From contig CAXWPH010000015.1 in the NCBI GenBank assembly GCA_963666055.2, forward strand, positions 1,088,001 through 1,152,000: a DNA stretch of 64,000 nucleotides, in the 5' to 3' direction. Of the stretch, positions 1 through 64,000 are shown one piece after another. The notes under the pieces are model-generated. The model searched no databases. It was not told where the DNA came from and saw nothing but the letters and a program-made list of their open reading frames with translations. Every line of letters begins with the position of its first letter. Position 1 is the first letter of the stretch. Source of the stretch: Acidobacteriota bacterium (lineage in GTDB: Bacteria > Acidobacteriota > UBA890 > WLXD01). The position numbers and the translations under genes are program-made.

Positions 1-1
1 G

Positions 2-451
2 CGCCTGGCCTACGAGGAGACGGCGCGGATCCCGTTGCTGGTTCGCTACCCGCCTCTCGCCACCGCCGGAGCCACGCTGTCGCATCTCGTGCTCAGCATC
101 GACCTCGCCCCGACCCTCCTGGAGATCGGCGAATCCCAGCCCGCGCGCCCCCTGCATGGTCGCTCCCTGGTCCCGATCATGCGCGGCGACGAGCCCGATT
201 GGAGACGATCGCTGCTCATTGAGTACTACACCGACACCGTCTTCCCACGCATCGTCAGCATGGGGTACCGGGCTGTTCGCACCGAGCGCCACAAGTACAT
301 CCGGTATCTGGAGCTCGAGGGTATGGACGAGCTCTACGATCTCGAAGTCGACCCCCACGAGCTCACCAACCTGATCGACTCGGTCTCCCACACGCGGATC
401 CTCGAAAGCCTGCGCGCGGAGCTCGAAAGGCTGCTCGACGAAAGCTCCTGA
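2..451 (+). CDS. Sulfatase, C-terminal part (5' end outside the window)
   Basis: Sulfatase C-terminal motifs: IDLAPTLLE, GRSLVP, RAVRTERHKYI, ELYDLEVDPHELTNL. Confidence 0.85.
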   Translation, partial: RLAYEETARIPLLVRYPPLATAGATLSHLVLSIDLAPTLLEIGESQPARPLHGRSLVPIMRGDEPDWRRSLLIEYYTDTVFPRIVSMGYRAVRTERHKYIRYLELEGMDELYDLEVDPHELTNLIDSVSHTRILESLRAELERLLDESS

Positions 452-477
452 CGACCCTCCGTGGTGATCATTCCGCG

Positions 478-755
478 CTAGTGGCCTGTAACAGATAATC
501 GTTGCATATCGTGGTGACGAAATGGGTGCGGATGCCAGGCGCGACGACGAGACGATGTTTGCCCATCGTGGAGGAGGAGCAACGCCGCAGACGGGCCGAT
601 TTCGCCGCCATCCTGCGGACAGATGGGCAGTTGCGGGCGATCTCGGCGTTGCGGCTCGTCGACGATGCCCATTGCATCGCCTTCCTCGCCGCGCCTTGAT
701 CTCACCCGCAAATCCCATCTGCGATATGCAACGATTATCTGTTACAGGCCACTCG
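478..755. mobile_element. 278-bp MITE/REPIN-like structured element, copy 1 (divergent termini)
   Basis: Perfect 32-bp inverted repeat 480-511/722-753. Begins with CTAG (478) and ends with CTCG (755). Internal arms are homologous to the elements at 22975 and 38471. Confidence 0.8.
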
Positions 756-889
756 AGCGGAATGTGCTCTTGACCACCGGGGCCTCATATCAAAGGATCG
801 GCGCGACAGCCTCGAAAGGACTTGTCGTCCCCGCTGCCGGGGTCGGACCTGCGCCGCAGCCACGATCAGGCGTCTCGAGGAGAGAAACG

Positions 890-2890
890 ATGAAAAAGAC
901 GGATCCAGAGCTCGGAATGGATCGCGACATCACGCGGCGCGATTTCTTGAACGGCGCCAGTGTAGCGATCGGTGGCACGTTGTTCTCCGCAGCACCTGCA
1001 GTCGCTGGACCGCCGTCCGCGGCCGACGCCGCGCGGCGACCCCAGGCAGCGACGTTGCCACAGAGCTCAGCCGACTACTACCCGCCGGCATTGACCGGGC
1101 TGCGTGGCAGCCATGAGGGTTCCTACGAGGTCGCCCATGAGATGCGGACCGGCAAGACCTGGGACCGAGCCGAGGAGACCGGCGAGCTCTACGATCTGAT
1201 TGTGGTCGGTGGCGGGCTCAGCGGGCTGGCGGCGGCCTACTACTTCCGCAAGGCCTTGCCGGAATCCAAGGTCCTGGTTCTGGACAACCACGACGACTTC
1301 GGGGGGCACGCCAAGCGAAACGAGTTCAGGGTCGGCGACCGGCAGGTGATCGGTCACGGCGGCTCGGTCTATATCACCGGGGCCTACACGCCGGAGGGCA
1401 AGGCGTTGCTCGACGACATCGGCCTCAACGTCGAGCGTTTCCGCAAGCTGCCGGACTTCGACCGCGGCCTCTACGGCAGGATGGGTCTGCAACGCGGCGT
1501 GTTCTTCGACGAGGAGACCTTCGGCGTCGATCGACTCGCAGTCGGTGAGCCGAGCAGCTCGGTCAATTACATCGGCGCTGCGGGCAGCGCGCAGCCTTGG
1601 ACGGCGTTCCTCGCCAAGACCCCCCTCTCGCAAGCGGTACAACAGGACATCGTCAGGCTCCACGAGGACACCCGCGACTATCTTCCGGATTTGACCAAGG
1701 AAGAGAAGATCGAGCGGCTGCGCAAGATGAGCTATCAGGACTATCTTCTGAAGGTCGCGAAAGTGGACCCGGGCGTCATTCCCTACTTTCTCCGGCATGG
1801 CGACCCGAACGGCGCCGCCGGTATCGATTCCTATAGCGCCTGGGGAGCGCTGCGCTCCGGCCTGTTTCCCGGCCTCGGTGGTCTCGGGCTCGAGCGGCCC
1901 GACAGAAACTGGCTGGGTGAGGAGGACAACCCGCTGGAGGGCATCCACTTCCCCGACGGCAATGCCGGCATCGCCCGACTCATCGTCCGCTGGCTGATTC
2001 CGAAAGCGCTGCCCGGACACACCATGGAGGACTCGGTCGCGACCCCGGTTCGCTACGCCGCATTGGACGAGTCCGGAAGTCAGAGCCGCATCCGCCTCAA
2101 CAGCACCGTCGTGGGCGTGAAGCACGTGGGCGACAAGCGAACAGCAAACGAAGTAGAGGTGACCTATGTTCGCGACAACAAGGCCTACCGAGTGCGGGGC
2201 GGGACCTGCGTGCTTGCCTGCTACAACTCGATGATCCCGTATCTCTGCCCGGAGCTGCCGGGGGAGCAGAAAGAAGCACTGCACATGGCGGTGCGGCGAC
2301 CTTTCGTCTACACCAATGTCGTGGTGCGCGACTGGAAGGCATTCCACAAGCTCGGCGTGTCGGGCGTTCACTGCCCCGGCAGCTACTACGAATCGATCGA
2401 CCTGGACTGGGGCGTCAGCCTGGGTGACTACCAGTGCGCCCATACGCCGGACGAACCGATGTTCCTTCGCCTGATACGTTCGCCCATTGCACCGGGGCTC
2501 ACGGCCCGGGATCAATTCCGGGAGGGGCGGCAGGAGCTGCAGACGACCACGTTCGAGACCTACGAGCGGAATATCAGAGAGCTGTTGAGCCGAGTGCTGG
2601 AGGGCGGGGGCTTCGACCCGGCGCGCGACATCGCTGCCATCACCGTCAACCGCTGGCCGCATGGCTATGCCGGGGGAGCGAACGATCTCTACGATCCGGA
2701 GTGGTCGTACGATCAGGCACCGTGGGTAAAGGGGCGCCAGCGGTTCGGACGCATCACCGTTGCCAACTCCGACGCAGCCGCAGTATGCCTGATGCAGGCG
2801 GCCTTCGATCAGGCACACCGCGCTGTCGGAGAGCTGCTCACCGACGTCATCCGGCCCGAGTTCCAGTACCCGTGGGCCGAGCGAACCTGA
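890..2890 (+). CDS. Spermidine dehydrogenase (SpdH)-like FAD-dependent oxidoreductase, Tat-like leader
   Basis: RBS GAGGAG before ATG 890; ITRRDFLNG; GGGLSG FAD motif; DNHDDFGGHAKRNE, HFPDGNA and NRWPHGYA motifs. Confidence 0.8.
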   Translation: MKKTDPELGMDRDITRRDFLNGASVAIGGTLFSAAPAVAGPPSAADAARRPQAATLPQSSADYYPPALTGLRGSHEGSYEVAHEMRTGKTWDRAEETGELYDLIVVGGGLSGLAAAYYFRKALPESKVLVLDNHDDFGGHAKRNEFRVGDRQVIGHGGSVYITGAYTPEGKALLDDIGLNVERFRKLPDFDRGLYGRMGLQRGVFFDEETFGVDRLAVGEPSSSVNYIGAAGSAQPWTAFLAKTPLSQAVQQDIVRLHEDTRDYLPDLTKEEKIERLRKMSYQDYLLKVAKVDPGVIPYFLRHGDPNGAAGIDSYSAWGALRSGLFPGLGGLGLERPDRNWLGEEDNPLEGIHFPDGNAGIARLIVRWLIPKALPGHTMEDSVATPVRYAALDESGSQSRIRLNSTVVGVKHVGDKRTANEVEVTYVRDNKAYRVRGGTCVLACYNSMIPYLCPELPGEQKEALHMAVRRPFVYTNVVVRDWKAFHKLGVSGVHCPGSYYESIDLDWGVSLGDYQCAHTPDEPMFLRLIRSPIAPGLTARDQFREGRQELQTTTFETYERNIRELLSRVLEGGGFDPARDIAAITVNRWPHGYAGGANDLYDPEWSYDQAPWVKGRQRFGRITVANSDAAAVCLMQAAFDQAHRAVGELLTDVIRPEFQYPWAERT

Positions 2891-2929
2891 TCGCGGAACA
2901 GGCTGCCGGTTGACTTGACAGCGCCGTGG

Positions 2930-3262
2930 TTAGACATCGACCTGGCGAAGGCGATCGAGGCGTAGCCGATGGTGATGGTCGAAGAGCCGATGATAGGCGA
3001 AGAACACGACGCCGAAGGCGCCCAAGGCGGCCGCTGAGGCGATCATGAACATGATGACGATCTGGTAACGGACCGCGTCGCCGGGTTCGGCGCCAGCGAG
3101 GATCTGGCCGGTCATCATTCCGGGCAGGCTGACGACGCCCATCACCATCATCGAGTTGATCGTAGGAATCAGCCCGACCCGCATGGCATCGCGGATGTGC
3201 TCGTGTGCCGCCTCCCAGCGGGTACCGCCGAGCGCCAGCGTCGCCGTCGCACACAACAGCAT
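2930..3262 (-). pseudogene. fetB: C-terminal fragment of FetB/YbbM (UPF0014) ABC permease
   Basis: IPTINSMMVMGVVSLPGMMTGQILAG...AVRYQIVIMFMI. The N-terminal half is missing and the break lies next to the CTAG cluster at 3285. Confidence 0.8.
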
Positions 3263-3489
3263 CTCGCCCCCTCCCAGGTCACTACTAGAGTGGCGGTAAC
3301 TCGAGCTTTCCGCTAGAAACCATCGGTCATGCTAGCCGCTCCTCGACCGGGAGCCATCCGCCAGTTTTACTCTAGCCGTGATGCTGTCGGCGTGGAAGGA
3401 GCGTCGTTGGGCCTACTCGGTCCGCAACGCCTCGAGAGGAGGATTCACCGATGAGGCTCGCCATGCGGGCACCTCGACGTTGTAGCCTC

Positions 3490-3535
3490 CACGAGGTCCT
3501 CGAACCAATTGAGCACAACGCGAATGCGCGCCGGG
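3490..3535 (-). pseudogene. Relic of the C-terminus of a kinase-PD40 protein
   Basis: Reads RIRVVLNWFEDL, matching FYVVLNWFDEL at the end of the intact kinase 29726-32362. Confidence 0.55.
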
Positions 3536-3538
3536 CGG

Positions 3539-3973
3539 CTACCGCCGCGAAAGTCGGTTGCGGTAGGCGCGCGTGCGGCACCTGTCAGTGCAGTACTTCG
3601 CGTCTGAACGTGACGGATAGAACCGTGACCCGCACTCGTGGCAGATCGCTGGCGCATCGTCGCCCGCAATGGACTCAATCATCTTCAGGAACTGCGCCAG
3701 GTAGCGAAGGCGTTCCCGGAGCTCGGGCAACGATTCTCTGGCGTCCTCTGGGTCGAGCACGTCCCAGCGAAAATCAGCATTCTCTTTGCAAGGAATACGG
3801 TTGACGACAGCCCACAGTGCTTCGTGTGGGTACCAACGATGACGCCCAGACGCGTCACCCGAGTAAAGCCATATAGACGGTTTGACTCTCATATCGTTAC
3901 GATAACAGCCGTAACGGGCCCGGTAAAATACCGTCTGCTCTTGTCCGCGTGCTTGAGGCGCCCCTACCCGCAT
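3539..3973 (-). CDS. Hypothetical protein with C-terminal CGNR-like zinc finger
   Basis: CHECGSRFYPSRSDAKYCTDRCRTRAYR (CxxC...CxxxC); start uncertain. Confidence 0.55.
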   Translation of the reverse strand: MRVGAPQARGQEQTVFYRARYGCYRNDMRVKPSIWLYSGDASGRHRWYPHEALWAVVNRIPCKENADFRWDVLDPEDARESLPELRERLRYLAQFLKMIESIAGDDAPAICHECGSRFYPSRSDAKYCTDRCRTRAYRNRLSRR

Positions 3974-4097
3974 TGACGAGGGGATCTACCGGTCGCTCCG
4001 CCGAGACCAACAACCTCTTGCCAGCACCGATTCAATGAGTTACGAAGTGGTCCCAACAGTTGGGGCAGGTGACTCGGGCGAAGAGAGGGAAAGCTGC

Positions 4098-4343
4098 ATG
4101 AAAGAGCAAGCAATCAAACTCCGAAAGAACCGGAAGTTCATGGTCCAGATCCTGGACGACAGAATTGCCTGGATCCGCGAAGATGTCGATGAGGGTAGTT
4201 TCTTTGCTGACACCGACGAGTGGATATTCGACCTCTACAGATTGCTCAAGAAAGCAGATGAATTGAAGGCCTTCGAGCATCTCAAGTTCGACGGTTGGGA
4301 CGAGGAAACCGACACTGGATCAAGTTTCATCTATATCCCGTGA
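4098..4343 (+). CDS. Small hypothetical protein with acidic C-terminal half
   Basis: GAGGGA RBS before ATG 4098; coding-like composition, more AT-rich than its neighbours. Confidence 0.5.
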   Translation: MKEQAIKLRKNRKFMVQILDDRIAWIREDVDEGSFFADTDEWIFDLYRLLKKADELKAFEHLKFDGWDEETDTGSSFIYIP

Positions 4344-4399
4344 TTCCCACAACCCTGTCGCTATCAGGCCGGGTCGCTCTACTAAAGCTGTGGTTAACG

Positions 4400-4790
4400 C
4401 CGAGAATGCCGTTTTACGGCAAGCGCCTGTCCCGCATTTATTGGCGCAGCACCCCGTGCCTAATAGTGACGGGTAGATACGTGACACCGATCTTCGCAGA
4501 TGTCGGCTAGGGTCCTCCAGCCATGAACTGAGTTGATCTTCAGGAACTGCACGCGGTAGCGAAGGTGGTTCCGGCCAGGTGCTTGTTGTGGGGATCGCCG
4601 TGATGGTTAGACCCGTCACACTAGAAATTGTCATCACACTCTGGTTCCAGTGCTGCGTACAATCGCCGAGGTCGGGCAACAGCTCCCTGGCGCCCGCTCG
4701 GTTCGAGTACGCCCCCGAGTTGGGCGTGTATGGTCTTGTTACCATGCCGTTACAGTAATAGGCGTAACGGATCCGGGAGATCTCGCGCGC
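4400..4790 (-). pseudogene. Degenerate duplicate of the 3539-3973 zinc-finger gene
   Basis: Segments RIRYAYYCNGMVTRP, LRYRVQFLK and IYPSLLGTGCCANKCGTGACRK align with RARYGCYRNDMRVKP, LRYLAQFLK and FYPSRSDAKYCTDRCRTRAYRN, across frameshifts. Confidence 0.65.
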
Positions 4791-4990
4791 TCGCCAGCAG
4801 GCGGTTCGCGCCAGGTCTCGGGGCTCTTGAGCAGATGCACGTTTGCCCGGTGTCCCAATTCGGCCATGCCTCCGTGATGAGGAGCTTGCCCACCCCGTGC
4901 GCGTTGTTGCGCCCGGTTCTCGGTGGACCGGCCGGTCATGGTCCGCCGGCGATGCGGTTGACGAGCGGGCCATGGCCTTCGCGGCCGCGG

Positions 4991-5019
4991 TTGGATCTCG
5001 CCCGCGCTGGCGATAGGCT
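4991..5019 (+). promoter_or_regulatory. Sigma70-like promoter of kinase module, copy 1
   Basis: TTGGAT-17 bp-TAGGCT; identical boxes and spacing at 20280 and 29664. Confidence 0.6.
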
Positions 5020-5053
5020 GCAGGCGCTCAACCCACCTGCCGCTGGTAGTGCC

Positions 5054-5176
5054 ATGGAACCCGATACTCGAGTAGGCTACAACGAGATCCATGCCCCGGT
5101 CAGCGCAGGTGGGATGGGCGACCGAGCTGGCGACGCGGCGCTGGATCGTGATGTCGCGATCAAGGTGCTGCCCGAG
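5054..5176 (+). pseudogene. N-terminal relic of a Ser/Thr protein kinase
   Basis: MEPDTRVGYNEIHAPVSAGGMGD..LDRDVAIKVLPE is a degenerate copy of the N-termini at 20342 and 29726. Confidence 0.8.
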
Positions 5177-5274
5177 TGCTCTCGATCATCCGCATCTCCC
5201 TCAACGTGGCGATGCCGCTAGACTGGTTCGACGGCTCGTAGCCCATCCACAACTCCGTCCTCCTGGAGGAACCC

Positions 5275-5787
5275 ATGAAGCACGCCAGTCGCACCTTCTT
5301 CGTCGCGGCACTTTTCTTCATCCTGAGCAGTGGCGCGCCTGTAGCCGGCCAGGACCTGACGTCCTCGCAGGAGGCCCTCATCAAGGCGGAGGCACAGCAT
5401 CACGTCGAGTACTACTACAACTTGTACTACGAGAGGGATCCGGAGGCGCTATCGACGGAGGTCTTCAGTCTGCCGTGGATCACGATAGGCGCAAACGGAA
5501 TTCGGATCGCGATGACAGAGGAAGAGAATCTGGCGTATTTCGAGTCGGCGATCGCAGGACTGATCGACCGGGACTGGAACCGATCGATTTTCACGACCAA
5601 GAACGTCTGTGTCCTCACTGCCGGTTCCGCGATTGTCAGCGGCACGAATACCCGCACGCGCACGGACGGCAGCATCATGTCTGTCGGCGGCGTGACCTAC
5701 ATCCTCGGGAAGACGGACGAAGGCTGGCGCATCATCTCCTACTCGGGCCATCCCCCAGACAGGGTCGTGCGTTGCGATGTCGAGTGA
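5275..5787 (+). CDS. Secreted NTF2-like (SnoaL/DUF6841-like) protein
   Basis: GGAGGA RBS; signal peptide ending VAG-QD; TYILGKTDEGWRII is a typical NTF2-fold C-terminus. Confidence 0.65.
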   Translation: MKHASRTFFVAALFFILSSGAPVAGQDLTSSQEALIKAEAQHHVEYYYNLYYERDPEALSTEVFSLPWITIGANGIRIAMTEEENLAYFESAIAGLIDRDWNRSIFTTKNVCVLTAGSAIVSGTNTRTRTDGSIMSVGGVTYILGKTDEGWRIISYSGHPPDRVVRCDVE

Positions 5788-5988
5788 ATCTTGATGTGAG
5801 CTGTGGCCGCCGGCTCGTGGGTGTGTTTCAGGACGCTGTCCGAGTCGCACACGGTTCGCCGCGAGTCCACGCGTAGACTCGAAGCGTTTTGTGTGCGCCG
5901 GTTGCGCGGGCGCGCGAATTGACAGGGTATGCGGCCGCCACTAAGACTGCGGTCTTCAGTGGACCCAATGGCTCGACGAGGTGCTCCC

Positions 5989-7134
5989 ATGCGAAACACC
6001 TTGGCTCTCACGGTGTTGCTGACTCTCGCCAGTCCGTTCCCGGGCTCGGCGCAGGTCGACTCCATCGCCGAACCCTTCAAAGTCGGGACCTTCGAGATCG
6101 ACGGGACCCCCGAGGTGGGGGTTGTCCTTCGCGACCGCTACGTCGTGGCGCTCGATCGCGCCAACGCCGAACTGGAGCGTGACCCCGCGTATCCGCAGAT
6201 CCCGCTCCCTGCCGACATGTTGGAGCTCATCGGTCGGTACGAGTACGGGATGAAGGCTCGACTATACGAGCTGGTCGACCATGTGATCGCAGAGGACATG
6301 CTCACCGGAGATCGCCCGGACTACGTCTATGATCTGGGCGAGGTGCGCACGCTTCCGCCCATTCTGTATCCAGGCAAGATCCTCAACGCGGCGGTGAATT
6401 TCTACAGCCACGTCAACGAGTCGGGGTCGGCCGAGGAGCGTGTAGAAGCACGTCGCCAGCGGCGTGAGAATCGCGGCGTGCCGTACCTATTCATGAAACC
6501 CAGCCGGGGCGCGGTGATCGGCAACGGCGACCCTATCGTCATCCCGTTTGGTCGGGACCGCATCGACTGGGAAGTCGAGCTCGGTGCGGTGATCGGCCGG
6601 ATGGCCAAGTACGTTTCCGCCAACGACGCGGAGGCACACATCTTCGGCTACACGGTGACGCTCGATATCTCCGATCGCGGCGGCCGGCCGCCGGGCGGGA
6701 ACCCTCTCCGGTCCGACTGGTTCGTCGGTAAGGGCCACGACACGTTCGCCCCTCAGGGTCCCTGGATCGTGCCGAAGGAGTTCTACGGGAATCCTATGGA
6801 GATTCTCCGACAGACGCTGAGCGTCGGAGACGAGCAGATGCAGGAGGCCACGGCAGGCGACATGATTCACACGCTGTGGGAGTTGGTCGAATATGCGTCC
6901 TCGATCGTCACGTTATTCCCGGGCGATGTGATCAACAACGGAACGTCGGGTGGCACCGGCGTGGGCACCGCCGTTCGCGGCGAGCAGCGCTTTCTCCAAC
7001 CTGGCGAGGTGATCGAGGCCACCATCGACGGGATCGGTACGCTGCGGATGCCGGTGGTGGGCGAAAGTGAGCCGACTGGGCTCACGGGTGCCCAGCTCAC
7101 ACCGGGTCGGGTATACCGGCCGGAGGAGCGCTGA
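5989..7134 (+). CDS. Fumarylacetoacetate hydrolase family protein with signal peptide
   Basis: PYLFMKP, DWEVELG, GYTVTLDISDR, KGHDTFAPQGP, TLFPGDVI; N-terminus MRNTLALTVLLTLASPFPGSA-Q. Confidence 0.85.
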   Translation: MRNTLALTVLLTLASPFPGSAQVDSIAEPFKVGTFEIDGTPEVGVVLRDRYVVALDRANAELERDPAYPQIPLPADMLELIGRYEYGMKARLYELVDHVIAEDMLTGDRPDYVYDLGEVRTLPPILYPGKILNAAVNFYSHVNESGSAEERVEARRQRRENRGVPYLFMKPSRGAVIGNGDPIVIPFGRDRIDWEVELGAVIGRMAKYVSANDAEAHIFGYTVTLDISDRGGRPPGGNPLRSDWFVGKGHDTFAPQGPWIVPKEFYGNPMEILRQTLSVGDEQMQEATAGDMIHTLWELVEYASSIVTLFPGDVINNGTSGGTGVGTAVRGEQRFLQPGEVIEATIDGIGTLRMPVVGESEPTGLTGAQLTPGRVYRPEER

Positions 7135-7242
7135 GGCGGAAAAGCGAGGTCGGTCGGTACAGCCGTGGCGCCAGGCGTCGTTGTGCGCCTGCCGTTTCGA
7201 TTCCCCCCGCCCGGAGCAGCACGGCGGGCTAGAGTAGATTCT

Positions 7243-7833
7243 GTGGCCGACGAGCAGATTTTTCGCTTCATCCTGATCGCCGGGCTCACCATCATCATGC
7301 CCGCAGGCATCTACTACCGGGTGAAATCCCAGGCCAGCGGCGAGAGTCTCGACCGGCGACAGGAGGGGCTGTTCGTGCTGGCCACCCTACGGCCCCTGGG
7401 ACTCGCGTCGATGCTCGGATTGATCACATACACGATCAACCCTGCCTGGATGGCGTGGTCGGCGTCGTCGTTACCCGCGTCGTTGCGGTGGCTGGGTGTG
7501 GGCGTGGGCGCCGCGGCAGGCTCGTTGTTGATCTGGACGATGCACACCCTCGGAAAGAACCTGACGGACACCGTGGTGACGCGAAAGGACCACGAGCTAG
7601 TAACGGGCGGACCGTATCGGTTTGTTCGGCATCCGTTCTACTGCGCCTTCGCACTCGCCGTCCTCGCCAACTCGACCGTTGCCGCCAACTGGTTCATTTT
7701 GTTGACTGGAGGCTCGGCGTGGCTGGTGATCGTCTTCCGCACCGACAAGGAAGAAGAGAACCTGATGGCGAGATTCGGCGACAGGTACCGCCGCTACATA
7801 GAACGCACCGGTCGCTTCTTTCCGCGGCTGTGA
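7243..7833 (+). CDS. Isoprenylcysteine carboxylmethyltransferase/PEMT family membrane protein
   Basis: HELVTGGPYRFVRHPFY and EEENLMARFG..Y..Y...TGRFFP motifs; GTG start inferred. Confidence 0.85.
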   Translation: MADEQIFRFILIAGLTIIMPAGIYYRVKSQASGESLDRRQEGLFVLATLRPLGLASMLGLITYTINPAWMAWSASSLPASLRWLGVGVGAAAGSLLIWTMHTLGKNLTDTVVTRKDHELVTGGPYRFVRHPFYCAFALAVLANSTVAANWFILLTGGSAWLVIVFRTDKEEENLMARFGDRYRRYIERTGRFFPRL

Positions 7834-8077
7834 CGATCAGATCTAACCCGTTGGACGAAGCCGGCGAAGCCGACCATCGAAGAAGGCGCGCCGCTAGAAT
7901 CGCGTCACCGGTACGCTGACCCGACGGCGCACAGAGGCGCCGGGAGGATGGTTGCTACTATGATGACGAGGCCTCGTTGTTGAACGCTTTCAGGGATCCG
8001 GTCGTTTCTGCCCTTTGCGGCGGGCCGAGGGAGCCTCGCAAGCAACCGGAAATCATTGCCAACCTTGGAGGGGAGTC

Positions 8078-9331
8078 ATGTCGCGGCATGATCGGCGCAC
8101 GTTCCTCAAGCTGACCGGGGCTGGTGCGCTGGCGTTGGGCACCACCAAGGGATTGCAGGCAACGGCCACCCCGGTGCACACGTCCGGACAGGCGACCGCA
8201 TCGACGGCGGATGTGGCGGTCATCGGGGCGGGAGCGTTCGGCGGCTGGACGGCGCTTTATCTGCGAGAGATGGGGCACCGGGTCACCCTCATCGACGCCT
8301 ACGGCGCCGGCAACGCACGGGCCGCTTCCGGCGGGGAGAGTCGGCAGATCCGGACCCAATATGGCGAACGCGAGATCTACACCCGTTGGGTCGTGCAGGC
8401 GTTCGACCGTTGGGAAGCGCGCCAAAGGGAGTGGGGTGGACGGCCATTGTTCTACCGTACTGGTCAGCTGACGCTCGCGCGCCAATGGTCCGAGTACCTG
8501 CGGGCCTCCAAGCAAGTGCTCGATCGACACGGGATCGACAACGAAGTCGTGCCTCACGACGAGCTGTCGCGGCGCTATCCTCAGTTCAACCACCAGGACA
8601 TCGAATTCGGGTTCTATGTGCCCAGCACCGGTGTCCTCATGGCACGGCGTGCCTGTTTCGCCGTCGCGGGTGCCTTCGAGAGCGCGGGCGGTACTCTGGT
8701 CACCGCCAGGGCCAAGCCCGGTCGGCACGCCGGAGGCAAGCTACTGGAGCTCGAGCTCTCGACCGGCCAGTCGGTGTCGGCAGACACGTTCGTCTTCGCT
8801 TGCGGGCCATGGCTGCCGAAGGTGTTTCCCACCGTGATGAAGAACAAGCTCCAGACTCCGCGCCGGATCACCTTCTGGTACGGCGTGCCGACCGACGACA
8901 ACCGGTTCATCTACCCCAACTGTCCGACGTGGGGGATGCAGGGCGCCTACGGCTTCCCGAGCATCGAGGGCCGCGGCTGGAAGCTGGCACCCTATTTCGA
9001 CAGTATCCCGTTCGATCCGGACACCGGCGAGCGGGTCGTGACCGCCGAGGAGATCGAGAAGGCGCGCCAGTTCGTGGCGCACGCCTTCCCTGCTCTCGCT
9101 GACCAGCCGGTGCTCGAGTCGCGTGTATGCCAATACGAGAACAGTGTCGATGAGCATTTCATCGTCGACCGCCACCCGGAGATGGACAACGTCTGGATTG
9201 TCGGCGGCGGCTCCGGCCACGGCTACAAACACGGCATCATGCTGGGCGACTACGTGGCCCATCGTGTCGTGGGTGACGATCGCAACCCGGAGTTGGCCGA
9301 CACGTTCAAGCTCAAGAACGACACTTTCTGA
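8078..9331 (+). CDS. Sarcosine oxidase/DAO-family FAD oxidoreductase with Tat signal
   Basis: GGAGGGGAG RBS; DRRTFLK; VIGAGAFG; SGGESRQIR; CQYENS...GGGSGHGYKHG. Confidence 0.85.
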   Translation: MSRHDRRTFLKLTGAGALALGTTKGLQATATPVHTSGQATASTADVAVIGAGAFGGWTALYLREMGHRVTLIDAYGAGNARAASGGESRQIRTQYGEREIYTRWVVQAFDRWEARQREWGGRPLFYRTGQLTLARQWSEYLRASKQVLDRHGIDNEVVPHDELSRRYPQFNHQDIEFGFYVPSTGVLMARRACFAVAGAFESAGGTLVTARAKPGRHAGGKLLELELSTGQSVSADTFVFACGPWLPKVFPTVMKNKLQTPRRITFWYGVPTDDNRFIYPNCPTWGMQGAYGFPSIEGRGWKLAPYFDSIPFDPDTGERVVTAEEIEKARQFVAHAFPALADQPVLESRVCQYENSVDEHFIVDRHPEMDNVWIVGGGSGHGYKHGIMLGDYVAHRVVGDDRNPELADTFKLKNDTF

Positions 9332-9451
9332 GCCACACGGCCGCAGACTGGTCGCGGGATCATGCCCGCGGCTTCCCAGCATGGACTGCGCTGACCGAGT
9401 TGAAGACTGCGTCGGATCTCGCACGCTCCGGCGACCGGTTTCAGGCGCAGC

Positions 9452-11140
9452 TTACTCCAGTTCGAGATCGGTAACAGCGCCGCGATCGGCGCTGGAAACC
9501 AGCCGCGCGTACTTGGCGAGAACGCCGCGCGAATAGCGGGGAGCCGGCGGCTTCCATGCGGCGCGGCGGCGGCGGAGCTCCTCCTCGTCGACCTCCAGTT
9601 GAAGCGTCCGCGCCGGCGCATCGATGGTGACCTTGTCGCCCTCGTGCACCAGCGCGATCGGTCCACCGACGGCTGCCTCCGGCACGACGTGGCCCACCAC
9701 CATGCCGTAGGTGCCACCGCTGAAGCGTCCGTCCGTGATAAGCCCGACCAAATCTCCGAGCCCGGCACCGATGAGGGCGCTCGTCGGTGCCAGCATCTCG
9801 CGCATGCCGGGTCCACCGCGGGGGCCTTCGTAGCGAATTACGACGACGTCGCCGGCGCGGATCTCACCGGCGAGGATCGCGCTCAGGCTGTCCTCCTCGC
9901 AATCGAACACCCGGGCCGGGCCCGATATGCGCGGGTTCTTGACGCCCGTGAGCTTCGCCACGCCTCCGCCTGGCGCCAGGTTGCCACGAAGGATCGCCAG
10001 GTGGCCGGTCGGGTAAAGGGGCTGGCCCCACGGTCGGATCACGTCCTGGTCGGAGGGTGGAACCGGGGGGACCTCGGCCAGGCTCTCGGCGATGGTCGCA
10101 CCCGTCACCGTGCGGCAGTCTCCATCGAGGACACCGTGCTCGAGCAGCACCTTCATGACCTGAGGCACGCCGCCGGCGCGATGGAAGTCGACCGTCACGT
10201 ATCGACCACTGGGCTTCAGGTCGCACAGGACGGGCACCCGAGCACCGACCCGCTCGAAGTCGTCGAGGCCGAGCTCCACGCCCGCCGCATGCGCGATGGC
10301 GGGCAGGTGCAGCACCGCGTTCGTCGAACCCCCGACCGCCATGGTGACGGCCACGGCGTTCAGCAGCGCCTGGCGCGTCACGATGTCTCGTGGCAGCCGA
10401 TCGGCTGCGATGCAGTCGGCGAGGACGCGCGCCGACTCGGCCGCGCTCTCGGCCTTCTCCGCGTCCTCCGCAGCCATGGTGGACGAGTACGGAAGGCTCA
10501 TCCCCATCGCCTCGATCGCGCTCGACATGGTGTTGGCTGTGAACATCCCACCACACGAGCCTGCGCCCGGGCAGGCGTTGCGCTCGATCGCCGCGAGCTC
10601 CTCGTCCGTGATTTTGCCAGCGGCGTGCTCTCCGACCGCCTCGAACGCGCTCACCACCGTCAGGTCGCGGCCGGCGTGGTGACCTGGCTTGATGGTGCCT
10701 CCGTAGACGAACACCGCGGGAATGTTCAGGCGCCCGATGGCCATCATGGCGCCGGGCATGTTCTTGTCACATCCGCCCAGGGCGAGCACGCCGTCGAAGC
10801 TCTGGCCGTTGCATACGGTCTCGATGGAATCGGCGATGACCTCGCGCGAGACCAGCGAGTACTTCATCCCCTCGGTGCCCATCGAGATGCCGTCGGCCAC
10901 GGTGATCGTCCCGAACTCGAGAGCGCGAGCACCCGCCTCGTGCAGCGCGCTCCGAGCGCGCTCCGCGAGCGCGCCGAGACCTATGTTGCACGGCGTCAGG
11001 TTCGAGTGGGCGTTGGCGATACCGACGATCGGCTTGTCGAAGTCCTCGTCCTCGAATCCGACCGCGCGAAGCATCGCCCGGTTGGGAGCGCGCTGCACCC
11101 CTTCCGTCACGGCACTGCTACGTCGCTTCTTCAATGTCAC
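9452..11140 (-). CDS. ilvD: Dihydroxy-acid dehydratase
   Basis: [60 protein letters not shown]. Confidence 0.97.
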
Positions 11141-11198
11141 CTCAGCTCAAGCTCAAAAAGTCGTTTGTGTGCTGGCACGGGCTACACACGCCCCGGTC

Positions 11199-13220
11199 CT
11201 AGCCGCGCAGCAACTCGTCTGTAATGGAGGTTCTTCGCCGGGCGCGGCTTCGAACGACGAGCTGCTCGCGGGCGGCTCGATGCGCCTCGTCGATGGCTGA
11301 GTCGGTGTGGGTGGAGGCAGCGGCATCGGAGTTGGCGATCGAAATCCGACCGAATCGCCGCCTCCCGACGACGCACGGCCGATCGTCGGGGGCGAACAGC
11401 GCCCACTCGATCGGATCGTTCAAGGTGTCGTAGCTATAGGCATAGCCGTGCGGCCAGCGATTCACGGTGATCGCTTCGATGTCCCGGGCTGGGTCGAATC
11501 CCCCACTCTCTAGGGTTCGACTGAGTTGGTCCCGGATGTTGCGCTCGAAGGTCTCGAAGGTGGTGGTCAATAGCTCCTCTCGCCCGATGCGATGCTGCTC
11601 CTTCTTCGGGTGTCCAGGAGCGCAAGGCACCCTGGTCATCTGCAGAATCATCGGGTCGTCAGGCGATGTGGAGGGTTGGTAGTCACCGAACTGCACGGAG
11701 CGGCCGAGGCTGACCCCGCTGTGGTACATCCCCGGAGCAGTCACCCTCGAGATGCCGAGGTTCGTGAAGGCCGTCCACTGACGGATGAGAACCCTGGTGG
11801 AGACCATGGGCATCTTGACGCCATACATGAGCGCCACCTTCTGCTCGTCGGACATCTCGGGGCACAGGTGCGGGATGACGCCGTTGTAGCACGCCATCAC
11901 GCAGTGATCCGCCCGTACCTTCTCGGCCTTGCCGCCGCGCACATAGGTGATCTCGACCCCGCGGGCCGCGTCGGGATCGCCCAGGTGCTGGACAGATATG
12001 ACTGTGCTGTTGAGACGGATCCGGGCATCGGAGCCGGCGCGGTCGATCCGGTCGTACGCCAGGCGCGACATGATCGAGTCCTCCAGCGAGGTGCCCGGAA
12101 GCGCATCGGGAATCATCCCCCGAACCAGCAGCCGGGCCACCGTTGCGTTGCCGTCCGGAAGGTAGATGTTCGGTCCTTTGTTCCACTCGCTCTCGCGACC
12201 GTGTTGTCCGCCCCCGATGTGGCTGAGGGGGCTCACGCGAGGGGAGGGCTCGAGGTTCATTCCCTGGAAGCCGGGATAGCCCTGGGCCCATCCATAGAGC
12301 GCCGGATAGCCGTCGATGCCGACGCAGAAGCTGCCCTTCGGGCGGTCATCGAAGAACGGGATCACATCGGGGTGGACCTTGGCGAGATCGAGGAGGAAGT
12401 CCCGATAACTGATCCGCGCCAGGCGCTCCTTCTTGTCTGCATCCGACAGTCCGGGCATATAGTCCGAGTTTGCGCCGTCATCGTAGAGCCGCGCGATGTC
12501 GCGCCGCGCTTCCGGAGACAGCGGGGTCTGGGCGAGCCAATCGACCCATCCGCTGCTTCCGGATCCCTCTCGCGCTCCTCGTCCCTTAACGAGCCGATCC
12601 TCGCCGCCGAACACCTCTTTGGCGAAGAACGTGGCGCCGCCAAGGCCCAGCGATCCGTAGAACGCCATACCCGCGGCGCTGGTGGCATTCGCACTTTCCA
12701 CGTCGATGCCGATCGCGGCGAGGAGCGTCTTGGAGACGGTGCTGTATTGACCCACGGACTCCAGGTACGACGTGCCGCCGTTGAGCATCAGCGTACGGCC
12801 TCGGTAGGTCATCTCGTTGCGCTTGGCGTGGCCGCCGAAGTCATCGTGGTTGTCGAGCACCAGCACCCGTGCGCCGCGGCCCGCCGAGGTCAGGAAGAAG
12901 TAGGCTGCGGAGAGCCCGCTCAGCCCCCCTCCGACCACCACCATGTCGTAGCTTTCGCCCGTGTCGGCGACATCGGTCCAGGTTTTTCCGTCGCGCAACG
13001 CATGGGCGACCTCGAACGAACCGGGGTGGCTGCCGCGCATTCCAGTCAGGGCCGGTGGGTAGTACTCCTGGGCCCGGGACGGATGGGACGTGCGCTCTCG
13101 CGCCGACAGCCAGCCAGGTGCGATCAGCGACCCCCCGATGGCAACCCCCACACCATTGACGAAGTCGCGTCGGCTGATATCCCGGTGCATCCCGAGATCA
13201 CGATCCGCATTCTTGGACAT
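11199..13220 (-). CDS. Second SpdH-like FAD-dependent oxidoreductase, Tat-like leader
   Basis: Paralog of 890-2890: ISRRDFVNG, YYPPALTGMRGSH, DNHDDFGGHAKRNE, PDGNA, NRWPHGYA. Confidence 0.8.
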   Translation of the reverse strand: MSKNADRDLGMHRDISRRDFVNGVGVAIGGSLIAPGWLSARERTSHPSRAQEYYPPALTGMRGSHPGSFEVAHALRDGKTWTDVADTGESYDMVVVGGGLSGLSAAYFFLTSAGRGARVLVLDNHDDFGGHAKRNEMTYRGRTLMLNGGTSYLESVGQYSTVSKTLLAAIGIDVESANATSAAGMAFYGSLGLGGATFFAKEVFGGEDRLVKGRGAREGSGSSGWVDWLAQTPLSPEARRDIARLYDDGANSDYMPGLSDADKKERLARISYRDFLLDLAKVHPDVIPFFDDRPKGSFCVGIDGYPALYGWAQGYPGFQGMNLEPSPRVSPLSHIGGGQHGRESEWNKGPNIYLPDGNATVARLLVRGMIPDALPGTSLEDSIMSRLAYDRIDRAGSDARIRLNSTVISVQHLGDPDAARGVEITYVRGGKAEKVRADHCVMACYNGVIPHLCPEMSDEQKVALMYGVKMPMVSTRVLIRQWTAFTNLGISRVTAPGMYHSGVSLGRSVQFGDYQPSTSPDDPMILQMTRVPCAPGHPKKEQHRIGREELLTTTFETFERNIRDQLSRTLESGGFDPARDIEAITVNRWPHGYAYSYDTLNDPIEWALFAPDDRPCVVGRRRFGRISIANSDAAASTHTDSAIDEAHRAAREQLVVRSRARRRTSITDELLRG

Positions 13221-13537
13221 AGCCTCTCCGATTCTCTGACGCGCGAAACTTCGCGGAACGCCGGCTTTTCTGAAGTCCGACCCATATGTAGATGGCGCGC
13301 AAGTTCTGCCGGTCCAGAGCCAATGTCAAGCTAGCCTGCGCACCATCCCAAATCGTGACTGTTGGAGCCGGGCTGGCCTCTATGTTCGGCAGATACCTCC
13401 GCACGGGTCGAGAATATCGCGGTACACACTTTCCGACGAAACCTACGGAGAAAGCTACCGTCTATATAGCGTGACCTTATATAGGGTCGTGCGATAAGGT
13501 AGGCGGCCCCAGAAGCTAAACCGATGCAAGGATTCTC

Positions 13538-13852
13538 GTGAGCGCTCTGCCACCCGTGACCCATCTGCAGTTCCTGATCCTCGAGTCGCTCGCCGGCAAC
13601 GAGCATGCCGGCCGTGAGGTTCGGTCGACGCTGGCCGACCACGGCGCCAGGCGCACCCTTCCCGCCTTCTACGAGCTCATGGCGCGGCTCGAGAAGGCTG
13701 GCTTGGTGCGTGGTTCGTACTCGCCCAAGACGGTGAATGGCCAAATCGTGCGCGAGCGGCGCTATGCGATAACCGAGGCGGGGCGCGAGGCCCACGCCGC
13801 CACCTGCCGGTTTTACCGCGACAAGCTCGCCATTCGAGCCCAGGAAGCATGA
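13538..13852 (+). CDS. PadR-family transcriptional regulator
   Basis: Winged-helix pattern FYELMARLEKAGLV...RRYAITEAGR; stop overlaps the permease start (ATGA). Confidence 0.8.
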   Translation: MSALPPVTHLQFLILESLAGNEHAGREVRSTLADHGARRTLPAFYELMARLEKAGLVRGSYSPKTVNGQIVRERRYAITEAGREAHAATCRFYRDKLAIRAQEA

Positions 13853-16594
13853 CGATGGAGAGTGGCTGGGTTCGACTCCTGCGCCGCGCGCTGCCGCGGC
13901 CGTTGCGCCGATGGCTTTTCGACCCGAGCTTTGCCGAGCTGGTCGAGTTGGCGCACGTCGCCGGCGCTGCCGGGTCGGCGGCCTTGAGCCTGCGGGCGCT
14001 GCGCCTGTGGCTGCAGTGCTGGCTCGTCGGCGCCACCAGCCTGCTGCGGCGCCTCTTCGAGCGGGCTCGTGCCCGGCCGTTCGACTCGCCCCTGACGCTT
14101 CCTTCATCCCCGGATCCGGAGACCTCCATGCAATCGCTGCTCCAGGACCTGCGCTACGCCTTTCGCTCCCTGTGCTCCGTCCCCGGCTTCACCACGGTGG
14201 CGATCCTCACGCTGGCGCTGGGGACCGGGGTCAACACCGCTATCTTCGGCATCGTGGACCTGCTCATGCTGCGCCCGCTGGCGGGCGTCGAGGACGGCCA
14301 CGAGCTGGTCTTCGTGATGGGCTCCCAGAGCGGACATGCCGTTCCTGATGAACCTGTCGTATCCGAATTACGAGGATCTCCGCGACGACCTCGAGGGCTT
14401 CGACGATTTGCTGGCGTACTCCTTGAGGCCCATCAGCCTGACAACGGCCGACGGCCTGGCGGAACGTCTCTACGCCTATACCGTGAGCGCCAACTACTTC
14501 GACGTGCTCGGCGTGCGGATGCGTCACGGCCGCGGCTTCGACGTCGACGAGGGACTGGTCGACACCCCGGCAACCGTCGTGGTGCTCGATCACGGCTACT
14601 GGCAGTCGCGGCTCGGGGGCAGCCCGGACGTGGTGGGCTCGAACGTCGAGATCAACGGCGTGCGGTTCACCGTGGTCGGAGTTGCGCCCGAGGAGTTCCT
14701 CGGGGTGGAGTCGATGCTGGGCCCCCAACTCTACCTGCCGCTGGGGGCGCTGGTGGCGATCGAAGATGACGTGGCCTGGCTGCAGTCGCGACGCGCCGGA
14801 GCCTTCCGGGTGATGGGCCGGCTGGCCGACGACTTCGAACCGGCGCAGGCGGCCGCCAGCGCCGCGGCCGCCTGGGAGCGATTACGCCAGGCTCACCCGG
14901 AGGACAACGGCGAGCGAGGGGTGGTGGTGCTTCCCGAGCGGGCTGGGCGCCCGGATCCTTCCGCCGCCGGCCAGTTCGCCGGCATCGCCGTGATCTTCCT
15001 GGTGCTGGTGGCTCTGGTGCTGACGATTGCCTGCACCAACGTCGCCAACCTGATGCTCGCTCGTGCCACCGGCCGGGTGCGCGAGATAGCCATTCGCTCG
15101 GCGCTCGGCGCCGGCCGCGCCCGCCTGGTGCGGCAGCTGGCCACCGAAAGCGCGCTGCTGGGCCTCGCCGGCGGGGTGGCCGGGGTAATCATCGCCATCT
15201 GGTCGGCGGCCACCTTGCGGTCGGTGGTTTCCAGCTGGCAGCTCGAGTTGCCCGTGCGTCTGCCACTGCACATCGACCTTCGGGTCATCGCGTTCGGGCT
15301 GGTCATTGCCGTCGGCGCCGGCCTGCTCGCCGGCTTGCTGCCGGCCCTGCGGGCATCGAGCGGAGACCTCGGGCTCGGCCTCAACGAGGGAGCGCGCGGG
15401 GCCTCCGGGGGCCGCCAACGTCAGCGCGCGCGCAGCGTGCTGGTGGTGGCACAGGTGATGGTTTCGGTGGTGCTACTGGTAGCTGCCGGCTTGTTCGTCC
15501 GCAGTTTGCAGAACGCGCGCGGAGCGCAGCTGGGCTTCGAGACCGAGGACCGACTGCTGGTGTCGTTCGACCCATCGGTGGTCGGCGTGGATCCGACCGA
15601 GGGTCAAGAGCTGCACCGCCAGCTGCTGGCGCGCACCCGCGCCCTTCCCGGCGTGATTGCGGCCGGCATCACGAACGCCCCGGTGTTCAGCCCGCGAAGC
15701 TTGATGGCCGAGGTTCTCGACGAGGAGCAGGCAGCGCTGGGTGACGAGCGAGGCACGCTCACGCCCTACTTCAGCGTCTCCGCCGGGTACCTGGAGGCCG
15801 CGGGTACGCGGCTGCTTCGGGGCCGCGACCTACGCGACAGCGATACTCTCGACAGCAGTCGCGTGGCGCTGGTGAACGAGTTCATGGCCGAACAGTTGTG
15901 GCCCGGAGAGGATCCGATCGGCGAGCGCTTCTTCGCTGCCCCGGATGAGGATTGGGAGGTCGTGGGCGTGGTGGAACAGGGCAAGTACACGCTCGTCTGG
16001 GAGGATCCCACGCCCGCCTTCTTCATCCCCGTGGCGCAGGAGTACCCCGACGCCGCTACCCTTGTCGTTCATGTCGCCGGCAACCCGCTCGACCTGGCGG
16101 ATCCGCTCCGTCGGGCGCTGTCGGAGCTGGCGCCCACGGTGCCAGTGTTCGGCGTCATGACGATGGACACTCATCTGCGCGACGGCCGCGCGCTGATGCT
16201 GGTGCGTCTGGCCAGTGGCCTGGTGACGGCGTTTGGGCTCCTCGGCATCGCCCTGGCCACGGTGGGGCTGTATGGCGTGATCGCCTACTCGGTGACCCAG
16301 CGGGTGCGGGAGTTCGGGGTGCGCATTGCGCTCGGTGCAGCGCCCGGGAGCGTGCTGTGGATGGTGCTGCGTCAGGGGTTCGTGCTGGCTGCCATCGGTT
16401 CCGCGCTGGGTGTGCTGCTTTCCATCGCTGCGGGCCGGCTGGTCGCGCCGCTGCTGATCGAGGTAAGCGCCACCGACCCGCGGATCTTCGGCGCCGGGGT
16501 GGCGTTTACGTTGGCGACCGCCGCGGTCGCGAGCTTCGTGCCGGCCTGGCGGGCGACGCGGGTAGACCCGAGCGTGGCGCTCCGCAACGAATAG
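13849..16594 (+). pseudogene. ADOP-type duplicated MacB/FtsX permease, frameshifted near 14330
   Basis: MQSLLQDLRYAFRSL...TLALGTGVNTAIF in one frame continues as LSYPNYEDLR...LTIACTNVANL...PAWRATRVDP in another; could be a sequencing error. Confidence 0.8.
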
Positions 16595-16632
16595 GTGTTG
16601 GAGCTGGGCGATGCTTTCTGGAGAAAGACAGC

Positions 16633-19600
16633 CTACTGGCGTCGATCCCAGTAGTCGATCGGGCGGTCGTCGGCACGGAGTGCGTCCTGCTCCATCCACG
16701 GACGGGCACCGTAGGGTCGCTGTTCTGGCCAGACCTCGTCGAGCGTCTCGGCCTCGAACAGGATGCCTCCCTGCATGACGTAGCGGATGTCGGCGGTGTT
16801 GCGGATGTCGTCCAGGGGGTTGGATCTCAGGACGAGCAGATCCGCCAGCTTGCCGACCTCGATCGAGCCGAGATCCTCCTGCACACCGAGAAAGTAGGCA
16901 CCTTGCTGGCTGGCCAGCTTCAACGCGCCGAGTGGCCCCATGGCGGAGGCGGCCATCCACACTTCCCAGTGGGGCGCGATCCCGTGGCCCTGTCCGTGCG
17001 CGCCGATGGCGCCGTGGCCGCCGGCCTCGATGATGTCCGCCACTGCCTGCGCCAGGTACGGAAAGCTGTAGTCGGTGGCGGGACGCAGCGGTCGCCGGCG
17101 GGCGTGCGGCAGGATCGTCCGCCACGGCATCCAGCTCATCAGCTTCTCGTCCTCCCAGACGTTGCTCTCCGCATACCAGTAGTTCTCGTTCCAGGGCGCA
17201 AAGCCGACCCCGAAGGTGACCGAATAGGTGGCCTCGGCTCGCCCGAAGAACGTGGTGACGTCGCTGTACAGGGGCAGGTAGCCGAGCGGGTGCTCCCAGC
17301 CGGTCTGGCCGTCCATGATCATGCCCAGGTTGTAGTTCAGGTCGCCCCCCTCGGAGGTGACCATGAGCCCCACCTTCCGGGCCACGTCCGAGATCCACTG
17401 GCGCTGGTCGCGGCGCGGCTGCATGTACTGCTTCAGCGACACCGCGCCCCACGACTGCAGGCGGCGGATGTTCTGCTCCGCCACCTCGTAGCTGGAGATC
17501 TCGTTCTGCCGAAAGGCATCGCCCCGATACAGCGGCGGGCCGGTGCTGAAGGTGCGGGGCCCCAGGATGGCGCCCGAGCGCACCAGCTCGGCGGTGGTGA
17601 AGATGTTCTGGCTCCACATCGAGTTGTCGAGGTCGGTGGTGACCCCGTAGGCCAGGTAGACGGCAGCCTCGAAGCTCTTCTTGCCGATCACTCCGCGGGT
17701 CTCGCGATGGTGGTGGGCGTGCATGTCGATGAAGCCGGGGATGATCGTCGTTCCCGTCACGTCCACTACCCGGTCGACGTCGAGCACGCACTCTCCGACG
17801 CACACGATGCGGCTCCCGCGCACCACGACCGTGCCGCTGTCGATCACCACATCCCCGTCGAGCGTGACGATCCGCGCCCCGGTGAGCGCGATCGCGATCG
17901 CCTCGTCGGGGATTCGCCGCGACAACTTCAGCCGTGCCTCGGTGCTCTGCACTTCTCGCGTGTCCACCCGATAGAGGTGGTGCCGGTTGCCGCTGCCGAA
18001 CTCGAGCTCGTTGGCGCTGCGCCAGCGCAGGAACATGCCGCCTTCGAAGCTCACCTGACGCACTGGGAGGTTGCCGTGGCGCTTCTCAATCTGTGGCGGC
18101 TTACCGCCGGTGCCGAAGGCGGGGAACGCCGTGATGTAGGCGTTGTCGCCCTCCTGAAAGGCGACCCAGCGGCCGTCGGGCGACGGGGCGATCTCGTCGG
18201 CGTAGGGGAAGGTCATGTGCACCCGTTCGTCGCCGCCGTCGCGCCGCACGGAAACGAGCGCGACAACCGCGTCGCCGTCGGCGTTCTCCTGGTCCTCGGC
18301 AAAGTAGACTCGCCCCGCGGGACCGAAGGAGGGCTGCGTGATCGAGCGCCGCGAGACCCCGTAGACACCCACCTCGGAGGGCGGGTTGATCATCGTGATC
18401 ACCTCGCTGGGAGCGGACCCTCCCGAGGCGCTGACGTTCACGAGCTGGTAATACGGGTTGAACATCCAGCCGCGACCGTGGCTGGTGACGCCCGATCCCT
18501 GCACCGCGACGATGTCGCGCCCGCTCGGACTCCAGACCGGATTCAGATACTCCCCCTCGGTCTCGGTGAGCTGCTCGGGGGCGCCGCCCTCGACCGACGC
18601 CTTCCAGACGTGGCCGCGCGCCGCCTCGTCGGCGCTGGTGAAGGCGATGAACCGACCATCGGGTGACCAGGCCGGGGAGAGCTCGAAGGGCTCGAACGAC
18701 TCGGGGGTCAGGCGTCGTGGCTCGCCGCGCTGAAGGCTACTCTCGGGATCTCGATCCATCACCCAGATGCGGCCGGCGGCCTCGAACGCCAGCCGGCTGC
18801 CGTCCGGAGATAGCGTGTGCCAGCGCAAGAACTTGGCGTCGAAGGGCTCGTCGTCGATGCGGAACGGCGCGTAGGCGCGCTCGGATATGACGCGATGCAC
18901 GCTGGCGGTGAAGGGAACCGTGCTCACCTCGCCGCTGGCGACGTCGACGCGACGGATCTTGCCGCCCTGCGAGATGACGATCGATCGGCCCTCGAGGTCC
19001 CAGCTGTAGCCCGGTAGAACGTCCCAGCCCCGCGACTCGACCCGATCGTTTTCGATCGGGTCCATGAGCAGACGCTCGACCCCGCTCTGCAGATCCCGCA
19101 ACCAGAGAGCGGTGCGCGGCCCATAGCGGTGCCCTTTGAAGCTCACGGTGCCGTTCGGAATGCGCCGGGCAAACGCCAGCCAGCGACCGTTGGGCGAGAT
19201 CTCCGCCGCGTAGCCGCCACCGCTGGAGAGGCGGATCTGGGTGTTGGGGATCCCCGCGGTGATCTTGATTACTTCGCCGCTGGAGAGCTCCGCACGCCGG
19301 ATCTGCCGGGCGCCCCCCACCGCTCCGACGAGGCCGACGTCCTTGGCGAGATCGAAGTACAGGTACCTGGAGTCCAAGGAGACCGACGGCCAGCCGGCCG
19401 AGTCGAACTCGTCGCCCAATATCGAGATCCCGTCGCCGCCCTCTCGGTGGTACATCCAGATCCCGCCGGGCCGCCGCTGCACCAGGATGTACTGGCCGTC
19501 CGGTGTCCAGGCGGGCTTCGCCACGCGCACAGCGTCGTCGCGGAATACCGCTCGCGGGTTCGAGCCGTCGCTGTCCATCAGCCAGAGGTTGGGCTGGTTG

Positions 19601-20028
19601 GTGCGGTCCGAGACGAAGGCGATCGTCGTCCCGTCGGGCGAGTAGCTGGGCTGGTAGTTGACCGCGACGCCGCTGTTCTGAGTCAGGCACTCGGCAGCGC
19701 CGCCGTCGGCGGAGACTCGGTAGATGTGTCCGAGCAGGTCGAAGACGATCCAGCGGCCGTCGGGCGAGATGTCGACGGACATCCAGGTGCCCTCGCGGGT
19801 CTCGAAGTCGATGGTTCGGGTTCGTCCGCGCGCCGCGGTGACGTCCCACGCCGGGGCATCCTGGCCCGCCGCCTCCTGGCCGGAGCCCTGGACGAGCTCG
19901 TCCACCGACTGCGGTCGATGATCGCGGGCAAAGCCCACTGGCGCCACGCCGACCGCGGTTGCCAGCAACGCCACCGCCGCGAGGGTCGGGGCGAGTCCGA
20001 GCCGTCTCTGGGATCCGTCGTTCTTCAT
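16633..20028 (-). CDS. Exported PD40/TolB beta-propeller + amidohydrolase fusion
   Basis: AGGAG RBS before ATG 20028; signal peptide; EGTWMSVDISPDG and repeated SPDG; PGFIDMHAH; GSIEVGKLADL. Confidence 0.88.
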   Translation of the reverse strand: MKNDGSQRRLGLAPTLAAVALLATAVGVAPVGFARDHRPQSVDELVQGSGQEAAGQDAPAWDVTAARGRTRTIDFETREGTWMSVDISPDGRWIVFDLLGHIYRVSADGGAAECLTQNSGVAVNYQPSYSPDGTTIAFVSDRTNQPNLWLMDSDGSNPRAVFRDDAVRVAKPAWTPDGQYILVQRRPGGIWMYHREGGDGISILGDEFDSAGWPSVSLDSRYLYFDLAKDVGLVGAVGGARQIRRAELSSGEVIKITAGIPNTQIRLSSGGGYAAEISPNGRWLAFARRIPNGTVSFKGHRYGPRTALWLRDLQSGVERLLMDPIENDRVESRGWDVLPGYSWDLEGRSIVISQGGKIRRVDVASGEVSTVPFTASVHRVISERAYAPFRIDDEPFDAKFLRWHTLSPDGSRLAFEAAGRIWVMDRDPESSLQRGEPRRLTPESFEPFELSPAWSPDGRFIAFTSADEAARGHVWKASVEGGAPEQLTETEGEYLNPVWSPSGRDIVAVQGSGVTSHGRGWMFNPYYQLVNVSASGGSAPSEVITMINPPSEVGVYGVSRRSITQPSFGPAGRVYFAEDQENADGDAVVALVSVRRDGGDERVHMTFPYADEIAPSPDGRWVAFQEGDNAYITAFPAFGTGGKPPQIEKRHGNLPVRQVSFEGGMFLRWRSANELEFGSGNRHHLYRVDTREVQSTEARLKLSRRIPDEAIAIALTGARIVTLDGDVVIDSGTVVVRGSRIVCVGECVLDVDRVVDVTGTTIIPGFIDMHAHHHRETRGVIGKKSFEAAVYLAYGVTTDLDNSMWSQNIFTTAELVRSGAILGPRTFSTGPPLYRGDAFRQNEISSYEVAEQNIRRLQSWGAVSLKQYMQPRRDQRQWISDVARKVGLMVTSEGGDLNYNLGMIMDGQTGWEHPLGYLPLYSDVTTFFGRAEATYSVTFGVGFAPWNENYWYAESNVWEDEKLMSWMPWRTILPHARRRPLRPATDYSFPYLAQAVADIIEAGGHGAIGAHGQGHGIAPHWEVWMAASAMGPLGALKLASQQGAYFLGVQEDLGSIEVGKLADLLVLRSNPLDDIRNTADIRYVMQGGILFEAETLDEVWPEQRPYGARPWMEQDALRADDRPIDYWDRRQ

Positions 20029-20169
20029 CCAAGATCTCCTGTGTACGCGTCGAGCTTTGCCGGCCGTGCGTTCCGTTGATGGGGTATCGGTTTCTACTGG
20101 TACGTGAGTAGTAGGAACCTGATATCCCAACGGCCGAGCCTAGCCATGGACCAATGCAGAAGCAACGAG

Positions 20170-20225
20170 ACATGGTTCTTCGCCTACGTCTCCAACGTCA
20201 CCGGACGCTCAGGGACCTACGATGG
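20170..20225 (+). pseudogene. Short relic of a PD40 repeat
   Basis: FAYVSNVTGRSGTY resembles IAYASNETGVLEVY of kinase 29726. Confidence 0.35.
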
Positions 20226-20279
20226 GGGTGGAAAGCTCGATAGTGAAGTACCTCCGAGGGCGAGCCAATCCTCGGCCCG

Positions 20280-20308
20280 TTGGATCTCGTGCGCTCCGGC
20301 GATAGGCT
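20280..20308 (+). promoter_or_regulatory. Sigma70-like promoter of kinase module, copy 2
   Basis: TTGGAT-17-TAGGCT, ending 33 nt before ATG 20342. Confidence 0.6.
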
Positions 20309-20341
20309 TCAGGCGCTTATCCGCCCTACTGCGGCTGCGCC

Positions 20342-22978
20342 ATGGAACCCGGCACCAAACTTGGCCCCTACAAGATCCTCGAACCGCTCGGTGCGGGCGG
20401 TATGGGGGAGGTGTACCGTGCCCGCGACACGACGTTGGATCGTGATGTTGCGATCAAGGTTCTTCCTGCGGCCCTTTCGACCGATCCGGAGCGCATAGCG
20501 CGCTTCAAGCGGGAAGCTCGCACCCTAGCTGCACTCGACCACCCAGGCATCGTGACCATCTACTCGGTCGAGGACAGCGACGAGCTGCCCTTCATCACGA
20601 TGCAACTGGTGCAGGGCAAGGCGCTCAACAAGCTGATCCCTGAAGGTGGTCTGGCGTCGGACAGGTTCTTCGAGCTCGCCGTTCCGTTGACCGAGGCCGT
20701 CGGCGCTGCGCATCAACACGGAGTGATTCACCGCGACATCAAGCCGGCCAACGTCATGGTGACGGACGACGGTCGGTTGAAGGTGCTGGATTTCGGCATC
20801 GCCAAGCTATTCGAGGGATCCTCGGACGACACGCAGGCAGTTACGGATCTGACACACGCAGGTCAGACCATCGGCACCGTCCCCTATATGTCGCCTGAGC
20901 AGCTGTTGGGCGAGCCCACTGATGCGCGCAGCGACGTGTTCTCGCTCGGGGTGACGCTGTACGAGATGGCCACGGGAACGAGGCCGTTCGACGGCAACAC
21001 GACGGCGGCGGTGTTCGATGCAATCCTCCACCATACGCCGATCTCTGCTGAGCAACTCAACGGGCGACTGTCGCCGCATCTCGGCCAAGTGATCGCACGA
21101 ATGCTCGAGAAGGACCCAGAGGCCCGTTTTCAATCCACTGAGGAGTTGCTGGAGGCTCTCGGGCAGCTGGGGCTCGACGCCAGCCCGGCGCGCAAGTGGG
21201 TCTTCCAAGCGGTAGTCGCAGCGGCGGCGCTGTTGGCCTTCGTTGCTGTCGGGGTTGGTCTCGTCTGGCTGGTTCGGGAATGGCGCGGTGCACCTTCGGA
21301 GCCCACGATACCCGGGCTGGTCAATCCGGTTCAGGTCACGAGCGCAACCGGCGTCGAGGACTATCCGGCTTGGTCGCCGGACGGACGGACGCTCGCATAC
21401 CAGTCCAACCAGGACGGTGATTGGGACATCTGGATCATCCAACCCGGAGGTGGCGGCGCGCTCAACCGCACCGCGGATCACGCCGGCGAAGATCGATATC
21501 CCAGCTATTCACCGGACGGGCAGTCGATCGCGTTCTGGTCCGAGAGAGACGGCGGCGGCTACTTCACCATGGGCGCCTTGGCAGGATTACCTCGCAAGCT
21601 CGTCGACACCGGGCGCCCAGCCGATGTCCGTCATATCCCCATGAGCCCGCCTCAGTGGTCGGGCGACGGGACGCAGTTGTTATACGTGGTGCGCTCCTGG
21701 GCGGACAGCCACGCCGAGATCATGAACCTCGCGTCAGGTTCGACGGTGCGCGTCGACCTTCTGGGCAAGGTCCCCGGCTACGATCCGGTTTGGTCGCCGG
21801 ACGGCTCACATGTTGCCTACGTCGCGGGGTGGCAGCGCGAGTACGAGACCTCGCAGATTCGCATCCTACGGCTCTCTGACCGCGAGAGCTGGGGAATCAC
21901 ATCCGATGCGCTACACCATCTGAGCCCGACGTGGGTGAGCGATAGCATCCTGTGCTACCTCGTCAACCGTGGCTCCAGCATGGATCTGTGGTGCCAGCGC
22001 CTGGACGCAACAGGGCGCCCCGATGGCGAACCCGTCCAGGTCACTGCCGGCGTTGGCATTCGGCAGGCGATGTTCTCGCCTGACAGATCGCGCCTGGCCT
22101 ACTCGAAAGGACGGTTCGTGGCCAACCTCTGGCGCCTGCCGATACTGTCGACCCGCATGGCGACCTGGGCCGATGCCGAGCAGCTCACATTCGATCAGGC
22201 TTGGGTCGAGTTCGTCGACGTATCGCCGGACGCGGCGCACTTGGCAGTCAGCACCGATCGCTCCGGGAACAAGGACATCTGGATGCTGCCAGCGACGGGT
22301 GGCGAGATGCGCCAGCTGACTACCGACATTCGACCCGACTGGTCTCCTCAGTTCTCCCCCGATGGTTTCGAGATTGCCTTCTACGCCTATCGCGATGGCG
22401 CCCGCTCTCTCCGAATCATGCCGACGGCCGGGGGTGCGGCGCTGCCGGTGCCGCTGGTGGGTGTCGGCGAGCAGTTTGTACCGGCCTGGTCGCCAGACGG
22501 GCGCCGTTTAGCTTTCCGCGCCGTAGGTCCCGACTTCAACAACGACATCTACCTGGCGCCACGCGAGGGTGGCACGCCGCTGCGCATGACCGTCCACGAG
22601 GCCGGTGACCATTCGGCCACGTGGTCGCCAGACGGCGACTGGATCGCCTTTGGTTCAAACCGAGGTGATGGGGTGAGAATCTGGCGCGTACCTGTCCAGG
22701 GAGGCCCTCCTGAGGCCTTCAGCGCGCCTGGCCTCGGTTACCACGATTGGTCGCCGGACGGTGCCTACATCTATGCTCTCGGCGTCGATCACTGGGCCGG
22801 TAACGTCTGGGAGATCGATGTGCTTGACGGTGCCGCGCGCCAAGTAACCGACTTGTCTGGTCGGCGCGGCGCACCGGGCAGCGAGGCGCTCGCCACCGAC
22901 GGCAACTACCTCTACTTCACCTGGGAGGAGGCCCTTGGTGACATCTGGATCATGGATGTGGCTCAGGGCGAGGACTAG
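20342..22978 (+). CDS. Hanks-type Ser/Thr protein kinase with TM helix and PD40 beta-propeller
   Basis: LGAGGMGEVY, VAIK, HRDIKPAN, DFG, YMSPE; TM helix; many WSPDG repeats. Confidence 0.95.
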   Translation: MEPGTKLGPYKILEPLGAGGMGEVYRARDTTLDRDVAIKVLPAALSTDPERIARFKREARTLAALDHPGIVTIYSVEDSDELPFITMQLVQGKALNKLIPEGGLASDRFFELAVPLTEAVGAAHQHGVIHRDIKPANVMVTDDGRLKVLDFGIAKLFEGSSDDTQAVTDLTHAGQTIGTVPYMSPEQLLGEPTDARSDVFSLGVTLYEMATGTRPFDGNTTAAVFDAILHHTPISAEQLNGRLSPHLGQVIARMLEKDPEARFQSTEELLEALGQLGLDASPARKWVFQAVVAAAALLAFVAVGVGLVWLVREWRGAPSEPTIPGLVNPVQVTSATGVEDYPAWSPDGRTLAYQSNQDGDWDIWIIQPGGGGALNRTADHAGEDRYPSYSPDGQSIAFWSERDGGGYFTMGALAGLPRKLVDTGRPADVRHIPMSPPQWSGDGTQLLYVVRSWADSHAEIMNLASGSTVRVDLLGKVPGYDPVWSPDGSHVAYVAGWQREYETSQIRILRLSDRESWGITSDALHHLSPTWVSDSILCYLVNRGSSMDLWCQRLDATGRPDGEPVQVTAGVGIRQAMFSPDRSRLAYSKGRFVANLWRLPILSTRMATWADAEQLTFDQAWVEFVDVSPDAAHLAVSTDRSGNKDIWMLPATGGEMRQLTTDIRPDWSPQFSPDGFEIAFYAYRDGARSLRIMPTAGGAALPVPLVGVGEQFVPAWSPDGRRLAFRAVGPDFNNDIYLAPREGGTPLRMTVHEAGDHSATWSPDGDWIAFGSNRGDGVRIWRVPVQGGPPEAFSAPGLGYHDWSPDGAYIYALGVDHWAGNVWEIDVLDGAARQVTDLSGRRGAPGSEALATDGNYLYFTWEEALGDIWIMDVAQGED

Positions 22979-23253
22979 CAGGGTGCTGAAGAACTCTGGT
23001 GGGTCTGGTTACGGCGTCGTGGGGCCAGATGCAAGCCGGCGCGACGCAGGCGATGCTTGTCGTATCGTCCAGGAGGGCCAACGCTGCAGATGGCTCCACG
23101 ACGCCGTAACCCGATGGGCACGTGGGGGTTGCTGGCGATCTCAGCGTCAGAGCTCCTCGACGATGACCCTGGCATCGCCCTCGTCGCTCTTCCTTGATCT
23201 CGCCAGCAAGACCCACCTGCCAGACTCATCAGAGTTTTTCAGCACCCTGCTAA
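22975..23253. mobile_element. 279-bp MITE/REPIN-like structured element, copy 2
   Basis: 34-bp imperfect TIRs 22975-23008/23220-23253; two internal hairpin arms; terminal CTAG contains the kinase TAG stop. Confidence 0.85.
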
Positions 23254-23418
23254 GCACCCGCATGGCACCTCCTCGCCGTCACCGGACCAGCAGCGGAGCA
23301 CCTCCCGCTTGAACGTCTCCACATCGACATTCATCGGCAACACGGACCGACAAGGACCCCTGGGCGTTCGGCCGGCACGAGAATATACTCCTACTCCCTC
23401 CTGAGAGGAGTAACAGAG

Positions 23419-24150
23419 GTGGCGAAAACCGAAGAGGAGGCAGTTGGCCGGCGGAAGTTTCTGAAGGGCGCGGCTGCAGCCACCGCTTCGATTGTCGGAC
23501 AAGGACGGGTCGTGGGCGCACAGCAACCCCCTGCAGACGATCATGAGCACCAGACCGTGCCTTCGGATATCGCGCTGCGGGTCAGGGCGCTGGAATCGGT
23601 GCTGGTCGAGAAGGAGATGGTCGACCCCGCGGAGCTCGATGCGCTGATCGATGTCTACGAAAACAAGATCGGTCCCCGCAACGGCGCTCGGGTCGTGGCG
23701 CGTGCCTGGGTCGATCCCGCTTACAAGGCGCGCTTGTTAGCCGACGCCACCGAGGCGATCGCAGAGTTGGGGTATGGCGGTGATGAAGGCGACCACATGG
23801 TGGTGGTCGAGAACGAGCCGAAGGTCCACAACTTGGTGGTGTGCACGCTCTGTTCCTGCTATCCGTGGCCAACGCTTGGCCTCCCACCGGTGTGGTACAA
23901 GTCCGCGGGGTACCGCGCGCAAGCGGTGATCGATCCGCGCGGGGTTCTTCGCGAGTTCGATCTCGAGCTCGCCGCCGACGTCGACGTGCGCGTGTGGGAT
24001 AGCACGGCCGACATTCGCTACCTCGTGTTGCCGGAGCGGCCGGCCGGCACGGCGAACATGACCGAGGAGCAACTCGCTGAGATCGTCACGCGCGACTCGA
24101 TGATCGGCGTCGCAAAGGTCGCGTCGGCGCAAGCGGGAGGCGGCGCGTGA
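23419..24150 (+). CDS. nthA: Cobalt-type nitrile hydratase alpha subunit with Tat-like N-terminal leader
   Basis: VCTLCSCY metal motif (Thr/Tyr pattern = Co-type); GARVVARAW; [10 protein letters not shown]; GAGGAG RBS before GTG; leader [12 protein letters not shown]. Confidence 0.95.
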
Positions 24151-24782
24151 ACAGCATCCACGACATGGGTGGGATGGCCGGCATGGGGCCCATCGAGCCG
24201 GAGCCTGACGAGCCCGTGTTTCACCAGGCCTGGGAACGCCGGGTTTTCGCGCTCTCCATGACAATCTCCCTCGGGAGGAGCTTCAGGTTCGAGCTCGAAA
24301 ATATCCCGGCGGCCGACTATTTGCGCATGTCGTATTACGAGCGCTGGTTCACGATACTTGTCAACGGGGTGCTCAGGAACAACCTCGCTACACCCGCCGA
24401 GCTCGAGAGCGGTGAGGCCGACCCGAACCTGCCGCGGCCGGCACCACCGCTGGCGTCGACAGGTGCGTCGCCTGAGTCCGAGCGGCCGGGTGTTCCGGTG
24501 AGCCCGCTGTTCCGTCCGCAGCAGCGCGTGCGCGCCCGCAACATACACGCGCGCGGTCATATACGGCTACCGCGCTACACACGCGGCAAGCGCGGAACCG
24601 TGATCCGGGACCATGGCATCTTCGCCCTGCAGGACACCGCCGAGGATGGACAGAGGCTCGGTGACCGCCCGCAGCACGTGTACACGGTGCAGTTCTCAGC
24701 CCGCGAGCTCTGGGGCGACCGGGGCGTGGCGCGCGACACCGTGTATGTCGACTTGTGGGAGGACTACCTTGAGCCGGCCTGA
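24147..24782 (+). CDS. nthB: Nitrile hydratase beta subunit
   Basis: [32 protein letters not shown]...DLWEDYL; overlaps nthA stop. Confidence 0.95.
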
Positions 24783-25149
24783 TCGACTGCTCGACCCCGA
24801 GCGCCTCCAGGCCTTGCCGCCGCTTCCTCGAGACGAGGAAGGACCGGTGTTTGCCGAGCCATGGCAGGCCCAGGCGTTCGCCCTCGCTGTGAAGCTCTCT
24901 GAGCAGGGATATTTCACCTGGAAAGAATGGTCGCAGGCACTCGGCGACGAACTAAGGGCGGCCGCGGCCCGCGGCGAGCCAGACGACGGCTCGCGCTACT
25001 ACCACCACTGGGTGGCCGCCCTCGAGCGGCTTGTCACAGAAAAGGGCTTGACGGATTCACCGACGCTCCTGGAGCGGAAGGAGGCCTGGACTGACGCCTA
25101 CCGCCACACGCCTCACGGAGAGCCGGTGGCGCTCCGTCAGTCGGATTGA
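24769..25149 (+). CDS. Nitrile hydratase accessory/activator protein (P14K-like)
   Basis: TTG start after GGAGGA; PVFAEPWQAQAFALAV, FTWKEW, YYHHWVAALE, TPHGEPV. Confidence 0.9.
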   Translation: MSRPDRLLDPERLQALPPLPRDEEGPVFAEPWQAQAFALAVKLSEQGYFTWKEWSQALGDELRAAAARGEPDDGSRYYHHWVAALERLVTEKGLTDSPTLLERKEAWTDAYRHTPHGEPVALRQSD

Positions 25150-25245
25150 AGCACCTCATGCGCCTTCCGGCGCGAGGGGACTCGTCTTGTGCGTGAGCGA
25201 TCGGTCCAGCGTCTAGCAGACGAGGTCGAGAGGGGAGGACAAAGC

Positions 25246-25899
25246 ATGGGTTTTCGCCAACGTACTTGGTTTGGGCGAACCGCTGTGGCGCGCAAAGTCT
25301 TCGCCACGCTCACGGTCGTGCTCTTGTGTCACCCACACGAAGCCATGGCGCATCACATGATCGGTGGTGCGGTGCCCCGTAGCGTTCTCGGAGGATTCTT
25401 CTCCGGTCTTGCCCATCCGGTCATCGGCCCTGACCATCTCGCGTTCATCCTCGCGGTCGGGATCATCGCGGCGGCTTTCGCGGAAGGAGGCGTCTTTCCG
25501 GTCGTTTTCTTGAGCACCTCCCTGGCAGGCTGTGTGCTTCGCCTGACGGGAGTCAGCGTCGTGGGCGGCGAGGTCGCGGTCGCAGTTACGGTGGTGGCCG
25601 CAGGCGTGTTCCTGGCCGTGGACAGGAAGATTCGCCGGTCGCGGCTCCTGGTCGGCTTGGCGCTCGCCGGAGCCTTTCATGGCTACGCCTATGGCGAATC
25701 GATGGTGGGAGCGGAGCCTACGCCCATCGTCGGCTATTTGCTCGGACTCGCGGTGATCCAGTATGCCGTGGCGATGGGGGCATTCGCAGTTGCACGGCGA
25801 TTCGACGATCGAGCTTTGGCGGGGCGAGACGTGACGATGCGGGCGGCGGGGATCACGGTAGGAATGATCGGAGTGGTCGCATTCGCCCTGGCTCTCTAG
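25246..25899 (+). CDS. HupE/UreJ family Ni/Co permease
   Basis: AHH...GLAHPVIGPDHL and FHGYAYG motifs; multiple TM helices; follows the NHase genes. Confidence 0.9.
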   Translation: MGFRQRTWFGRTAVARKVFATLTVVLLCHPHEAMAHHMIGGAVPRSVLGGFFSGLAHPVIGPDHLAFILAVGIIAAAFAEGGVFPVVFLSTSLAGCVLRLTGVSVVGGEVAVAVTVVAAGVFLAVDRKIRRSRLLVGLALAGAFHGYAYGESMVGAEPTPIVGYLLGLAVIQYAVAMGAFAVARRFDDRALAGRDVTMRAAGITVGMIGVVAFALAL

Positions 25900-25974
25900 T
25901 TTCAGGTAACCCAACCCTCTGGTAGGGGATGACGTTGGACCGCCAAATTCTTCTGCCCGATATCTGAGGAGGCT

Positions 25975-27423
25975 GTGATGTGCGTTCGCGCACCGCTGTT
26001 GTTGACGTTGTCGTTGATGGTGCTGCTGATCGTGTTACCGGCGCTGTCTACGGCGGGTGATGCGCGAGAGTCGGAGGTCTCTTCCGAGCAGCGCAATGAA
26101 GAAAAGCCGAACATAGTGCTTGTCGTGATGGACAACTTTGGCTACGGCGAACCAGGGGTCTATGGCGGTGGAGAAATACGCGGGGCGCCGACGCCCAATA
26201 TCGACAGCATCGCCCATGAGGGCTTTCAGCTGACCAACTACAACGTCGACTCCGAGTGCACGCCTACACGCGCAGCGCTGATGACCGGACGGTACTCCAT
26301 GCGCACGCGGCTGCGGCAGGACGGCACGGTGCGATCCGAGTGGTACGGGCTTACCGAGTGGGAGTACACGCTGCCGGAGATGCTGTCGGACGCCGGCTAT
26401 GCTACCGGCATGTTCGGCAAGTGGCATCTGGGCGAGGTCGACGGTCGTTTCCCCACCGATCAGGGGTTCGATGAGTGGTGGGGCATCCCGCGTTCCTCCA
26501 ACGAGGCGTACTGGCCCGACAGCAACTCGGTTCCGGCCGACTTGGATCTGAACTACCAACACGTCATGACCGCGACTCGAGGCGAGCGGCCCACCGTGCT
26601 GGAGGTCTATGACCGCGCCAGGCGAGCGACGATCGACCGCGAGAGCACCGACCGCGCGCTGGAGTTCATCCGCCGCAAGGCGGGAGAAGGACAGCCCTTC
26701 TTCGCCTACTTGCCCTATACGCAAACGCATACACCCCACGACCCCCATCCCGCCACCAAGGGAAGAACGGGCAACGGAAACTTCGCCGACATCCTGGCTC
26801 AGACCGACGAGTACGTGGGCGATCTGCTCGACACGATCGATGAGCTGGGCCTGAAAGACGACACCATCTTCATCTTCACCTCCGACAACGGGGGCTACGG
26901 CGGCATCGAGCGCGAGGGCTTCAACGGACCCTGGCGAGGCGGCATCTACACGAGCTACGAGGGCGCCTATCGGGTGCCGTTCCTGATCCGCTGGCCCGGC
27001 AAGATCCCCGCGATGCGAAAGTCCAACGAGATCGTCCACGCAATGGACGTCTACGCCACGCTGGCCGCGTTCGTGGGCGCCGAAATGCCCACCGACCGGG
27101 TGATGGACAGCGCCGATTACTCCGACTTCCTGATGGGCAAGACCGACAAGCCCGCCCGCGAGTCGCTCGTCCTGTATGTGGGCAACGAGGTCTACGGCGC
27201 TAAGTGGCGTAACTGGAAGATGCTGTACAAGGAAATCGAGCGCATCGGGCAGCCGATCACCATCCGAACTCGACCCGCCTACTACAACTTGCTGAAGGAC
27301 CCGAAGGAGCAAGAGCCTCTTCGCCACCAGTTCCAGGACAGCTGGGCGGCAACGCCCCTGAACCGGGCGGTGCGGGAGCACCGCGCATCGCTGGCCGCGG
27401 ACCCGGGAACGCCTGATCCCTAG
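25975..27423 (+). CDS. Exported arylsulfatase
   Basis: Signal peptide; KPNIVLVVMD; CTPTRAALMTG (CxPxR); GKWHLG; TSDNG. Confidence 0.92.
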   Translation: MMCVRAPLLLTLSLMVLLIVLPALSTAGDARESEVSSEQRNEEKPNIVLVVMDNFGYGEPGVYGGGEIRGAPTPNIDSIAHEGFQLTNYNVDSECTPTRAALMTGRYSMRTRLRQDGTVRSEWYGLTEWEYTLPEMLSDAGYATGMFGKWHLGEVDGRFPTDQGFDEWWGIPRSSNEAYWPDSNSVPADLDLNYQHVMTATRGERPTVLEVYDRARRATIDRESTDRALEFIRRKAGEGQPFFAYLPYTQTHTPHDPHPATKGRTGNGNFADILAQTDEYVGDLLDTIDELGLKDDTIFIFTSDNGGYGGIEREGFNGPWRGGIYTSYEGAYRVPFLIRWPGKIPAMRKSNEIVHAMDVYATLAAFVGAEMPTDRVMDSADYSDFLMGKTDKPARESLVLYVGNEVYGAKWRNWKMLYKEIERIGQPITIRTRPAYYNLLKDPKEQEPLRHQFQDSWAATPLNRAVREHRASLAADPGTPDP

Positions 27424-27461
27424 TCGCCGGCCTATTGCGACCGCGATTTGGAGGCCGCACC

Positions 27462-28327
27462 GTGAAGTATCTCGTGTTCACCCTGTTGCTGGCGCTTGCC
27501 GCGGCAATCCCGGCGGCGCAGGTGCCCGAGTACTCCATCGAGGCGATACGGTTCGCGAATTCCCCCGGCGACTCCGTCGCGGACATGGTGATGGGCGCGC
27601 CCAAGGACGAAAGAATCGACACTATCTACGCGTTTTGGCTGATCCGCGGGGGCGGCCGGAACATTCTCTTCGACAGCGGGTTTCACCGCGATCGCTGGTT
27701 CAAGCTATGGACCGTCAAAGACTACCTACGGCCGGATGAAGCGCTGCGCCTTGCCGGAGTGAAGCCGGAAGAGGTCACCGACGTGGTGATCAGCCACGCG
27801 CATTGGGACCATATGGGAGGGATCGACCTTTTTCCGAAGGCCACCGTCTGGATTCAGAGGGAAGAGTTCCGCTACTACACGGGAGAGGCTTGGCAGCCCG
27901 GCGGGAATCACGGCGGGATCGATCCTGACGACGTAAGGGAGCTCGTCCGGATCAACACCGAAGGCCGTCTACGGCTGGTGGACGGCGATGATCAGGAGAT
28001 CATTCCCGGCATCCGGGCATTTACCGGCGCGCGCCACACATACGCTTCGCAGTATCTGCGCGTAGGCGGCAATGCCCCCTTCGTTCTCGCCTCGGACAAC
28101 GTCTATCTGTACCGCAACCTGACGGTCTGTACCGCAACCTGACGGTCTACGCCGCCAGCGCAACCTTCAGCGACGCCGATCATGCCGTAAACGTGGCGGC
28201 TCAGCGGCGTATGATCGAGCTGGCAGGTTCACTCGATCGTGTCGTACCCGGCCACGACGCCCTGCAATTCGAACGCTTCCCGACGGAGGGGCGAATCGCG
28301 CTCATTCGCCCACTCTTGCGGAGATGA
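27462..28327 (+). pseudogene. Exported N-acyl-homoserine-lactonase-like metallo-beta-lactamase, frameshifted by a 20-bp duplication
   Basis: SHAHWDHMGG motif. TCTGTACCGCAACCTGACGG occurs twice (28106-28145); removing one copy restores the frame through VVPGHD to TGA 28327. Confidence 0.85.
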
Positions 28328-28413
28328 TCTGTGACGCCGGTCACCGTACGCCTGGGTACGTCGGAATACGCCCGCGTGAGTTCAGTAGGAAAGGCCTGCG
28401 AGGGATTCGAGCC

Positions 28414-29436
28414 CTACTCCTCAGCATGCACGATCGTGTCAGGCCGGTACTTCTCCCACGCGAACCAGAGGGAGTAGGTCGAGATTATCGGCTGCAGATG
28501 CGCTCCCTGAAGCGCTCCGGAAACCGCCTCGCCGGTGATCGGATTCCACTTTGAGCCGGTTTGGTGATCCCGAAGCCGATCGTCGGAGTCGAGGCTGAAG
28601 CTCAACTCCTGGTCGTTAAGGGTTCGCAGGTAGATACGCGCCGTAGATAGGTCCGGCGCCAAGTACACGACGATCGGCGCGTTCTCGAAGACGTCCTCGA
28701 GCAAGCGCTTGCTAGCCAGCCGCCGCACCAGATAAGCGCGCGCTTCGACGTGACCCTCGAGGCCGACGATCAGGTCCTCCGAACGGATCGGCCCCGGCGG
28801 TTGGTTGGCGATCTCGTCGAAGGTCTCCCGGGTGAACCGCGCTCGATAAGGGACCGCAGGCTTCACATAGACCGTGGTCTCGGGATGCATCTCCCGCCAT
28901 TGACGCCAGGTCGTCATCATCGACGCACGCTTTTCGAGCGCTGTTCCTTCCAGCTCGCCGCTGACCGCCTTGCCAAACAGCTGGCTCCAGTGTGAGCGGG
29001 TCTGTGCGTCGTACATGATGAGCGTGCCCTCGTCGACGCCGACGACGCCGAATTGCAGCTCCCGGCCATCAAACTCGCGGGCGTACACGACGCCGCTGTG
29101 ATCGATCGGTCACCAGCTCGGCGCGATGAGCTCTCCACCGAGCTCGTCGTTGACGACCTCGTTGTTCGGCCCGTTCATGTAGTTGACTGGGTAGGCGCGT
29201 GCCTGGCCGTTGATCACCACACCCATGACGATGTCGTCGTCACCAATTTCGGCCTCGGACGCGGCGACGATCTCCGGATCGACGTTCAGCGGAAAGCCCT
29301 CCTCGCTGAGCATGGTGAAGTCGGACCGGTCGCGATTCGTCGGGCCGCGGCCCTGGGGCGCCTCGCCAAACGCCTGGAGCGGCAGCAGCGTCGCGCTGAC
29401 AACCACGAGCGCCAGTAACTTACTCAGTCCGTGCAC
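28414..29436 (-). CDS. DUF3179-like exported protein, probable selenoprotein (UGA at 29112-29110)
   Basis: ORFs 29110-29436 and 28414-29088 are in one frame separated by a single TGA (APSW-U-PIDHSGVVY) at the family's Cys position; hairpin follows. Confidence 0.8.
29077..29096 (-). promoter_or_regulatory. Putative bacterial SECIS hairpin
   Basis: GC-GGCGU-[CGUGU]-ACGCC-C-GC begins 13 nt after the UGA; GU in the apical loop. Confidence 0.55.
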
Positions 29437-29519
29437 GCTGCTCTCCTCTCGGTGAAGCTTCGTTGAAACCGTCGAACTTCACCGTACCATCAGCGGCGGA
29501 CGCCCCGGGTGTGTCGGCG

Positions 29520-29615
29520 CCGGTTCATTGTTGGGCAGGGTGCACAGATGCCCGTCGGTGCTGCCGATAAACAGCGCACCGCCACGGAGCGCTGGCGAAG
29601 ATCGAACGTAGCGCC
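29520..29615 (-). pseudogene. Relic of a PQQ/BamB-like beta-propeller repeat
   Basis: Reads VRSSPALRGGALFIGSTDGHLCTL. Confidence 0.45.
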
Positions 29616-29663
29616 GCCAACAAAGGGTCCCGACGCCAACGAGCGCCAGAGCGCGTCCGTCCG

Positions 29664-29692
29664 TTGGATCTCATACGCTTCGGCGATAGGCT
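29664..29692 (+). promoter_or_regulatory. Sigma70-like promoter of kinase module, copy 3
   Basis: TTGGAT-17-TAGGCT, ending 33 nt before ATG 29726. Confidence 0.6.
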
Positions 29693-29725
29693 TCAGGCGC
29701 TCAACCACCTTCCTCTGCTAGCGCC

Positions 29726-32362
29726 ATGGAACCCGGCACCCGACTAGGCCACTACGAGATCCTCTCCCCGCTCGGTGCAGGCGGCATGGGCGAGGTGTAT
29801 CGAGCACACGACACCACGCTGGACCGTGATGTCGCGATCAAGGTTCTGCCGGAAGACTTCGCCGCCGACCCGGAGCGCCTGGTTCGCTTCCACCGCGAAG
29901 CGAGGCTCCGTGCCTCCCTGAATCACCCCAACGTCGCCACCATTTACGGGTTTGAGGAATCTGGCGGCGTACGCTTCATCGCCATGGAGCTGGTCGAGGG
30001 GCAGAGCCTCGCCGAGCAACTCAAGGCCTCCGGGCGCATCCCGGTCGACGTGGCACTGGAGATCGCTCGTCAGATTGCCCTGGCGCTCGAAGCTGCTCAC
30101 GAGGCCGGCGTCATCCATCGTGACCTCAAGCCTGCCAACGTGCAGGTCACTCCCGATGGCAACGTCAAGGTGCTCGACTTCGGCATTGCCAAGGTCCACG
30201 AACCGGAGGTGGCATCGGATCTGAGCCAATCACCCACGGCGATGGCACCCACGGCGACCGGCGTGGTCATGGGGACGGCGCACTACATGAGCCCGGAGCA
30301 GGCACGCGGCAAGCCGCTCGACAAGCGCACCGACATCTGGTCGTTCGGCTGCGTGCTCTACGAGATGATGACGGGCCGGACTGCCTTTGCGGGAGAGACG
30401 GTCATAGATGTGCTGACAGCAGTTCTCGAGAGGGAGCCTGATTGGACTGCTCTGCCGGAGACCACCTCCCCGATCATCCAGCGTCTGCTGCAGCGATGCC
30501 TGAGAAAAGACCCTGGACAGCGGCTCCACGACATCGCCGACGTTCGCATCGAGCTCCACGACGAGCAGCCTGAGCCCGCGCCACCGACTGACCGGCAGCC
30601 TCGTCCATTCATGATCGGACGCGCGCTGGTGGTCACTCTCGGCGCGGTCGGTCTATTGATGCTCGGCATCGCGGCTTGGCAAGCAATGCGGCCATCCTCG
30701 GGAACCGCTCCCGTAGTCTCGCGGTTGGTCGTGACCGTTCCCCCCGACCAGGAGCTCAACCAAATCGGGGGCTCGTACCCACTGGCGCTTTCGCCGCAAG
30801 GCGACCGGCTCGCCTACGTCGCGGAGACGCAGGGAAAGCTCTCGCTGTTCGTGCGCGATCTGGACGATTTCGAGGCACGGGCGATACCCGGAAGCGAGGG
30901 GGCACGATACCCGTTCTTCTCGCCCGACGGGGAGTGGGTGGGGTTCGTCACAGTCGGCCAGATGTTCAAGGCGGCGGTGGCGGGAGGACGCCCGATCGTC
31001 GTCAGCGAGTCAGCTTCCTTCGGACGCGGTATCAGCTGGGGAGCCGATGGCCATATCTATTTCATCATCAGCGGAGCGCCAGGGCTGTCTCGCGTTAGCG
31101 CCGACGGGGGTGCTCCGGAAGCCGTCGTCAGCCAGAACCCCGAGATTGACGCGCTGCGACACCGCTGGCCACACGTGCTCCCCGACGCCAGTGGAGTGCT
31201 CTCGACTGTGGTCATCCCGGCCGACTCGGTCAACCAGCAAGATCACCGTCTGGCGGTGTTGTCGTTTGCTACCGGCGAGTGGCAGGAGCTGGGCCAGGGC
31301 ACCCAAGGTCAGGTCATTCGAGACGATACACTCGTGTATCACGCTGCCAACGGTGAGCTGCGCGTCGTCGCCTTCGACCTGGACAGTCATAGGATCGCCG
31401 GTTCGCCGACCTCGGTGCACGATGGCGTGTTCCGGGCATCCGGCGGAGGAGGCGCGTACTTCGCCGTATCGCGGACCGGCTCGTTGGTATACGTGCGCGG
31501 CGGCTTCGACCGCAGTCTGGTCCGTGTCGATCGGGAGGGGCGCGATACCCCACTTACGGACGAGGTCCGTGGCTTCAGGCTCCCCAGGGTTTCGCCCGAC
31601 GGCAGCCAGGTGGCGGCGACGATCGATCCGCGCCCCTCGCAGGTGTGGGTGCTGGACGTGGCGAGAGGCACGCTGACCAAGGTGGCCGACGAGGGTCACA
31701 CCCTCTTTGCAATCTGGACACCCGATGGACAACGGGTGGTGTTTGCCCGCGGCGCTGACCTCTACGCACAATCGCGAGACGGAACGGGGAACGCCGAGCT
31801 GCTGTTGGGTGCGCCGTACAGGCAATACCCAGCCTCCTTTTCGCCCGACGGAGAGCTTCTCGTCTTCAACCAGGTGCATCCGACGACAGGCGCAGACATC
31901 TGGGCCGTTTCGAGCGAGGCGGAGGTCTTCCCTCTGCTGGAGACCGAGGCGGACGAGTATCGGGCGCGAGTCTCGCCAGACGGAAGCTGGATCGCCTACG
32001 CCTCCAATGAGACCGGTGTTCTCGAGGTATACGTTGCGGCTTTTCCCGAGATGGGCAGGCGCCAGCGCATTTCCGTCGCGGGGGGAACCGATCCTGTTTG
32101 GGCGCGAGACGGCACGGAGCTCTTCTACAGCAACGACGGCCAGCTATGGGTGGTCCCCCTCGATGCCGGGCCTGCTCTCACGGCGGGCATTCCGGAGGTG
32201 CTCTTCGACTGGCCACACGGCATCAGCCAGACGTTCGATGTCTTCCCTGACGGCCGCTCGTTCGTGATGGTGAAGACCGATCCCGAGTCGGCTCCCGACC
32301 GCTTCTACGTCGTGCTGAACTGGTTCGACGAGCTGACGCGGCTCGCGCCGACGGACCCCTAG
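29726..32362 (+). CDS. Hanks-type Ser/Thr protein kinase with TM helix and PD40 propeller
   Basis: LGAGGMGEVY, HRDLKPAN, DFG, YMSPEQ; SPDG repeats; C-terminal VVLNWFDEL. Confidence 0.95.
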   Translation: MEPGTRLGHYEILSPLGAGGMGEVYRAHDTTLDRDVAIKVLPEDFAADPERLVRFHREARLRASLNHPNVATIYGFEESGGVRFIAMELVEGQSLAEQLKASGRIPVDVALEIARQIALALEAAHEAGVIHRDLKPANVQVTPDGNVKVLDFGIAKVHEPEVASDLSQSPTAMAPTATGVVMGTAHYMSPEQARGKPLDKRTDIWSFGCVLYEMMTGRTAFAGETVIDVLTAVLEREPDWTALPETTSPIIQRLLQRCLRKDPGQRLHDIADVRIELHDEQPEPAPPTDRQPRPFMIGRALVVTLGAVGLLMLGIAAWQAMRPSSGTAPVVSRLVVTVPPDQELNQIGGSYPLALSPQGDRLAYVAETQGKLSLFVRDLDDFEARAIPGSEGARYPFFSPDGEWVGFVTVGQMFKAAVAGGRPIVVSESASFGRGISWGADGHIYFIISGAPGLSRVSADGGAPEAVVSQNPEIDALRHRWPHVLPDASGVLSTVVIPADSVNQQDHRLAVLSFATGEWQELGQGTQGQVIRDDTLVYHAANGELRVVAFDLDSHRIAGSPTSVHDGVFRASGGGGAYFAVSRTGSLVYVRGGFDRSLVRVDREGRDTPLTDEVRGFRLPRVSPDGSQVAATIDPRPSQVWVLDVARGTLTKVADEGHTLFAIWTPDGQRVVFARGADLYAQSRDGTGNAELLLGAPYRQYPASFSPDGELLVFNQVHPTTGADIWAVSSEAEVFPLLETEADEYRARVSPDGSWIAYASNETGVLEVYVAAFPEMGRRQRISVAGGTDPVWARDGTELFYSNDGQLWVVPLDAGPALTAGIPEVLFDWPHGISQTFDVFPDGRSFVMVKTDPESAPDRFYVVLNWFDELTRLAPTDP

Positions 32363-32495
32363 CAGGGCGTGGTGGAAGTGTGGCGGGCCTGGCGACAGGG
32401 TCTTGCGAGGCGGAGGCAAGGAGAAAGGAGGAGGCGATGGTTACCCCATCGTTAACGACGAACGACACAGCATACGCGCGCAACCCCCTATCGCG
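32359..32495. mobile_element. Half copy of the CTAG-ended element (left TIR + one arm)
   Basis: Closely matches 38471-38606; terminal CTAG contains the kinase TAG stop. Confidence 0.8.
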
Positions 32496-32532
32496 CATAG
32501 GGGGGCACTTGGAACAGAAGTGTTGACCTGTA

Positions 32533-33789
32533 ATGAATCCCGAGAGTGACCTACAAGTACTCGACCTCGACTTCGTTCGCCTCCAGTTTCCTTTCTTTGA
32601 AACGGAGTTGTCGAAGCATTGGGCCTTCTTTGAAAATTCCGGAGGGACGTTTCCGTGCGGCGCGGTGGTCGACCGGCTGACGCGTTTCTATCGCGAGAAC
32701 AAGGTTCAGCCCTACACCCACAACGCGTTGGCCGCTGCCGCGAGCGAACAGATGGGCGCGGGCCGAAGCGTTATTGCGGCGCTCTTGGGCGTTCCCGAAG
32801 CAACGCTCACGCTGGGCCCTTCGACGACCCAAAACTTCAACACGCTGAGCACCGCCTGTGCCGCCTTCCTCGAGCAAGGCGACGAGATTCTCGTCTCCGG
32901 ACAAGATCACGAGGCGAATATCGGCGGGTGGGATCGACTTGCGCAACGTACCGGAGCGGTGTTGCGTTTTTGGCCCGTCAATCCGGAAACGGGCGAACTG
33001 GAGCTGGCGGCGTTTGAAAAGTGCCTCAACGCCAAAACGAAGATCGTCAGCGTGACGCACAGCTCAAACATCATCGGAACGGTCAATCCGATCCGCGACA
33101 TCGTTCGGGCGGGGCATCGTGTCGGCGCGAGAGTGGTGATCGACGGTGTCTCGTATGCGCCGCACGCGTGGCCTGATGTGCTGTTGACCGAGGCGGATGC
33201 CTACGCGTTTAGCACCTACAAGACGTTCGCGACGCATCTGGGGGTGCTGTATGTCGCGCCGGACTTCATGGCGCAGCTTGCGCCACAGTGCCACTTTTAC
33301 AATGTGGGAAACCCTTCGGCCCATTTGGATGCCGCCGGCCCGGACCACGCTTCCATCGCCGCCCTCGCCGGGCTCGGCGAGTTCTTCGAGACGCTGCACG
33401 ATCATCATTTCGAGGCATCCGCGCGATCGCTCGATCAAAAGGCGCGCGCCATCTCGAGGCTGATGCACCAACACGAACAATCGCTGTGCGCCCTGTTGCT
33501 CGACGCGCTCGACCGCTTGCCGGTCCGAATCGTCGGGAAAGCGACGATGGACGGCCGCGAAGCGAACGTTGCGTTGTTGGCCGACACGCATCCGGCGCCC
33601 GCCCTCGCCAAGCTGCTCGCCGAAAAAGGCATCGTCGCCAGCCGCAGTCATTTTGACGGTTGCCGCCTGCTCGAGAAATTGGGCATCGACACGGACGACG
33701 GCGTCCTCCGCATCAGCTTCGCCCACTACAACACGAAGGAAGAAACCCTGCGTCTGATCGCCGCGCTGGAAGGCATCTTCGGTTCGTAG
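32533..33789 (+). CDS. Aminotransferase class V / cysteine desulfurase-like PLP enzyme
   Basis: FFENSGG, DHEANIG, THSSNIIG, IDGVSYAPH, FSTYK, LRISFAHYNT. Confidence 0.85.
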   Translation: MNPESDLQVLDLDFVRLQFPFFETELSKHWAFFENSGGTFPCGAVVDRLTRFYRENKVQPYTHNALAAAASEQMGAGRSVIAALLGVPEATLTLGPSTTQNFNTLSTACAAFLEQGDEILVSGQDHEANIGGWDRLAQRTGAVLRFWPVNPETGELELAAFEKCLNAKTKIVSVTHSSNIIGTVNPIRDIVRAGHRVGARVVIDGVSYAPHAWPDVLLTEADAYAFSTYKTFATHLGVLYVAPDFMAQLAPQCHFYNVGNPSAHLDAAGPDHASIAALAGLGEFFETLHDHHFEASARSLDQKARAISRLMHQHEQSLCALLLDALDRLPVRIVGKATMDGREANVALLADTHPAPALAKLLAEKGIVASRSHFDGCRLLEKLGIDTDDGVLRISFAHYNTKEETLRLIAALEGIFGS

Positions 33790-33830
33790 CGCACTTCGCA
33801 TTCCTACGAAACTCTTGGCGCCCTCGTTCG

Positions 33831-33845
33831 TCTAACGTTGTTAGA
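33831..33845. promoter_or_regulatory. Palindrome upstream of padR, candidate operator
   Basis: TCTAAC-GTT-GTTAGA ending 60 bp before the padR start. Confidence 0.45.
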
Positions 33846-33905
33846 TGGATCGATCGGTGTAACGATCTGGTCACCCAACAACGCTAGTGCAACTAGGAGG
33901 AGCCT

Positions 33906-34238
33906 ATGGGCCGCGACGTGCTCGGCGGCTTCGAACATCAGATTCTGCTGTCGATCCTGCGGCTTGGTGACGACACCTACACGGTGCCGATCGTGCTCGA
34001 GCTTGAAGCGCAGACGGGTCGCGAGGCGGCGCCGGCGGCTGTGTACATCGCTCTGCGAAGACTCGAGAAGAAGGGCCTTGTCGCTTCACGCCTCGATGAT
34101 GCGGCGGGCGCGCGCGGGTCACGCACACGGCGCTTGGTCAGCATCACACCTGACGGCATCGACACGCTGAGCGAGTCGCGCAAAGCGCTGGTGACGCTCT
34201 GGGATGGCGTCGAAGAACGCCTGGATGGGGCGAAATGA
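33906..34238 (+). CDS. PadR-family transcriptional regulator
   Basis: AGGAGG RBS; LGGFEHQILL...AVYIALRRLEKKGLV. Confidence 0.88.
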   Translation: MGRDVLGGFEHQILLSILRLGDDTYTVPIVLELEAQTGREAAPAAVYIALRRLEKKGLVASRLDDAAGARGSRTRRLVSITPDGIDTLSESRKALVTLWDGVEERLDGAK

Positions 34239-36994
34239 ATGCACGGCTCGCCCCACCCCGGCTGCTTGCCGGCATCCTCCGGCTGGCGCTGCCGCGACGC
34301 GACCGCGACGTGCTGCTCGCCGATATCGCCGAGCTGTTTCGCTACCGCGCTCGGCGCGACGGCAGGGTCCGCGCCATCGCCTGGTATGCGCGCCACGTCC
34401 TCGTCACCCCGGTTCGCCTTCTCCTGGCGCGCCATTCGAACCGGGTCGTTCTTCCTCTCAAGCAACTTTCTGGCAGGCCGTACCTTCCGAATCCCCCCCG
34501 AGACGCCTTCATGATGGAAACAATCTGGCAAGACATGCGGTTCGCGGTTCGCACGCTCGGGCGCAGCCCGATGTATGTCGCCGTTGTGGTGCTCACCCTG
34601 ACGATCGGGGTCGGGATCAACGCCACGATCTTCATGATGGTCAACGCCTTGCTGCTGCGGCCACTGCCCGTCCTGGCGCCCGAAGAGCTGGTCGAGATCT
34701 ACTCGTTCAATGCCGAGTTCGACGTTCCGATCACGAGCTCCTACCCGGACTATCTGAGCATCAGCGAATCGGCCACCACGATCAGCGGTGTCGCGGGCCA
34801 TTCCATGCTCGCCGCGAGCATGACGTCGAACGGCCGCGCCGAGTTGGTCTACGGCGAGTTCATCACCGGCAACTTCTTCGAGCTCCTGGGTATCACGCCG
34901 CAGATGGGGCGGCTGATCGGCGCCGATGACGACCGCGTGCCCGGCGGCCATTCAGTCGTAGTGCTAGGGCACGGCTTCTGGCGCGACCGTTTCGCGGGCG
35001 ATGCGTCGATCATCGGGGAGGCGCTGATTTTGAACGGGCGACCCTACACGGTGATCGGCATCGCGCCACCCGAGTTCAACGGCCTCGTCCACGTGTTCGA
35101 CGCTCAACTTTGGCTCCCGGCAACGATGGCCGAAGAGATCGACCCGTTCGGCATCCTTTCCTTCCAGCCTTCGCCGGGCGAGACGCGCCCCGAACAGCGC
35201 GGCAGCCGTTGGATGATGCTCAAGGGGCGCCTCGCCGAAGGTATGAGCGTGGCGCAGGTGCAAGCAGAGATGGACGCGATCTTCGCGCGGCTTGCAGTCG
35301 AGTACCCCGATTCCAATGAGGGATGGGGAGCCCACGTGCTGCCTGCTGCCAGCGTGCGGGTGCACCCGATGGCCGACGGCTATCTGGCCCCGGTCGCGGC
35401 ACTCCTGCTCGGCATGGTTGGCCTTGTACTGGTCAGCGCCTGTACGAATATCGCTGCGATGACCCTATCGCGCGCGTCGGCGCGAAGCCGCGAGATCGCC
35501 GTTCGTTTTGCCCTTGGCGCCGGCAAAGCGCGCCTCGTGCGCCAGCTGCTGACCGAGAGCCTGGTGCTCGCATTTCTTGGCGGTATCGGTGGTGTCGGCC
35601 TGACATTCTGGCTGCGCGGGTTGCTGCTGAGCTTCCGGCCGCCAAGCGCGATTCCCATGAGTTGGAACCTCCCGGTGGACGGCAGAGTCATCGCCTTCAC
35701 CTTCGCCCTGGCGGTAGCCGCCGGCCTGGTCTTCGGCCTCGCGCCGGCGCTCCGCGGTTCCCGAACCGACCTGGTCGCCGCGCTCAAGGACGGCGCGCGT
35801 GGAAGCGAGGGGTCCGGCCGCAAACACGGACTCCGCGGCGCGCTGGTCGTGGTGCAGGTCGCTGTCTGCATCGTGCTGCTCGTCGGCGCGGCATTGATGG
35901 TGCGTAGTGTCCAATCAGCGACCAAGGTGGATCTGGGGTTTGATCCCAACGGCCTCCTCGCTTACACGATAGATCTGGACCTGCTCGACTACTCCAGCGA
36001 GGATGCCGATCAGTTCTTCGACGTTGCCGCAGCGCGTATCGGCGCCCTGCCCGGCGTGCGTGCGGTAGGACGCACCAGCCGGATGCCACTGAGTCTGGGG
36101 CTCAACCAGAACGGGATCTACATCGAGGGTCGGCAGGTGGCCTCCAACGACCCGGCCATCGCGGTCGACACCACGACCGTCGACGGCGGCTACTTCGACG
36201 CTCTCGGTGTGCCGCTGCTGCGCGGGCGCACCTTTGGGGCACAGGATACGCCGGAGTCACTCGCCGTCGCGATGGTCTCCATGGCTCTCGCGGAACGCGA
36301 TTTCCCTGGCGGGGCGGTGGGCCAGAGTTTCCACACCGGGGGTCTCGACGGACCGACCTACGAGATCATCGGTGTGGTGGCCGACACGAAGGTCCGCACT
36401 GTCGGCGAGGAACCCATCCCGTATCTCTACTTTGCGGATGAGCAGAACTCGCGTTCGAACGGGACCATTGCCGTGCGGCTCGACCACGATACGCCACAGC
36501 TGCGCGCCACGGTACGGCAGGAGTTGCTCGCCATAGAGCCTGAGCTTGTCTTCACGAACGACAGCGACATGCTCGGAATCTTGGCGATGGCACTGTTCCC
36601 GGTCCGCTTCGGCGCGGCCATGCTGATTTCCGCCGGCGTGATCGCGCTCCTGCTGGTGTCGGTGGGTCTATACGGTGTGATCGCATACTCCGTGGCGCGA
36701 CGGTCCAAGGAGATCGGCGTGCGGATGGCGCTCGGCGCCGCCAGCACGGACGTCGTGCAGTTGGTCTTGCGACGCGGTCTCGGGCTGGTAGCGATCGGCG
36801 CGGCCGTCGGGGGCGTGGCCTCGGCACTACTGTCCCGAGCACTCGCATCCGTTCTCTACGGCGTCGGCGCCCTCGATCCACTGGCGTTCGCAGCGGCGTT
36901 CCTGCTCCTGCTGCTGGTCTCCGGCCTGGCCAACTGGCTGCCGGCCCGCCGCGCCGCGCGGCTGGATCCCGTGCAAGCATTGCGCGCCGACTGA
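34235..36994 (+). CDS. ADOP-type duplicated MacB/FtsX permease
   Basis: Prefix domain, then METIWQDMRFAVRTL; two periplasmic/FtsX modules; ends PARRAARLDP. Confidence 0.92.
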   Translation: MNARLAPPRLLAGILRLALPRRDRDVLLADIAELFRYRARRDGRVRAIAWYARHVLVTPVRLLLARHSNRVVLPLKQLSGRPYLPNPPRDAFMMETIWQDMRFAVRTLGRSPMYVAVVVLTLTIGVGINATIFMMVNALLLRPLPVLAPEELVEIYSFNAEFDVPITSSYPDYLSISESATTISGVAGHSMLAASMTSNGRAELVYGEFITGNFFELLGITPQMGRLIGADDDRVPGGHSVVVLGHGFWRDRFAGDASIIGEALILNGRPYTVIGIAPPEFNGLVHVFDAQLWLPATMAEEIDPFGILSFQPSPGETRPEQRGSRWMMLKGRLAEGMSVAQVQAEMDAIFARLAVEYPDSNEGWGAHVLPAASVRVHPMADGYLAPVAALLLGMVGLVLVSACTNIAAMTLSRASARSREIAVRFALGAGKARLVRQLLTESLVLAFLGGIGGVGLTFWLRGLLLSFRPPSAIPMSWNLPVDGRVIAFTFALAVAAGLVFGLAPALRGSRTDLVAALKDGARGSEGSGRKHGLRGALVVVQVAVCIVLLVGAALMVRSVQSATKVDLGFDPNGLLAYTIDLDLLDYSSEDADQFFDVAAARIGALPGVRAVGRTSRMPLSLGLNQNGIYIEGRQVASNDPAIAVDTTTVDGGYFDALGVPLLRGRTFGAQDTPESLAVAMVSMALAERDFPGGAVGQSFHTGGLDGPTYEIIGVVADTKVRTVGEEPIPYLYFADEQNSRSNGTIAVRLDHDTPQLRATVRQELLAIEPELVFTNDSDMLGILAMALFPVRFGAAMLISAGVIALLLVSVGLYGVIAYSVARRSKEIGVRMALGAASTDVVQLVLRRGLGLVAIGAAVGGVASALLSRALASVLYGVGALDPLAFAAAFLLLLLVSGLANWLPARRAARLDPVQALRAD

Positions 36995-37059
36995 GCTACG
37001 CCGGTACACAACAAGCCCGCCACCCCCCGACATGCGCCGCGGAGCGCCGCGCTCAGTCG

Positions 37060-37310
37060 GTCACCGCGTACCCCGACCGATTCGGTTGGGTCGAGCCCGA
37101 GGGCGGTCTGGTCGCATTCCCTTGGATCGTCGGCGAACCCGCCGCATTGCCGCTCTGTGAGAAGCTGGCGGCGGGAATCCTGCTGTCTCCTGGTGACTGC
37201 TTTGGCCACCCCAAGCACTTCCGCCTCGGCTTCGGCTCCACCGAGCCCCAGGCCTTTGTGCAAGCGCTCGCCGCGATCGAGGAAGTCATCGTCGCGGCGC
37301 CGAGCGCGCA
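37060..37310 (+). pseudogene. C-terminal fragment of a class I/II aminotransferase
   Basis: FGWVEPEGGLVAFP...GILLSPGDCFGHPKHFRLGFG; no N-terminal domain. Confidence 0.7.
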
Positions 37311-37379
37311 CACCGCAGTAAGATGGGAGCCGCTTGACCCGACCGCCCCGGGCGGAGCCCGACACCCAGCAGGAGCAGA

Positions 37380-38474
37380 ATGACATTCTCGAAGCCGGCT
37401 GCATCGTTCTTGGTTACAGTCGTCGCCGCGCTGATCGTGTCGACGCCTGCGGTCGCCCATGCCCAGGTCCTCGAACGCCTGCCGAACATCTACCCTCTGA
37501 ATGGCCTGCCGGATCCCTACACCGGTGAGGAGTGGGTGACCCTACCCGATGGCAGGACTTGGGGCTCGACGGCGGGCGTCGATATCGATCCCGACGGCCG
37601 GCACATTTGGGCGATCGATCGATGCGGAGCCAACTCCTGCGCCGGGTCCGATCTCGATCCGATCCTCAAGATCGATCCTCAAGGCAACGTCGTCGCTAGC
37701 ATGGGCGGCGGGCTGTTTCTTTTCCCGCACGGGATCCATGTGGATCGTGACGGCAACGTTTGGGTCACCGACGCGCAGGGGCCGGACCCCACCAATCCGG
37801 CGAGCGCGGGCAAGGGTCATGTGGTCATCAAGTTGAGTCCCGATGGCGACATCCTCCTCACGCTCGGTCGACCCGGCGCGCCCGGAGATGGCCGGGGCCC
37901 GCTTCTCAACACGCCCAACGACGTGGTAACCGACGCGGATGGCAATGCCTACGTCGGAGACGGCCACGGGGGCCAGAATCTCAACGCCCCGCCGGAGACG
38001 GTCGCCCGCATCGCCAAGTTCGACCGTGACGGCAACTTCATCACCTCATGGGGCAGGCTCGGTTCCGGTCCCGGCGAGATGCGCACCCCTCACGCCCTGG
38101 ACATCGACTCACAAGGCCGGCTGATCGTCGGCGACCGTGGAAACAACCGCTTGCAGATCTTCGAGCTCGATGGCACGTACATCGGTGAGCTCAGGCAGTT
38201 TGGACGCCCGAGTGGCATCTACATCACCGCCGACGACACGATTTACGTGGCCGACTCCGAGTCCCTGTTCGCCAACTCTCAGAACCCGGGTTGGATCACC
38301 GGCATTCGCGTCGGAAGCCTGAGGACCGGCATCGTCGATTATTTAATCAACGGCAAGGTTTCTAGGTACCCCAACGGCTCGAACCCGGAAGGCGTGGCCG
38401 TCGATGCCGCAGGCAACGTCTACGGCACGGTGGTATCGCAGGGCGGCGCGTTCATTCGGTCGACCCGGCGCTAG
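37380..38474 (+). CDS. Exported NHL-repeat (peptidyl-hydroxyglycine amidating lyase-like) beta-propeller
   Basis: Signal peptide AHA-Q; FPHGIHVDRDGNVWVTD; PHALDIDSQGRLIVGDRGNNRLQIF. Confidence 0.85.
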   Translation: MTFSKPAASFLVTVVAALIVSTPAVAHAQVLERLPNIYPLNGLPDPYTGEEWVTLPDGRTWGSTAGVDIDPDGRHIWAIDRCGANSCAGSDLDPILKIDPQGNVVASMGGGLFLFPHGIHVDRDGNVWVTDAQGPDPTNPASAGKGHVVIKLSPDGDILLTLGRPGAPGDGRGPLLNTPNDVVTDADGNAYVGDGHGGQNLNAPPETVARIAKFDRDGNFITSWGRLGSGPGEMRTPHALDIDSQGRLIVGDRGNNRLQIFELDGTYIGELRQFGRPSGIYITADDTIYVADSESLFANSQNPGWITGIRVGSLRTGIVDYLINGKVSRYPNGSNPEGVAVDAAGNVYGTVVSQGGAFIRSTRR

Positions 38475-38749
38475 CAGGCCGTGGTGAAAGTGTGGTGGGT
38501 CTGGCGACAGGGACTTGCGAAGTGGAGGCAAGGAGAGAGGAGGAGGCGATGGTTACCCCATCGTTGACGAGGAACGACGCAGGATACGCGCGCAACCCCC
38601 TGTCGCCCGAAGGGTTACGGCGATTTGGGGCCATTTGCGGCGTTGGCCTTCCTCGACGATGGCTAGGGCATCGCCTGTGTCAGGCCGCCTTGCATCTGGC
38701 CCCAACTCGCCGTAACCAGACCCACCACACTTTCACCACGGCCTGCTAG
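38471..38749. mobile_element. 279-bp MITE/REPIN-like structured element, copy 3
   Basis: Perfect 34-bp TIR CTAGCAGGCCGTGGTGAAAGTGTGGTGGGTCTGG; two arms; CTAG at both ends, the left one containing the NHL gene stop. Confidence 0.9.
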
Positions 38750-38930
38750 CTCCGGATAGGTCGGCGCGGGCACCTCGACGCACAGGGTTGGCACCGCCTC
38801 GGGATCACACGCGTACTCCGGCGTGTGCATCTCCAACAGCGTTCTGATGATGTGGCCGCCGTGTATACATTACGCAATGATTACAGCGGACCAATTCATA
38901 CGAAGAGGCTGAACAACCGCGGGTGAAACG

Positions 38931-40124
38931 ATGGCACTCAGAATCATCTCAATCCTCTTCATCAGCATGGCGGTGAACATCTATATTGCGGTTGCGCCGT
39001 CTATTCTTGGGGCCCTTGTTGATTATCAAGGCCTGTCCACCGACGTGGCAGGTCGTCTGATTTCATACAATTTCTGGGGTGCAACGGTATCGACGATATT
39101 CGCAATTTTCTTCCTTCACCGGCCCGGATGGAATTTGGGCTTGACGATGCTCGCCTGCCTGTTGCTGGTCACGCTGACCAGCCTGGCCTCGGTGTGGTTT
39201 GTTGGTAGCGTTGCGGCGTTAGGCCTTGTTCGCTTCGTCAACGGATTGGGCGCTGGCCTGGGATATACGGTCGCCTGCGTTGCGATTGTAGGTACCCCGC
39301 GCATTGAACGATCGTACGCCATCCTGTTCGGCGCGCCATACTTGATTGGTGGTGCAGGGCTATGGCTATTGCCCTACGTCTATCACTCGAGCGGCATTGA
39401 GGGTGCCTTCTACGGAATGGGTGCGATCAACCTGATCGCGTGCGGTCTCCTGCCGTTCTTCCCAACCACGGTCGCCGGCACGGCGGAGACCAACAGCAAC
39501 CCGCCGAGCCATCTGGACCGCGGCCTGCTCGCCTTGTCCAGCCTGGTCCTCGCCGCCCTCTTTCTGCACTATGTTCTCAATACTGGCGTTTGGACGTATT
39601 TCGAGCGGCTTGGCGTGGCGTTCGGTATGTCGCCAGAAGGAGCAGGCGCGCTATTGGGCCCAAGCATGTCTGCTGCAATTGTAGGGATGATGGCGGCATG
39701 GCTTCTTGGCGATCGGATCGGATACCTACGACCTATCTACATCGGTACGGTCGCGATCGCTGTCTCGACACTCTCGTTGTTACTGTCATCTTCCGAAATT
39801 GTTTTCGGGGTCGGAACAGCGGTGTTCAACGCCAGTATTACCCTGGTTACGCCCTACTTCATAGCAATCCTGGCTACACTCATCCCGTCTGGTCGCGGCG
39901 TAACTGCTGCCAATATCGTAACGATTGCAGGATTTTCCATCGGCCCGTTTCTCTTGTCGTTCATGATCGCGAACGATGATTTCAGGCCGTCTATCGTGCT
40001 GACTGCCGCCGGCTTCGTCGTCGTGATTGCTTTGCTCTGGTGTTTCGCGAGCAAGCTCGAGCACATGGCTATTGCCCATGCGCAACTGAAGAGGAAGTGC
40101 GGTATTTGTGTACCACCCGGATGA
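38931..40124 (+). CDS. MFS transporter
   Basis: About 12 hydrophobic segments; RFVNGLGAG and LGDRIG motifs; AT-richer codon usage. Confidence 0.85.
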   Translation: MALRIISILFISMAVNIYIAVAPSILGALVDYQGLSTDVAGRLISYNFWGATVSTIFAIFFLHRPGWNLGLTMLACLLLVTLTSLASVWFVGSVAALGLVRFVNGLGAGLGYTVACVAIVGTPRIERSYAILFGAPYLIGGAGLWLLPYVYHSSGIEGAFYGMGAINLIACGLLPFFPTTVAGTAETNSNPPSHLDRGLLALSSLVLAALFLHYVLNTGVWTYFERLGVAFGMSPEGAGALLGPSMSAAIVGMMAAWLLGDRIGYLRPIYIGTVAIAVSTLSLLLSSSEIVFGVGTAVFNASITLVTPYFIAILATLIPSGRGVTAANIVTIAGFSIGPFLLSFMIANDDFRPSIVLTAAGFVVVIALLWCFASKLEHMAIAHAQLKRKCGICVPPG

Positions 40125-40142
40125 TCTTGGAGGACCTGAACG

Positions 40143-41249
40143 ATGTCTGAGACAACCGACGTAAGTACCGATCTAAAACCCGAATTTCTTGTCGTTGTCG
40201 ACAAGATCTACCGGGATATGTGCAACCTGCAGCCAGGAACCAAGGTCCTGATCATCACCGATTCTCGTACGCCGCGACACGTCGTCTCGGTTTTTATGGG
40301 CGCGGCCATGGCGATGGGTGCCGACGTGTCAGTGTCGGAGAATCCTTTGCCCCCGCCGCCAACGCTACAACCAGGATATGAGTGGAATTCGATGGTCAAA
40401 GCCGCTTCGAGGGAAGCCGACTTGATTCTCGACTTGGCTGTCGGCTATGCGGACTTCATAGCGGAAGCCGTGGAACGTGGCGCTCGCGTGATGTGCCCCG
40501 GGGACGGTACCGGTGGACATCACATCGAGGACACACTCATTCGCACAATGCTCGCTGCCGATATTCACGAACTGCGGAGGGAGTCTATTGAGATTGCCGC
40601 GCTCTTCACAGAAGCCGAAACGCTCCGTATGACGTCCGAAGAAGGGACGGATTTCGAGCTGTTCATTGGCGGCCTCGAAGGCGCAGATGGTGACGAGTTT
40701 CTATGGGACCGGGACAAGAATCAGATGACCCCTGCGGCATGGGCCACCCTGCCGCCTGCAGGACCTGGAATTGTACTCCCGAAGGGCCGCGGCGATGGTG
40801 TTATAGCCGTAGATGGCGTTCTATTGTATGAACCGGCCTGGGATCATGAAAAGCTCACCGGCCCGGTGTTTCTGACCTTCGAGAAAGGCAAGATAGTAGA
40901 TGTTCAGGGCGAGCCATTGTTCGCGGGCCGACTAAGTCACTGGCTTGCCGAACAGCCTGACGATTCCGCCGCGTACGGTCCGGTACATTTGAATCTGGGG
41001 TTGAATTCGCGCGCCATGCTTACACAGCATCAGGAGTTCGAGAAACTGCGTGGTACCGTCGTTTGTGGATTTGGTGACAGCAGCCTGATGGCGCGTATAT
41101 GGCATGGCTCCGATCTGGAGCCCAATGTATCGCACATACATTGGGGTATTTTGTTGATGCGACCCACGGTTCGACTGGACGATCTGACCATTTGCAAGGA
41201 TGGTTTCATCGTGGACCAGGCCCGCCACACTTCCACCACGGCCTGCTAG
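40143..41249 (+). CDS. Peptidase M29 / NicX-like metalloprotein
   Basis: LQPGTKVLIITD, TSEEGTDF, GVIAVDG, PVFLTFEKGKIVDVQG, HLNLGLN, HIHWG; last 11 codons come from a repeat end. Confidence 0.65.
   Translation: MSETTDVSTDLKPEFLVVVDKIYRDMCNLQPGTKVLIITDSRTPRHVVSVFMGAAMAMGADVSVSENPLPPPPTLQPGYEWNSMVKAASREADLILDLAVGYADFIAEAVERGARVMCPGDGTGGHHIEDTLIRTMLAADIHELRRESIEIAALFTEAETLRMTSEEGTDFELFIGGLEGADGDEFLWDRDKNQMTPAAWATLPPAGPGIVLPKGRGDGVIAVDGVLLYEPAWDHEKLTGPVFLTFEKGKIVDVQGEPLFAGRLSHWLAEQPDDSAAYGPVHLNLGLNSRAMLTQHQEFEKLRGTVVCGFGDSSLMARIWHGSDLEPNVSHIHWGILLMRPTVRLDDLTICKDGFIVDQARHTSTTAC
41216..41249. repeat. Solo right TIR of the CTAG-ended element
   Basis: Reverse complement matches 32359-32392 at 33/34 nt. 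Confidence 0.85.
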
Positions 41250-41272
41250 AACATCGGGACGAGCAACATTAG

Positions 41273-42601
41273 ATGGCCGTGTTCGAGTGGTTGCTGGGCA
41301 AGTCGACGCTGTCATCGTTTCGGCGGCCAGGCTTCGTGTGGTTGTGGCTGGCACTGGCGTTGAGTGGCTTCACCCACAGCGTCGCCGCCATTGCGTTCGG
41401 CTGGCTGGCGCTCGAGATCACCGGCTCGCCAGTGGCTGTAGGAACGGTCTTCGCGGTGCGCTACGTGCCGCGTCTGCTGTTCGGCGTGCCCGTTGGGGCG
41501 CTCTCGGACCGCATGGATCGACGTCGAATGCTGCAGCGCGTGGACCTGCTCGGCGCGGTGATGGCTCTGGGCGCTGCCGGATTGGGGCTCACGGGTAACC
41601 TGACGTTTGTGAGTCTGCTGCTCGTTGCCTTTCTGGAGGGCGCTGTCGACACCGTCGAGACGACGCTCGGACGCACCCTCGTCTACGACCTCGTGGGTCG
41701 CTCCGAGGCAGTCAACGGCATGGCGCTGGAGCAGCTCGGCAACCGCGGCATGGGTGCCGTCGGGGCGGTTGGCGCCGGTGTGTTGCTGGCGTGGTATGGG
41801 TCGGCTGCCCCGTTCCTGTCGATGACGATCTCCCTTGGCGCTGCCGTAGCATTGCTGTCTCGGGTACCTCGAGGCCGTCGCTCGCCTCCGCTCGACAACG
41901 TCTCACCCGCCGAGATCGACCCGCGTGGAGACGAGGCCAGCGCGCAAGTGCCTGAAGCTCGCGCCTCGGGGGCAACGGCGCCCCGCCGCAGGCGGAACCT
42001 CGCGGTCGTTCTCGAGGGCTTCGCCGTGCTGTGGCGCAACCCGGCCGTGTTGCTGCTCGCCGCGATCGGCGCCGCGGCGGAGATTTTCGCCTTCTCCAGT
42101 GATGCGCTGCTGTCGTCATTCGCGCGCGACATCCTGGAGGTCGGTGCGACCGGGCTGGGCAACCTGACCGCCGCTCGGCAAGTCGGCGGCGTCGCCGGCT
42201 TACTGACGCTCGCCGCGCTCTCGACGCGGTTGCGGCCGGGTACGCTGCTATTCTGGATGTGCGGGCTGTTCTCGATGTCGCTGATAGCCTTCGCCGGCTC
42301 CACCTCCTACTCCCTATCGATACTCCTGATGCTGGGGATCGGCGTTGCCTGGGCGGCTCTCGATGTGCTGTTGCCGAAGCTGGTCCAGGACCGCGTCCCT
42401 GACGACGAGCGGGGCGCCGCCGTCGGCGTTTGGAACCTCAGCCGCGGTGCCGGCCCGCTCGGCAACCTCGAGACCGGGGCGGTCGCTGGGGCGCTTGGGA
42501 CACCGATGGCACAGGTGATCAACGCCGGCGCCTTGCTGATAGTGGTGGCGGCCGCCGCGTGGTTGCAACGGTTCCCGCGTTGGCGGATATCGTCAACATG
42601 A
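41273..42601 (+). CDS. MFS transporter (MFS_3/DHA3-like)
   Basis: GWLALEITGSP, GALSDRMDRRR; about 12 TM segments. Confidence 0.88.
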   Translation: MAVFEWLLGKSTLSSFRRPGFVWLWLALALSGFTHSVAAIAFGWLALEITGSPVAVGTVFAVRYVPRLLFGVPVGALSDRMDRRRMLQRVDLLGAVMALGAAGLGLTGNLTFVSLLLVAFLEGAVDTVETTLGRTLVYDLVGRSEAVNGMALEQLGNRGMGAVGAVGAGVLLAWYGSAAPFLSMTISLGAAVALLSRVPRGRRSPPLDNVSPAEIDPRGDEASAQVPEARASGATAPRRRRNLAVVLEGFAVLWRNPAVLLLAAIGAAAEIFAFSSDALLSSFARDILEVGATGLGNLTAARQVGGVAGLLTLAALSTRLRPGTLLFWMCGLFSMSLIAFAGSTSYSLSILLMLGIGVAWAALDVLLPKLVQDRVPDDERGAAVGVWNLSRGAGPLGNLETGAVAGALGTPMAQVINAGALLIVVAAAAWLQRFPRWRISST

Positions 42602-42612
42602 CGCCCCTGTTG

Positions 42613-42626
42613 CCACGGCCTGCTAG
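42613..42626. repeat. Short TIR remnant CCACGGCCTGCTAG
   Basis: Identical to the last 14 nt of the elements ending at 38749, 41249 and 57902; its CTA is the stop of the AKR gene. Confidence 0.65.
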
Positions 42627-43663
42627 GCGCCAACCGACATCTTCATCCAGCCGGAGGTGTTGTGGAAGTCCGCCACGGCAGAGCCAGGGGGCACCAGCGC
42701 ATCGCAGGCGGCACGCGTCTCGTCGTCGAGCTTCATCTCGGCGACGGGCAGCGCATCTTCGAGGTGCTCCATCGTGCGCGGCCCCATCAGAGGGGCGGTC
42801 ACGCCCGGCTGGTCCTTGGTCCACAGCAGGGCGAGCTGCGCCGAGGAGATGCCGAGCTCGCGAGCGATTGCGCCGAAGCGTCGCCCGATCTCCACGCCCC
42901 GAGGCGTGACGCGATCCCGGTAGAAACCACCTCGGTATACGGCTCGCGAATCCTGCGGCAGATCTTCCGCATCGTCGTAGCGGCCCGCTAGCACGCCCAT
43001 TCCCATCGGCGCCCAGGTGATGAGACCGATGCCGTGCTTCTGAGCCAACGGAATCAGCTCGTTCTCGATGCGCCGATCCAGCAGGTTGTAGGGCGATTGC
43101 TCCGTGACGATGCGCTGATAACCGAGCTCCCTGCTGATCGCCAGCGCCTCCATCACCACCCATGCGGGATGGGTCGACGTGCCTACGTAGCGGACCTTGC
43201 CGGACCGCACGAGATAGTCGAGCGCGCCGAGCGTCTCGTCGAGCGGGATCTCGGGCGAGTGGCGGTGCGCGTAGTAGACGTCGATGTAGTCGGTCTGGAA
43301 GCTGCGCAGCGAGGTTTCCCAGGCGCGGATCACGTTGTACTTGGAGAGGCCGTGGGTGTTGGGCTTGGAGACCGGCGTGTGCTCGTCGAGAGACTGGCCA
43401 GGAATGCTCATGCAATGGTCGACCTTCGTCGACAGCAGCACCTCGTGCCGGCGGCCGTTCTCCTTGAGGGCTCGACCGATCATCCGCTCCGCTTCGCCGG
43501 CCGCGTACACGTCTCCCGTGTCCAGGAAGTTCACGCCGGCATCGAGTGCCACGTTGAGCATGCGCTTCGACTCGTCCTCGGGGGTTGGATCGAGAAAGTT
43601 GTCCGTGCCGAAGGCGATGCAGGAGACCTGCAAGCCGGTCCTACCCAGGGTGCGATATTCCAA
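42623..43663 (-). CDS. Aldo/keto reductase
   Basis: [46 protein letters not shown]. Confidence 0.93.
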
Positions 43664-43736
43664 GAGCGGCTCCTGGTGCGTTGGGAGCGTTGCCGACGCT
43701 CCGTTTGGATGGGTTCGGTCCCCTTCGGATCGGAAC

Positions 43737-46170
43737 TCAGTTCCGCATGCGGGCGCCCGCCGGGTCGAAGAGCGGCTCCTTCAGGAGCGTGGCGTTCCTG
43801 CGAATGCCGAGGATCTCGATCTCCAAGCTCTCGCCGACGTCGGCCAGCTCGGATGGCACGTAGCCGAGGGCGACCGACTGCTGCGACCAATGGGCGTAGC
43901 CGCCCGAGGTGACCCAGCCCACCACCTCGTCGTCGTGCCAGATCGGTTCGTCGCCGATCACGTCGGCATCGACGGCGTCGACCGCGAACGTGACCAGCCG
44001 TCGCTTCGGGCCCGAGTCTCGCTCGGCAACGGCCGCGTCGCGCCCGACGAACTCGCCCTTGTCGGGTTTGACGAACACACCGAAGCCGGCCTCGTATGGT
44101 CCGTAGGTCGGGCGGTACTCACGGGCCCATGATCCGAAGCCCTTGTCGAGGCGCAGAGAATCGAGGGCGCGAAGCCCGAAGAGCCGCAGCCCATGGGGCT
44201 CGCCGGCCGCCCGGAGGGTACAGAACAACGTTCGTAGGTACTCGGGCCTGACCCAGATCTCGTAGCCCAGGTCTCCCGTGAAGGTGATGCGGCCGACCAT
44301 GGCCGGGATCATGGCGACGTCCAACCGACGGAAGTCGAGGAAACCGAAGGCCTCGGCCGACACGTCGGTTGACGCTAGATCCTGCAACACGGCCCGCGAC
44401 GCCGGGCCGGCGATCGAGAGTCCGACGAGGCCGACCCCCTCGGCTCGGAGCTGCACGCTGTCGTCGTCGGGGAGGTGCCGGGCGAACCACCGCATGTGGT
44501 ACTGCTCGGCGATGCCCGACCCGAACACGTAGTACGAGTCGGCATCGAGCGCCGCCACAGTGAAATCGCCGATCAGCCGTCCTTGCTCGTTCAGCATGGG
44601 GCTCAGCACCATGCGCCCTGGCGGCGGGATCCGGTTGGTGAGCAGCCCCGACAGCCATCGGCTGGCGCCCGGGCCGGTGACCGCGTACTTGGCGAAATTC
44701 GAGATCTCGGTCAGCCCCACCTGTTCGCGGACAGCTCGGCTCTCCTCGCCCACCGCGTCGAACGCATTCGAGCGCTTGAACGTGATCTCTTCGACCGGGT
44801 CGAGGCCGGGACGCTGAAACCAGAGCGGATATTCCAGGCCGAAGGCCGCGCCCCACACCGCGTTGGCCGCGGTCTGCTCGTCGTAGATGGCCGTGGTCTG
44901 GAGCGGCCGGCCGGCCGGGAGCTCCTCGTTGGGGAAGGCGATCTTGAATCGGCGCGAGTAGAACTCTCGCACCTTGGCGTCGGTGTAGGCCGGCGTGGCC
45001 CAATTGCCGAACCGGGTCGAGTCCATGCCCCAAACGTCCATGCCTGGGTCGCCATCAGTCATCCACCCCGCCAGTGCCAAGCCGACTCCGCCGCCCTGGC
45101 TGAATCCGGCCATCACGCCGCACGCCAACCAGTAGTTGGGGAGATCGCGGACAGGCCCGACGAGTGGGTTGCCGTCGGGGGTGAATGTGAACGGGCCGTT
45201 GATGATCTGCTTGATCGGGGCGTCGGCGAAGGCGGGGAAGTGGGCGAAGCCGACCTTGAGCGAGTCGGTGATTCGATCGAGGTCGGGTGGAAGCAGCTCA
45301 GTGTCGAAGTCCCAGGGCGTGTCCGCGTGGTGCCCACGGCCTGCCGCCCTGCTCGTAGGTGCCGATCAACATGCCCTCACCCTCCTGGCGCAGATACAGC
45401 TCACCGCCGAAATCGAGCGCTCCGACGAGCTCACGGCCGTCGTTGGCCGAGTTGTACGCCACGACCTCGGGCAGCGCATCGGTCACCAGGTACTGATGTT
45501 CCATCGCCAGCACCGGCAGCTCGAGACCGACCATGCGCCCCACTTCGCGCGCCCACAGGCCGGCGGCGTTGACGACGTGCTCGGCGTGGATGACTCCGGC
45601 CTCGGTCACGACGTCCCACGTCGAGTCCGTGCACTGCACCAGATCGGTGACCATGGTGTGAAGGTGGACCTCGGCGCCCGCCTTCTGCGCCGCCCCGGCG
45701 TAGGCTTTGGGAACTCCCACGGTGTCGACGTGGCCCTCGAGCGGGTCGTAGACCGCGCCGACGAAGTACGACGGGTCCATCATGGGGAACAAACTCTCGG
45801 CTTCCGCCATCGAGATGATCTCGGTCTCCATCCCCAGGTACCGGCCGCGTCCGTGGACCATCTTCAGCCAGTCGAGTCGCTCTTCGCTGTCGGCCAGAAT
45901 CACGCCACCGGTGAGGTGCAGGCCGCAGTCCTGGCCCGAGACCTCCTCGATCTCGCGATACAGCTCGATCGTGTATTTCTGCAGGCTGGCGACGTTGGGG
46001 TCGCCGTTCAGGGTGTGGAACGCCCCGGCGGCGTGCCAGGTCGACCCAGAGGTCAGCTCCCGCCGTTCGAGCAGGACGACATCGGTCCATCCCGCCTTGG
46101 TGAGGTGGTACAGCACGCTGCACCCGACCACGCCACCGCCGATCACCACCACCTGGGCGGTGTCCTTCAT
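43737..46170 (-). pseudogene. GcvT-family dimethylglycine/sarcosine dehydrogenase, one frameshift near 45325
   Basis: VIGGGVVG, TSGSTWHAAG; after GRPWAPRG the homologous sequence TPWDFDTELL...FTPDGNP continues in the frame of ORF 43737-45128. Confidence 0.85.
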
Positions 46171-46191
46171 CTTGGGCCTCTCACAACTCCC

Positions 46192-48321
46192 CTACTGGTA
46201 GTCTCGCTGGACGGTGTCTTCCCAGGTGCGCTCGCGTACCAGCACGCCGTCACGCAGCAATCGTCGTGTGTACGTGTAGTAGAAGTTCTCGTAGTCGCTG
46301 CGGAACGAGAGCTCGGCTTCCCAGACTAGGGTGTGGCCCCCGATCTCGAGCTCGATCGTGTGGTCGCCGGTCATCGAGCTCACCTCGGGGCTGTCGTCCC
46401 CTACCTCGTGGGCGATCTGTTCGAGATACCGGTAGGTGCCCCACGGGTACTCGGTGCCGCCGGTGTTCCTGGCCTCGACCCGAGTCGTGTGACTCGCCGT
46501 GTCGTACTTGATGGAACCGATCTCTCCGTAGCCCGAAGCATTGCCGGTATCGAGCTTTCGGAAGCCCGGATACACCGGATCCGCCTGCGGAGCTTGGAAG
46601 GGTGGCACGGGCCGCTCCTCGTACGGAATCACCGGAAGTACGACCCGCGCCGGGCTATCGCCGCCGATTGCGAGCGTCGTGGTCATGGCGTCACGGCTGG
46701 GCCAGGCCATCGGCCACTGCGAGTTGCTCACCGACAGCCGGATCCGATGTCCTTTGGGGAACACCCACGAGGTGAAGTGCATCTCGATGTCCAGCGGAAA
46801 CACCTCTCCGGGAACGACGTCCTGCGGGTCTCGCGCCGAGTTCCGATGCGTGCCGTTGAATCCGGCCCCCGCCACCAGCGTCACGGTGCCGTCGGGTGCC
46901 ACGTCGTTGAGGCGCGCGAACCAGTTGGCCCGTCGTGCCGACGCCGAGACACTCAGGAGGGCGTGTGGCAGCCCGAGGATCTCGGTGTCTTCGGCCAACG
47001 GTGCCGTGTCGTAGACCAGACTGTAGGCGTCGGTCGGTTTCTGGTCGGGCGCCACGTCGCTCCAGTACATCGTCGGTCCGCCCGCCTCGATTCCGGCGGC
47101 CGGCGCATAACGCATCTGATGCACCGCGCCGGCCGGGACCGACTCGTCCAAGGTATGGTTCGGCTGCGCATGCAGGATCCAGTCGCGGGTACGCTCGATC
47201 GGCCAGCCCTCTTCCCACCGCCAGGTGCCCGGCGCCTCGACGAGCACCGGACCCGGCGGGTGCCAGTTGCGCACGTACACCGCGAACGCCGGCTCGTCCA
47301 TGATTCCGGTGTCGCGACCGCGGAGCCAGTGGTCGAACCAGCGCACCGCCTCTCGGCGCCACTCGATCTGCGGCAACGGGTAGGCGTTGTGCGGGTAGTA
47401 GTGTGACCAGGGCCCGATAATCCCCTTCACCGGAGCCTCGAGGTTCTCGAGCATGCGCGGCACGGTGTCGCGATAACCGTCGTACCAACCGCCGATCACG
47501 AATGTGGGGATACGGATGCGTTCGTACTGACGAACCAATGATGATCGGTCCCAGAAAGGGCTTTCCCGCTGGTGGTGGATGTACGTCATCATCGACGGAG
47601 CAACGTCGAAGCGGTCGCGGAAGTAGGCCTCGTCGATGGTGTACTCGGGCGCTGCCGGCCTGGCCTGTTGGAGGTCGTGGCTCATCTGCCACGACTCGGC
47701 CAGGCGCGGGATGCCGTCGATGTAGTGCACATCGTCCTGATATAGATCGTCGGTGGCGGCCACCGCGATAATCGCCCTGAGCGCCGGCGGGTTTCGCATC
47801 GCCATATGGATGGCGTTGAAGCCGCCCCACGAGATGCCGAACATCCCCACGTTGCCGCTCGAATACGACTGTCTCGAGAGCCAGTCGATCACCACGTCGC
47901 CGTCTTCCTGCTCGATCTCGCTGTACTCGTAGGGGATCGTCCGGCCCTCGCTGTTGCCGGTGCCGCGGATGTCGACCCTGGCGACCACGAAGCCGCGCTC
48001 GACGAAGTAGGAATACAGCGAGTAGTTCCGATCCCGTCTCTCGTTCTTGCGGTACGGGAGGTACTCGAGCAGTACCGGGAACTTCTCCCCGGCCTCACCG
48101 CCGGTGGGCATGTACATGTCGGCCGACAGCCGCACACCGTCGGGCATCGGAATCCACGCCTCCTGGAGCGCGATCTCGTAGGTGGGCTGCGAGACCGAGC
48201 CCGCGGCGAGGGAACTGGTTGCCGGCGGCGCGGCGCCGGATGTCGCCGCAAGCGGGAGGACGGCGAGGGCCGCCAGCAGGCTTGCTGAGAACGTCGCTCG
48301 TCGAGTTGCCGTGAATCGCAT
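46192..48321 (-). CDS. Exported CocE/NonD (S15) hydrolase
   Basis: Signal peptide; IPMPDGVRL; RGTGNSEG; GISWGG nucleophile elbow; GGWYD; GPWSH. Confidence 0.92.
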   Translation of the reverse strand: MRFTATRRATFSASLLAALAVLPLAATSGAAPPATSSLAAGSVSQPTYEIALQEAWIPMPDGVRLSADMYMPTGGEAGEKFPVLLEYLPYRKNERRDRNYSLYSYFVERGFVVARVDIRGTGNSEGRTIPYEYSEIEQEDGDVVIDWLSRQSYSSGNVGMFGISWGGFNAIHMAMRNPPALRAIIAVAATDDLYQDDVHYIDGIPRLAESWQMSHDLQQARPAAPEYTIDEAYFRDRFDVAPSMMTYIHHQRESPFWDRSSLVRQYERIRIPTFVIGGWYDGYRDTVPRMLENLEAPVKGIIGPWSHYYPHNAYPLPQIEWRREAVRWFDHWLRGRDTGIMDEPAFAVYVRNWHPPGPVLVEAPGTWRWEEGWPIERTRDWILHAQPNHTLDESVPAGAVHQMRYAPAAGIEAGGPTMYWSDVAPDQKPTDAYSLVYDTAPLAEDTEILGLPHALLSVSASARRANWFARLNDVAPDGTVTLVAGAGFNGTHRNSARDPQDVVPGEVFPLDIEMHFTSWVFPKGHRIRLSVSNSQWPMAWPSRDAMTTTLAIGGDSPARVVLPVIPYEERPVPPFQAPQADPVYPGFRKLDTGNASGYGEIGSIKYDTASHTTRVEARNTGGTEYPWGTYRYLEQIAHEVGDDSPEVSSMTGDHTIELEIGGHTLVWEAELSFRSDYENFYYTYTRRLLRDGVLVRERTWEDTVQRDYQ

Positions 48322-48533
48322 TCGGCGTTCCTCCTGCGCCCAGCTTCACCGGATCATCAGAGCGCCAGTGACCTCCCCGGTCCCAGGGGCCGATCCCTGT
48401 CACTGAGGGGCGCGATGCTACCATCGTCGCGCGTAGCCGATCCAGACCGAACGGGTATCGGAAGTTGGGCCACCGGGATTCGAAACTGGGACCCTGCTAG
48501 AGCGGTTCAGTGGTCCCAAAGCTCGCAAGGGCG

Positions 48534-49646
48534 CTATCTGCCCGAGCGAGCGACCTGCCTCTCGGGGATACGCACCGTCCACATGCCGAACGCGTAGTCA
48601 CCGAGCTCGAGGCGGGCGACCTCTCGTTCTTCGGCGAGCGAGATGATCGAGACGCTGTCGTCGTAGCGCGCGCTGGCGTAGCAGTACTTGCTGTCGAGGC
48701 TCGCGGTCATCCAGTAGGGCTCGCTACCGATCGGAATCGTGGCTAGCAGATCCAGCCCCTCCACCGAGACGATCCCGACGTAGTCCCCTGCTGTGCCCGC
48801 TACGCAGAGCCGGGTCTCGTCGGGCGTCAGCGCCAGACCATGGTGTGCCGTGTGAGGCCAGGTCTTCATGTGCTCCACACCGTCCGGTACTGGTAGATGG
48901 ATGGTCTTGACGACGCGATCGGTTTTCAGGTCGAGCACGACGAAGCCGTGCAGCTTGGAGAGCTGAATGAACATCGTCTGTTCATCGGCCGTGATCGCGA
49001 ACGGCCGCACGCCCTCATCGAACTGAATCGTCCGGATAACCTCGAACGTGCCGGCATCGGCGATGGTGATCTGATCGCACAGGATGCAACCGTTGTAGAC
49101 ACGCTTGCCGTCGGGCGACATATGCATGCTGTGCGGGCCGATGCCGGTATTGATCTTGCCGACGACTGCGGGCTCGACGGTGTCGATCACGACCGCATGG
49201 CTCTCGCTGATCACCGAGACGAACAGATAGCGCCCGTCGTGCGAGAGAGCCATGTGATCGGCGATTCCGCCGACCGGCAGCCGCCACAGCAGCTCCTCGG
49301 TCGCCGTGCTGAATGCCACGACGTCGCGAACCTCGTCGCGAGCCAGGTACAACACCTGGCCCGTGCTCGGCGCCACCAGGTCGTACGCCAGCCCGCCTTC
49401 TGGTCGCTGGTCGGCCGGGATGTCGGGCAGGGCGTCGAACTTGCCGATCACCTCGAAGCTCGGCACCTCGATAACGGAGATCGTCCCCTCCATCCGGTTA
49501 GCGACGTAGAGGATCTCGATGTCGTCGCTCGCTTCGACCGCGCCACTATCCTGGTTCGGCGCCGACCCCCACCAGAGCAGGGGCAGGCATGCCACGAGCA
49601 ACCACGGTTTGCGAGAGAAGGGTCTTTGCGGGTGTGCGGGTCCCAA
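48534..49646 (-). CDS. Exported YncE/YVTN beta-propeller protein
   Basis: LYVANRMEGTISVI, PHSMHMSPDGKRVY and HGLALTPD repeats; N-terminal hydrophobic segment. Confidence 0.8.
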   Translation of the reverse strand: MGPAHPQRPFSRKPWLLVACLPLLWWGSAPNQDSGAVEASDDIEILYVANRMEGTISVIEVPSFEVIGKFDALPDIPADQRPEGGLAYDLVAPSTGQVLYLARDEVRDVVAFSTATEELLWRLPVGGIADHMALSHDGRYLFVSVISESHAVVIDTVEPAVVGKINTGIGPHSMHMSPDGKRVYNGCILCDQITIADAGTFEVIRTIQFDEGVRPFAITADEQTMFIQLSKLHGFVVLDLKTDRVVKTIHLPVPDGVEHMKTWPHTAHHGLALTPDETRLCVAGTAGDYVGIVSVEGLDLLATIPIGSEPYWMTASLDSKYCYASARYDDSVSIISLAEEREVARLELGDYAFGMWTVRIPERQVARSGR

Positions 49647-50073
49647 GTTCGGGTCCTCCTCTTACTCTACGGAGACACTACCCGGTTCCCACCGTGTAGG
49701 TAACGACTCGGAATCTATGACATGCAGAAGCCGCCGAAGGATCGGAAGGCGCGTAGGGTCGACGACTCCATCGGTGCCGCCAAAACGGCCAGCCCCGACT
49801 CGCAACCAGGGAGCAAGTCGACAAGGAAGCGAAGGAGCAAAGACCTACGCTCTCACGAGCCAGTACGGCCCAGAGAAGGACCCCCGGAGATTAAGATGGA
49901 GAGGCACGCGCGAGTCTAGGTTCGACACACTTCCAGAGCAGTAGAGGGATAGCCATGGCCACCGATTACAAGCCCCTGGCTGTAGTAGAGGACATGAGTC
50001 CTCTCAGCATGGAGAGCGTGACGCTAGGTCAACGCTTTGAGCCTCGGTACGCGAACTTACGCACGGTGACCCC

Positions 50074-51681
50074 ATGAAGGCATCGGCGCGCAGGGCGACT
50101 GCCATGGCGGTGCTGGTGGCCGCTACGGCCCTCGCGGTGCCCGCGGTCTCGGCACAAAACCCGGCGGCACCCGATCGAACCGTCGGGGAAGGGCCGTTCC
50201 AGCGCCTGATCCTGCGCACGGCGACCTTGATCGACGGTACCGGGGCGCCGCCCCGAGGGCCGGTCGACATTGTTGTCGAGGGCAACCGCATCGTCGATAT
50301 CCGCAACGTCGGCGTGCCGGGGGCGGCCATCGACGAGTCGCGGCGGCCGCAGGCGAACGCCAGCGACCGCGTGCTCGAGCTCGGTGGCGCCTATGTGCTC
50401 CCGGGCTTCGTCGACCTGCACGGCCACCTCGCGGGGCCGGAAACTCCCGCCGAGTACATCCTCAAGCTCTGGATGGGGCACGGCATCACGACGAGCTCAG
50501 ACCCTGGCAGCGAAAACGGCATCCGCTGGATGCTCGAGCATCAGGCGCGCAGCCAGGCGAACGAGATCACCGCGCCGCGGCTCTACCCGTCGGTCTCATT
50601 CGGGCAGGGACACGACGGTCCCATCGCGACGCCGCAGCAGGCGAGCGCCTGGGTTGCGGAGATGGCAGACATGGGCGCGCACGGGATCAAGTTCTTCGGG
50701 GCCCGGCCCGACATCATGGGAGCGGCGCTCGACGAGGCTCGCCGACGAGGGCTGTACTCCACGATGCACCACGCCCAGCTCGACGTGGCGTGGATGAACG
50801 TGCTCGACTCGGCGCGGCTCGGGCTCACCTCGATGCAGCATTGGTACGGCCTGCCGGAGGCGCTGTTCAAGGATCGCGCCATCCAGGACTTCCGCCTCGA
50901 CTACAACTACAACGACGAGCAGCATCGCTTCAGCGAAGCCGGGAGACTCTGGCAGCAGGCGGCGGCGCCGTACACGCCGCACTGGAACGCAGTGATGGAT
51001 GAGCTTCTCGAGCTCGACTTCACGATCGTGCCGACTTTCGTTGCCTACGAGACGACGCGTGATTTCATGCGCATGGCGCGCGCCGAATGGCACGAGGAAC
51101 ATACGCTGCCTTCGCTGTGGCGGTTCTACCTGCCCAACCGGGTCGCCCACGCCTCGTATTGGTTCTACTGGGGCACCGAGGAGGAGGTGTCGTGGAAACG
51201 CAACTACCAGCTGTGGATGACGTTCATCAACGAATACAAGAACCGTGGCGGCCGGGTAGCCATCGGCACCGACTCCGGCTACTCATACAACCTCTACGGC
51301 TTTTCGTTCGTGCGTGAGATGGAGCTCTTCCGCGAGGCAGGGTTTCATCCCCTCGAGGTGATCCGCGCCGCCACCCTCGATGGTGCGCACGCCCTGGGGG
51401 TGGCCGACGAGGTCGGGTCGATCGAGGTCGGCAAGATGGCCGACTTCGTAATCGTGGAGGAGAACCCACTGCAGAACCTGAAGGTCCTCTACGGCATCGG
51501 TGCGATTAAGCTGCTAGAGGACAACAGCATTACCCGCGTCGGCGCGATCAGGTACACGATCAAAGACGGCGTTATCTTCGACGCGCCGGCCTTGCTCGCC
51601 GATGTTCGCCGCATGGTGCGCGCCGCAAAGGATCGCGAGGGCTTCGAGATCACCCAGCCTGGCCGGGGCCCGTTCCAATGA
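50074..51681 (+). CDS. Exported amidohydrolase
   Basis: Signal peptide VSA-Q; PGFVDLHGH; IGTDSG; GSIEVGKMAD. Confidence 0.9.
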   Translation: MKASARRATAMAVLVAATALAVPAVSAQNPAAPDRTVGEGPFQRLILRTATLIDGTGAPPRGPVDIVVEGNRIVDIRNVGVPGAAIDESRRPQANASDRVLELGGAYVLPGFVDLHGHLAGPETPAEYILKLWMGHGITTSSDPGSENGIRWMLEHQARSQANEITAPRLYPSVSFGQGHDGPIATPQQASAWVAEMADMGAHGIKFFGARPDIMGAALDEARRRGLYSTMHHAQLDVAWMNVLDSARLGLTSMQHWYGLPEALFKDRAIQDFRLDYNYNDEQHRFSEAGRLWQQAAAPYTPHWNAVMDELLELDFTIVPTFVAYETTRDFMRMARAEWHEEHTLPSLWRFYLPNRVAHASYWFYWGTEEEVSWKRNYQLWMTFINEYKNRGGRVAIGTDSGYSYNLYGFSFVREMELFREAGFHPLEVIRAATLDGAHALGVADEVGSIEVGKMADFVIVEENPLQNLKVLYGIGAIKLLEDNSITRVGAIRYTIKDGVIFDAPALLADVRRMVRAAKDREGFEITQPGRGPFQ

Positions 51682-52150
51682 ATAGCATCCATGATCTGGG
51701 CGGGATGACGATCTGGGCGGGATGACCTGTTTTGGCCCGGTCGCGCGGGAGCACGGCGAGCCGGTCTTTTGCGCCGAGTGGGGAAGACGTGTCTTCGCGA
51801 TGAATCTCGCCGCCGGCGGGCCCGGGCCGATCGACGCGGCGCGCCACGCCAGTGAGCGAATGGACCCATTGCTCTATCTCACCGTCTCGTACTACGAACG
51901 GTGGCTGGCCGGCATGGAGGCGCGAGCCAAGGAGGTAGGCGTGCTCTCCGAGGAGGAGATCGCCAGCGGCGTCTCCACGACGAAACCGCCCGCTGGGGAT
52001 CCACCCCCGAACGCAGAGATCATCGAGGCGATCGTGCGCGGCGGAATGGCATCCAGCCCGCAACATCGGGTGGCTCCAACCACGATTCGACGTCGGCGAT
52101 CGGACCCCTGGGAGGACTACCTGGATCCGGTAGCGACGGGTGTCGAATGA
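51678..52150 (+). pseudogene. nthB: Degenerate second nitrile hydratase beta subunit
   Basis: MNSIHDLGGM start broken by a 17-bp duplication (51693-51726); [13 protein letters not shown]; C-terminal domain largely deleted before WEDYLDP. Confidence 0.85.
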
Positions 52151-52374
52151 GTGACGATCCCCAGCATGACCATGATCACGATCACGACCACCCCCACGAC
52201 CACCCCCACGACCACCCCCACAGTGCTCCGCCGAACCCGTATCTAGAGCCGCGGCGAACCGCCGACGAGACCGCCGCCCTCGAGCAGCGTGCGCAAGCGA
52301 TCGAAGCGTTGCTGATCGACAAGGGCCTGGTGTCGAAAGACGTACCTGAGCGACCTCGTCCCGGTCGTCAGTGA
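52147..52374 (+). pseudogene. nthA: Truncated second nitrile hydratase alpha subunit (His-rich N-terminus only)
   Basis: ATGA overlap with nthB; HDHDHDHDHPHDHPHDHPH; RAQAIEALLIDKGLV; no CxLCSC motif. Confidence 0.8.
52183..52218 (+). repeat. 12-bp tandem repeat x3 (CACGACCACCCC, encoding HDHP)
   Basis: Read directly from the sequence. Confidence 0.85.
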
Positions 52375-52659
52375 CGGTGACTTCATGACTGTCCACTTCA
52401 AGCAAGAAGGGACAGATCATGGTGGGTTTCGTCGATGGTGGGGACTATCCACAGGACACCCGCGAGATTCGCATCGGTCTGCTGAAGTTCAAGCGCAACG
52501 ACAACGCTTGTGCCAATGCACGGCAACGTCGCCCGACGCGCAGCATCATCGATACGTTTCGCTAGCTCGCCCCAGGTCCTGAGTTTGACGGCAGTCGCAA
52601 CGATTTGACGCCGTTCGAACCCGAAATGTCACCGGAATTGTCACAGCGTTGGTGGCACC

Positions 52660-52795
52660 GCGTGTCGCGGACCGATCCGGTGACGCTCGTCCGGGTTGCG
52701 GCCGTTCTCGATCAGTCAGCATCGTTGGCGGGTGGAGTGCCGGCGTAGCGAGCTCAACGGCGTGTAGGTCCATAGATCGAGTGCTCTGAGGCGTG
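52660..52795 (+). pseudogene. Relic of an ADOP permease C-terminus
   Basis: TDPVTLVRVAAVL...LAGGVPA*RA..RVGP resembles TDPRIF...FVPAWRATRVDP of the 13849 gene. Confidence 0.45.
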
Positions 52796-52966
52796 CTATA
52801 AGGAAGAGCACGGTGACCTACGCCGACAAATCCCGATAGTCGAGGCCTTCTTGCTCCCAGGAACCAGCGATCGACATGATGCGCTCGCGCGCGCGGCGTT
52901 GACTCGGTACCGAGGGCATCGCGCACGCATTCGCAGGCTGCGGGCCAGGACTTGGTAGGAGTAATC

Positions 52967-54058
52967 ATGACCGTACAAGAAGAAGCCGCCGGAACCATTC
53001 TCGGCCCGTTCACCGACATGGTTCAGCGCGTCGGGAGCGTCGTTTGGGATACCGCCGCGTCCAATGTGCCCGGCGTTCTCCGCCCCCGCACTCTCATGCT
53101 CACTGCCTTCATCGGGATCCTGATTTTTCTGGTTCGTCGTGGTCACGGCTCGAAAGGCGCCGATGGTCGAGAGAGAAAAACCGGCCTCTTGAAGTTCTTG
53201 TTGCCTAAAGATATTTACACCCACAAGTCGGCTCGCGTCGATGTATCACTTTGGGTGTTTGAGCGTTCGTTGCGTCCTCTCTGGGCGGTGTCGTTGTTTG
53301 CGACCGTGGCGCCGTTCACTGAACAGTCTGTAATCGGCTCACTGCAATTCATTTTCGGTGAGACCCCGGCATTGCAGTCCAATCTTGCGTGGATGGTGCT
53401 CTATGCTGCGGTTTCACTCCTTTGCTATGACTTTATGTTCTACGCTATTCACTGGTGCATGCACAAATATCCCGTGCTGTGGGCGATTCATAAGGTGCAT
53501 CATTCGGCGGAGGTTCTGACACCACTGACACGGTCCCGTGAGCATTTCCTCTCTGGCCCTATCTGGGCGGCCGGGTCGGCGTTCGGCTATGCGTTTGCCG
53601 GAGGGATATTTGCCTATCTCTTTAACGGTGGCATTACCCAGGCAACCATAATGAACATCGGCATGTTCTCGCTGCTGTTCGGTTTCAACGGGATGTTCCG
53701 CCACTATCACATAGGTTTCCATTATCCGCGCTGGCTTGAGAGATGGATACAAAGCCCCGCCATGCATCATACGCACCACAGTTACCTGAAGAAGCATTGG
53801 AATACGAACATGGCGGCGGTCACCAGTATCTTTGACCGGATGTTCGGTACCCTGTATATACCCGAGCTGGATGAATATACGCCTTGGGGCATTGGCCCGG
53901 CGACGCAGGCGGAGTACCGAGGTTTCTGGCAAAACACCACCGGACCTTTCCGCGACTGGTACAAGATGCTGTCGCGTGGAAGCTCCCCACAGGCAGGTGC
54001 GGCCAAATCACAGGATCTCGTGCCGACCACAGACTTCAGCAAGAGCCAGATTCGGTAA
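52967..54058 (+). CDS. Sterol desaturase / fatty acid hydroxylase family di-iron membrane enzyme
   Basis: AGGAG RBS; His boxes HWCMH, HKVHH, RHYH, HHTHH; DRMFGT. Confidence 0.9.
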   Translation: MTVQEEAAGTILGPFTDMVQRVGSVVWDTAASNVPGVLRPRTLMLTAFIGILIFLVRRGHGSKGADGRERKTGLLKFLLPKDIYTHKSARVDVSLWVFERSLRPLWAVSLFATVAPFTEQSVIGSLQFIFGETPALQSNLAWMVLYAAVSLLCYDFMFYAIHWCMHKYPVLWAIHKVHHSAEVLTPLTRSREHFLSGPIWAAGSAFGYAFAGGIFAYLFNGGITQATIMNIGMFSLLFGFNGMFRHYHIGFHYPRWLERWIQSPAMHHTHHSYLKKHWNTNMAAVTSIFDRMFGTLYIPELDEYTPWGIGPATQAEYRGFWQNTTGPFRDWYKMLSRGSSPQAGAAKSQDLVPTTDFSKSQIR

Positions 54059-54166
54059 TTCAGTTACTGGTCTCAAACACACGCGGGGAGACGCAAGTTC
54101 TCCCGAGAAGCGCTCGCATCATTGATGCCGCCGCTTCATCGCTAAGAAACCGATCGGAGCGATGCA

Positions 54167-55024
54167 TTGCCCATGCCCATTCCCGTTCGCGAGCGCGACT
54201 ACGCTCATCCGGAGCTGCTGGCCGAGACCGATTGGCTCGCCAGTCGTCTGTCCGATCCGACGGTTCGTGTTGTCGATGCTCGTTCTGACGAAGACTACGC
54301 CGGCGACCATATTCCCGGTGCTGTTCACATCAACGGCTTCACGCTTGGCGGGATACGCCCTGAATCCGAGATGCCAGAGCCCGAGGCCTTCGCTCACCTG
54401 GTCGGGGCGCTTGGAATCGACGAGCGCACACCGGTCGTCGTCTACGACGCGGGGGGGCGGTCGCAATTGTCCCAGTTGGCGGGGATGACCGCCTGGACGT
54501 TCCTTTACTACGGCCATCCCGATGTTCGTTACCTCGATGGTGGGTTGACGAAGTGGACCGCCGAGGGGCGGCCGCTTTCCAGCGACCCCCCGGCCCACGA
54601 ACCGCGGAGGTTCGCAGCGCGCCCGGTAGAGGGCGTCTACTGCTCCCTGAACCAGGCGAAAGCCTCCATCGATGACGCCGGCGTCGTCTTCTGGGACGTG
54701 CGCAGTCTCGGCGAGTTCGAGGGGACGACGAAAGGGTGGAATGCTCCGCCCCGGCTCGGGCACCTGCCGGGCGCTGTCCATTTGGACTACCGCGAGCTGT
54801 TCGATGCCGACAACGGGACGTTGAAGCCTGCCGCCGAGCTCAGCACGCTTCTGGGGGACAAAGGGATTACACCGGAGGCCGCGGTCACTACCTACTGAGG
54901 GGGTGGTGCGCGCGCGGGTCTCGCAGCGCTCGTCCTGAAGATCCTCGGTTATGGCCGGGCATCGAACTACGCTGGATCCTTCAACGAATGGGCCAATCAG
55001 CCCGACACCGATGTGGATCGCTGA
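54167..55024 (+). CDS. Tandem-domain rhodanese/sulfurtransferase, probable selenoprotein (UGA 54896-54898)
   Basis: HIPGAV, LDGG..KW, GHLPGA; TTY-U-GGGARA at the catalytic Cys position; reading through gives LGY..NYAGSFNEW and a stop at 55024. Confidence 0.88.
54910..54929 (+). promoter_or_regulatory. Putative bacterial SECIS hairpin
   Basis: GCGC-GCG-[GGUCU]-CGC-A-GCGC; loop G and U fall at nt 23 and 24 counted from the U of UGA, as in E. coli fdhF. Confidence 0.75.
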
Positions 55025-55158
55025 CGGCCGCCCGACGGGCTAGCCGTGCTTTGTCGACCGGAGGCACTCGGGTTCCTGCCTCGCCCCCTATTGCGGGGTG
55101 GCAACCTAGCAGGCTACTAATGCGTCCACTTCCGACTTCCCACTATGCCTGGCGACGA

Positions 55159-56076
55159 ATGAGACTCGCATCGCTGATTCTTCTCTGCTTCGTGGCCGGA
55201 CCTGTTGCCGCGCAAGACGCAGATTCGGACCTCTTCCGTGACCGACTCAAGGAGGTTCCCCAACTGCCGATGGACCGCGTCGAATTGGCGGTTGGCCCGT
55301 CGCTGGTTCTCGAGGGGATCTCAGCGGTGTCGATAGACGGGCAAGGCAATATCTACGTGCTTCATCGGCCGACCGCTGGAGATCCCGTGGTTGTGCTCGA
55401 TCCGATGGGACGCTTTCTGCGGTCCTGGGGCGCGGGTTTGTTCAACATCCCGCACGGCATTCGCGTCGATCCGGCCGGCAACGTATGGACCGTAGACTCC
55501 AACACATCCAAGGTCTACAAGTTCACCTCGGAAGGAGCCCTGCTTCTCGAAATACAGATCGAGCTGCCAGAGTCAGGTAGGGGGTTCTGCGGCGCTGCCG
55601 ACATCGCTTTCGCGGCGAACGATCACGTGCTCGTCGCTGACGGGTATTGCAACGGACGCGTGCTGGAGTTCGACGCGCTCGGACACCAGGTAAACGAATG
55701 GGGCAATCGCGGGACTGGTCCAGGTGAGTTCGTCGTCGCCCACTCCATAGCTGTCGGTCCCCAAGGACTCGTGTACGTCGCCGATCGCGAGAACGGCCGC
55801 CTGCACTCGTTTGACCAAGAGGGGCAGTTCCTCGACCTGTGGGAGTACGCAGCACAGCTTTACAGCGTGGCATTCAGTCCAACCGGAGAGCTCTACATCT
55901 CGGTGTCCTTAGGCGGAGATCCGGAAGAGGCCTACCTGATCAAGATCGATCCCGCTACCGGTGAGATGCTTGGACATACAGTGGGCTATGGCCATGAACT
56001 GGCGTTCTCGCCAGATGGCACTCTTTGGCCGGCCACGAGCTCTAGTGAGCTGCTGCTGTTTCGATCTCGCGACTGA
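55159..56076 (+). CDS. Exported NHL-repeat (PAL-like) beta-propeller
   Basis: Signal peptide VAA-Q; PHGIRVDPAGNVWTVD; ADGYCN; HSIAV...VADRENGR. Confidence 0.85.
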   Translation: MRLASLILLCFVAGPVAAQDADSDLFRDRLKEVPQLPMDRVELAVGPSLVLEGISAVSIDGQGNIYVLHRPTAGDPVVVLDPMGRFLRSWGAGLFNIPHGIRVDPAGNVWTVDSNTSKVYKFTSEGALLLEIQIELPESGRGFCGAADIAFAANDHVLVADGYCNGRVLEFDALGHQVNEWGNRGTGPGEFVVAHSIAVGPQGLVYVADRENGRLHSFDQEGQFLDLWEYAAQLYSVAFSPTGELYISVSLGGDPEEAYLIKIDPATGEMLGHTVGYGHELAFSPDGTLWPATSSSELLLFRSRD

Positions 56077-56112
56077 GAGAGAGAGCCGCTTCAATCGCCA
56101 TCACGGCCGCGC

Positions 56113-57090
56113 TTAGTTGGTGACCCGGAGCACCACGTTCCCGCGCTTCCGCCCGGTGTCGACGTAGGCGTGCGCGTCGGCGACCTCATGAAACGCGTAG
56201 CACCGGTCGATGAGAGGTTCATACGCTTCTGCTTCAACGAGCTCCTTGAGGAACAGTAGGTCTTCTACCCGCCCGGCAGTGTCCCCCGCAAACACGCGCT
56301 TGGTACTGGTCATGGACGCCCAGGGGATGTGCAACAGTTGGGGCAGGCCGGCGACCACGCGCAGCAGGCGCCCGCCCTCGCTCAGGGAGTTGCGGCAACT
56401 CGGGAAGTCGGCATGTCCCACAGCATCGAAGATGAGGTCATAGGTGCGGCCGTTGTTGGTGAAGTCCTCCCGCGTGTAGTCGATGACATCGTCTGCCCCG
56501 AGCGCCCGCACGAGCTCGAGGTTGATTGTGCTGCACACGCCGGTGACCTCGGTGCCGAAGTGCTTGGCCAGCTGTACCGCCGCCGACCCCACGGAGCCCG
56601 ACGCCCCGATGATCAACACGCTCTCGCCGGCCTGGATGCGCCCTTGGTGGCGCAGGAAATTCAGCGCGGTCGACGCGCCGAACGAGAGCGCCGCTGCCTT
56701 CTCGTAGGACAATCCCTCGGGGATCGGCGCCAGCTTGCCATCCTCTGACATCGTGCGGTACTCGACGTAGCACCCGAGAGCCGAGCCGGGGTAGGCGAAG
56801 ATGCGGTCACCGACCTGGAACTTCGTGACGTCTTCGCCGATGGCGACGATCTCGCCGGCGAGCTCACCCCCGAGGACCCTCCGCCTGGGCCTGAACACCC
56901 CAAGGGCAAGCCGAGCCGGGATCGCGAATCCTGTCGGGAACGTCGCGCTGCGCAGCCGCCAGTCCGCCGACGAGACGGTGGTCGCGTGCACCTTGATCAG
57001 CACCTCGTGCGCCTTGGCCGTAGGCTGCTCGACCTCTCGAAGCTGGAGGACGTCAGGGCCGCCATACTGTTCGATGACGATGGCTTTCAT
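56113..57090 (-). CDS. NAD(P)-dependent MDR-family oxidoreductase (quinone reductase/RTN4IP1-like)
   Basis: YGGPDVL, GASGSVGSAAVQLAK, LGADDVIDY, GRKRGNVV. Confidence 0.9.
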   Translation of the reverse strand: MKAIVIEQYGGPDVLQLREVEQPTAKAHEVLIKVHATTVSSADWRLRSATFPTGFAIPARLALGVFRPRRRVLGGELAGEIVAIGEDVTKFQVGDRIFAYPGSALGCYVEYRTMSEDGKLAPIPEGLSYEKAAALSFGASTALNFLRHQGRIQAGESVLIIGASGSVGSAAVQLAKHFGTEVTGVCSTINLELVRALGADDVIDYTREDFTNNGRTYDLIFDAVGHADFPSCRNSLSEGGRLLRVVAGLPQLLHIPWASMTSTKRVFAGDTAGRVEDLLFLKELVEAEAYEPLIDRCYAFHEVADAHAYVDTGRKRGNVVLRVTN

Positions 57091-57136
57091 AGCTTCTTCC
57101 CGGTTTCTCGCGGCCCTGGAGATCGCGTGGCGTCGT

Positions 57137-57193
57137 CATACGTACACCGTACGTATGCCTTTACTATACACCATCGCGTACGCTGTACGTATG
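57137..57193. promoter_or_regulatory. Two TetR operator-like palindromes between divergent genes
   Basis: CATACGTAC-ACC-GTACGTATG (57137-57157) and CGTAC-GCT-GTACG (57177-57189). Confidence 0.7.
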
Positions 57194-57838
57194 TCGACCC
57201 CAGCCCCACGCGTCCCGCTTAGCCGTGAGCGCGTACTACGGGCCGCCCTGGAGCTCTCCGACAGGTCCGGCGTGTCGTCCCTGTCGATGCGCGAGATCGC
57301 CCGTACCCTCGGGGTAGGCGTGATGTCGCTCTACAACCATGTCGCCAACAAGGACGACGTCCTGTCTGGTATCACCGACCTGGTCGCGAGTGAGTTCGCG
57401 TTGCCCTCTGGATCTGACTGGAAGCTCGCCCTCCGCAACAGCGCGATCTCGGCCCACGACGCGCTGCTACGGCACCCCTGGGCCTGCACGACCATGTCCT
57501 CGGGCATGACGACGCTCGGCCCCGAGCGATTGGCGTTCTACGACGCGCTCATCGGCACGCTGAGGAAGGCGGGATTCTCCCCCGGGATGGCCCGGCAAGG
57601 CTTCCTCGCGCTCGACGGCCACATCCTCGGGTTCACCCAGCAGGAGGCTGCCCTTCCGCAGGATCTTGGCGATCGCGCCGACCTGACCCGGAGCTTCCTG
57701 CACAGTCTGCCCACGGACGCCCATCCGTACATGCACGAGATGGTGAGCGACCTGCTCGCCAGCGGTCAGTACGAGTTCCCGTACGACTTCGTCCTCGACC
57801 TGATCCTGGACGGCCTGGAGCGGGCCCTTGGGGTCTGA
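57191..57838 (+). CDS. TetR/AcrR family regulator (TetR_C-like)
   Basis: LSRERVLRAAL...LSMREIARTLGVGVMSLYNHVANKDD HTH; ends LDLILDGL. Confidence 0.92.
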   Translation: MSTPAPRVPLSRERVLRAALELSDRSGVSSLSMREIARTLGVGVMSLYNHVANKDDVLSGITDLVASEFALPSGSDWKLALRNSAISAHDALLRHPWACTTMSSGMTTLGPERLAFYDALIGTLRKAGFSPGMARQGFLALDGHILGFTQQEAALPQDLGDRADLTRSFLHSLPTDAHPYMHEMVSDLLASGQYEFPYDFVLDLILDGLERALGV

Positions 57839-57871
57839 ACGGCAGGGGATGGTGCGACCATTGGACGCACC

Positions 57872-57902
57872 GGCCCGCCACACTTCCACCACGGCCTGCT
57901 AG
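57872..57902. repeat. Solo right TIR of the CTAG-ended element
   Basis: GGCCCGCCACACTTCCACCACGGCCTGCTAG is identical to 41219-41249; its CTA is the stop of the MFS gene. Confidence 0.85.
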
Positions 57903-59200
57903 CGCGCTATGACCACAAAGCGGAGGGACAGCGCAACCGTCGCCAGGATCAGAATTGCCGGTGCCAGGAACATCGTCGGGCCAACAGCTCCGTATAGCAG
58001 ACCACCGCTGATCAGGCCGATAATGCTGGCAAGACTTCCGACGCTGCTCGAGAGTCCCTGTACGGCGCCCTGGTACCGATCGCCCGCGTACTTGGATAGA
58101 AGCGCCAGGAACGAGGGCCACATGAGCCCGTTGCCGACGGAGAAGAGGGCAGCGCCGCAGTAGAGCACCGCGGTTGCCGACGACAGGAACGCCGTGAAGC
58201 CGCTAGCGAGGAGTATGCCTCCGGCGATGATCAACGAGGTCTCTTTGAACTTCCCGGACACCCGGGCAAGCAACGGCCCCTGAGTCAGCACCGTCACGAA
58301 GCCGAGAAAGGAGAAGAAAATACCGATGCCGCGTGCCGACCAGCCCAGGCCCTGAGTGGCGTGCATCGGAAACGCCGTGTAGAAGAAGTTGAAGGCAAGG
58401 AAGATCAGGAAGTTGAGCATCAGCAGGTACGGCACACACCGCAGCGCGAGAATTTGGCGCAGCCCGGTGCCTGCGGGTTTCTCGAGCCGATAGCAGTCGC
58501 GCTGCTCCTGGCCGAAGATTTTGCGCACGCTGTTTGTCTCGGGGTTGCGCCGTAGCACGCAGGGGCGCGACTCCGGCAGATAACGTGCGCTCAGCAGTGC
58601 CGCGACGCACGAGATCAACGCCGCGGCGATCACGACTGGAATTTCGCCCGCCGCGGTCGACCCGAGCAACCCCCCTAGCACCGGTCCGACTATGAACCCG
58701 AGATTACCCGCGACGGCCATGCGGCCGAAGCTCCGCTGTCGCTCGTTTTCCGGCGTCACGTCGGCCAGATAGGCGTTCGCCACCGAGACATTTCCCCCGG
58801 TCAGACCGTCGAGCGCGCGGGCCAGGTAGAGAACGGCGAGCGGAACCGTGATGGCGAATAGCCCGAGCCACGGGGAGTCGACCTCGAGCAACGCAGTATT
58901 CGGAAGATAGAGCGCAACGAGGAAGACGAGCCATGAGATCAGCGTGCCGACCTGGCTGACCAACAGCACGAGGCGACGGCCGCGGGCGTCGGACCAACGA
59001 CCCAAGATAGGTGCGCCGACTAGCTGGAAAGCGGCGTAGGTCGCCCCGAGGCTGCCGTACACCAGAGCGTTGCCGCCAAGCCTTCCGACCAGGACGGCGA
59101 GAAACGGCAGCACGATGCTGAAGCCGAGCGTGCCGATGAAGTTCACCAGCAGGATCGGAAACAACCGCCTTGTCGCGCTGGCACTCGGCATGGCCGCCAA
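57899..59200 (-). CDS. MFS transporter (TetA/DHA1-like)
   Basis: LGRWSDARGRR (motif A); RALDGLTGGN; AYLADVT; start may be ATG 59191. Confidence 0.9.
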   Translation of the reverse strand: MAAMPSASATRRLFPILLVNFIGTLGFSIVLPFLAVLVGRLGGNALVYGSLGATYAAFQLVGAPILGRWSDARGRRLVLLVSQVGTLISWLVFLVALYLPNTALLEVDSPWLGLFAITVPLAVLYLARALDGLTGGNVSVANAYLADVTPENERQRSFGRMAVAGNLGFIVGPVLGGLLGSTAAGEIPVVIAAALISCVAALLSARYLPESRPCVLRRNPETNSVRKIFGQEQRDCYRLEKPAGTGLRQILALRCVPYLLMLNFLIFLAFNFFYTAFPMHATQGLGWSARGIGIFFSFLGFVTVLTQGPLLARVSGKFKETSLIIAGGILLASGFTAFLSSATAVLYCGAALFSVGNGLMWPSFLALLSKYAGDRYQGAVQGLSSSVGSLASIIGLISGGLLYGAVGPTMFLAPAILILATVALSLRFVVIAR

Positions 59201-59432
59201 GTGTACTCGCCGTGCAACACAATCCCCCCAACGAGCCCGACAGCGACGACACCGGGGTGGAGCCGGCCGTACCCCTGCCTGCTAGAATTCCACTGACACG
59301 AAGTGGAAGTTGTGATTGGCGCCGAGCGCAGATTGGCGCTCGCGACGCTCAAGTCAGAGCATGCTGTGCCGGTGGTCGGCACCGCCTCCGTCAAGGCAAC
59401 ACCCACCATGTTCCTTCGAAGGGGGAGACGCC

Positions 59433-59633
59433 ATGGCCACAGGCACCGTGAAGTGGTTCAACGACGCCAAGGGCTTCGGTTTCATTGCCCAGGAAGAGGG
59501 CCCGGACGTGTTCGTACACCAGAGCGCGATCGTTGCTGAGGGCCACCGCACGCTGGGCGAAGACCAGAAGGTAGAGTTCGATGTGACGGAAGGGCCCAAG
59601 GGGCCCGCGGCGGCTAACGTTCGCGCCCTCTAG
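59433..59633 (+). CDS. Cold-shock protein (CspA family)
   Basis: [15 protein letters not shown] (RNP1), DVFVH (RNP2); GGGGAG RBS. Confidence 0.97.
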
Positions 59634-59780
59634 CCTCATCGCGGGCATCCGTCGGTATCGAGGCCCGTTTCGACACTACCGTCGCGCCGCCCGTGCTCTA
59701 ATGGGCGTCGCGCTTTCTTTCGTTGACGCTCGGCAAGGCGGCAACGACGCCTTTGATTCCAGACAACGATTGCAGGGGTT

Positions 59781-60047
59781 ATGGCCAGACGAAGTAGAAC
59801 ATCGGTACTGAAGCGGCAGCGAGAGGCTGCCAAGCGGCAACGTGAGCGTCGGAAGGCCGAGAAGCAAGCCCTCAAGCGCGAGCGTCGTCATGGCAAGAAG
59901 CCAGGAACGCAGATGGCGTCTCATGATGACCTCGTCGGTCTCGGCATCGTCACGGAGCTCGAGGAGCTCGAGGAGCCCGAGGAGTCCAAGGAGTCCGAGG
60001 AGACCAAGGGAGCCGAGGAGACCAGGGAAGCCGGCACGAGCGAATAA
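59781..60047 (+). CDS. Small hypothetical protein, basic N-terminus and acidic repetitive tail
   Basis: KRQREAAKRQRERRKAEK; tail encoded by degenerate 9-bp repeats; lies downstream of csp. Confidence 0.6.
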   Translation: MARRSRTSVLKRQREAAKRQRERRKAEKQALKRERRHGKKPGTQMASHDDLVGLGIVTELEELEEPEESKESEETKGAEETREAGTSE

Positions 60048-60138
60048 GGCGGGGAGAGCCCGCATGGTCGCCGCGCCCGCTCCCGGCTGACGGCGGTCGC
60101 GTACACTAGGCGCCGGGTTCCCTGGCGAGGCACCGACA

Positions 60139-61482
60139 TTGCGCGAAACCTGGGCCAGTCGTTTCGGGTTCATCATGGCGACGGCGGGATTCGCCATTGG
60201 TCTGGGGAACATCTGGCGGTTCCCTTACCTCACCGGGACCAATGGCGGCGGTGCCTTCCTGCTCATCTACGTCCTGTTCAGCATCCTCATCGGCATCCCG
60301 CTGATGAGCGCCGAGATGAGCCTGGGTCGCAAGACGCAATTGACCCCGCTGGCGGGGATGATCAGCCTCACCGGATCGGTCTGGAGCCCCTGGAACCTCA
60401 TCGCCTGGCTGGGCGTGACCGCCGCAATACTGATTCAGTCGTACTACTTGATGCTGATCGGGTGGATTCTCGGCTATTTCCGCATGATCGTCACCGGGCA
60501 GCTCGCGACCGTGCCGCCGGACCGACTCATCGCCACCTACGAGACGTTTATCGGCACCCCCGGCCCGGTGATCGCGTACACGATGCTGGTGATCGTGGTG
60601 CTGGCGTTGATTGCTAGCCGTGGGCTGCGGCGTGGTCTCGAGCGCGTGAGCATGTACGCGATGCCGGTGCTGTTCGTCTTGCTACTACTGTTGGCGATCC
60701 GATCGGTGACTTACCCGGGTGCCTGGCAGGGTCTCGTCTGGTACCTCATGCCCGACTTCTCGGCTATCAATGGCCGTATCGTGCTGGAGGCCCTCGGTCA
60801 CGCTTTCTACTCGATCGGTATCGGGATGGCCACGGCCTTCGGTCTCGGCAGTTACCTGCACCGACAGAAGAGCGATGTTCCTGGCAGCGTCGCGTTGGTG
60901 GTGGCGTGTGACACGTTTGTGGCCTTTCTCGCCGGCCTGGTGATCTTTCCGGCGCTGTTCGCTTTTGGACTCGAGCCCGATACCGGCCCGGGCTTGCTGT
61001 TTGTCACCATGACGAACATGTTCGCGCGCATGCCCGCCGGCAACCTCTTCGGCGGCGCCTTCTTCTTCCTATTGATTCTGGCCGCGATAACCTCTGCGGC
61101 AGCGCTGTTCGAGGTGCTGACGACGACGCTCACCGACTTGACCAGGCTGCGCCGTGCCACCGCCACGTGGTTGCTGGCCGGCGTGTTTGGCCTGTTGTCC
61201 ACCCCGGTGATCTTGTCGTTGGCGCCTGGCTCGGGCCTGCGCTTGTTCGGCATGGACCTGTTCGCGTTTGCCGACGTAACCTCGGGGCGCTACCTGCTTC
61301 CCCTCGGCGGTTTGACGCTAGCCCTGTACGTTGCCCTCGTCTGGGGATTCGATCGTTTTCGTGACGAGACCAACGTCGGCGCCGGCCGGGTGCGCGTTAC
61401 CGCCGCCTGGAAGCCGTTGATGGTATTTCTCATTCCGGTGGCAGTGGCTCTCGTGCTGCTGGTGGGCGCCGGGATCCTGTAG
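60139..61482 (+). CDS. Sodium-dependent transporter (NSS/SNF family)
   Basis: RETWASRFGF, AIGLGNIWRFPY, NGGGAF, GPGLLF. Confidence 0.95.
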   Translation: MRETWASRFGFIMATAGFAIGLGNIWRFPYLTGTNGGGAFLLIYVLFSILIGIPLMSAEMSLGRKTQLTPLAGMISLTGSVWSPWNLIAWLGVTAAILIQSYYLMLIGWILGYFRMIVTGQLATVPPDRLIATYETFIGTPGPVIAYTMLVIVVLALIASRGLRRGLERVSMYAMPVLFVLLLLLAIRSVTYPGAWQGLVWYLMPDFSAINGRIVLEALGHAFYSIGIGMATAFGLGSYLHRQKSDVPGSVALVVACDTFVAFLAGLVIFPALFAFGLEPDTGPGLLFVTMTNMFARMPAGNLFGGAFFFLLILAAITSAAALFEVLTTTLTDLTRLRRATATWLLAGVFGLLSTPVILSLAPGSGLRLFGMDLFAFADVTSGRYLLPLGGLTLALYVALVWGFDRFRDETNVGAGRVRVTAAWKPLMVFLIPVAVALVLLVGAGIL

Positions 61483-61530
61483 TCGGCGGGCGCCGGCCGA
61501 GCCAGGCGCAGCCGGACAAGCGGCGGCTCC

Positions 61531-62433
61531 TCAAGCGTTGCTCGGCGCCCGGTGCCTACGGCGGCGCTCCAATTGTATGCGGCGGGCGGGTGCCAGCATC
61601 ACAGCGCCGATGATCATGCCGGCCCCAAGCCACTGTATCGGCGAGAGCCGCTCACCGAGAAACAAGGCCGCCCAGGCCAGGCTCATGATCGCCTCGATCG
61701 GCATGAGCAGCGCGGTCTGACCACCGCCCAGCAAGCGTACGCCCTGGATCGTCGCGACGCGGGCTATGGCGGTGCCGATGACAGCCGACCACAGCACCAC
61801 CGCCCAGCCGACGCTCGACAGCGGTTCGCCCGGCGCCTCCAGCGGTATCAACAGATACGCCAGCAGCCCCATGGTGCCGGTGATCCAGAGCGCTGTGCTG
61901 GTGGCCGGATAGGCCACCAGGCGCGTATGGATGATGAGCATGTAAAGGGCGTAGAAGCTGGCGCACACAACCGCGAAGAAGATGCCCAGCGGATCAACGT
62001 CGCCGGTCACGTCTGAGACGAGCGCAATGCCCAGCAGTGCCATCGCCAGGCGCGTCCAGTCGAGCCGTGTGATGGTCTCGCCGCGTAGCGCCAGCACACC
62101 GAGCAACAGCGCCGGATAGGTGGAGAACACCAACATGCCGATGGCGGCATCGATTCGCCGCAGAGCCCAGTAAAAGAACAGCAGGGCCAAGAGGTTGAAG
62201 ACGCCGGCCAGCGCACAGCTCTGGCGCCCGCGGCGATCGATCAGCATCCCCCCGGACCGCCTCAGCAACAGATACAGCCCGATGAAGCAGCTGCCGATCA
62301 CCATCCGCGGTGCTAGCAACTGCAGCGGTGTCGCAGCGCCTACGGTGAGCCCGATCTTGACGGCGGTTGGCAGGGTGCTGAGGCAGGCGCTGGCCACGAA
62401 CACCACCAGGAAGCCGCGGTTGTGCGCCCGCAC
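61531..62433 (-). CDS. DMT/EamA family transporter
   Basis: About 10 TM segments; LFLGERLSPIQWLG; start uncertain. Confidence 0.85.
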   Translation of the reverse strand: MRAHNRGFLVVFVASACLSTLPTAVKIGLTVGAATPLQLLAPRMVIGSCFIGLYLLLRRSGGMLIDRRGRQSCALAGVFNLLALLFFYWALRRIDAAIGMLVFSTYPALLLGVLALRGETITRLDWTRLAMALLGIALVSDVTGDVDPLGIFFAVVCASFYALYMLIIHTRLVAYPATSTALWITGTMGLLAYLLIPLEAPGEPLSSVGWAVVLWSAVIGTAIARVATIQGVRLLGGGQTALLMPIEAIMSLAWAALFLGERLSPIQWLGAGMIIGAVMLAPARRIQLERRRRHRAPSNA

Positions 62434-62733
62434 GGAGCCCCTCTGTGTTGCGGGAGAGAATCGCCGGCCGATTGGGGCAGCCGCGAAAGGCACGCATGGT
62501 ATCGTGCCGCGCCGCCGCCAGTGCCTCCCGAGGGGGGCGGTGTTGGTGTACCGCGCTCCCTTGCGGCTATCGTTCGGCGTGCACTAGCGTGCATCATCTG
62601 CGGCAGCTGCGGCCATCACCGCGCCGGCCGGGCTCCACCGGAGGTTTCATGCACACGCCGCATCGACCCACCCGTCAGCGGCTCGCGCTGACCTTCGTGC
62701 GGTGGTAGCTCGGTGAACGTCGACGAGGCGCCC

Positions 62734-64000
62734 GTGAGCTTTGATGCTGGGGTCGTGCAAGACGAGCTCCGCCACGCTATCCGCGGCGAGGTGCTCACCG
62801 ACGAGGTTTCGCTAGGCCTGTACGCTACCGACGCGAGCAACTACCAGATCCTGCCCGTGGTGGTGGTGCTTCCGCGCGACGCCAGCGATGTGGAGAGTGC
62901 GGTGGCGATCGCGGCGCGTCATCGGCTGCCCATCCTCCCGCGTGGGGGTGGTACGAGCCTGGCCGGGCAGACGGTAGCGGCGGCGATGGTGCTCGATTTG
63001 TCGAAGCACATGAACCGCATCCTCGAGCTCGACGTCGAGGCACGGACCGTACGGGTCGAGCCGGGCTTGGTGCGCGACGAGCTCAACGCCGCTGTCGCCG
63101 AGCACGGCCTGCACTTTGCTCCCGACCCGGCGACCGCCAATCGAGCCAACGTCGGCGGCATGATTGGCAATAATTCGTCCGGAACCAAGAGCATCCTCTT
63201 CGGCAAGACCATCGACCACGTCGAAGAGCTGAGAGTGCTGTTAGCCGATGGCACAACCTTGGATCTGCGTCAGCTGTCGTCCGACGAGCTTGCAGCCCGG
63301 ACAGTAGGGAGCGGCCGCGAGGCGGAGATCTACCGTGGTCTGCGACGCATCGTGGCTGACAATCGCGACGAGATTGCGGCGCGCTACCCGAAGGTCATGC
63401 GCCGAGTAGGCGGTTACCCGCTCGACGAGCTGGTCTCGGACGATGGCTGGAACCCGGCCAAGATCCTGGTGGGTAGCGAGGGGACGCTCGCTGTGACGCT
63501 AGAGGCGAAGCTTCGCCTGGAGCCGTTGCCGCGCCACACCTCCATCTGCGTGGCGCACTTTGCCGACCTGCTGGAGACGATACGCGCCGTCGAGCATATC
63601 CTGCCTTTCGGCCCGTCGGCGGTGGAGATCCTCGACCACACCGTGCTTCGGCTGGCGCGCCACAATCGGCAGGCAGCGCAGCTCTGCGACTTCCTGGAAG
63701 GCGATCCAGCGGCGGTGCTCATCGTCGAGTTCTACGGAGACACGGCGGCCGACGTTGCCGATCGGGCTCATCGGATAGCCGCCGACCTGGCCGCCCGCGG
63801 CCTCGGCTACGCCTTCCCGATCTTGCTCGATAGAGCTGGGCAGGCGCGTGTCTGGGAGGTTCGCAAGAGCGGACTCGGTCTGATGCTGGGGATGAAGGGC
63901 GATCGCAAGCCGCTGCCCTTTATCGAGGATGCAGCTGTCCCCATCCCGGTGCTTCCGGAATACATCGCCGGAGTACTCGACATCTGCCGTGGCCTCGGCG
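62734..64000 (+). CDS. FAD-linked oxidase (GlcD/YdiJ-like), runs off the window
   Basis: LYATDASNY, PRGGGTSLAGQ, DPATANRANVGGMIGNN, GSEGTL; not in the ORF track because it has no stop in the window. Confidence 0.9.
   Translation, partial: MSFDAGVVQDELRHAIRGEVLTDEVSLGLYATDASNYQILPVVVVLPRDASDVESAVAIAARHRLPILPRGGGTSLAGQTVAAAMVLDLSKHMNRILELDVEARTVRVEPGLVRDELNAAVAEHGLHFAPDPATANRANVGGMIGNNSSGTKSILFGKTIDHVEELRVLLADGTTLDLRQLSSDELAARTVGSGREAEIYRGLRRIVADNRDEIAARYPKVMRRVGGYPLDELVSDDGWNPAKILVGSEGTLAVTLEAKLRLEPLPRHTSICVAHFADLLETIRAVEHILPFGPSAVEILDHTVLRLARHNRQAAQLCDFLEGDPAAVLIVEFYGDTAADVADRAHRIAADLAARGLGYAFPILLDRAGQARVWEVRKSGLGLMLGMKGDRKPLPFIEDAAVPIPVLPEYIAGVLDICRGLG

What the first reader, a model, noticed from the sequence alone, without database searches (positions are those of the whole stretch)
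54167..55024. Selenocysteine rhodanese with an fdhF-like SECIS
Seen: the ORF stops at TTY-TGA exactly at the active-site position and the frame continues GGGARAGLAALVLKILGY..NYAGSFNEW, the rhodanese C-terminal signature. The downstream hairpin has a GGUCU loop with G and U at positions 23 and 24. Established: E. coli fdhF SECIS has GGUCU with G23/U24 read by SelB, and Sec rhodaneses have been predicted before. Inference: a Sec sulfur- or seleno-transferase with the unusual loop U-GGGAR. It is the second Sec gene in 64 kb, which hints at a large selenoproteome.
Basis: partly seen in the sequence, partly recalled or inferred. Interest (0 to 1): 0.75.

Follow-up and report, generated by a model that had tools for sequence, protein, structure and literature searches.

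The report
Selenocysteine rhodanese of a known family
The apparent stop codon in this sulfur-transfer enzyme gene sits exactly on the catalytic site and is very likely read as selenocysteine; this makes it a real but ordinary member of a selenoprotein family predicted from ocean DNA in 2005 and still listed only as predicted.

Summary
Confirmed. The TGA at 54896-54898 falls on the catalytic Cys of two-domain rhodaneses, and the frame runs 41 more residues to complete the fold. The genome has selA, selB, selD and tRNA-Sec. TGA stands at this site in 47 of 50 related loci; 106 of 120 database homologues are cut exactly there and 13 have Cys. The loop GGUCU matches E. coli fdhF at positions 22-26, and its synonymous U24 never varies (41 of 41 loci). 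The fdhF U17 is missing, so an E. coli reporter could fail falsely.

The family is known: 'rhodanese-related sulfurtransferase' (Sargasso 2005; 'form 4, UxxG' in a 2026 review), with Sec at the same site, listed as predicted only. The loop U-GGGAR is not unusual: it fits CxxGxR. This gene marks a separate branch, about 40% identical to Sargasso-type copies, found in several phyla. The hint of a large selenoproteome holds: at least 21 candidate genes.

Likely function: sulfane-sulfur transfer through a selenylsulfide; the substrate is untested. The scan reported Sec rhodaneses before in other genomes. It also reported before my side finding, an uncatalogued Sec form of CstB-type persulfide dioxygenase.

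The parts
54167..55024 (+). Gene for a two-domain rhodanese (TTG start 54167, or the homologous ATG 54173; true stop TGA 55022-55024); 285 or 283 aa with Sec
   Evidence: homology in sequencing-run contigs breaks off at 54172 and 55026
54227..54565 (+). N-terminal rhodanese domain, residues 21-133; it contains no Cys
   Evidence: Pfam PF00581; sequence
54641..54643 (+). Cys159, the only Cys of the protein; invariant in the branch; role unknown, probably structural (inferred)
   Evidence: Cys in 119 of 119 aligned proteins and 41 of 41 loci that cover it; Ala at this column in 1uar and 1e0c
54647..54997 (+). C-terminal catalytic rhodanese domain, spanning the internal TGA
   Evidence: PF00581 match with one TGA inside; model has strand 239-243, loop, helix 248-259
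54896..54898 (+). In-frame TGA at the catalytic position, very likely Sec244
   Evidence: TGA in 47 of 50 loci; Cys in 13 of 120 homologues
54910..54929 (+). Predicted SECIS upper stem-loop (positions 15-34); apical loop GGUCU at 54917-54921, with G23 and U24
54899..55021 (+). 41-residue tail after the TGA: loop GGGAR, active-site helix, C-terminal signature YAGSFNEW
   Evidence: same length and conserved in 46 of 47 TGA loci
54090..54172 (+). 5' leader shared by about half of the related loci; CGCTTC (54132-54137) can pair with the ribosome-binding site GGAGCG (54156-54161); function not shown
   Evidence: no covariation support

Best explanation
The gene encodes a two-domain rhodanese with an in-frame UGA at its catalytic position, very likely decoded as selenocysteine, and the enzyme is predicted to move sulfane sulfur between persulfide-type donors and thiol-type acceptors in the cytoplasm. 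Step 1, shown by sequence and conservation: the UGA, the 41-residue tail, the GGUCU hairpin 11 bases downstream and a complete sel set are present. Step 2, inferred (about 0.96): SelB binds the G23/U24 loop and delivers Sec-tRNA, giving a 283-285 aa protein. Step 3, inferred from established rhodanese chemistry: the Sec244 selenolate at the start of the U-G-G-G-A-R loop takes an outer sulfur from a donor, forms an enzyme selenylsulfide (E-Se-S-), and passes the sulfur to a thiol, thioredoxin, sulfite or cyanide. Step 4, inferred and weakest: the role is general handling of reactive sulfur, not one biosynthetic pathway, and the donor is more likely an organic persulfide or polysulfide than thiosulfate or 3-mercaptopyruvate.
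For: Catalytic-site alignment and fold; AlphaFold pLDDT 90.8; TM 0.85-0.87 to 1e0c, 1uar and 3aax. sel genes above curated cut-offs, and SelB has its winged-helix domains. TGA in 47 of 50 loci. 106 of 120 homologues end just before the site, 13 have Cys, 1 is otherwise broken. Of the 10 other whole genomes known to hold the TGA form, 9 have selA, 9 have selB, and each has at least one. Synonymous sites track the hairpin: U24 in 41 of 41 loci; paired third positions 15, 21, 27 and 33 have entropy 0-0.17; unpaired 18 and 30 have 1.08 and 1.36; only 10 of 135 other four-fold sites are at or below 0.2. 21 of 22 Sec candidates of the genome have GU in or closing the apical loop, against 281 of 3000 Cys controls. 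The loop lacks the Arg-Lys that PMC9369223 ties to thiosulfate binding. Invariant Glu183 stands where relatives with CGSGV[S/T]A loops have Arg. No conserved gene neighbours argues against a dedicated pathway.
Against: No experiment, no protein evidence and no expression evidence. The hairpin has no energetic or covariation signal. The loci are related and not independent. Two of the 50 loci (L067, L080) are frameshifted near the site. For the 106 truncated proteins I saw no DNA, so TGA is shown only for the loci. No NCBIfam model passes its cut-off: the best is MPST at 101.9 bits against 250. The substrate therefore rests on the loop and on the absence of context.
Confidence: 0.62

Rival explanations
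1. A selenoprotein, but one that carries selenium (as a selenylselenide) towards SelD or a reduction pathway rather than sulfur.
For: Rhodanese binds selenium 1:1 as a perselenide in vitro (PMC9369223, passage). Weak match to ExtH of selenite/tellurite reduction operons. The host is a heavy selenium user.
Against: The ExtH score is 45.9 against a cut-off of 200. The Pfam scan of 27 neighbouring genes showed no selenium-pathway gene. Only 2 of 41 genomes (G000 and 40 relatives) carry this branch, while all 13 relatives tested have selA, so it is not part of the core supply.
Confidence: 0.11
2. A selenoprotein that donates sulfur to one specific metabolite or cofactor, as EanB (ergothioneine) or YnjE-type rhodaneses do.
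For: EanB and YnjE are among the sequence and fold matches. The branch keeps an invariant Trp-rich C-terminal domain, which may form a specific pocket.
Against: The EanB and YnjE chains are 416-460 aa and rank below two-domain rhodaneses. No partner gene recurs among 47 loci.
Confidence: 0.13
3. A Sec/Cys redox enzyme in which Cys159 resolves a Sec244 intermediate as a selenenylsulfide, so that it works as a thiol oxidoreductase or persulfide reductase.
For: Cys159 is invariant (119 of 119) and is also Cys in both Sargasso-type paralogues. Most Sec enzymes are redox enzymes (PMC13188914).
Against: Cys159 lies in a short strand before helix 161-167 and aligns with Ala in 1e0c and 1uar, which suggests a packing residue. 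I could not measure the distance because no coordinates were available.
Confidence: 0.1
4. The TGA is a real stop, a sequencing error or another recoding, and the gene is truncated or dead.
For: The hairpin is not more stable than chance. Gene callers end the protein here.
Against: The same TGA stands in 47 of 50 loci, from at least four phyla by their record titles. The tail keeps its length and sequence. TGA also serves as this gene's own stop. The aligned residue is Cys. The sel genes co-occur.
Confidence: 0.03

Closest known systems
[quoted passage not shown] It is not the separate GOS entry named 'Sulfurtransferase COG2897', whose Sec context differs.
   Same: Two rhodanese domains; Sec at the same column after T-Y; UxxG motif; Arg at +5; a tail of about 41 residues. 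One GOS sequence shares 11 of 12 residues of the WDVRSxGEFEGT stretch and another has Cys at the Cys159 column (supplements, compared by eye).
   Different: The loop is U-GGGAR, not U-QGGIR or U-QAGVR. Tool-fetched U-QGGIR copies are only 39-41% identical, sit in another clade and occur as paralogues in 2 genomes that also carry this form.
Cys two-domain rhodaneses with solved structures: Thermus thermophilus 1uar, Azotobacter vinelandii 1e0c, Mycobacterium 3aax, 3hwi and 3hzu
   Same: Fold (TM 0.85-0.87), 29-34% identity, catalytic position, a six-residue loop ending in Arg.
   Different: Sec instead of Cys; Gly-rich loop instead of CRIAER or CQTHHR.
Mitochondrial TST and MPST / E. coli SseA
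   Same: Fold and probable double-displacement chemistry (established knowledge).
   Different: Neither the CRKGVT loop of TST nor the Gly/Ser-substituted MPST-like loop; Glu183 where MPST-type relatives have Arg; NCBIfam MPST model below cut-off.
E. coli fdhF SECIS
   Same: GGUCU at positions 22-26, G23 and U24, same distance from the UGA.
   Different: No U17; the unpaired bases are at 18 and 30-31; the stem sequence is unrelated.

Membership tests
Bacterial selenoprotein | In-frame UGA aligned with a conserved Cys of homologues | tested here: met
Bacterial selenoprotein | Reading frame conserved beyond the UGA | tested here: met
   41-residue tail in 46 of 47 TGA loci
Bacterial selenoprotein | SECIS hairpin with apical-loop G just downstream | tested here: met
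   Met by conservation; energy and covariation gave no support
Bacterial selenoprotein | selA, selB, selC and selD in the genome | tested here: met
Bacterial selenoprotein | Selenium shown in the protein | not testable with these tools
   needs 75Se labelling or mass spectrometry
Rhodanese-related sulfurtransferase selenoproteins (Sargasso; form 4) | Tandem PF00581 domains with Sec at the C-terminal catalytic site, motif UxxG | tested here: met
Rhodanese-related sulfurtransferase selenoproteins (Sargasso; form 4) | Same clade as the founding U-Q[GA]G[IV]R sequences | tested here: inconclusive
   Separate clades (SH-aLRT 98 and 95) in a quick tree whose deep branches are weak. The founding sequences were compared by eye only. 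The reviews' representative accessions could not be fetched and their supplements were not available.
TST (thiosulfate:cyanide sulfurtransferase) | CRKGVT loop with basic residues at +1 and +2 | tested here: not met
   loop is UGGGAR
MPST / SseA (NF008557) | Score above the curated cut-off, and a CGSGV[S/T]A-type loop | tested here: not met
   101.9 bits against 250; alignment
ExtH (NF040901) and TsoB (NF045694) | Score above the curated cut-off | tested here: not met
   45.9 against 200, and 21.6 against 805
E. coli fdhF-type SECIS | G23 and U24 in the apical loop | tested here: met
E. coli fdhF-type SECIS | Bulged U17 | tested here: not met
   G17, paired with C32 in 26 of 26 aligned sequences
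Rhodanese superfamily enzymes | Sulfur transfer activity | not testable with these tools
   needs an enzyme assay

The most novel reading that the evidence does not exclude
The U-GGGAR branch is its own, horizontally spread class of selenium-dependent sulfurtransferases that databases hold only as truncated proteins. In this host it works with a Sec single-domain rhodanese and an uncatalogued Sec CstB-type persulfide dioxygenase as a selenium-based network for reactive sulfur: three of the four rhodanese-domain genes found in the genome carry an in-frame UGA. Natural Cys revertants at 75-79% identity would make the Sec-versus-Cys question directly testable in a rhodanese.
Probability: 0.3. Interest if true: 0.55.

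Novelty: new member of a known kind. Interest (0 to 1): 0.25.

Why it matters
Sec rhodaneses have been predicted since 2005 and are still listed as predicted in a 2026 review. A selenylsulfide intermediate in a sulfurtransferase would be a clean case for asking what selenium adds over sulfur. This branch supplies matched natural Sec and Cys forms (P0005 at 79% and P0006 at 75% identity). It also corrects annotation: 106 of the 120 best homologues are on record without their active site. As a discovery it is modest: the family, the Sec position and the UxxG motif are in print, and the scan has reported Sec rhodaneses in other genomes.

Tried and rejected
Hairpin stability against shuffles gave no signal; covariation gave none.

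Gene neighbourhood: no conserved partner among 47 loci.

Idea that the Sec form displaces Cys SseA-type enzymes, suggested by G000 and G002 against G003 and G004: rejected, since 8 of 10 other hosts keep further Cys-type paralogues.

ARAGORN's tRNA-Pyl at C5:65608-65685: rejected. It is a canonical cloverleaf that can be read with a TCT anticodon, and no PylSn was found.

Two tRNA-Sec genes: they lie in an 8-kb, 99.9% identical overlap of two contig ends, so probably one gene.

Rfam and the promoter/terminator scan gave nothing above chance.

Sequencing runs: no RNA holder listed, which says nothing about expression. The laid contigs are mostly relatives, and only 40 of 275 difference rows were shown, so they do not test the TGA base itself.

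Ten of the 30 genome candidates scanned were not counted as selenoproteins: 5 had no Pfam hit, and 5 looked like two adjacent genes or a nonsense stop.

The careful tree did not finish; only quick trees were used, and no clade test was run. The Cys159-Sec244 distance could not be measured.

Paper searches that found no experimental study of a Sec rhodanese, judged from listings. Most subscription journals are outside the library.

Full report
Observation. The + strand frame from 54167 reads as a two-domain rhodanese that stops at TTY-TGA (54896-54898) and continues in frame for 41 residues to a second TGA at 55022-55024. Pfam finds two rhodanese domains, the second spanning the TGA. In alignments to 1uar, 1e0c and 8k55 the TGA falls on the catalytic Cys. 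An AlphaFold model of the read-through protein (Cys in place of Sec; mean pLDDT 90.8) puts it between strand 239-243 and helix 248-259 and matches solved rhodaneses at TM 0.85-0.87. Contigs from four sequencing runs lose similarity at 54172 and 55026, that is at the ATG and at the second stop; no loose end at the internal TGA was among the rows shown (91 rows not shown).

Is the TGA selenocysteine? The genome (95.7% complete) has selA, selB with its winged-helix domains, selD and tRNA-Sec, each above its curated cut-off. Of the 120 best protein homologues, 106 end exactly before the catalytic column (one is the window's own protein), 13 have Cys there and 1 is otherwise broken. At the DNA level 47 of 50 loci have TGA at that column. 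Of the other three, one is frameshifted, one is a distant Cys enzyme and one does not cover the site. 46 of the 47 keep a 41-residue tail (the 47 include the window's own locus and reduce to 42 distinct sequences). Among the 10 other whole genomes known to carry the TGA form, 9 have selA, 9 have selB, and every one has at least one of them. An error or a dead gene is therefore very unlikely.

The SECIS. Against the E. coli K-12 fdhF gene, positions 22-26 are identical (GGUCU), but position 17 is G, not U. A review names U17, G23 and U24 as the fixed bases and says that loss of U17 or G23 abolishes read-through in E. coli (PMC8659212, passages). The hairpin is not unusually stable and has one compensatory change, no more than shuffles give. 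Its support is selection on synonymous sites. In 41 distinct frame-intact loci the third base of Gly251 (U24) never varies, the only Gly codon of 25 with zero entropy. The four paired third positions have entropy 0-0.17, the two unpaired ones 1.08 and 1.36, and only 10 of 135 other four-fold sites are that low. The loci are kin, so this is not a formal probability. The same GU-loop hairpin follows the TGA in 21 of 22 Sec candidates of this genome, against 281 of 3000 Cys codons (candidates were picked by coding score, protein motif and family hit, but I had seen their folds).

Family. The Sargasso paper lists three Sec 'rhodanese-related sulfurtransferases' (COG2897); the two I saw in its supplement have Sec after T-Y in the loops UQAGVR and UQGGIR (PMC1088965, passages and supplement search). 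The GOS paper lists eight, with two-domain examples (PMC2398784, passages and supplement search). PMC1976440 reports rhodanese-type Sec genes in a worm symbiont (passages). The 2022 review and the 2026 review both list the family as predicted, the latter as 'form 4, UxxG' (PMC9312934, passages; PMC13188914, passages and section 7 parts 1-2 with all of Table 1; their supplements were not available). The window's gene fits that definition. It is, however, a distinct branch. Two genomes carry both this form and a U-QGGIR paralogue at 39-41% identity. A quick tree separates the U-GGGAR clade (support 98) from the clade holding the U-QGGIR copies (support 95), with weak branches between them. A Cys clade, mostly CNGGAR and about 58% identical, is its near relative, and two Cys proteins nest deep inside it, which suggests reversion from Sec (quick trees, no clade test). 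27 of 150 cluster representatives, most of them 29-53% identical, also end just before the site, so recoding there is probably widespread; their DNA was not seen. The loop is ordinary: 77 of 123 loops read from those representatives are CxxGxR.

Spread and context. Named genomes with this branch are labelled Chloroflexota, Myxococcota, Acidobacteriota and Gemmatimonadota, at 71-86% identity, and they mix on the tree. Only 2 of 41 genomes (G000 and 40 relatives) carry it. Horizontal spread is the simplest reading; donors were not tested, and binning errors may contribute. Neighbours differ from locus to locus; in the window they are a fatty-acid hydroxylase and an NHL-repeat protein.

Mechanism. 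By established rhodanese chemistry the catalytic residue accepts a sulfane sulfur and hands it on; with Sec the intermediate would be a selenylsulfide. The loop lacks the Arg-Lys pair that sets thiosulfate preference in TST (PMC9369223, passages), and Glu183 replaces the Arg seen in MPST-type relatives. Neither classical substrate is therefore favoured, and I commit to persulfide or polysulfide donors at moderate odds. I saw no signal peptide by eye, so the enzyme is likely cytoplasmic. Selenium carriage, a dedicated biosynthetic role, and a redox cycle through the invariant Cys159 remain open.

Selenoproteome. A coding-score scan gave 115 in-frame TGA candidates. I scanned 30 of them against Pfam and NCBIfam, and 20 fall inside thiol-redox or known Sec families: four DUF3179, six Prx/TlpA-like, two DsrE copies, FdnG, AhpD, PrdB, deiodinase-like, OsmC, ArsM, a single-domain rhodanese and an MBL-rhodanese fusion. 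With this gene that is at least 21, which is large but below the 39, 57 and 63 on record. Three of the four rhodanese-domain genes found have an in-frame TGA.

Side finding. The MBL-rhodanese fusion (G000:C7:331676) has TGA where 3r2u has the Cys of GHGAGSPCG. That motif matches the residue list given for the C201 loop of CstB (PMC12934615, abstract and passages). TGA and one conserved hairpin recur in 11 of 41 genomes; 13 more distant loci have Cys, and 1 does not cover the site. 119 of the 120 best short homologues end at that site (the search was limited to short proteins). No such family is in the 2026 table, and searches showed none in their listings.

Verdict. The finding is real and correctly read, and it is a new member, on a separate branch, of a family predicted twenty years ago. 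The scan has reported Sec rhodaneses in other genomes. Interest 0.25.

Noticed in passing
G000:C7:331031-332521 (+), TGA at 331676; L099, L121-L131: CstB-type persulfide dioxygenase-rhodanese fusion with in-frame TGA at the C201-equivalent loop Cys and a conserved GGU-loop hairpin; TGA in 11 of 41 genomes; not in the 119-family table of PMC13188914. More novel than the finding itself, but already noted by this scan (e1-9820421).
   Followed up: partly
window 28417-29478 (-), TGA at 29110-29112: DUF3179 selenoprotein candidate, the other Sec gene of the window; one of four DUF3179 genes with in-frame TGA in the genome.
   Followed up: partly
G000, 20 places listed: At least 21 selenoprotein gene candidates in one genome, nearly all with a short hairpin bearing GU in the loop; the ArsM candidate has a GGA loop instead. 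85 of the 115 candidates were not scanned.
   Followed up: partly
G000:C5:31814-32488 (-), L102: Single-domain rhodanese with U-NGGGR, resembling the GOS 'Sulfurtransferase COG0607' Sec sequences; it appears to have a lipoprotein-like N-terminus (by eye).
   Followed up: partly
G000:C14:448759-449055 (+), L106: Short frame with GGG-U-AVDNLFW and a good GGUC-loop hairpin but no Pfam or NCBIfam hit; MerB-like by recall only; possible further selenoprotein.
   Followed up: no
window 54090-54172: Leader shared by about half of the related loci across phyla; predicted pairing of CGCTTC with the ribosome-binding site. The site was at least 80% paired in 14 of 28 loci against 17% of 379 control genes, but the loci are kin and there is no covariation.
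   Followed up: partly
L146 (G047:C12), L147 (G049:C1): Second Sec rhodanese paralogue (U-QGGIR, Sargasso type) in genomes that also carry the U-GGGAR form; each has its own G-loop hairpin.
   Followed up: partly
P0005, P0006: Cys forms (CGGGARGGL) nested inside the Sec clade: probable Sec-to-Cys reversions, useful as natural controls.
   Followed up: partly
G000:C13:58156-66188 and C6:1-8030: 8-kb, 99.9% identical overlap that holds the tRNA-Sec gene; probably one locus assembled twice. The DsrE gene also appears twice (C14, C15).
   Followed up: partly
G000:C5:65608-65685 (-): ARAGORN tRNA-Pyl call; looks like a misfolded canonical tRNA with a TCT anticodon; no PylSn found.
   Followed up: yes
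G000:C2:114268-115182 (+), L009: selD lies in a 758-codon open frame, so it is probably fused to another domain; it has no internal TGA.
   Followed up: no
window 45298-46170 (-) and 51722-52374 (+): A GcvT-like amine oxidoreductase frame that seems to end early (by eye), and nitrile hydratase beta-like pieces (Pfam PF21006 for 51722-52150); possible frameshifts.
   Followed up: no
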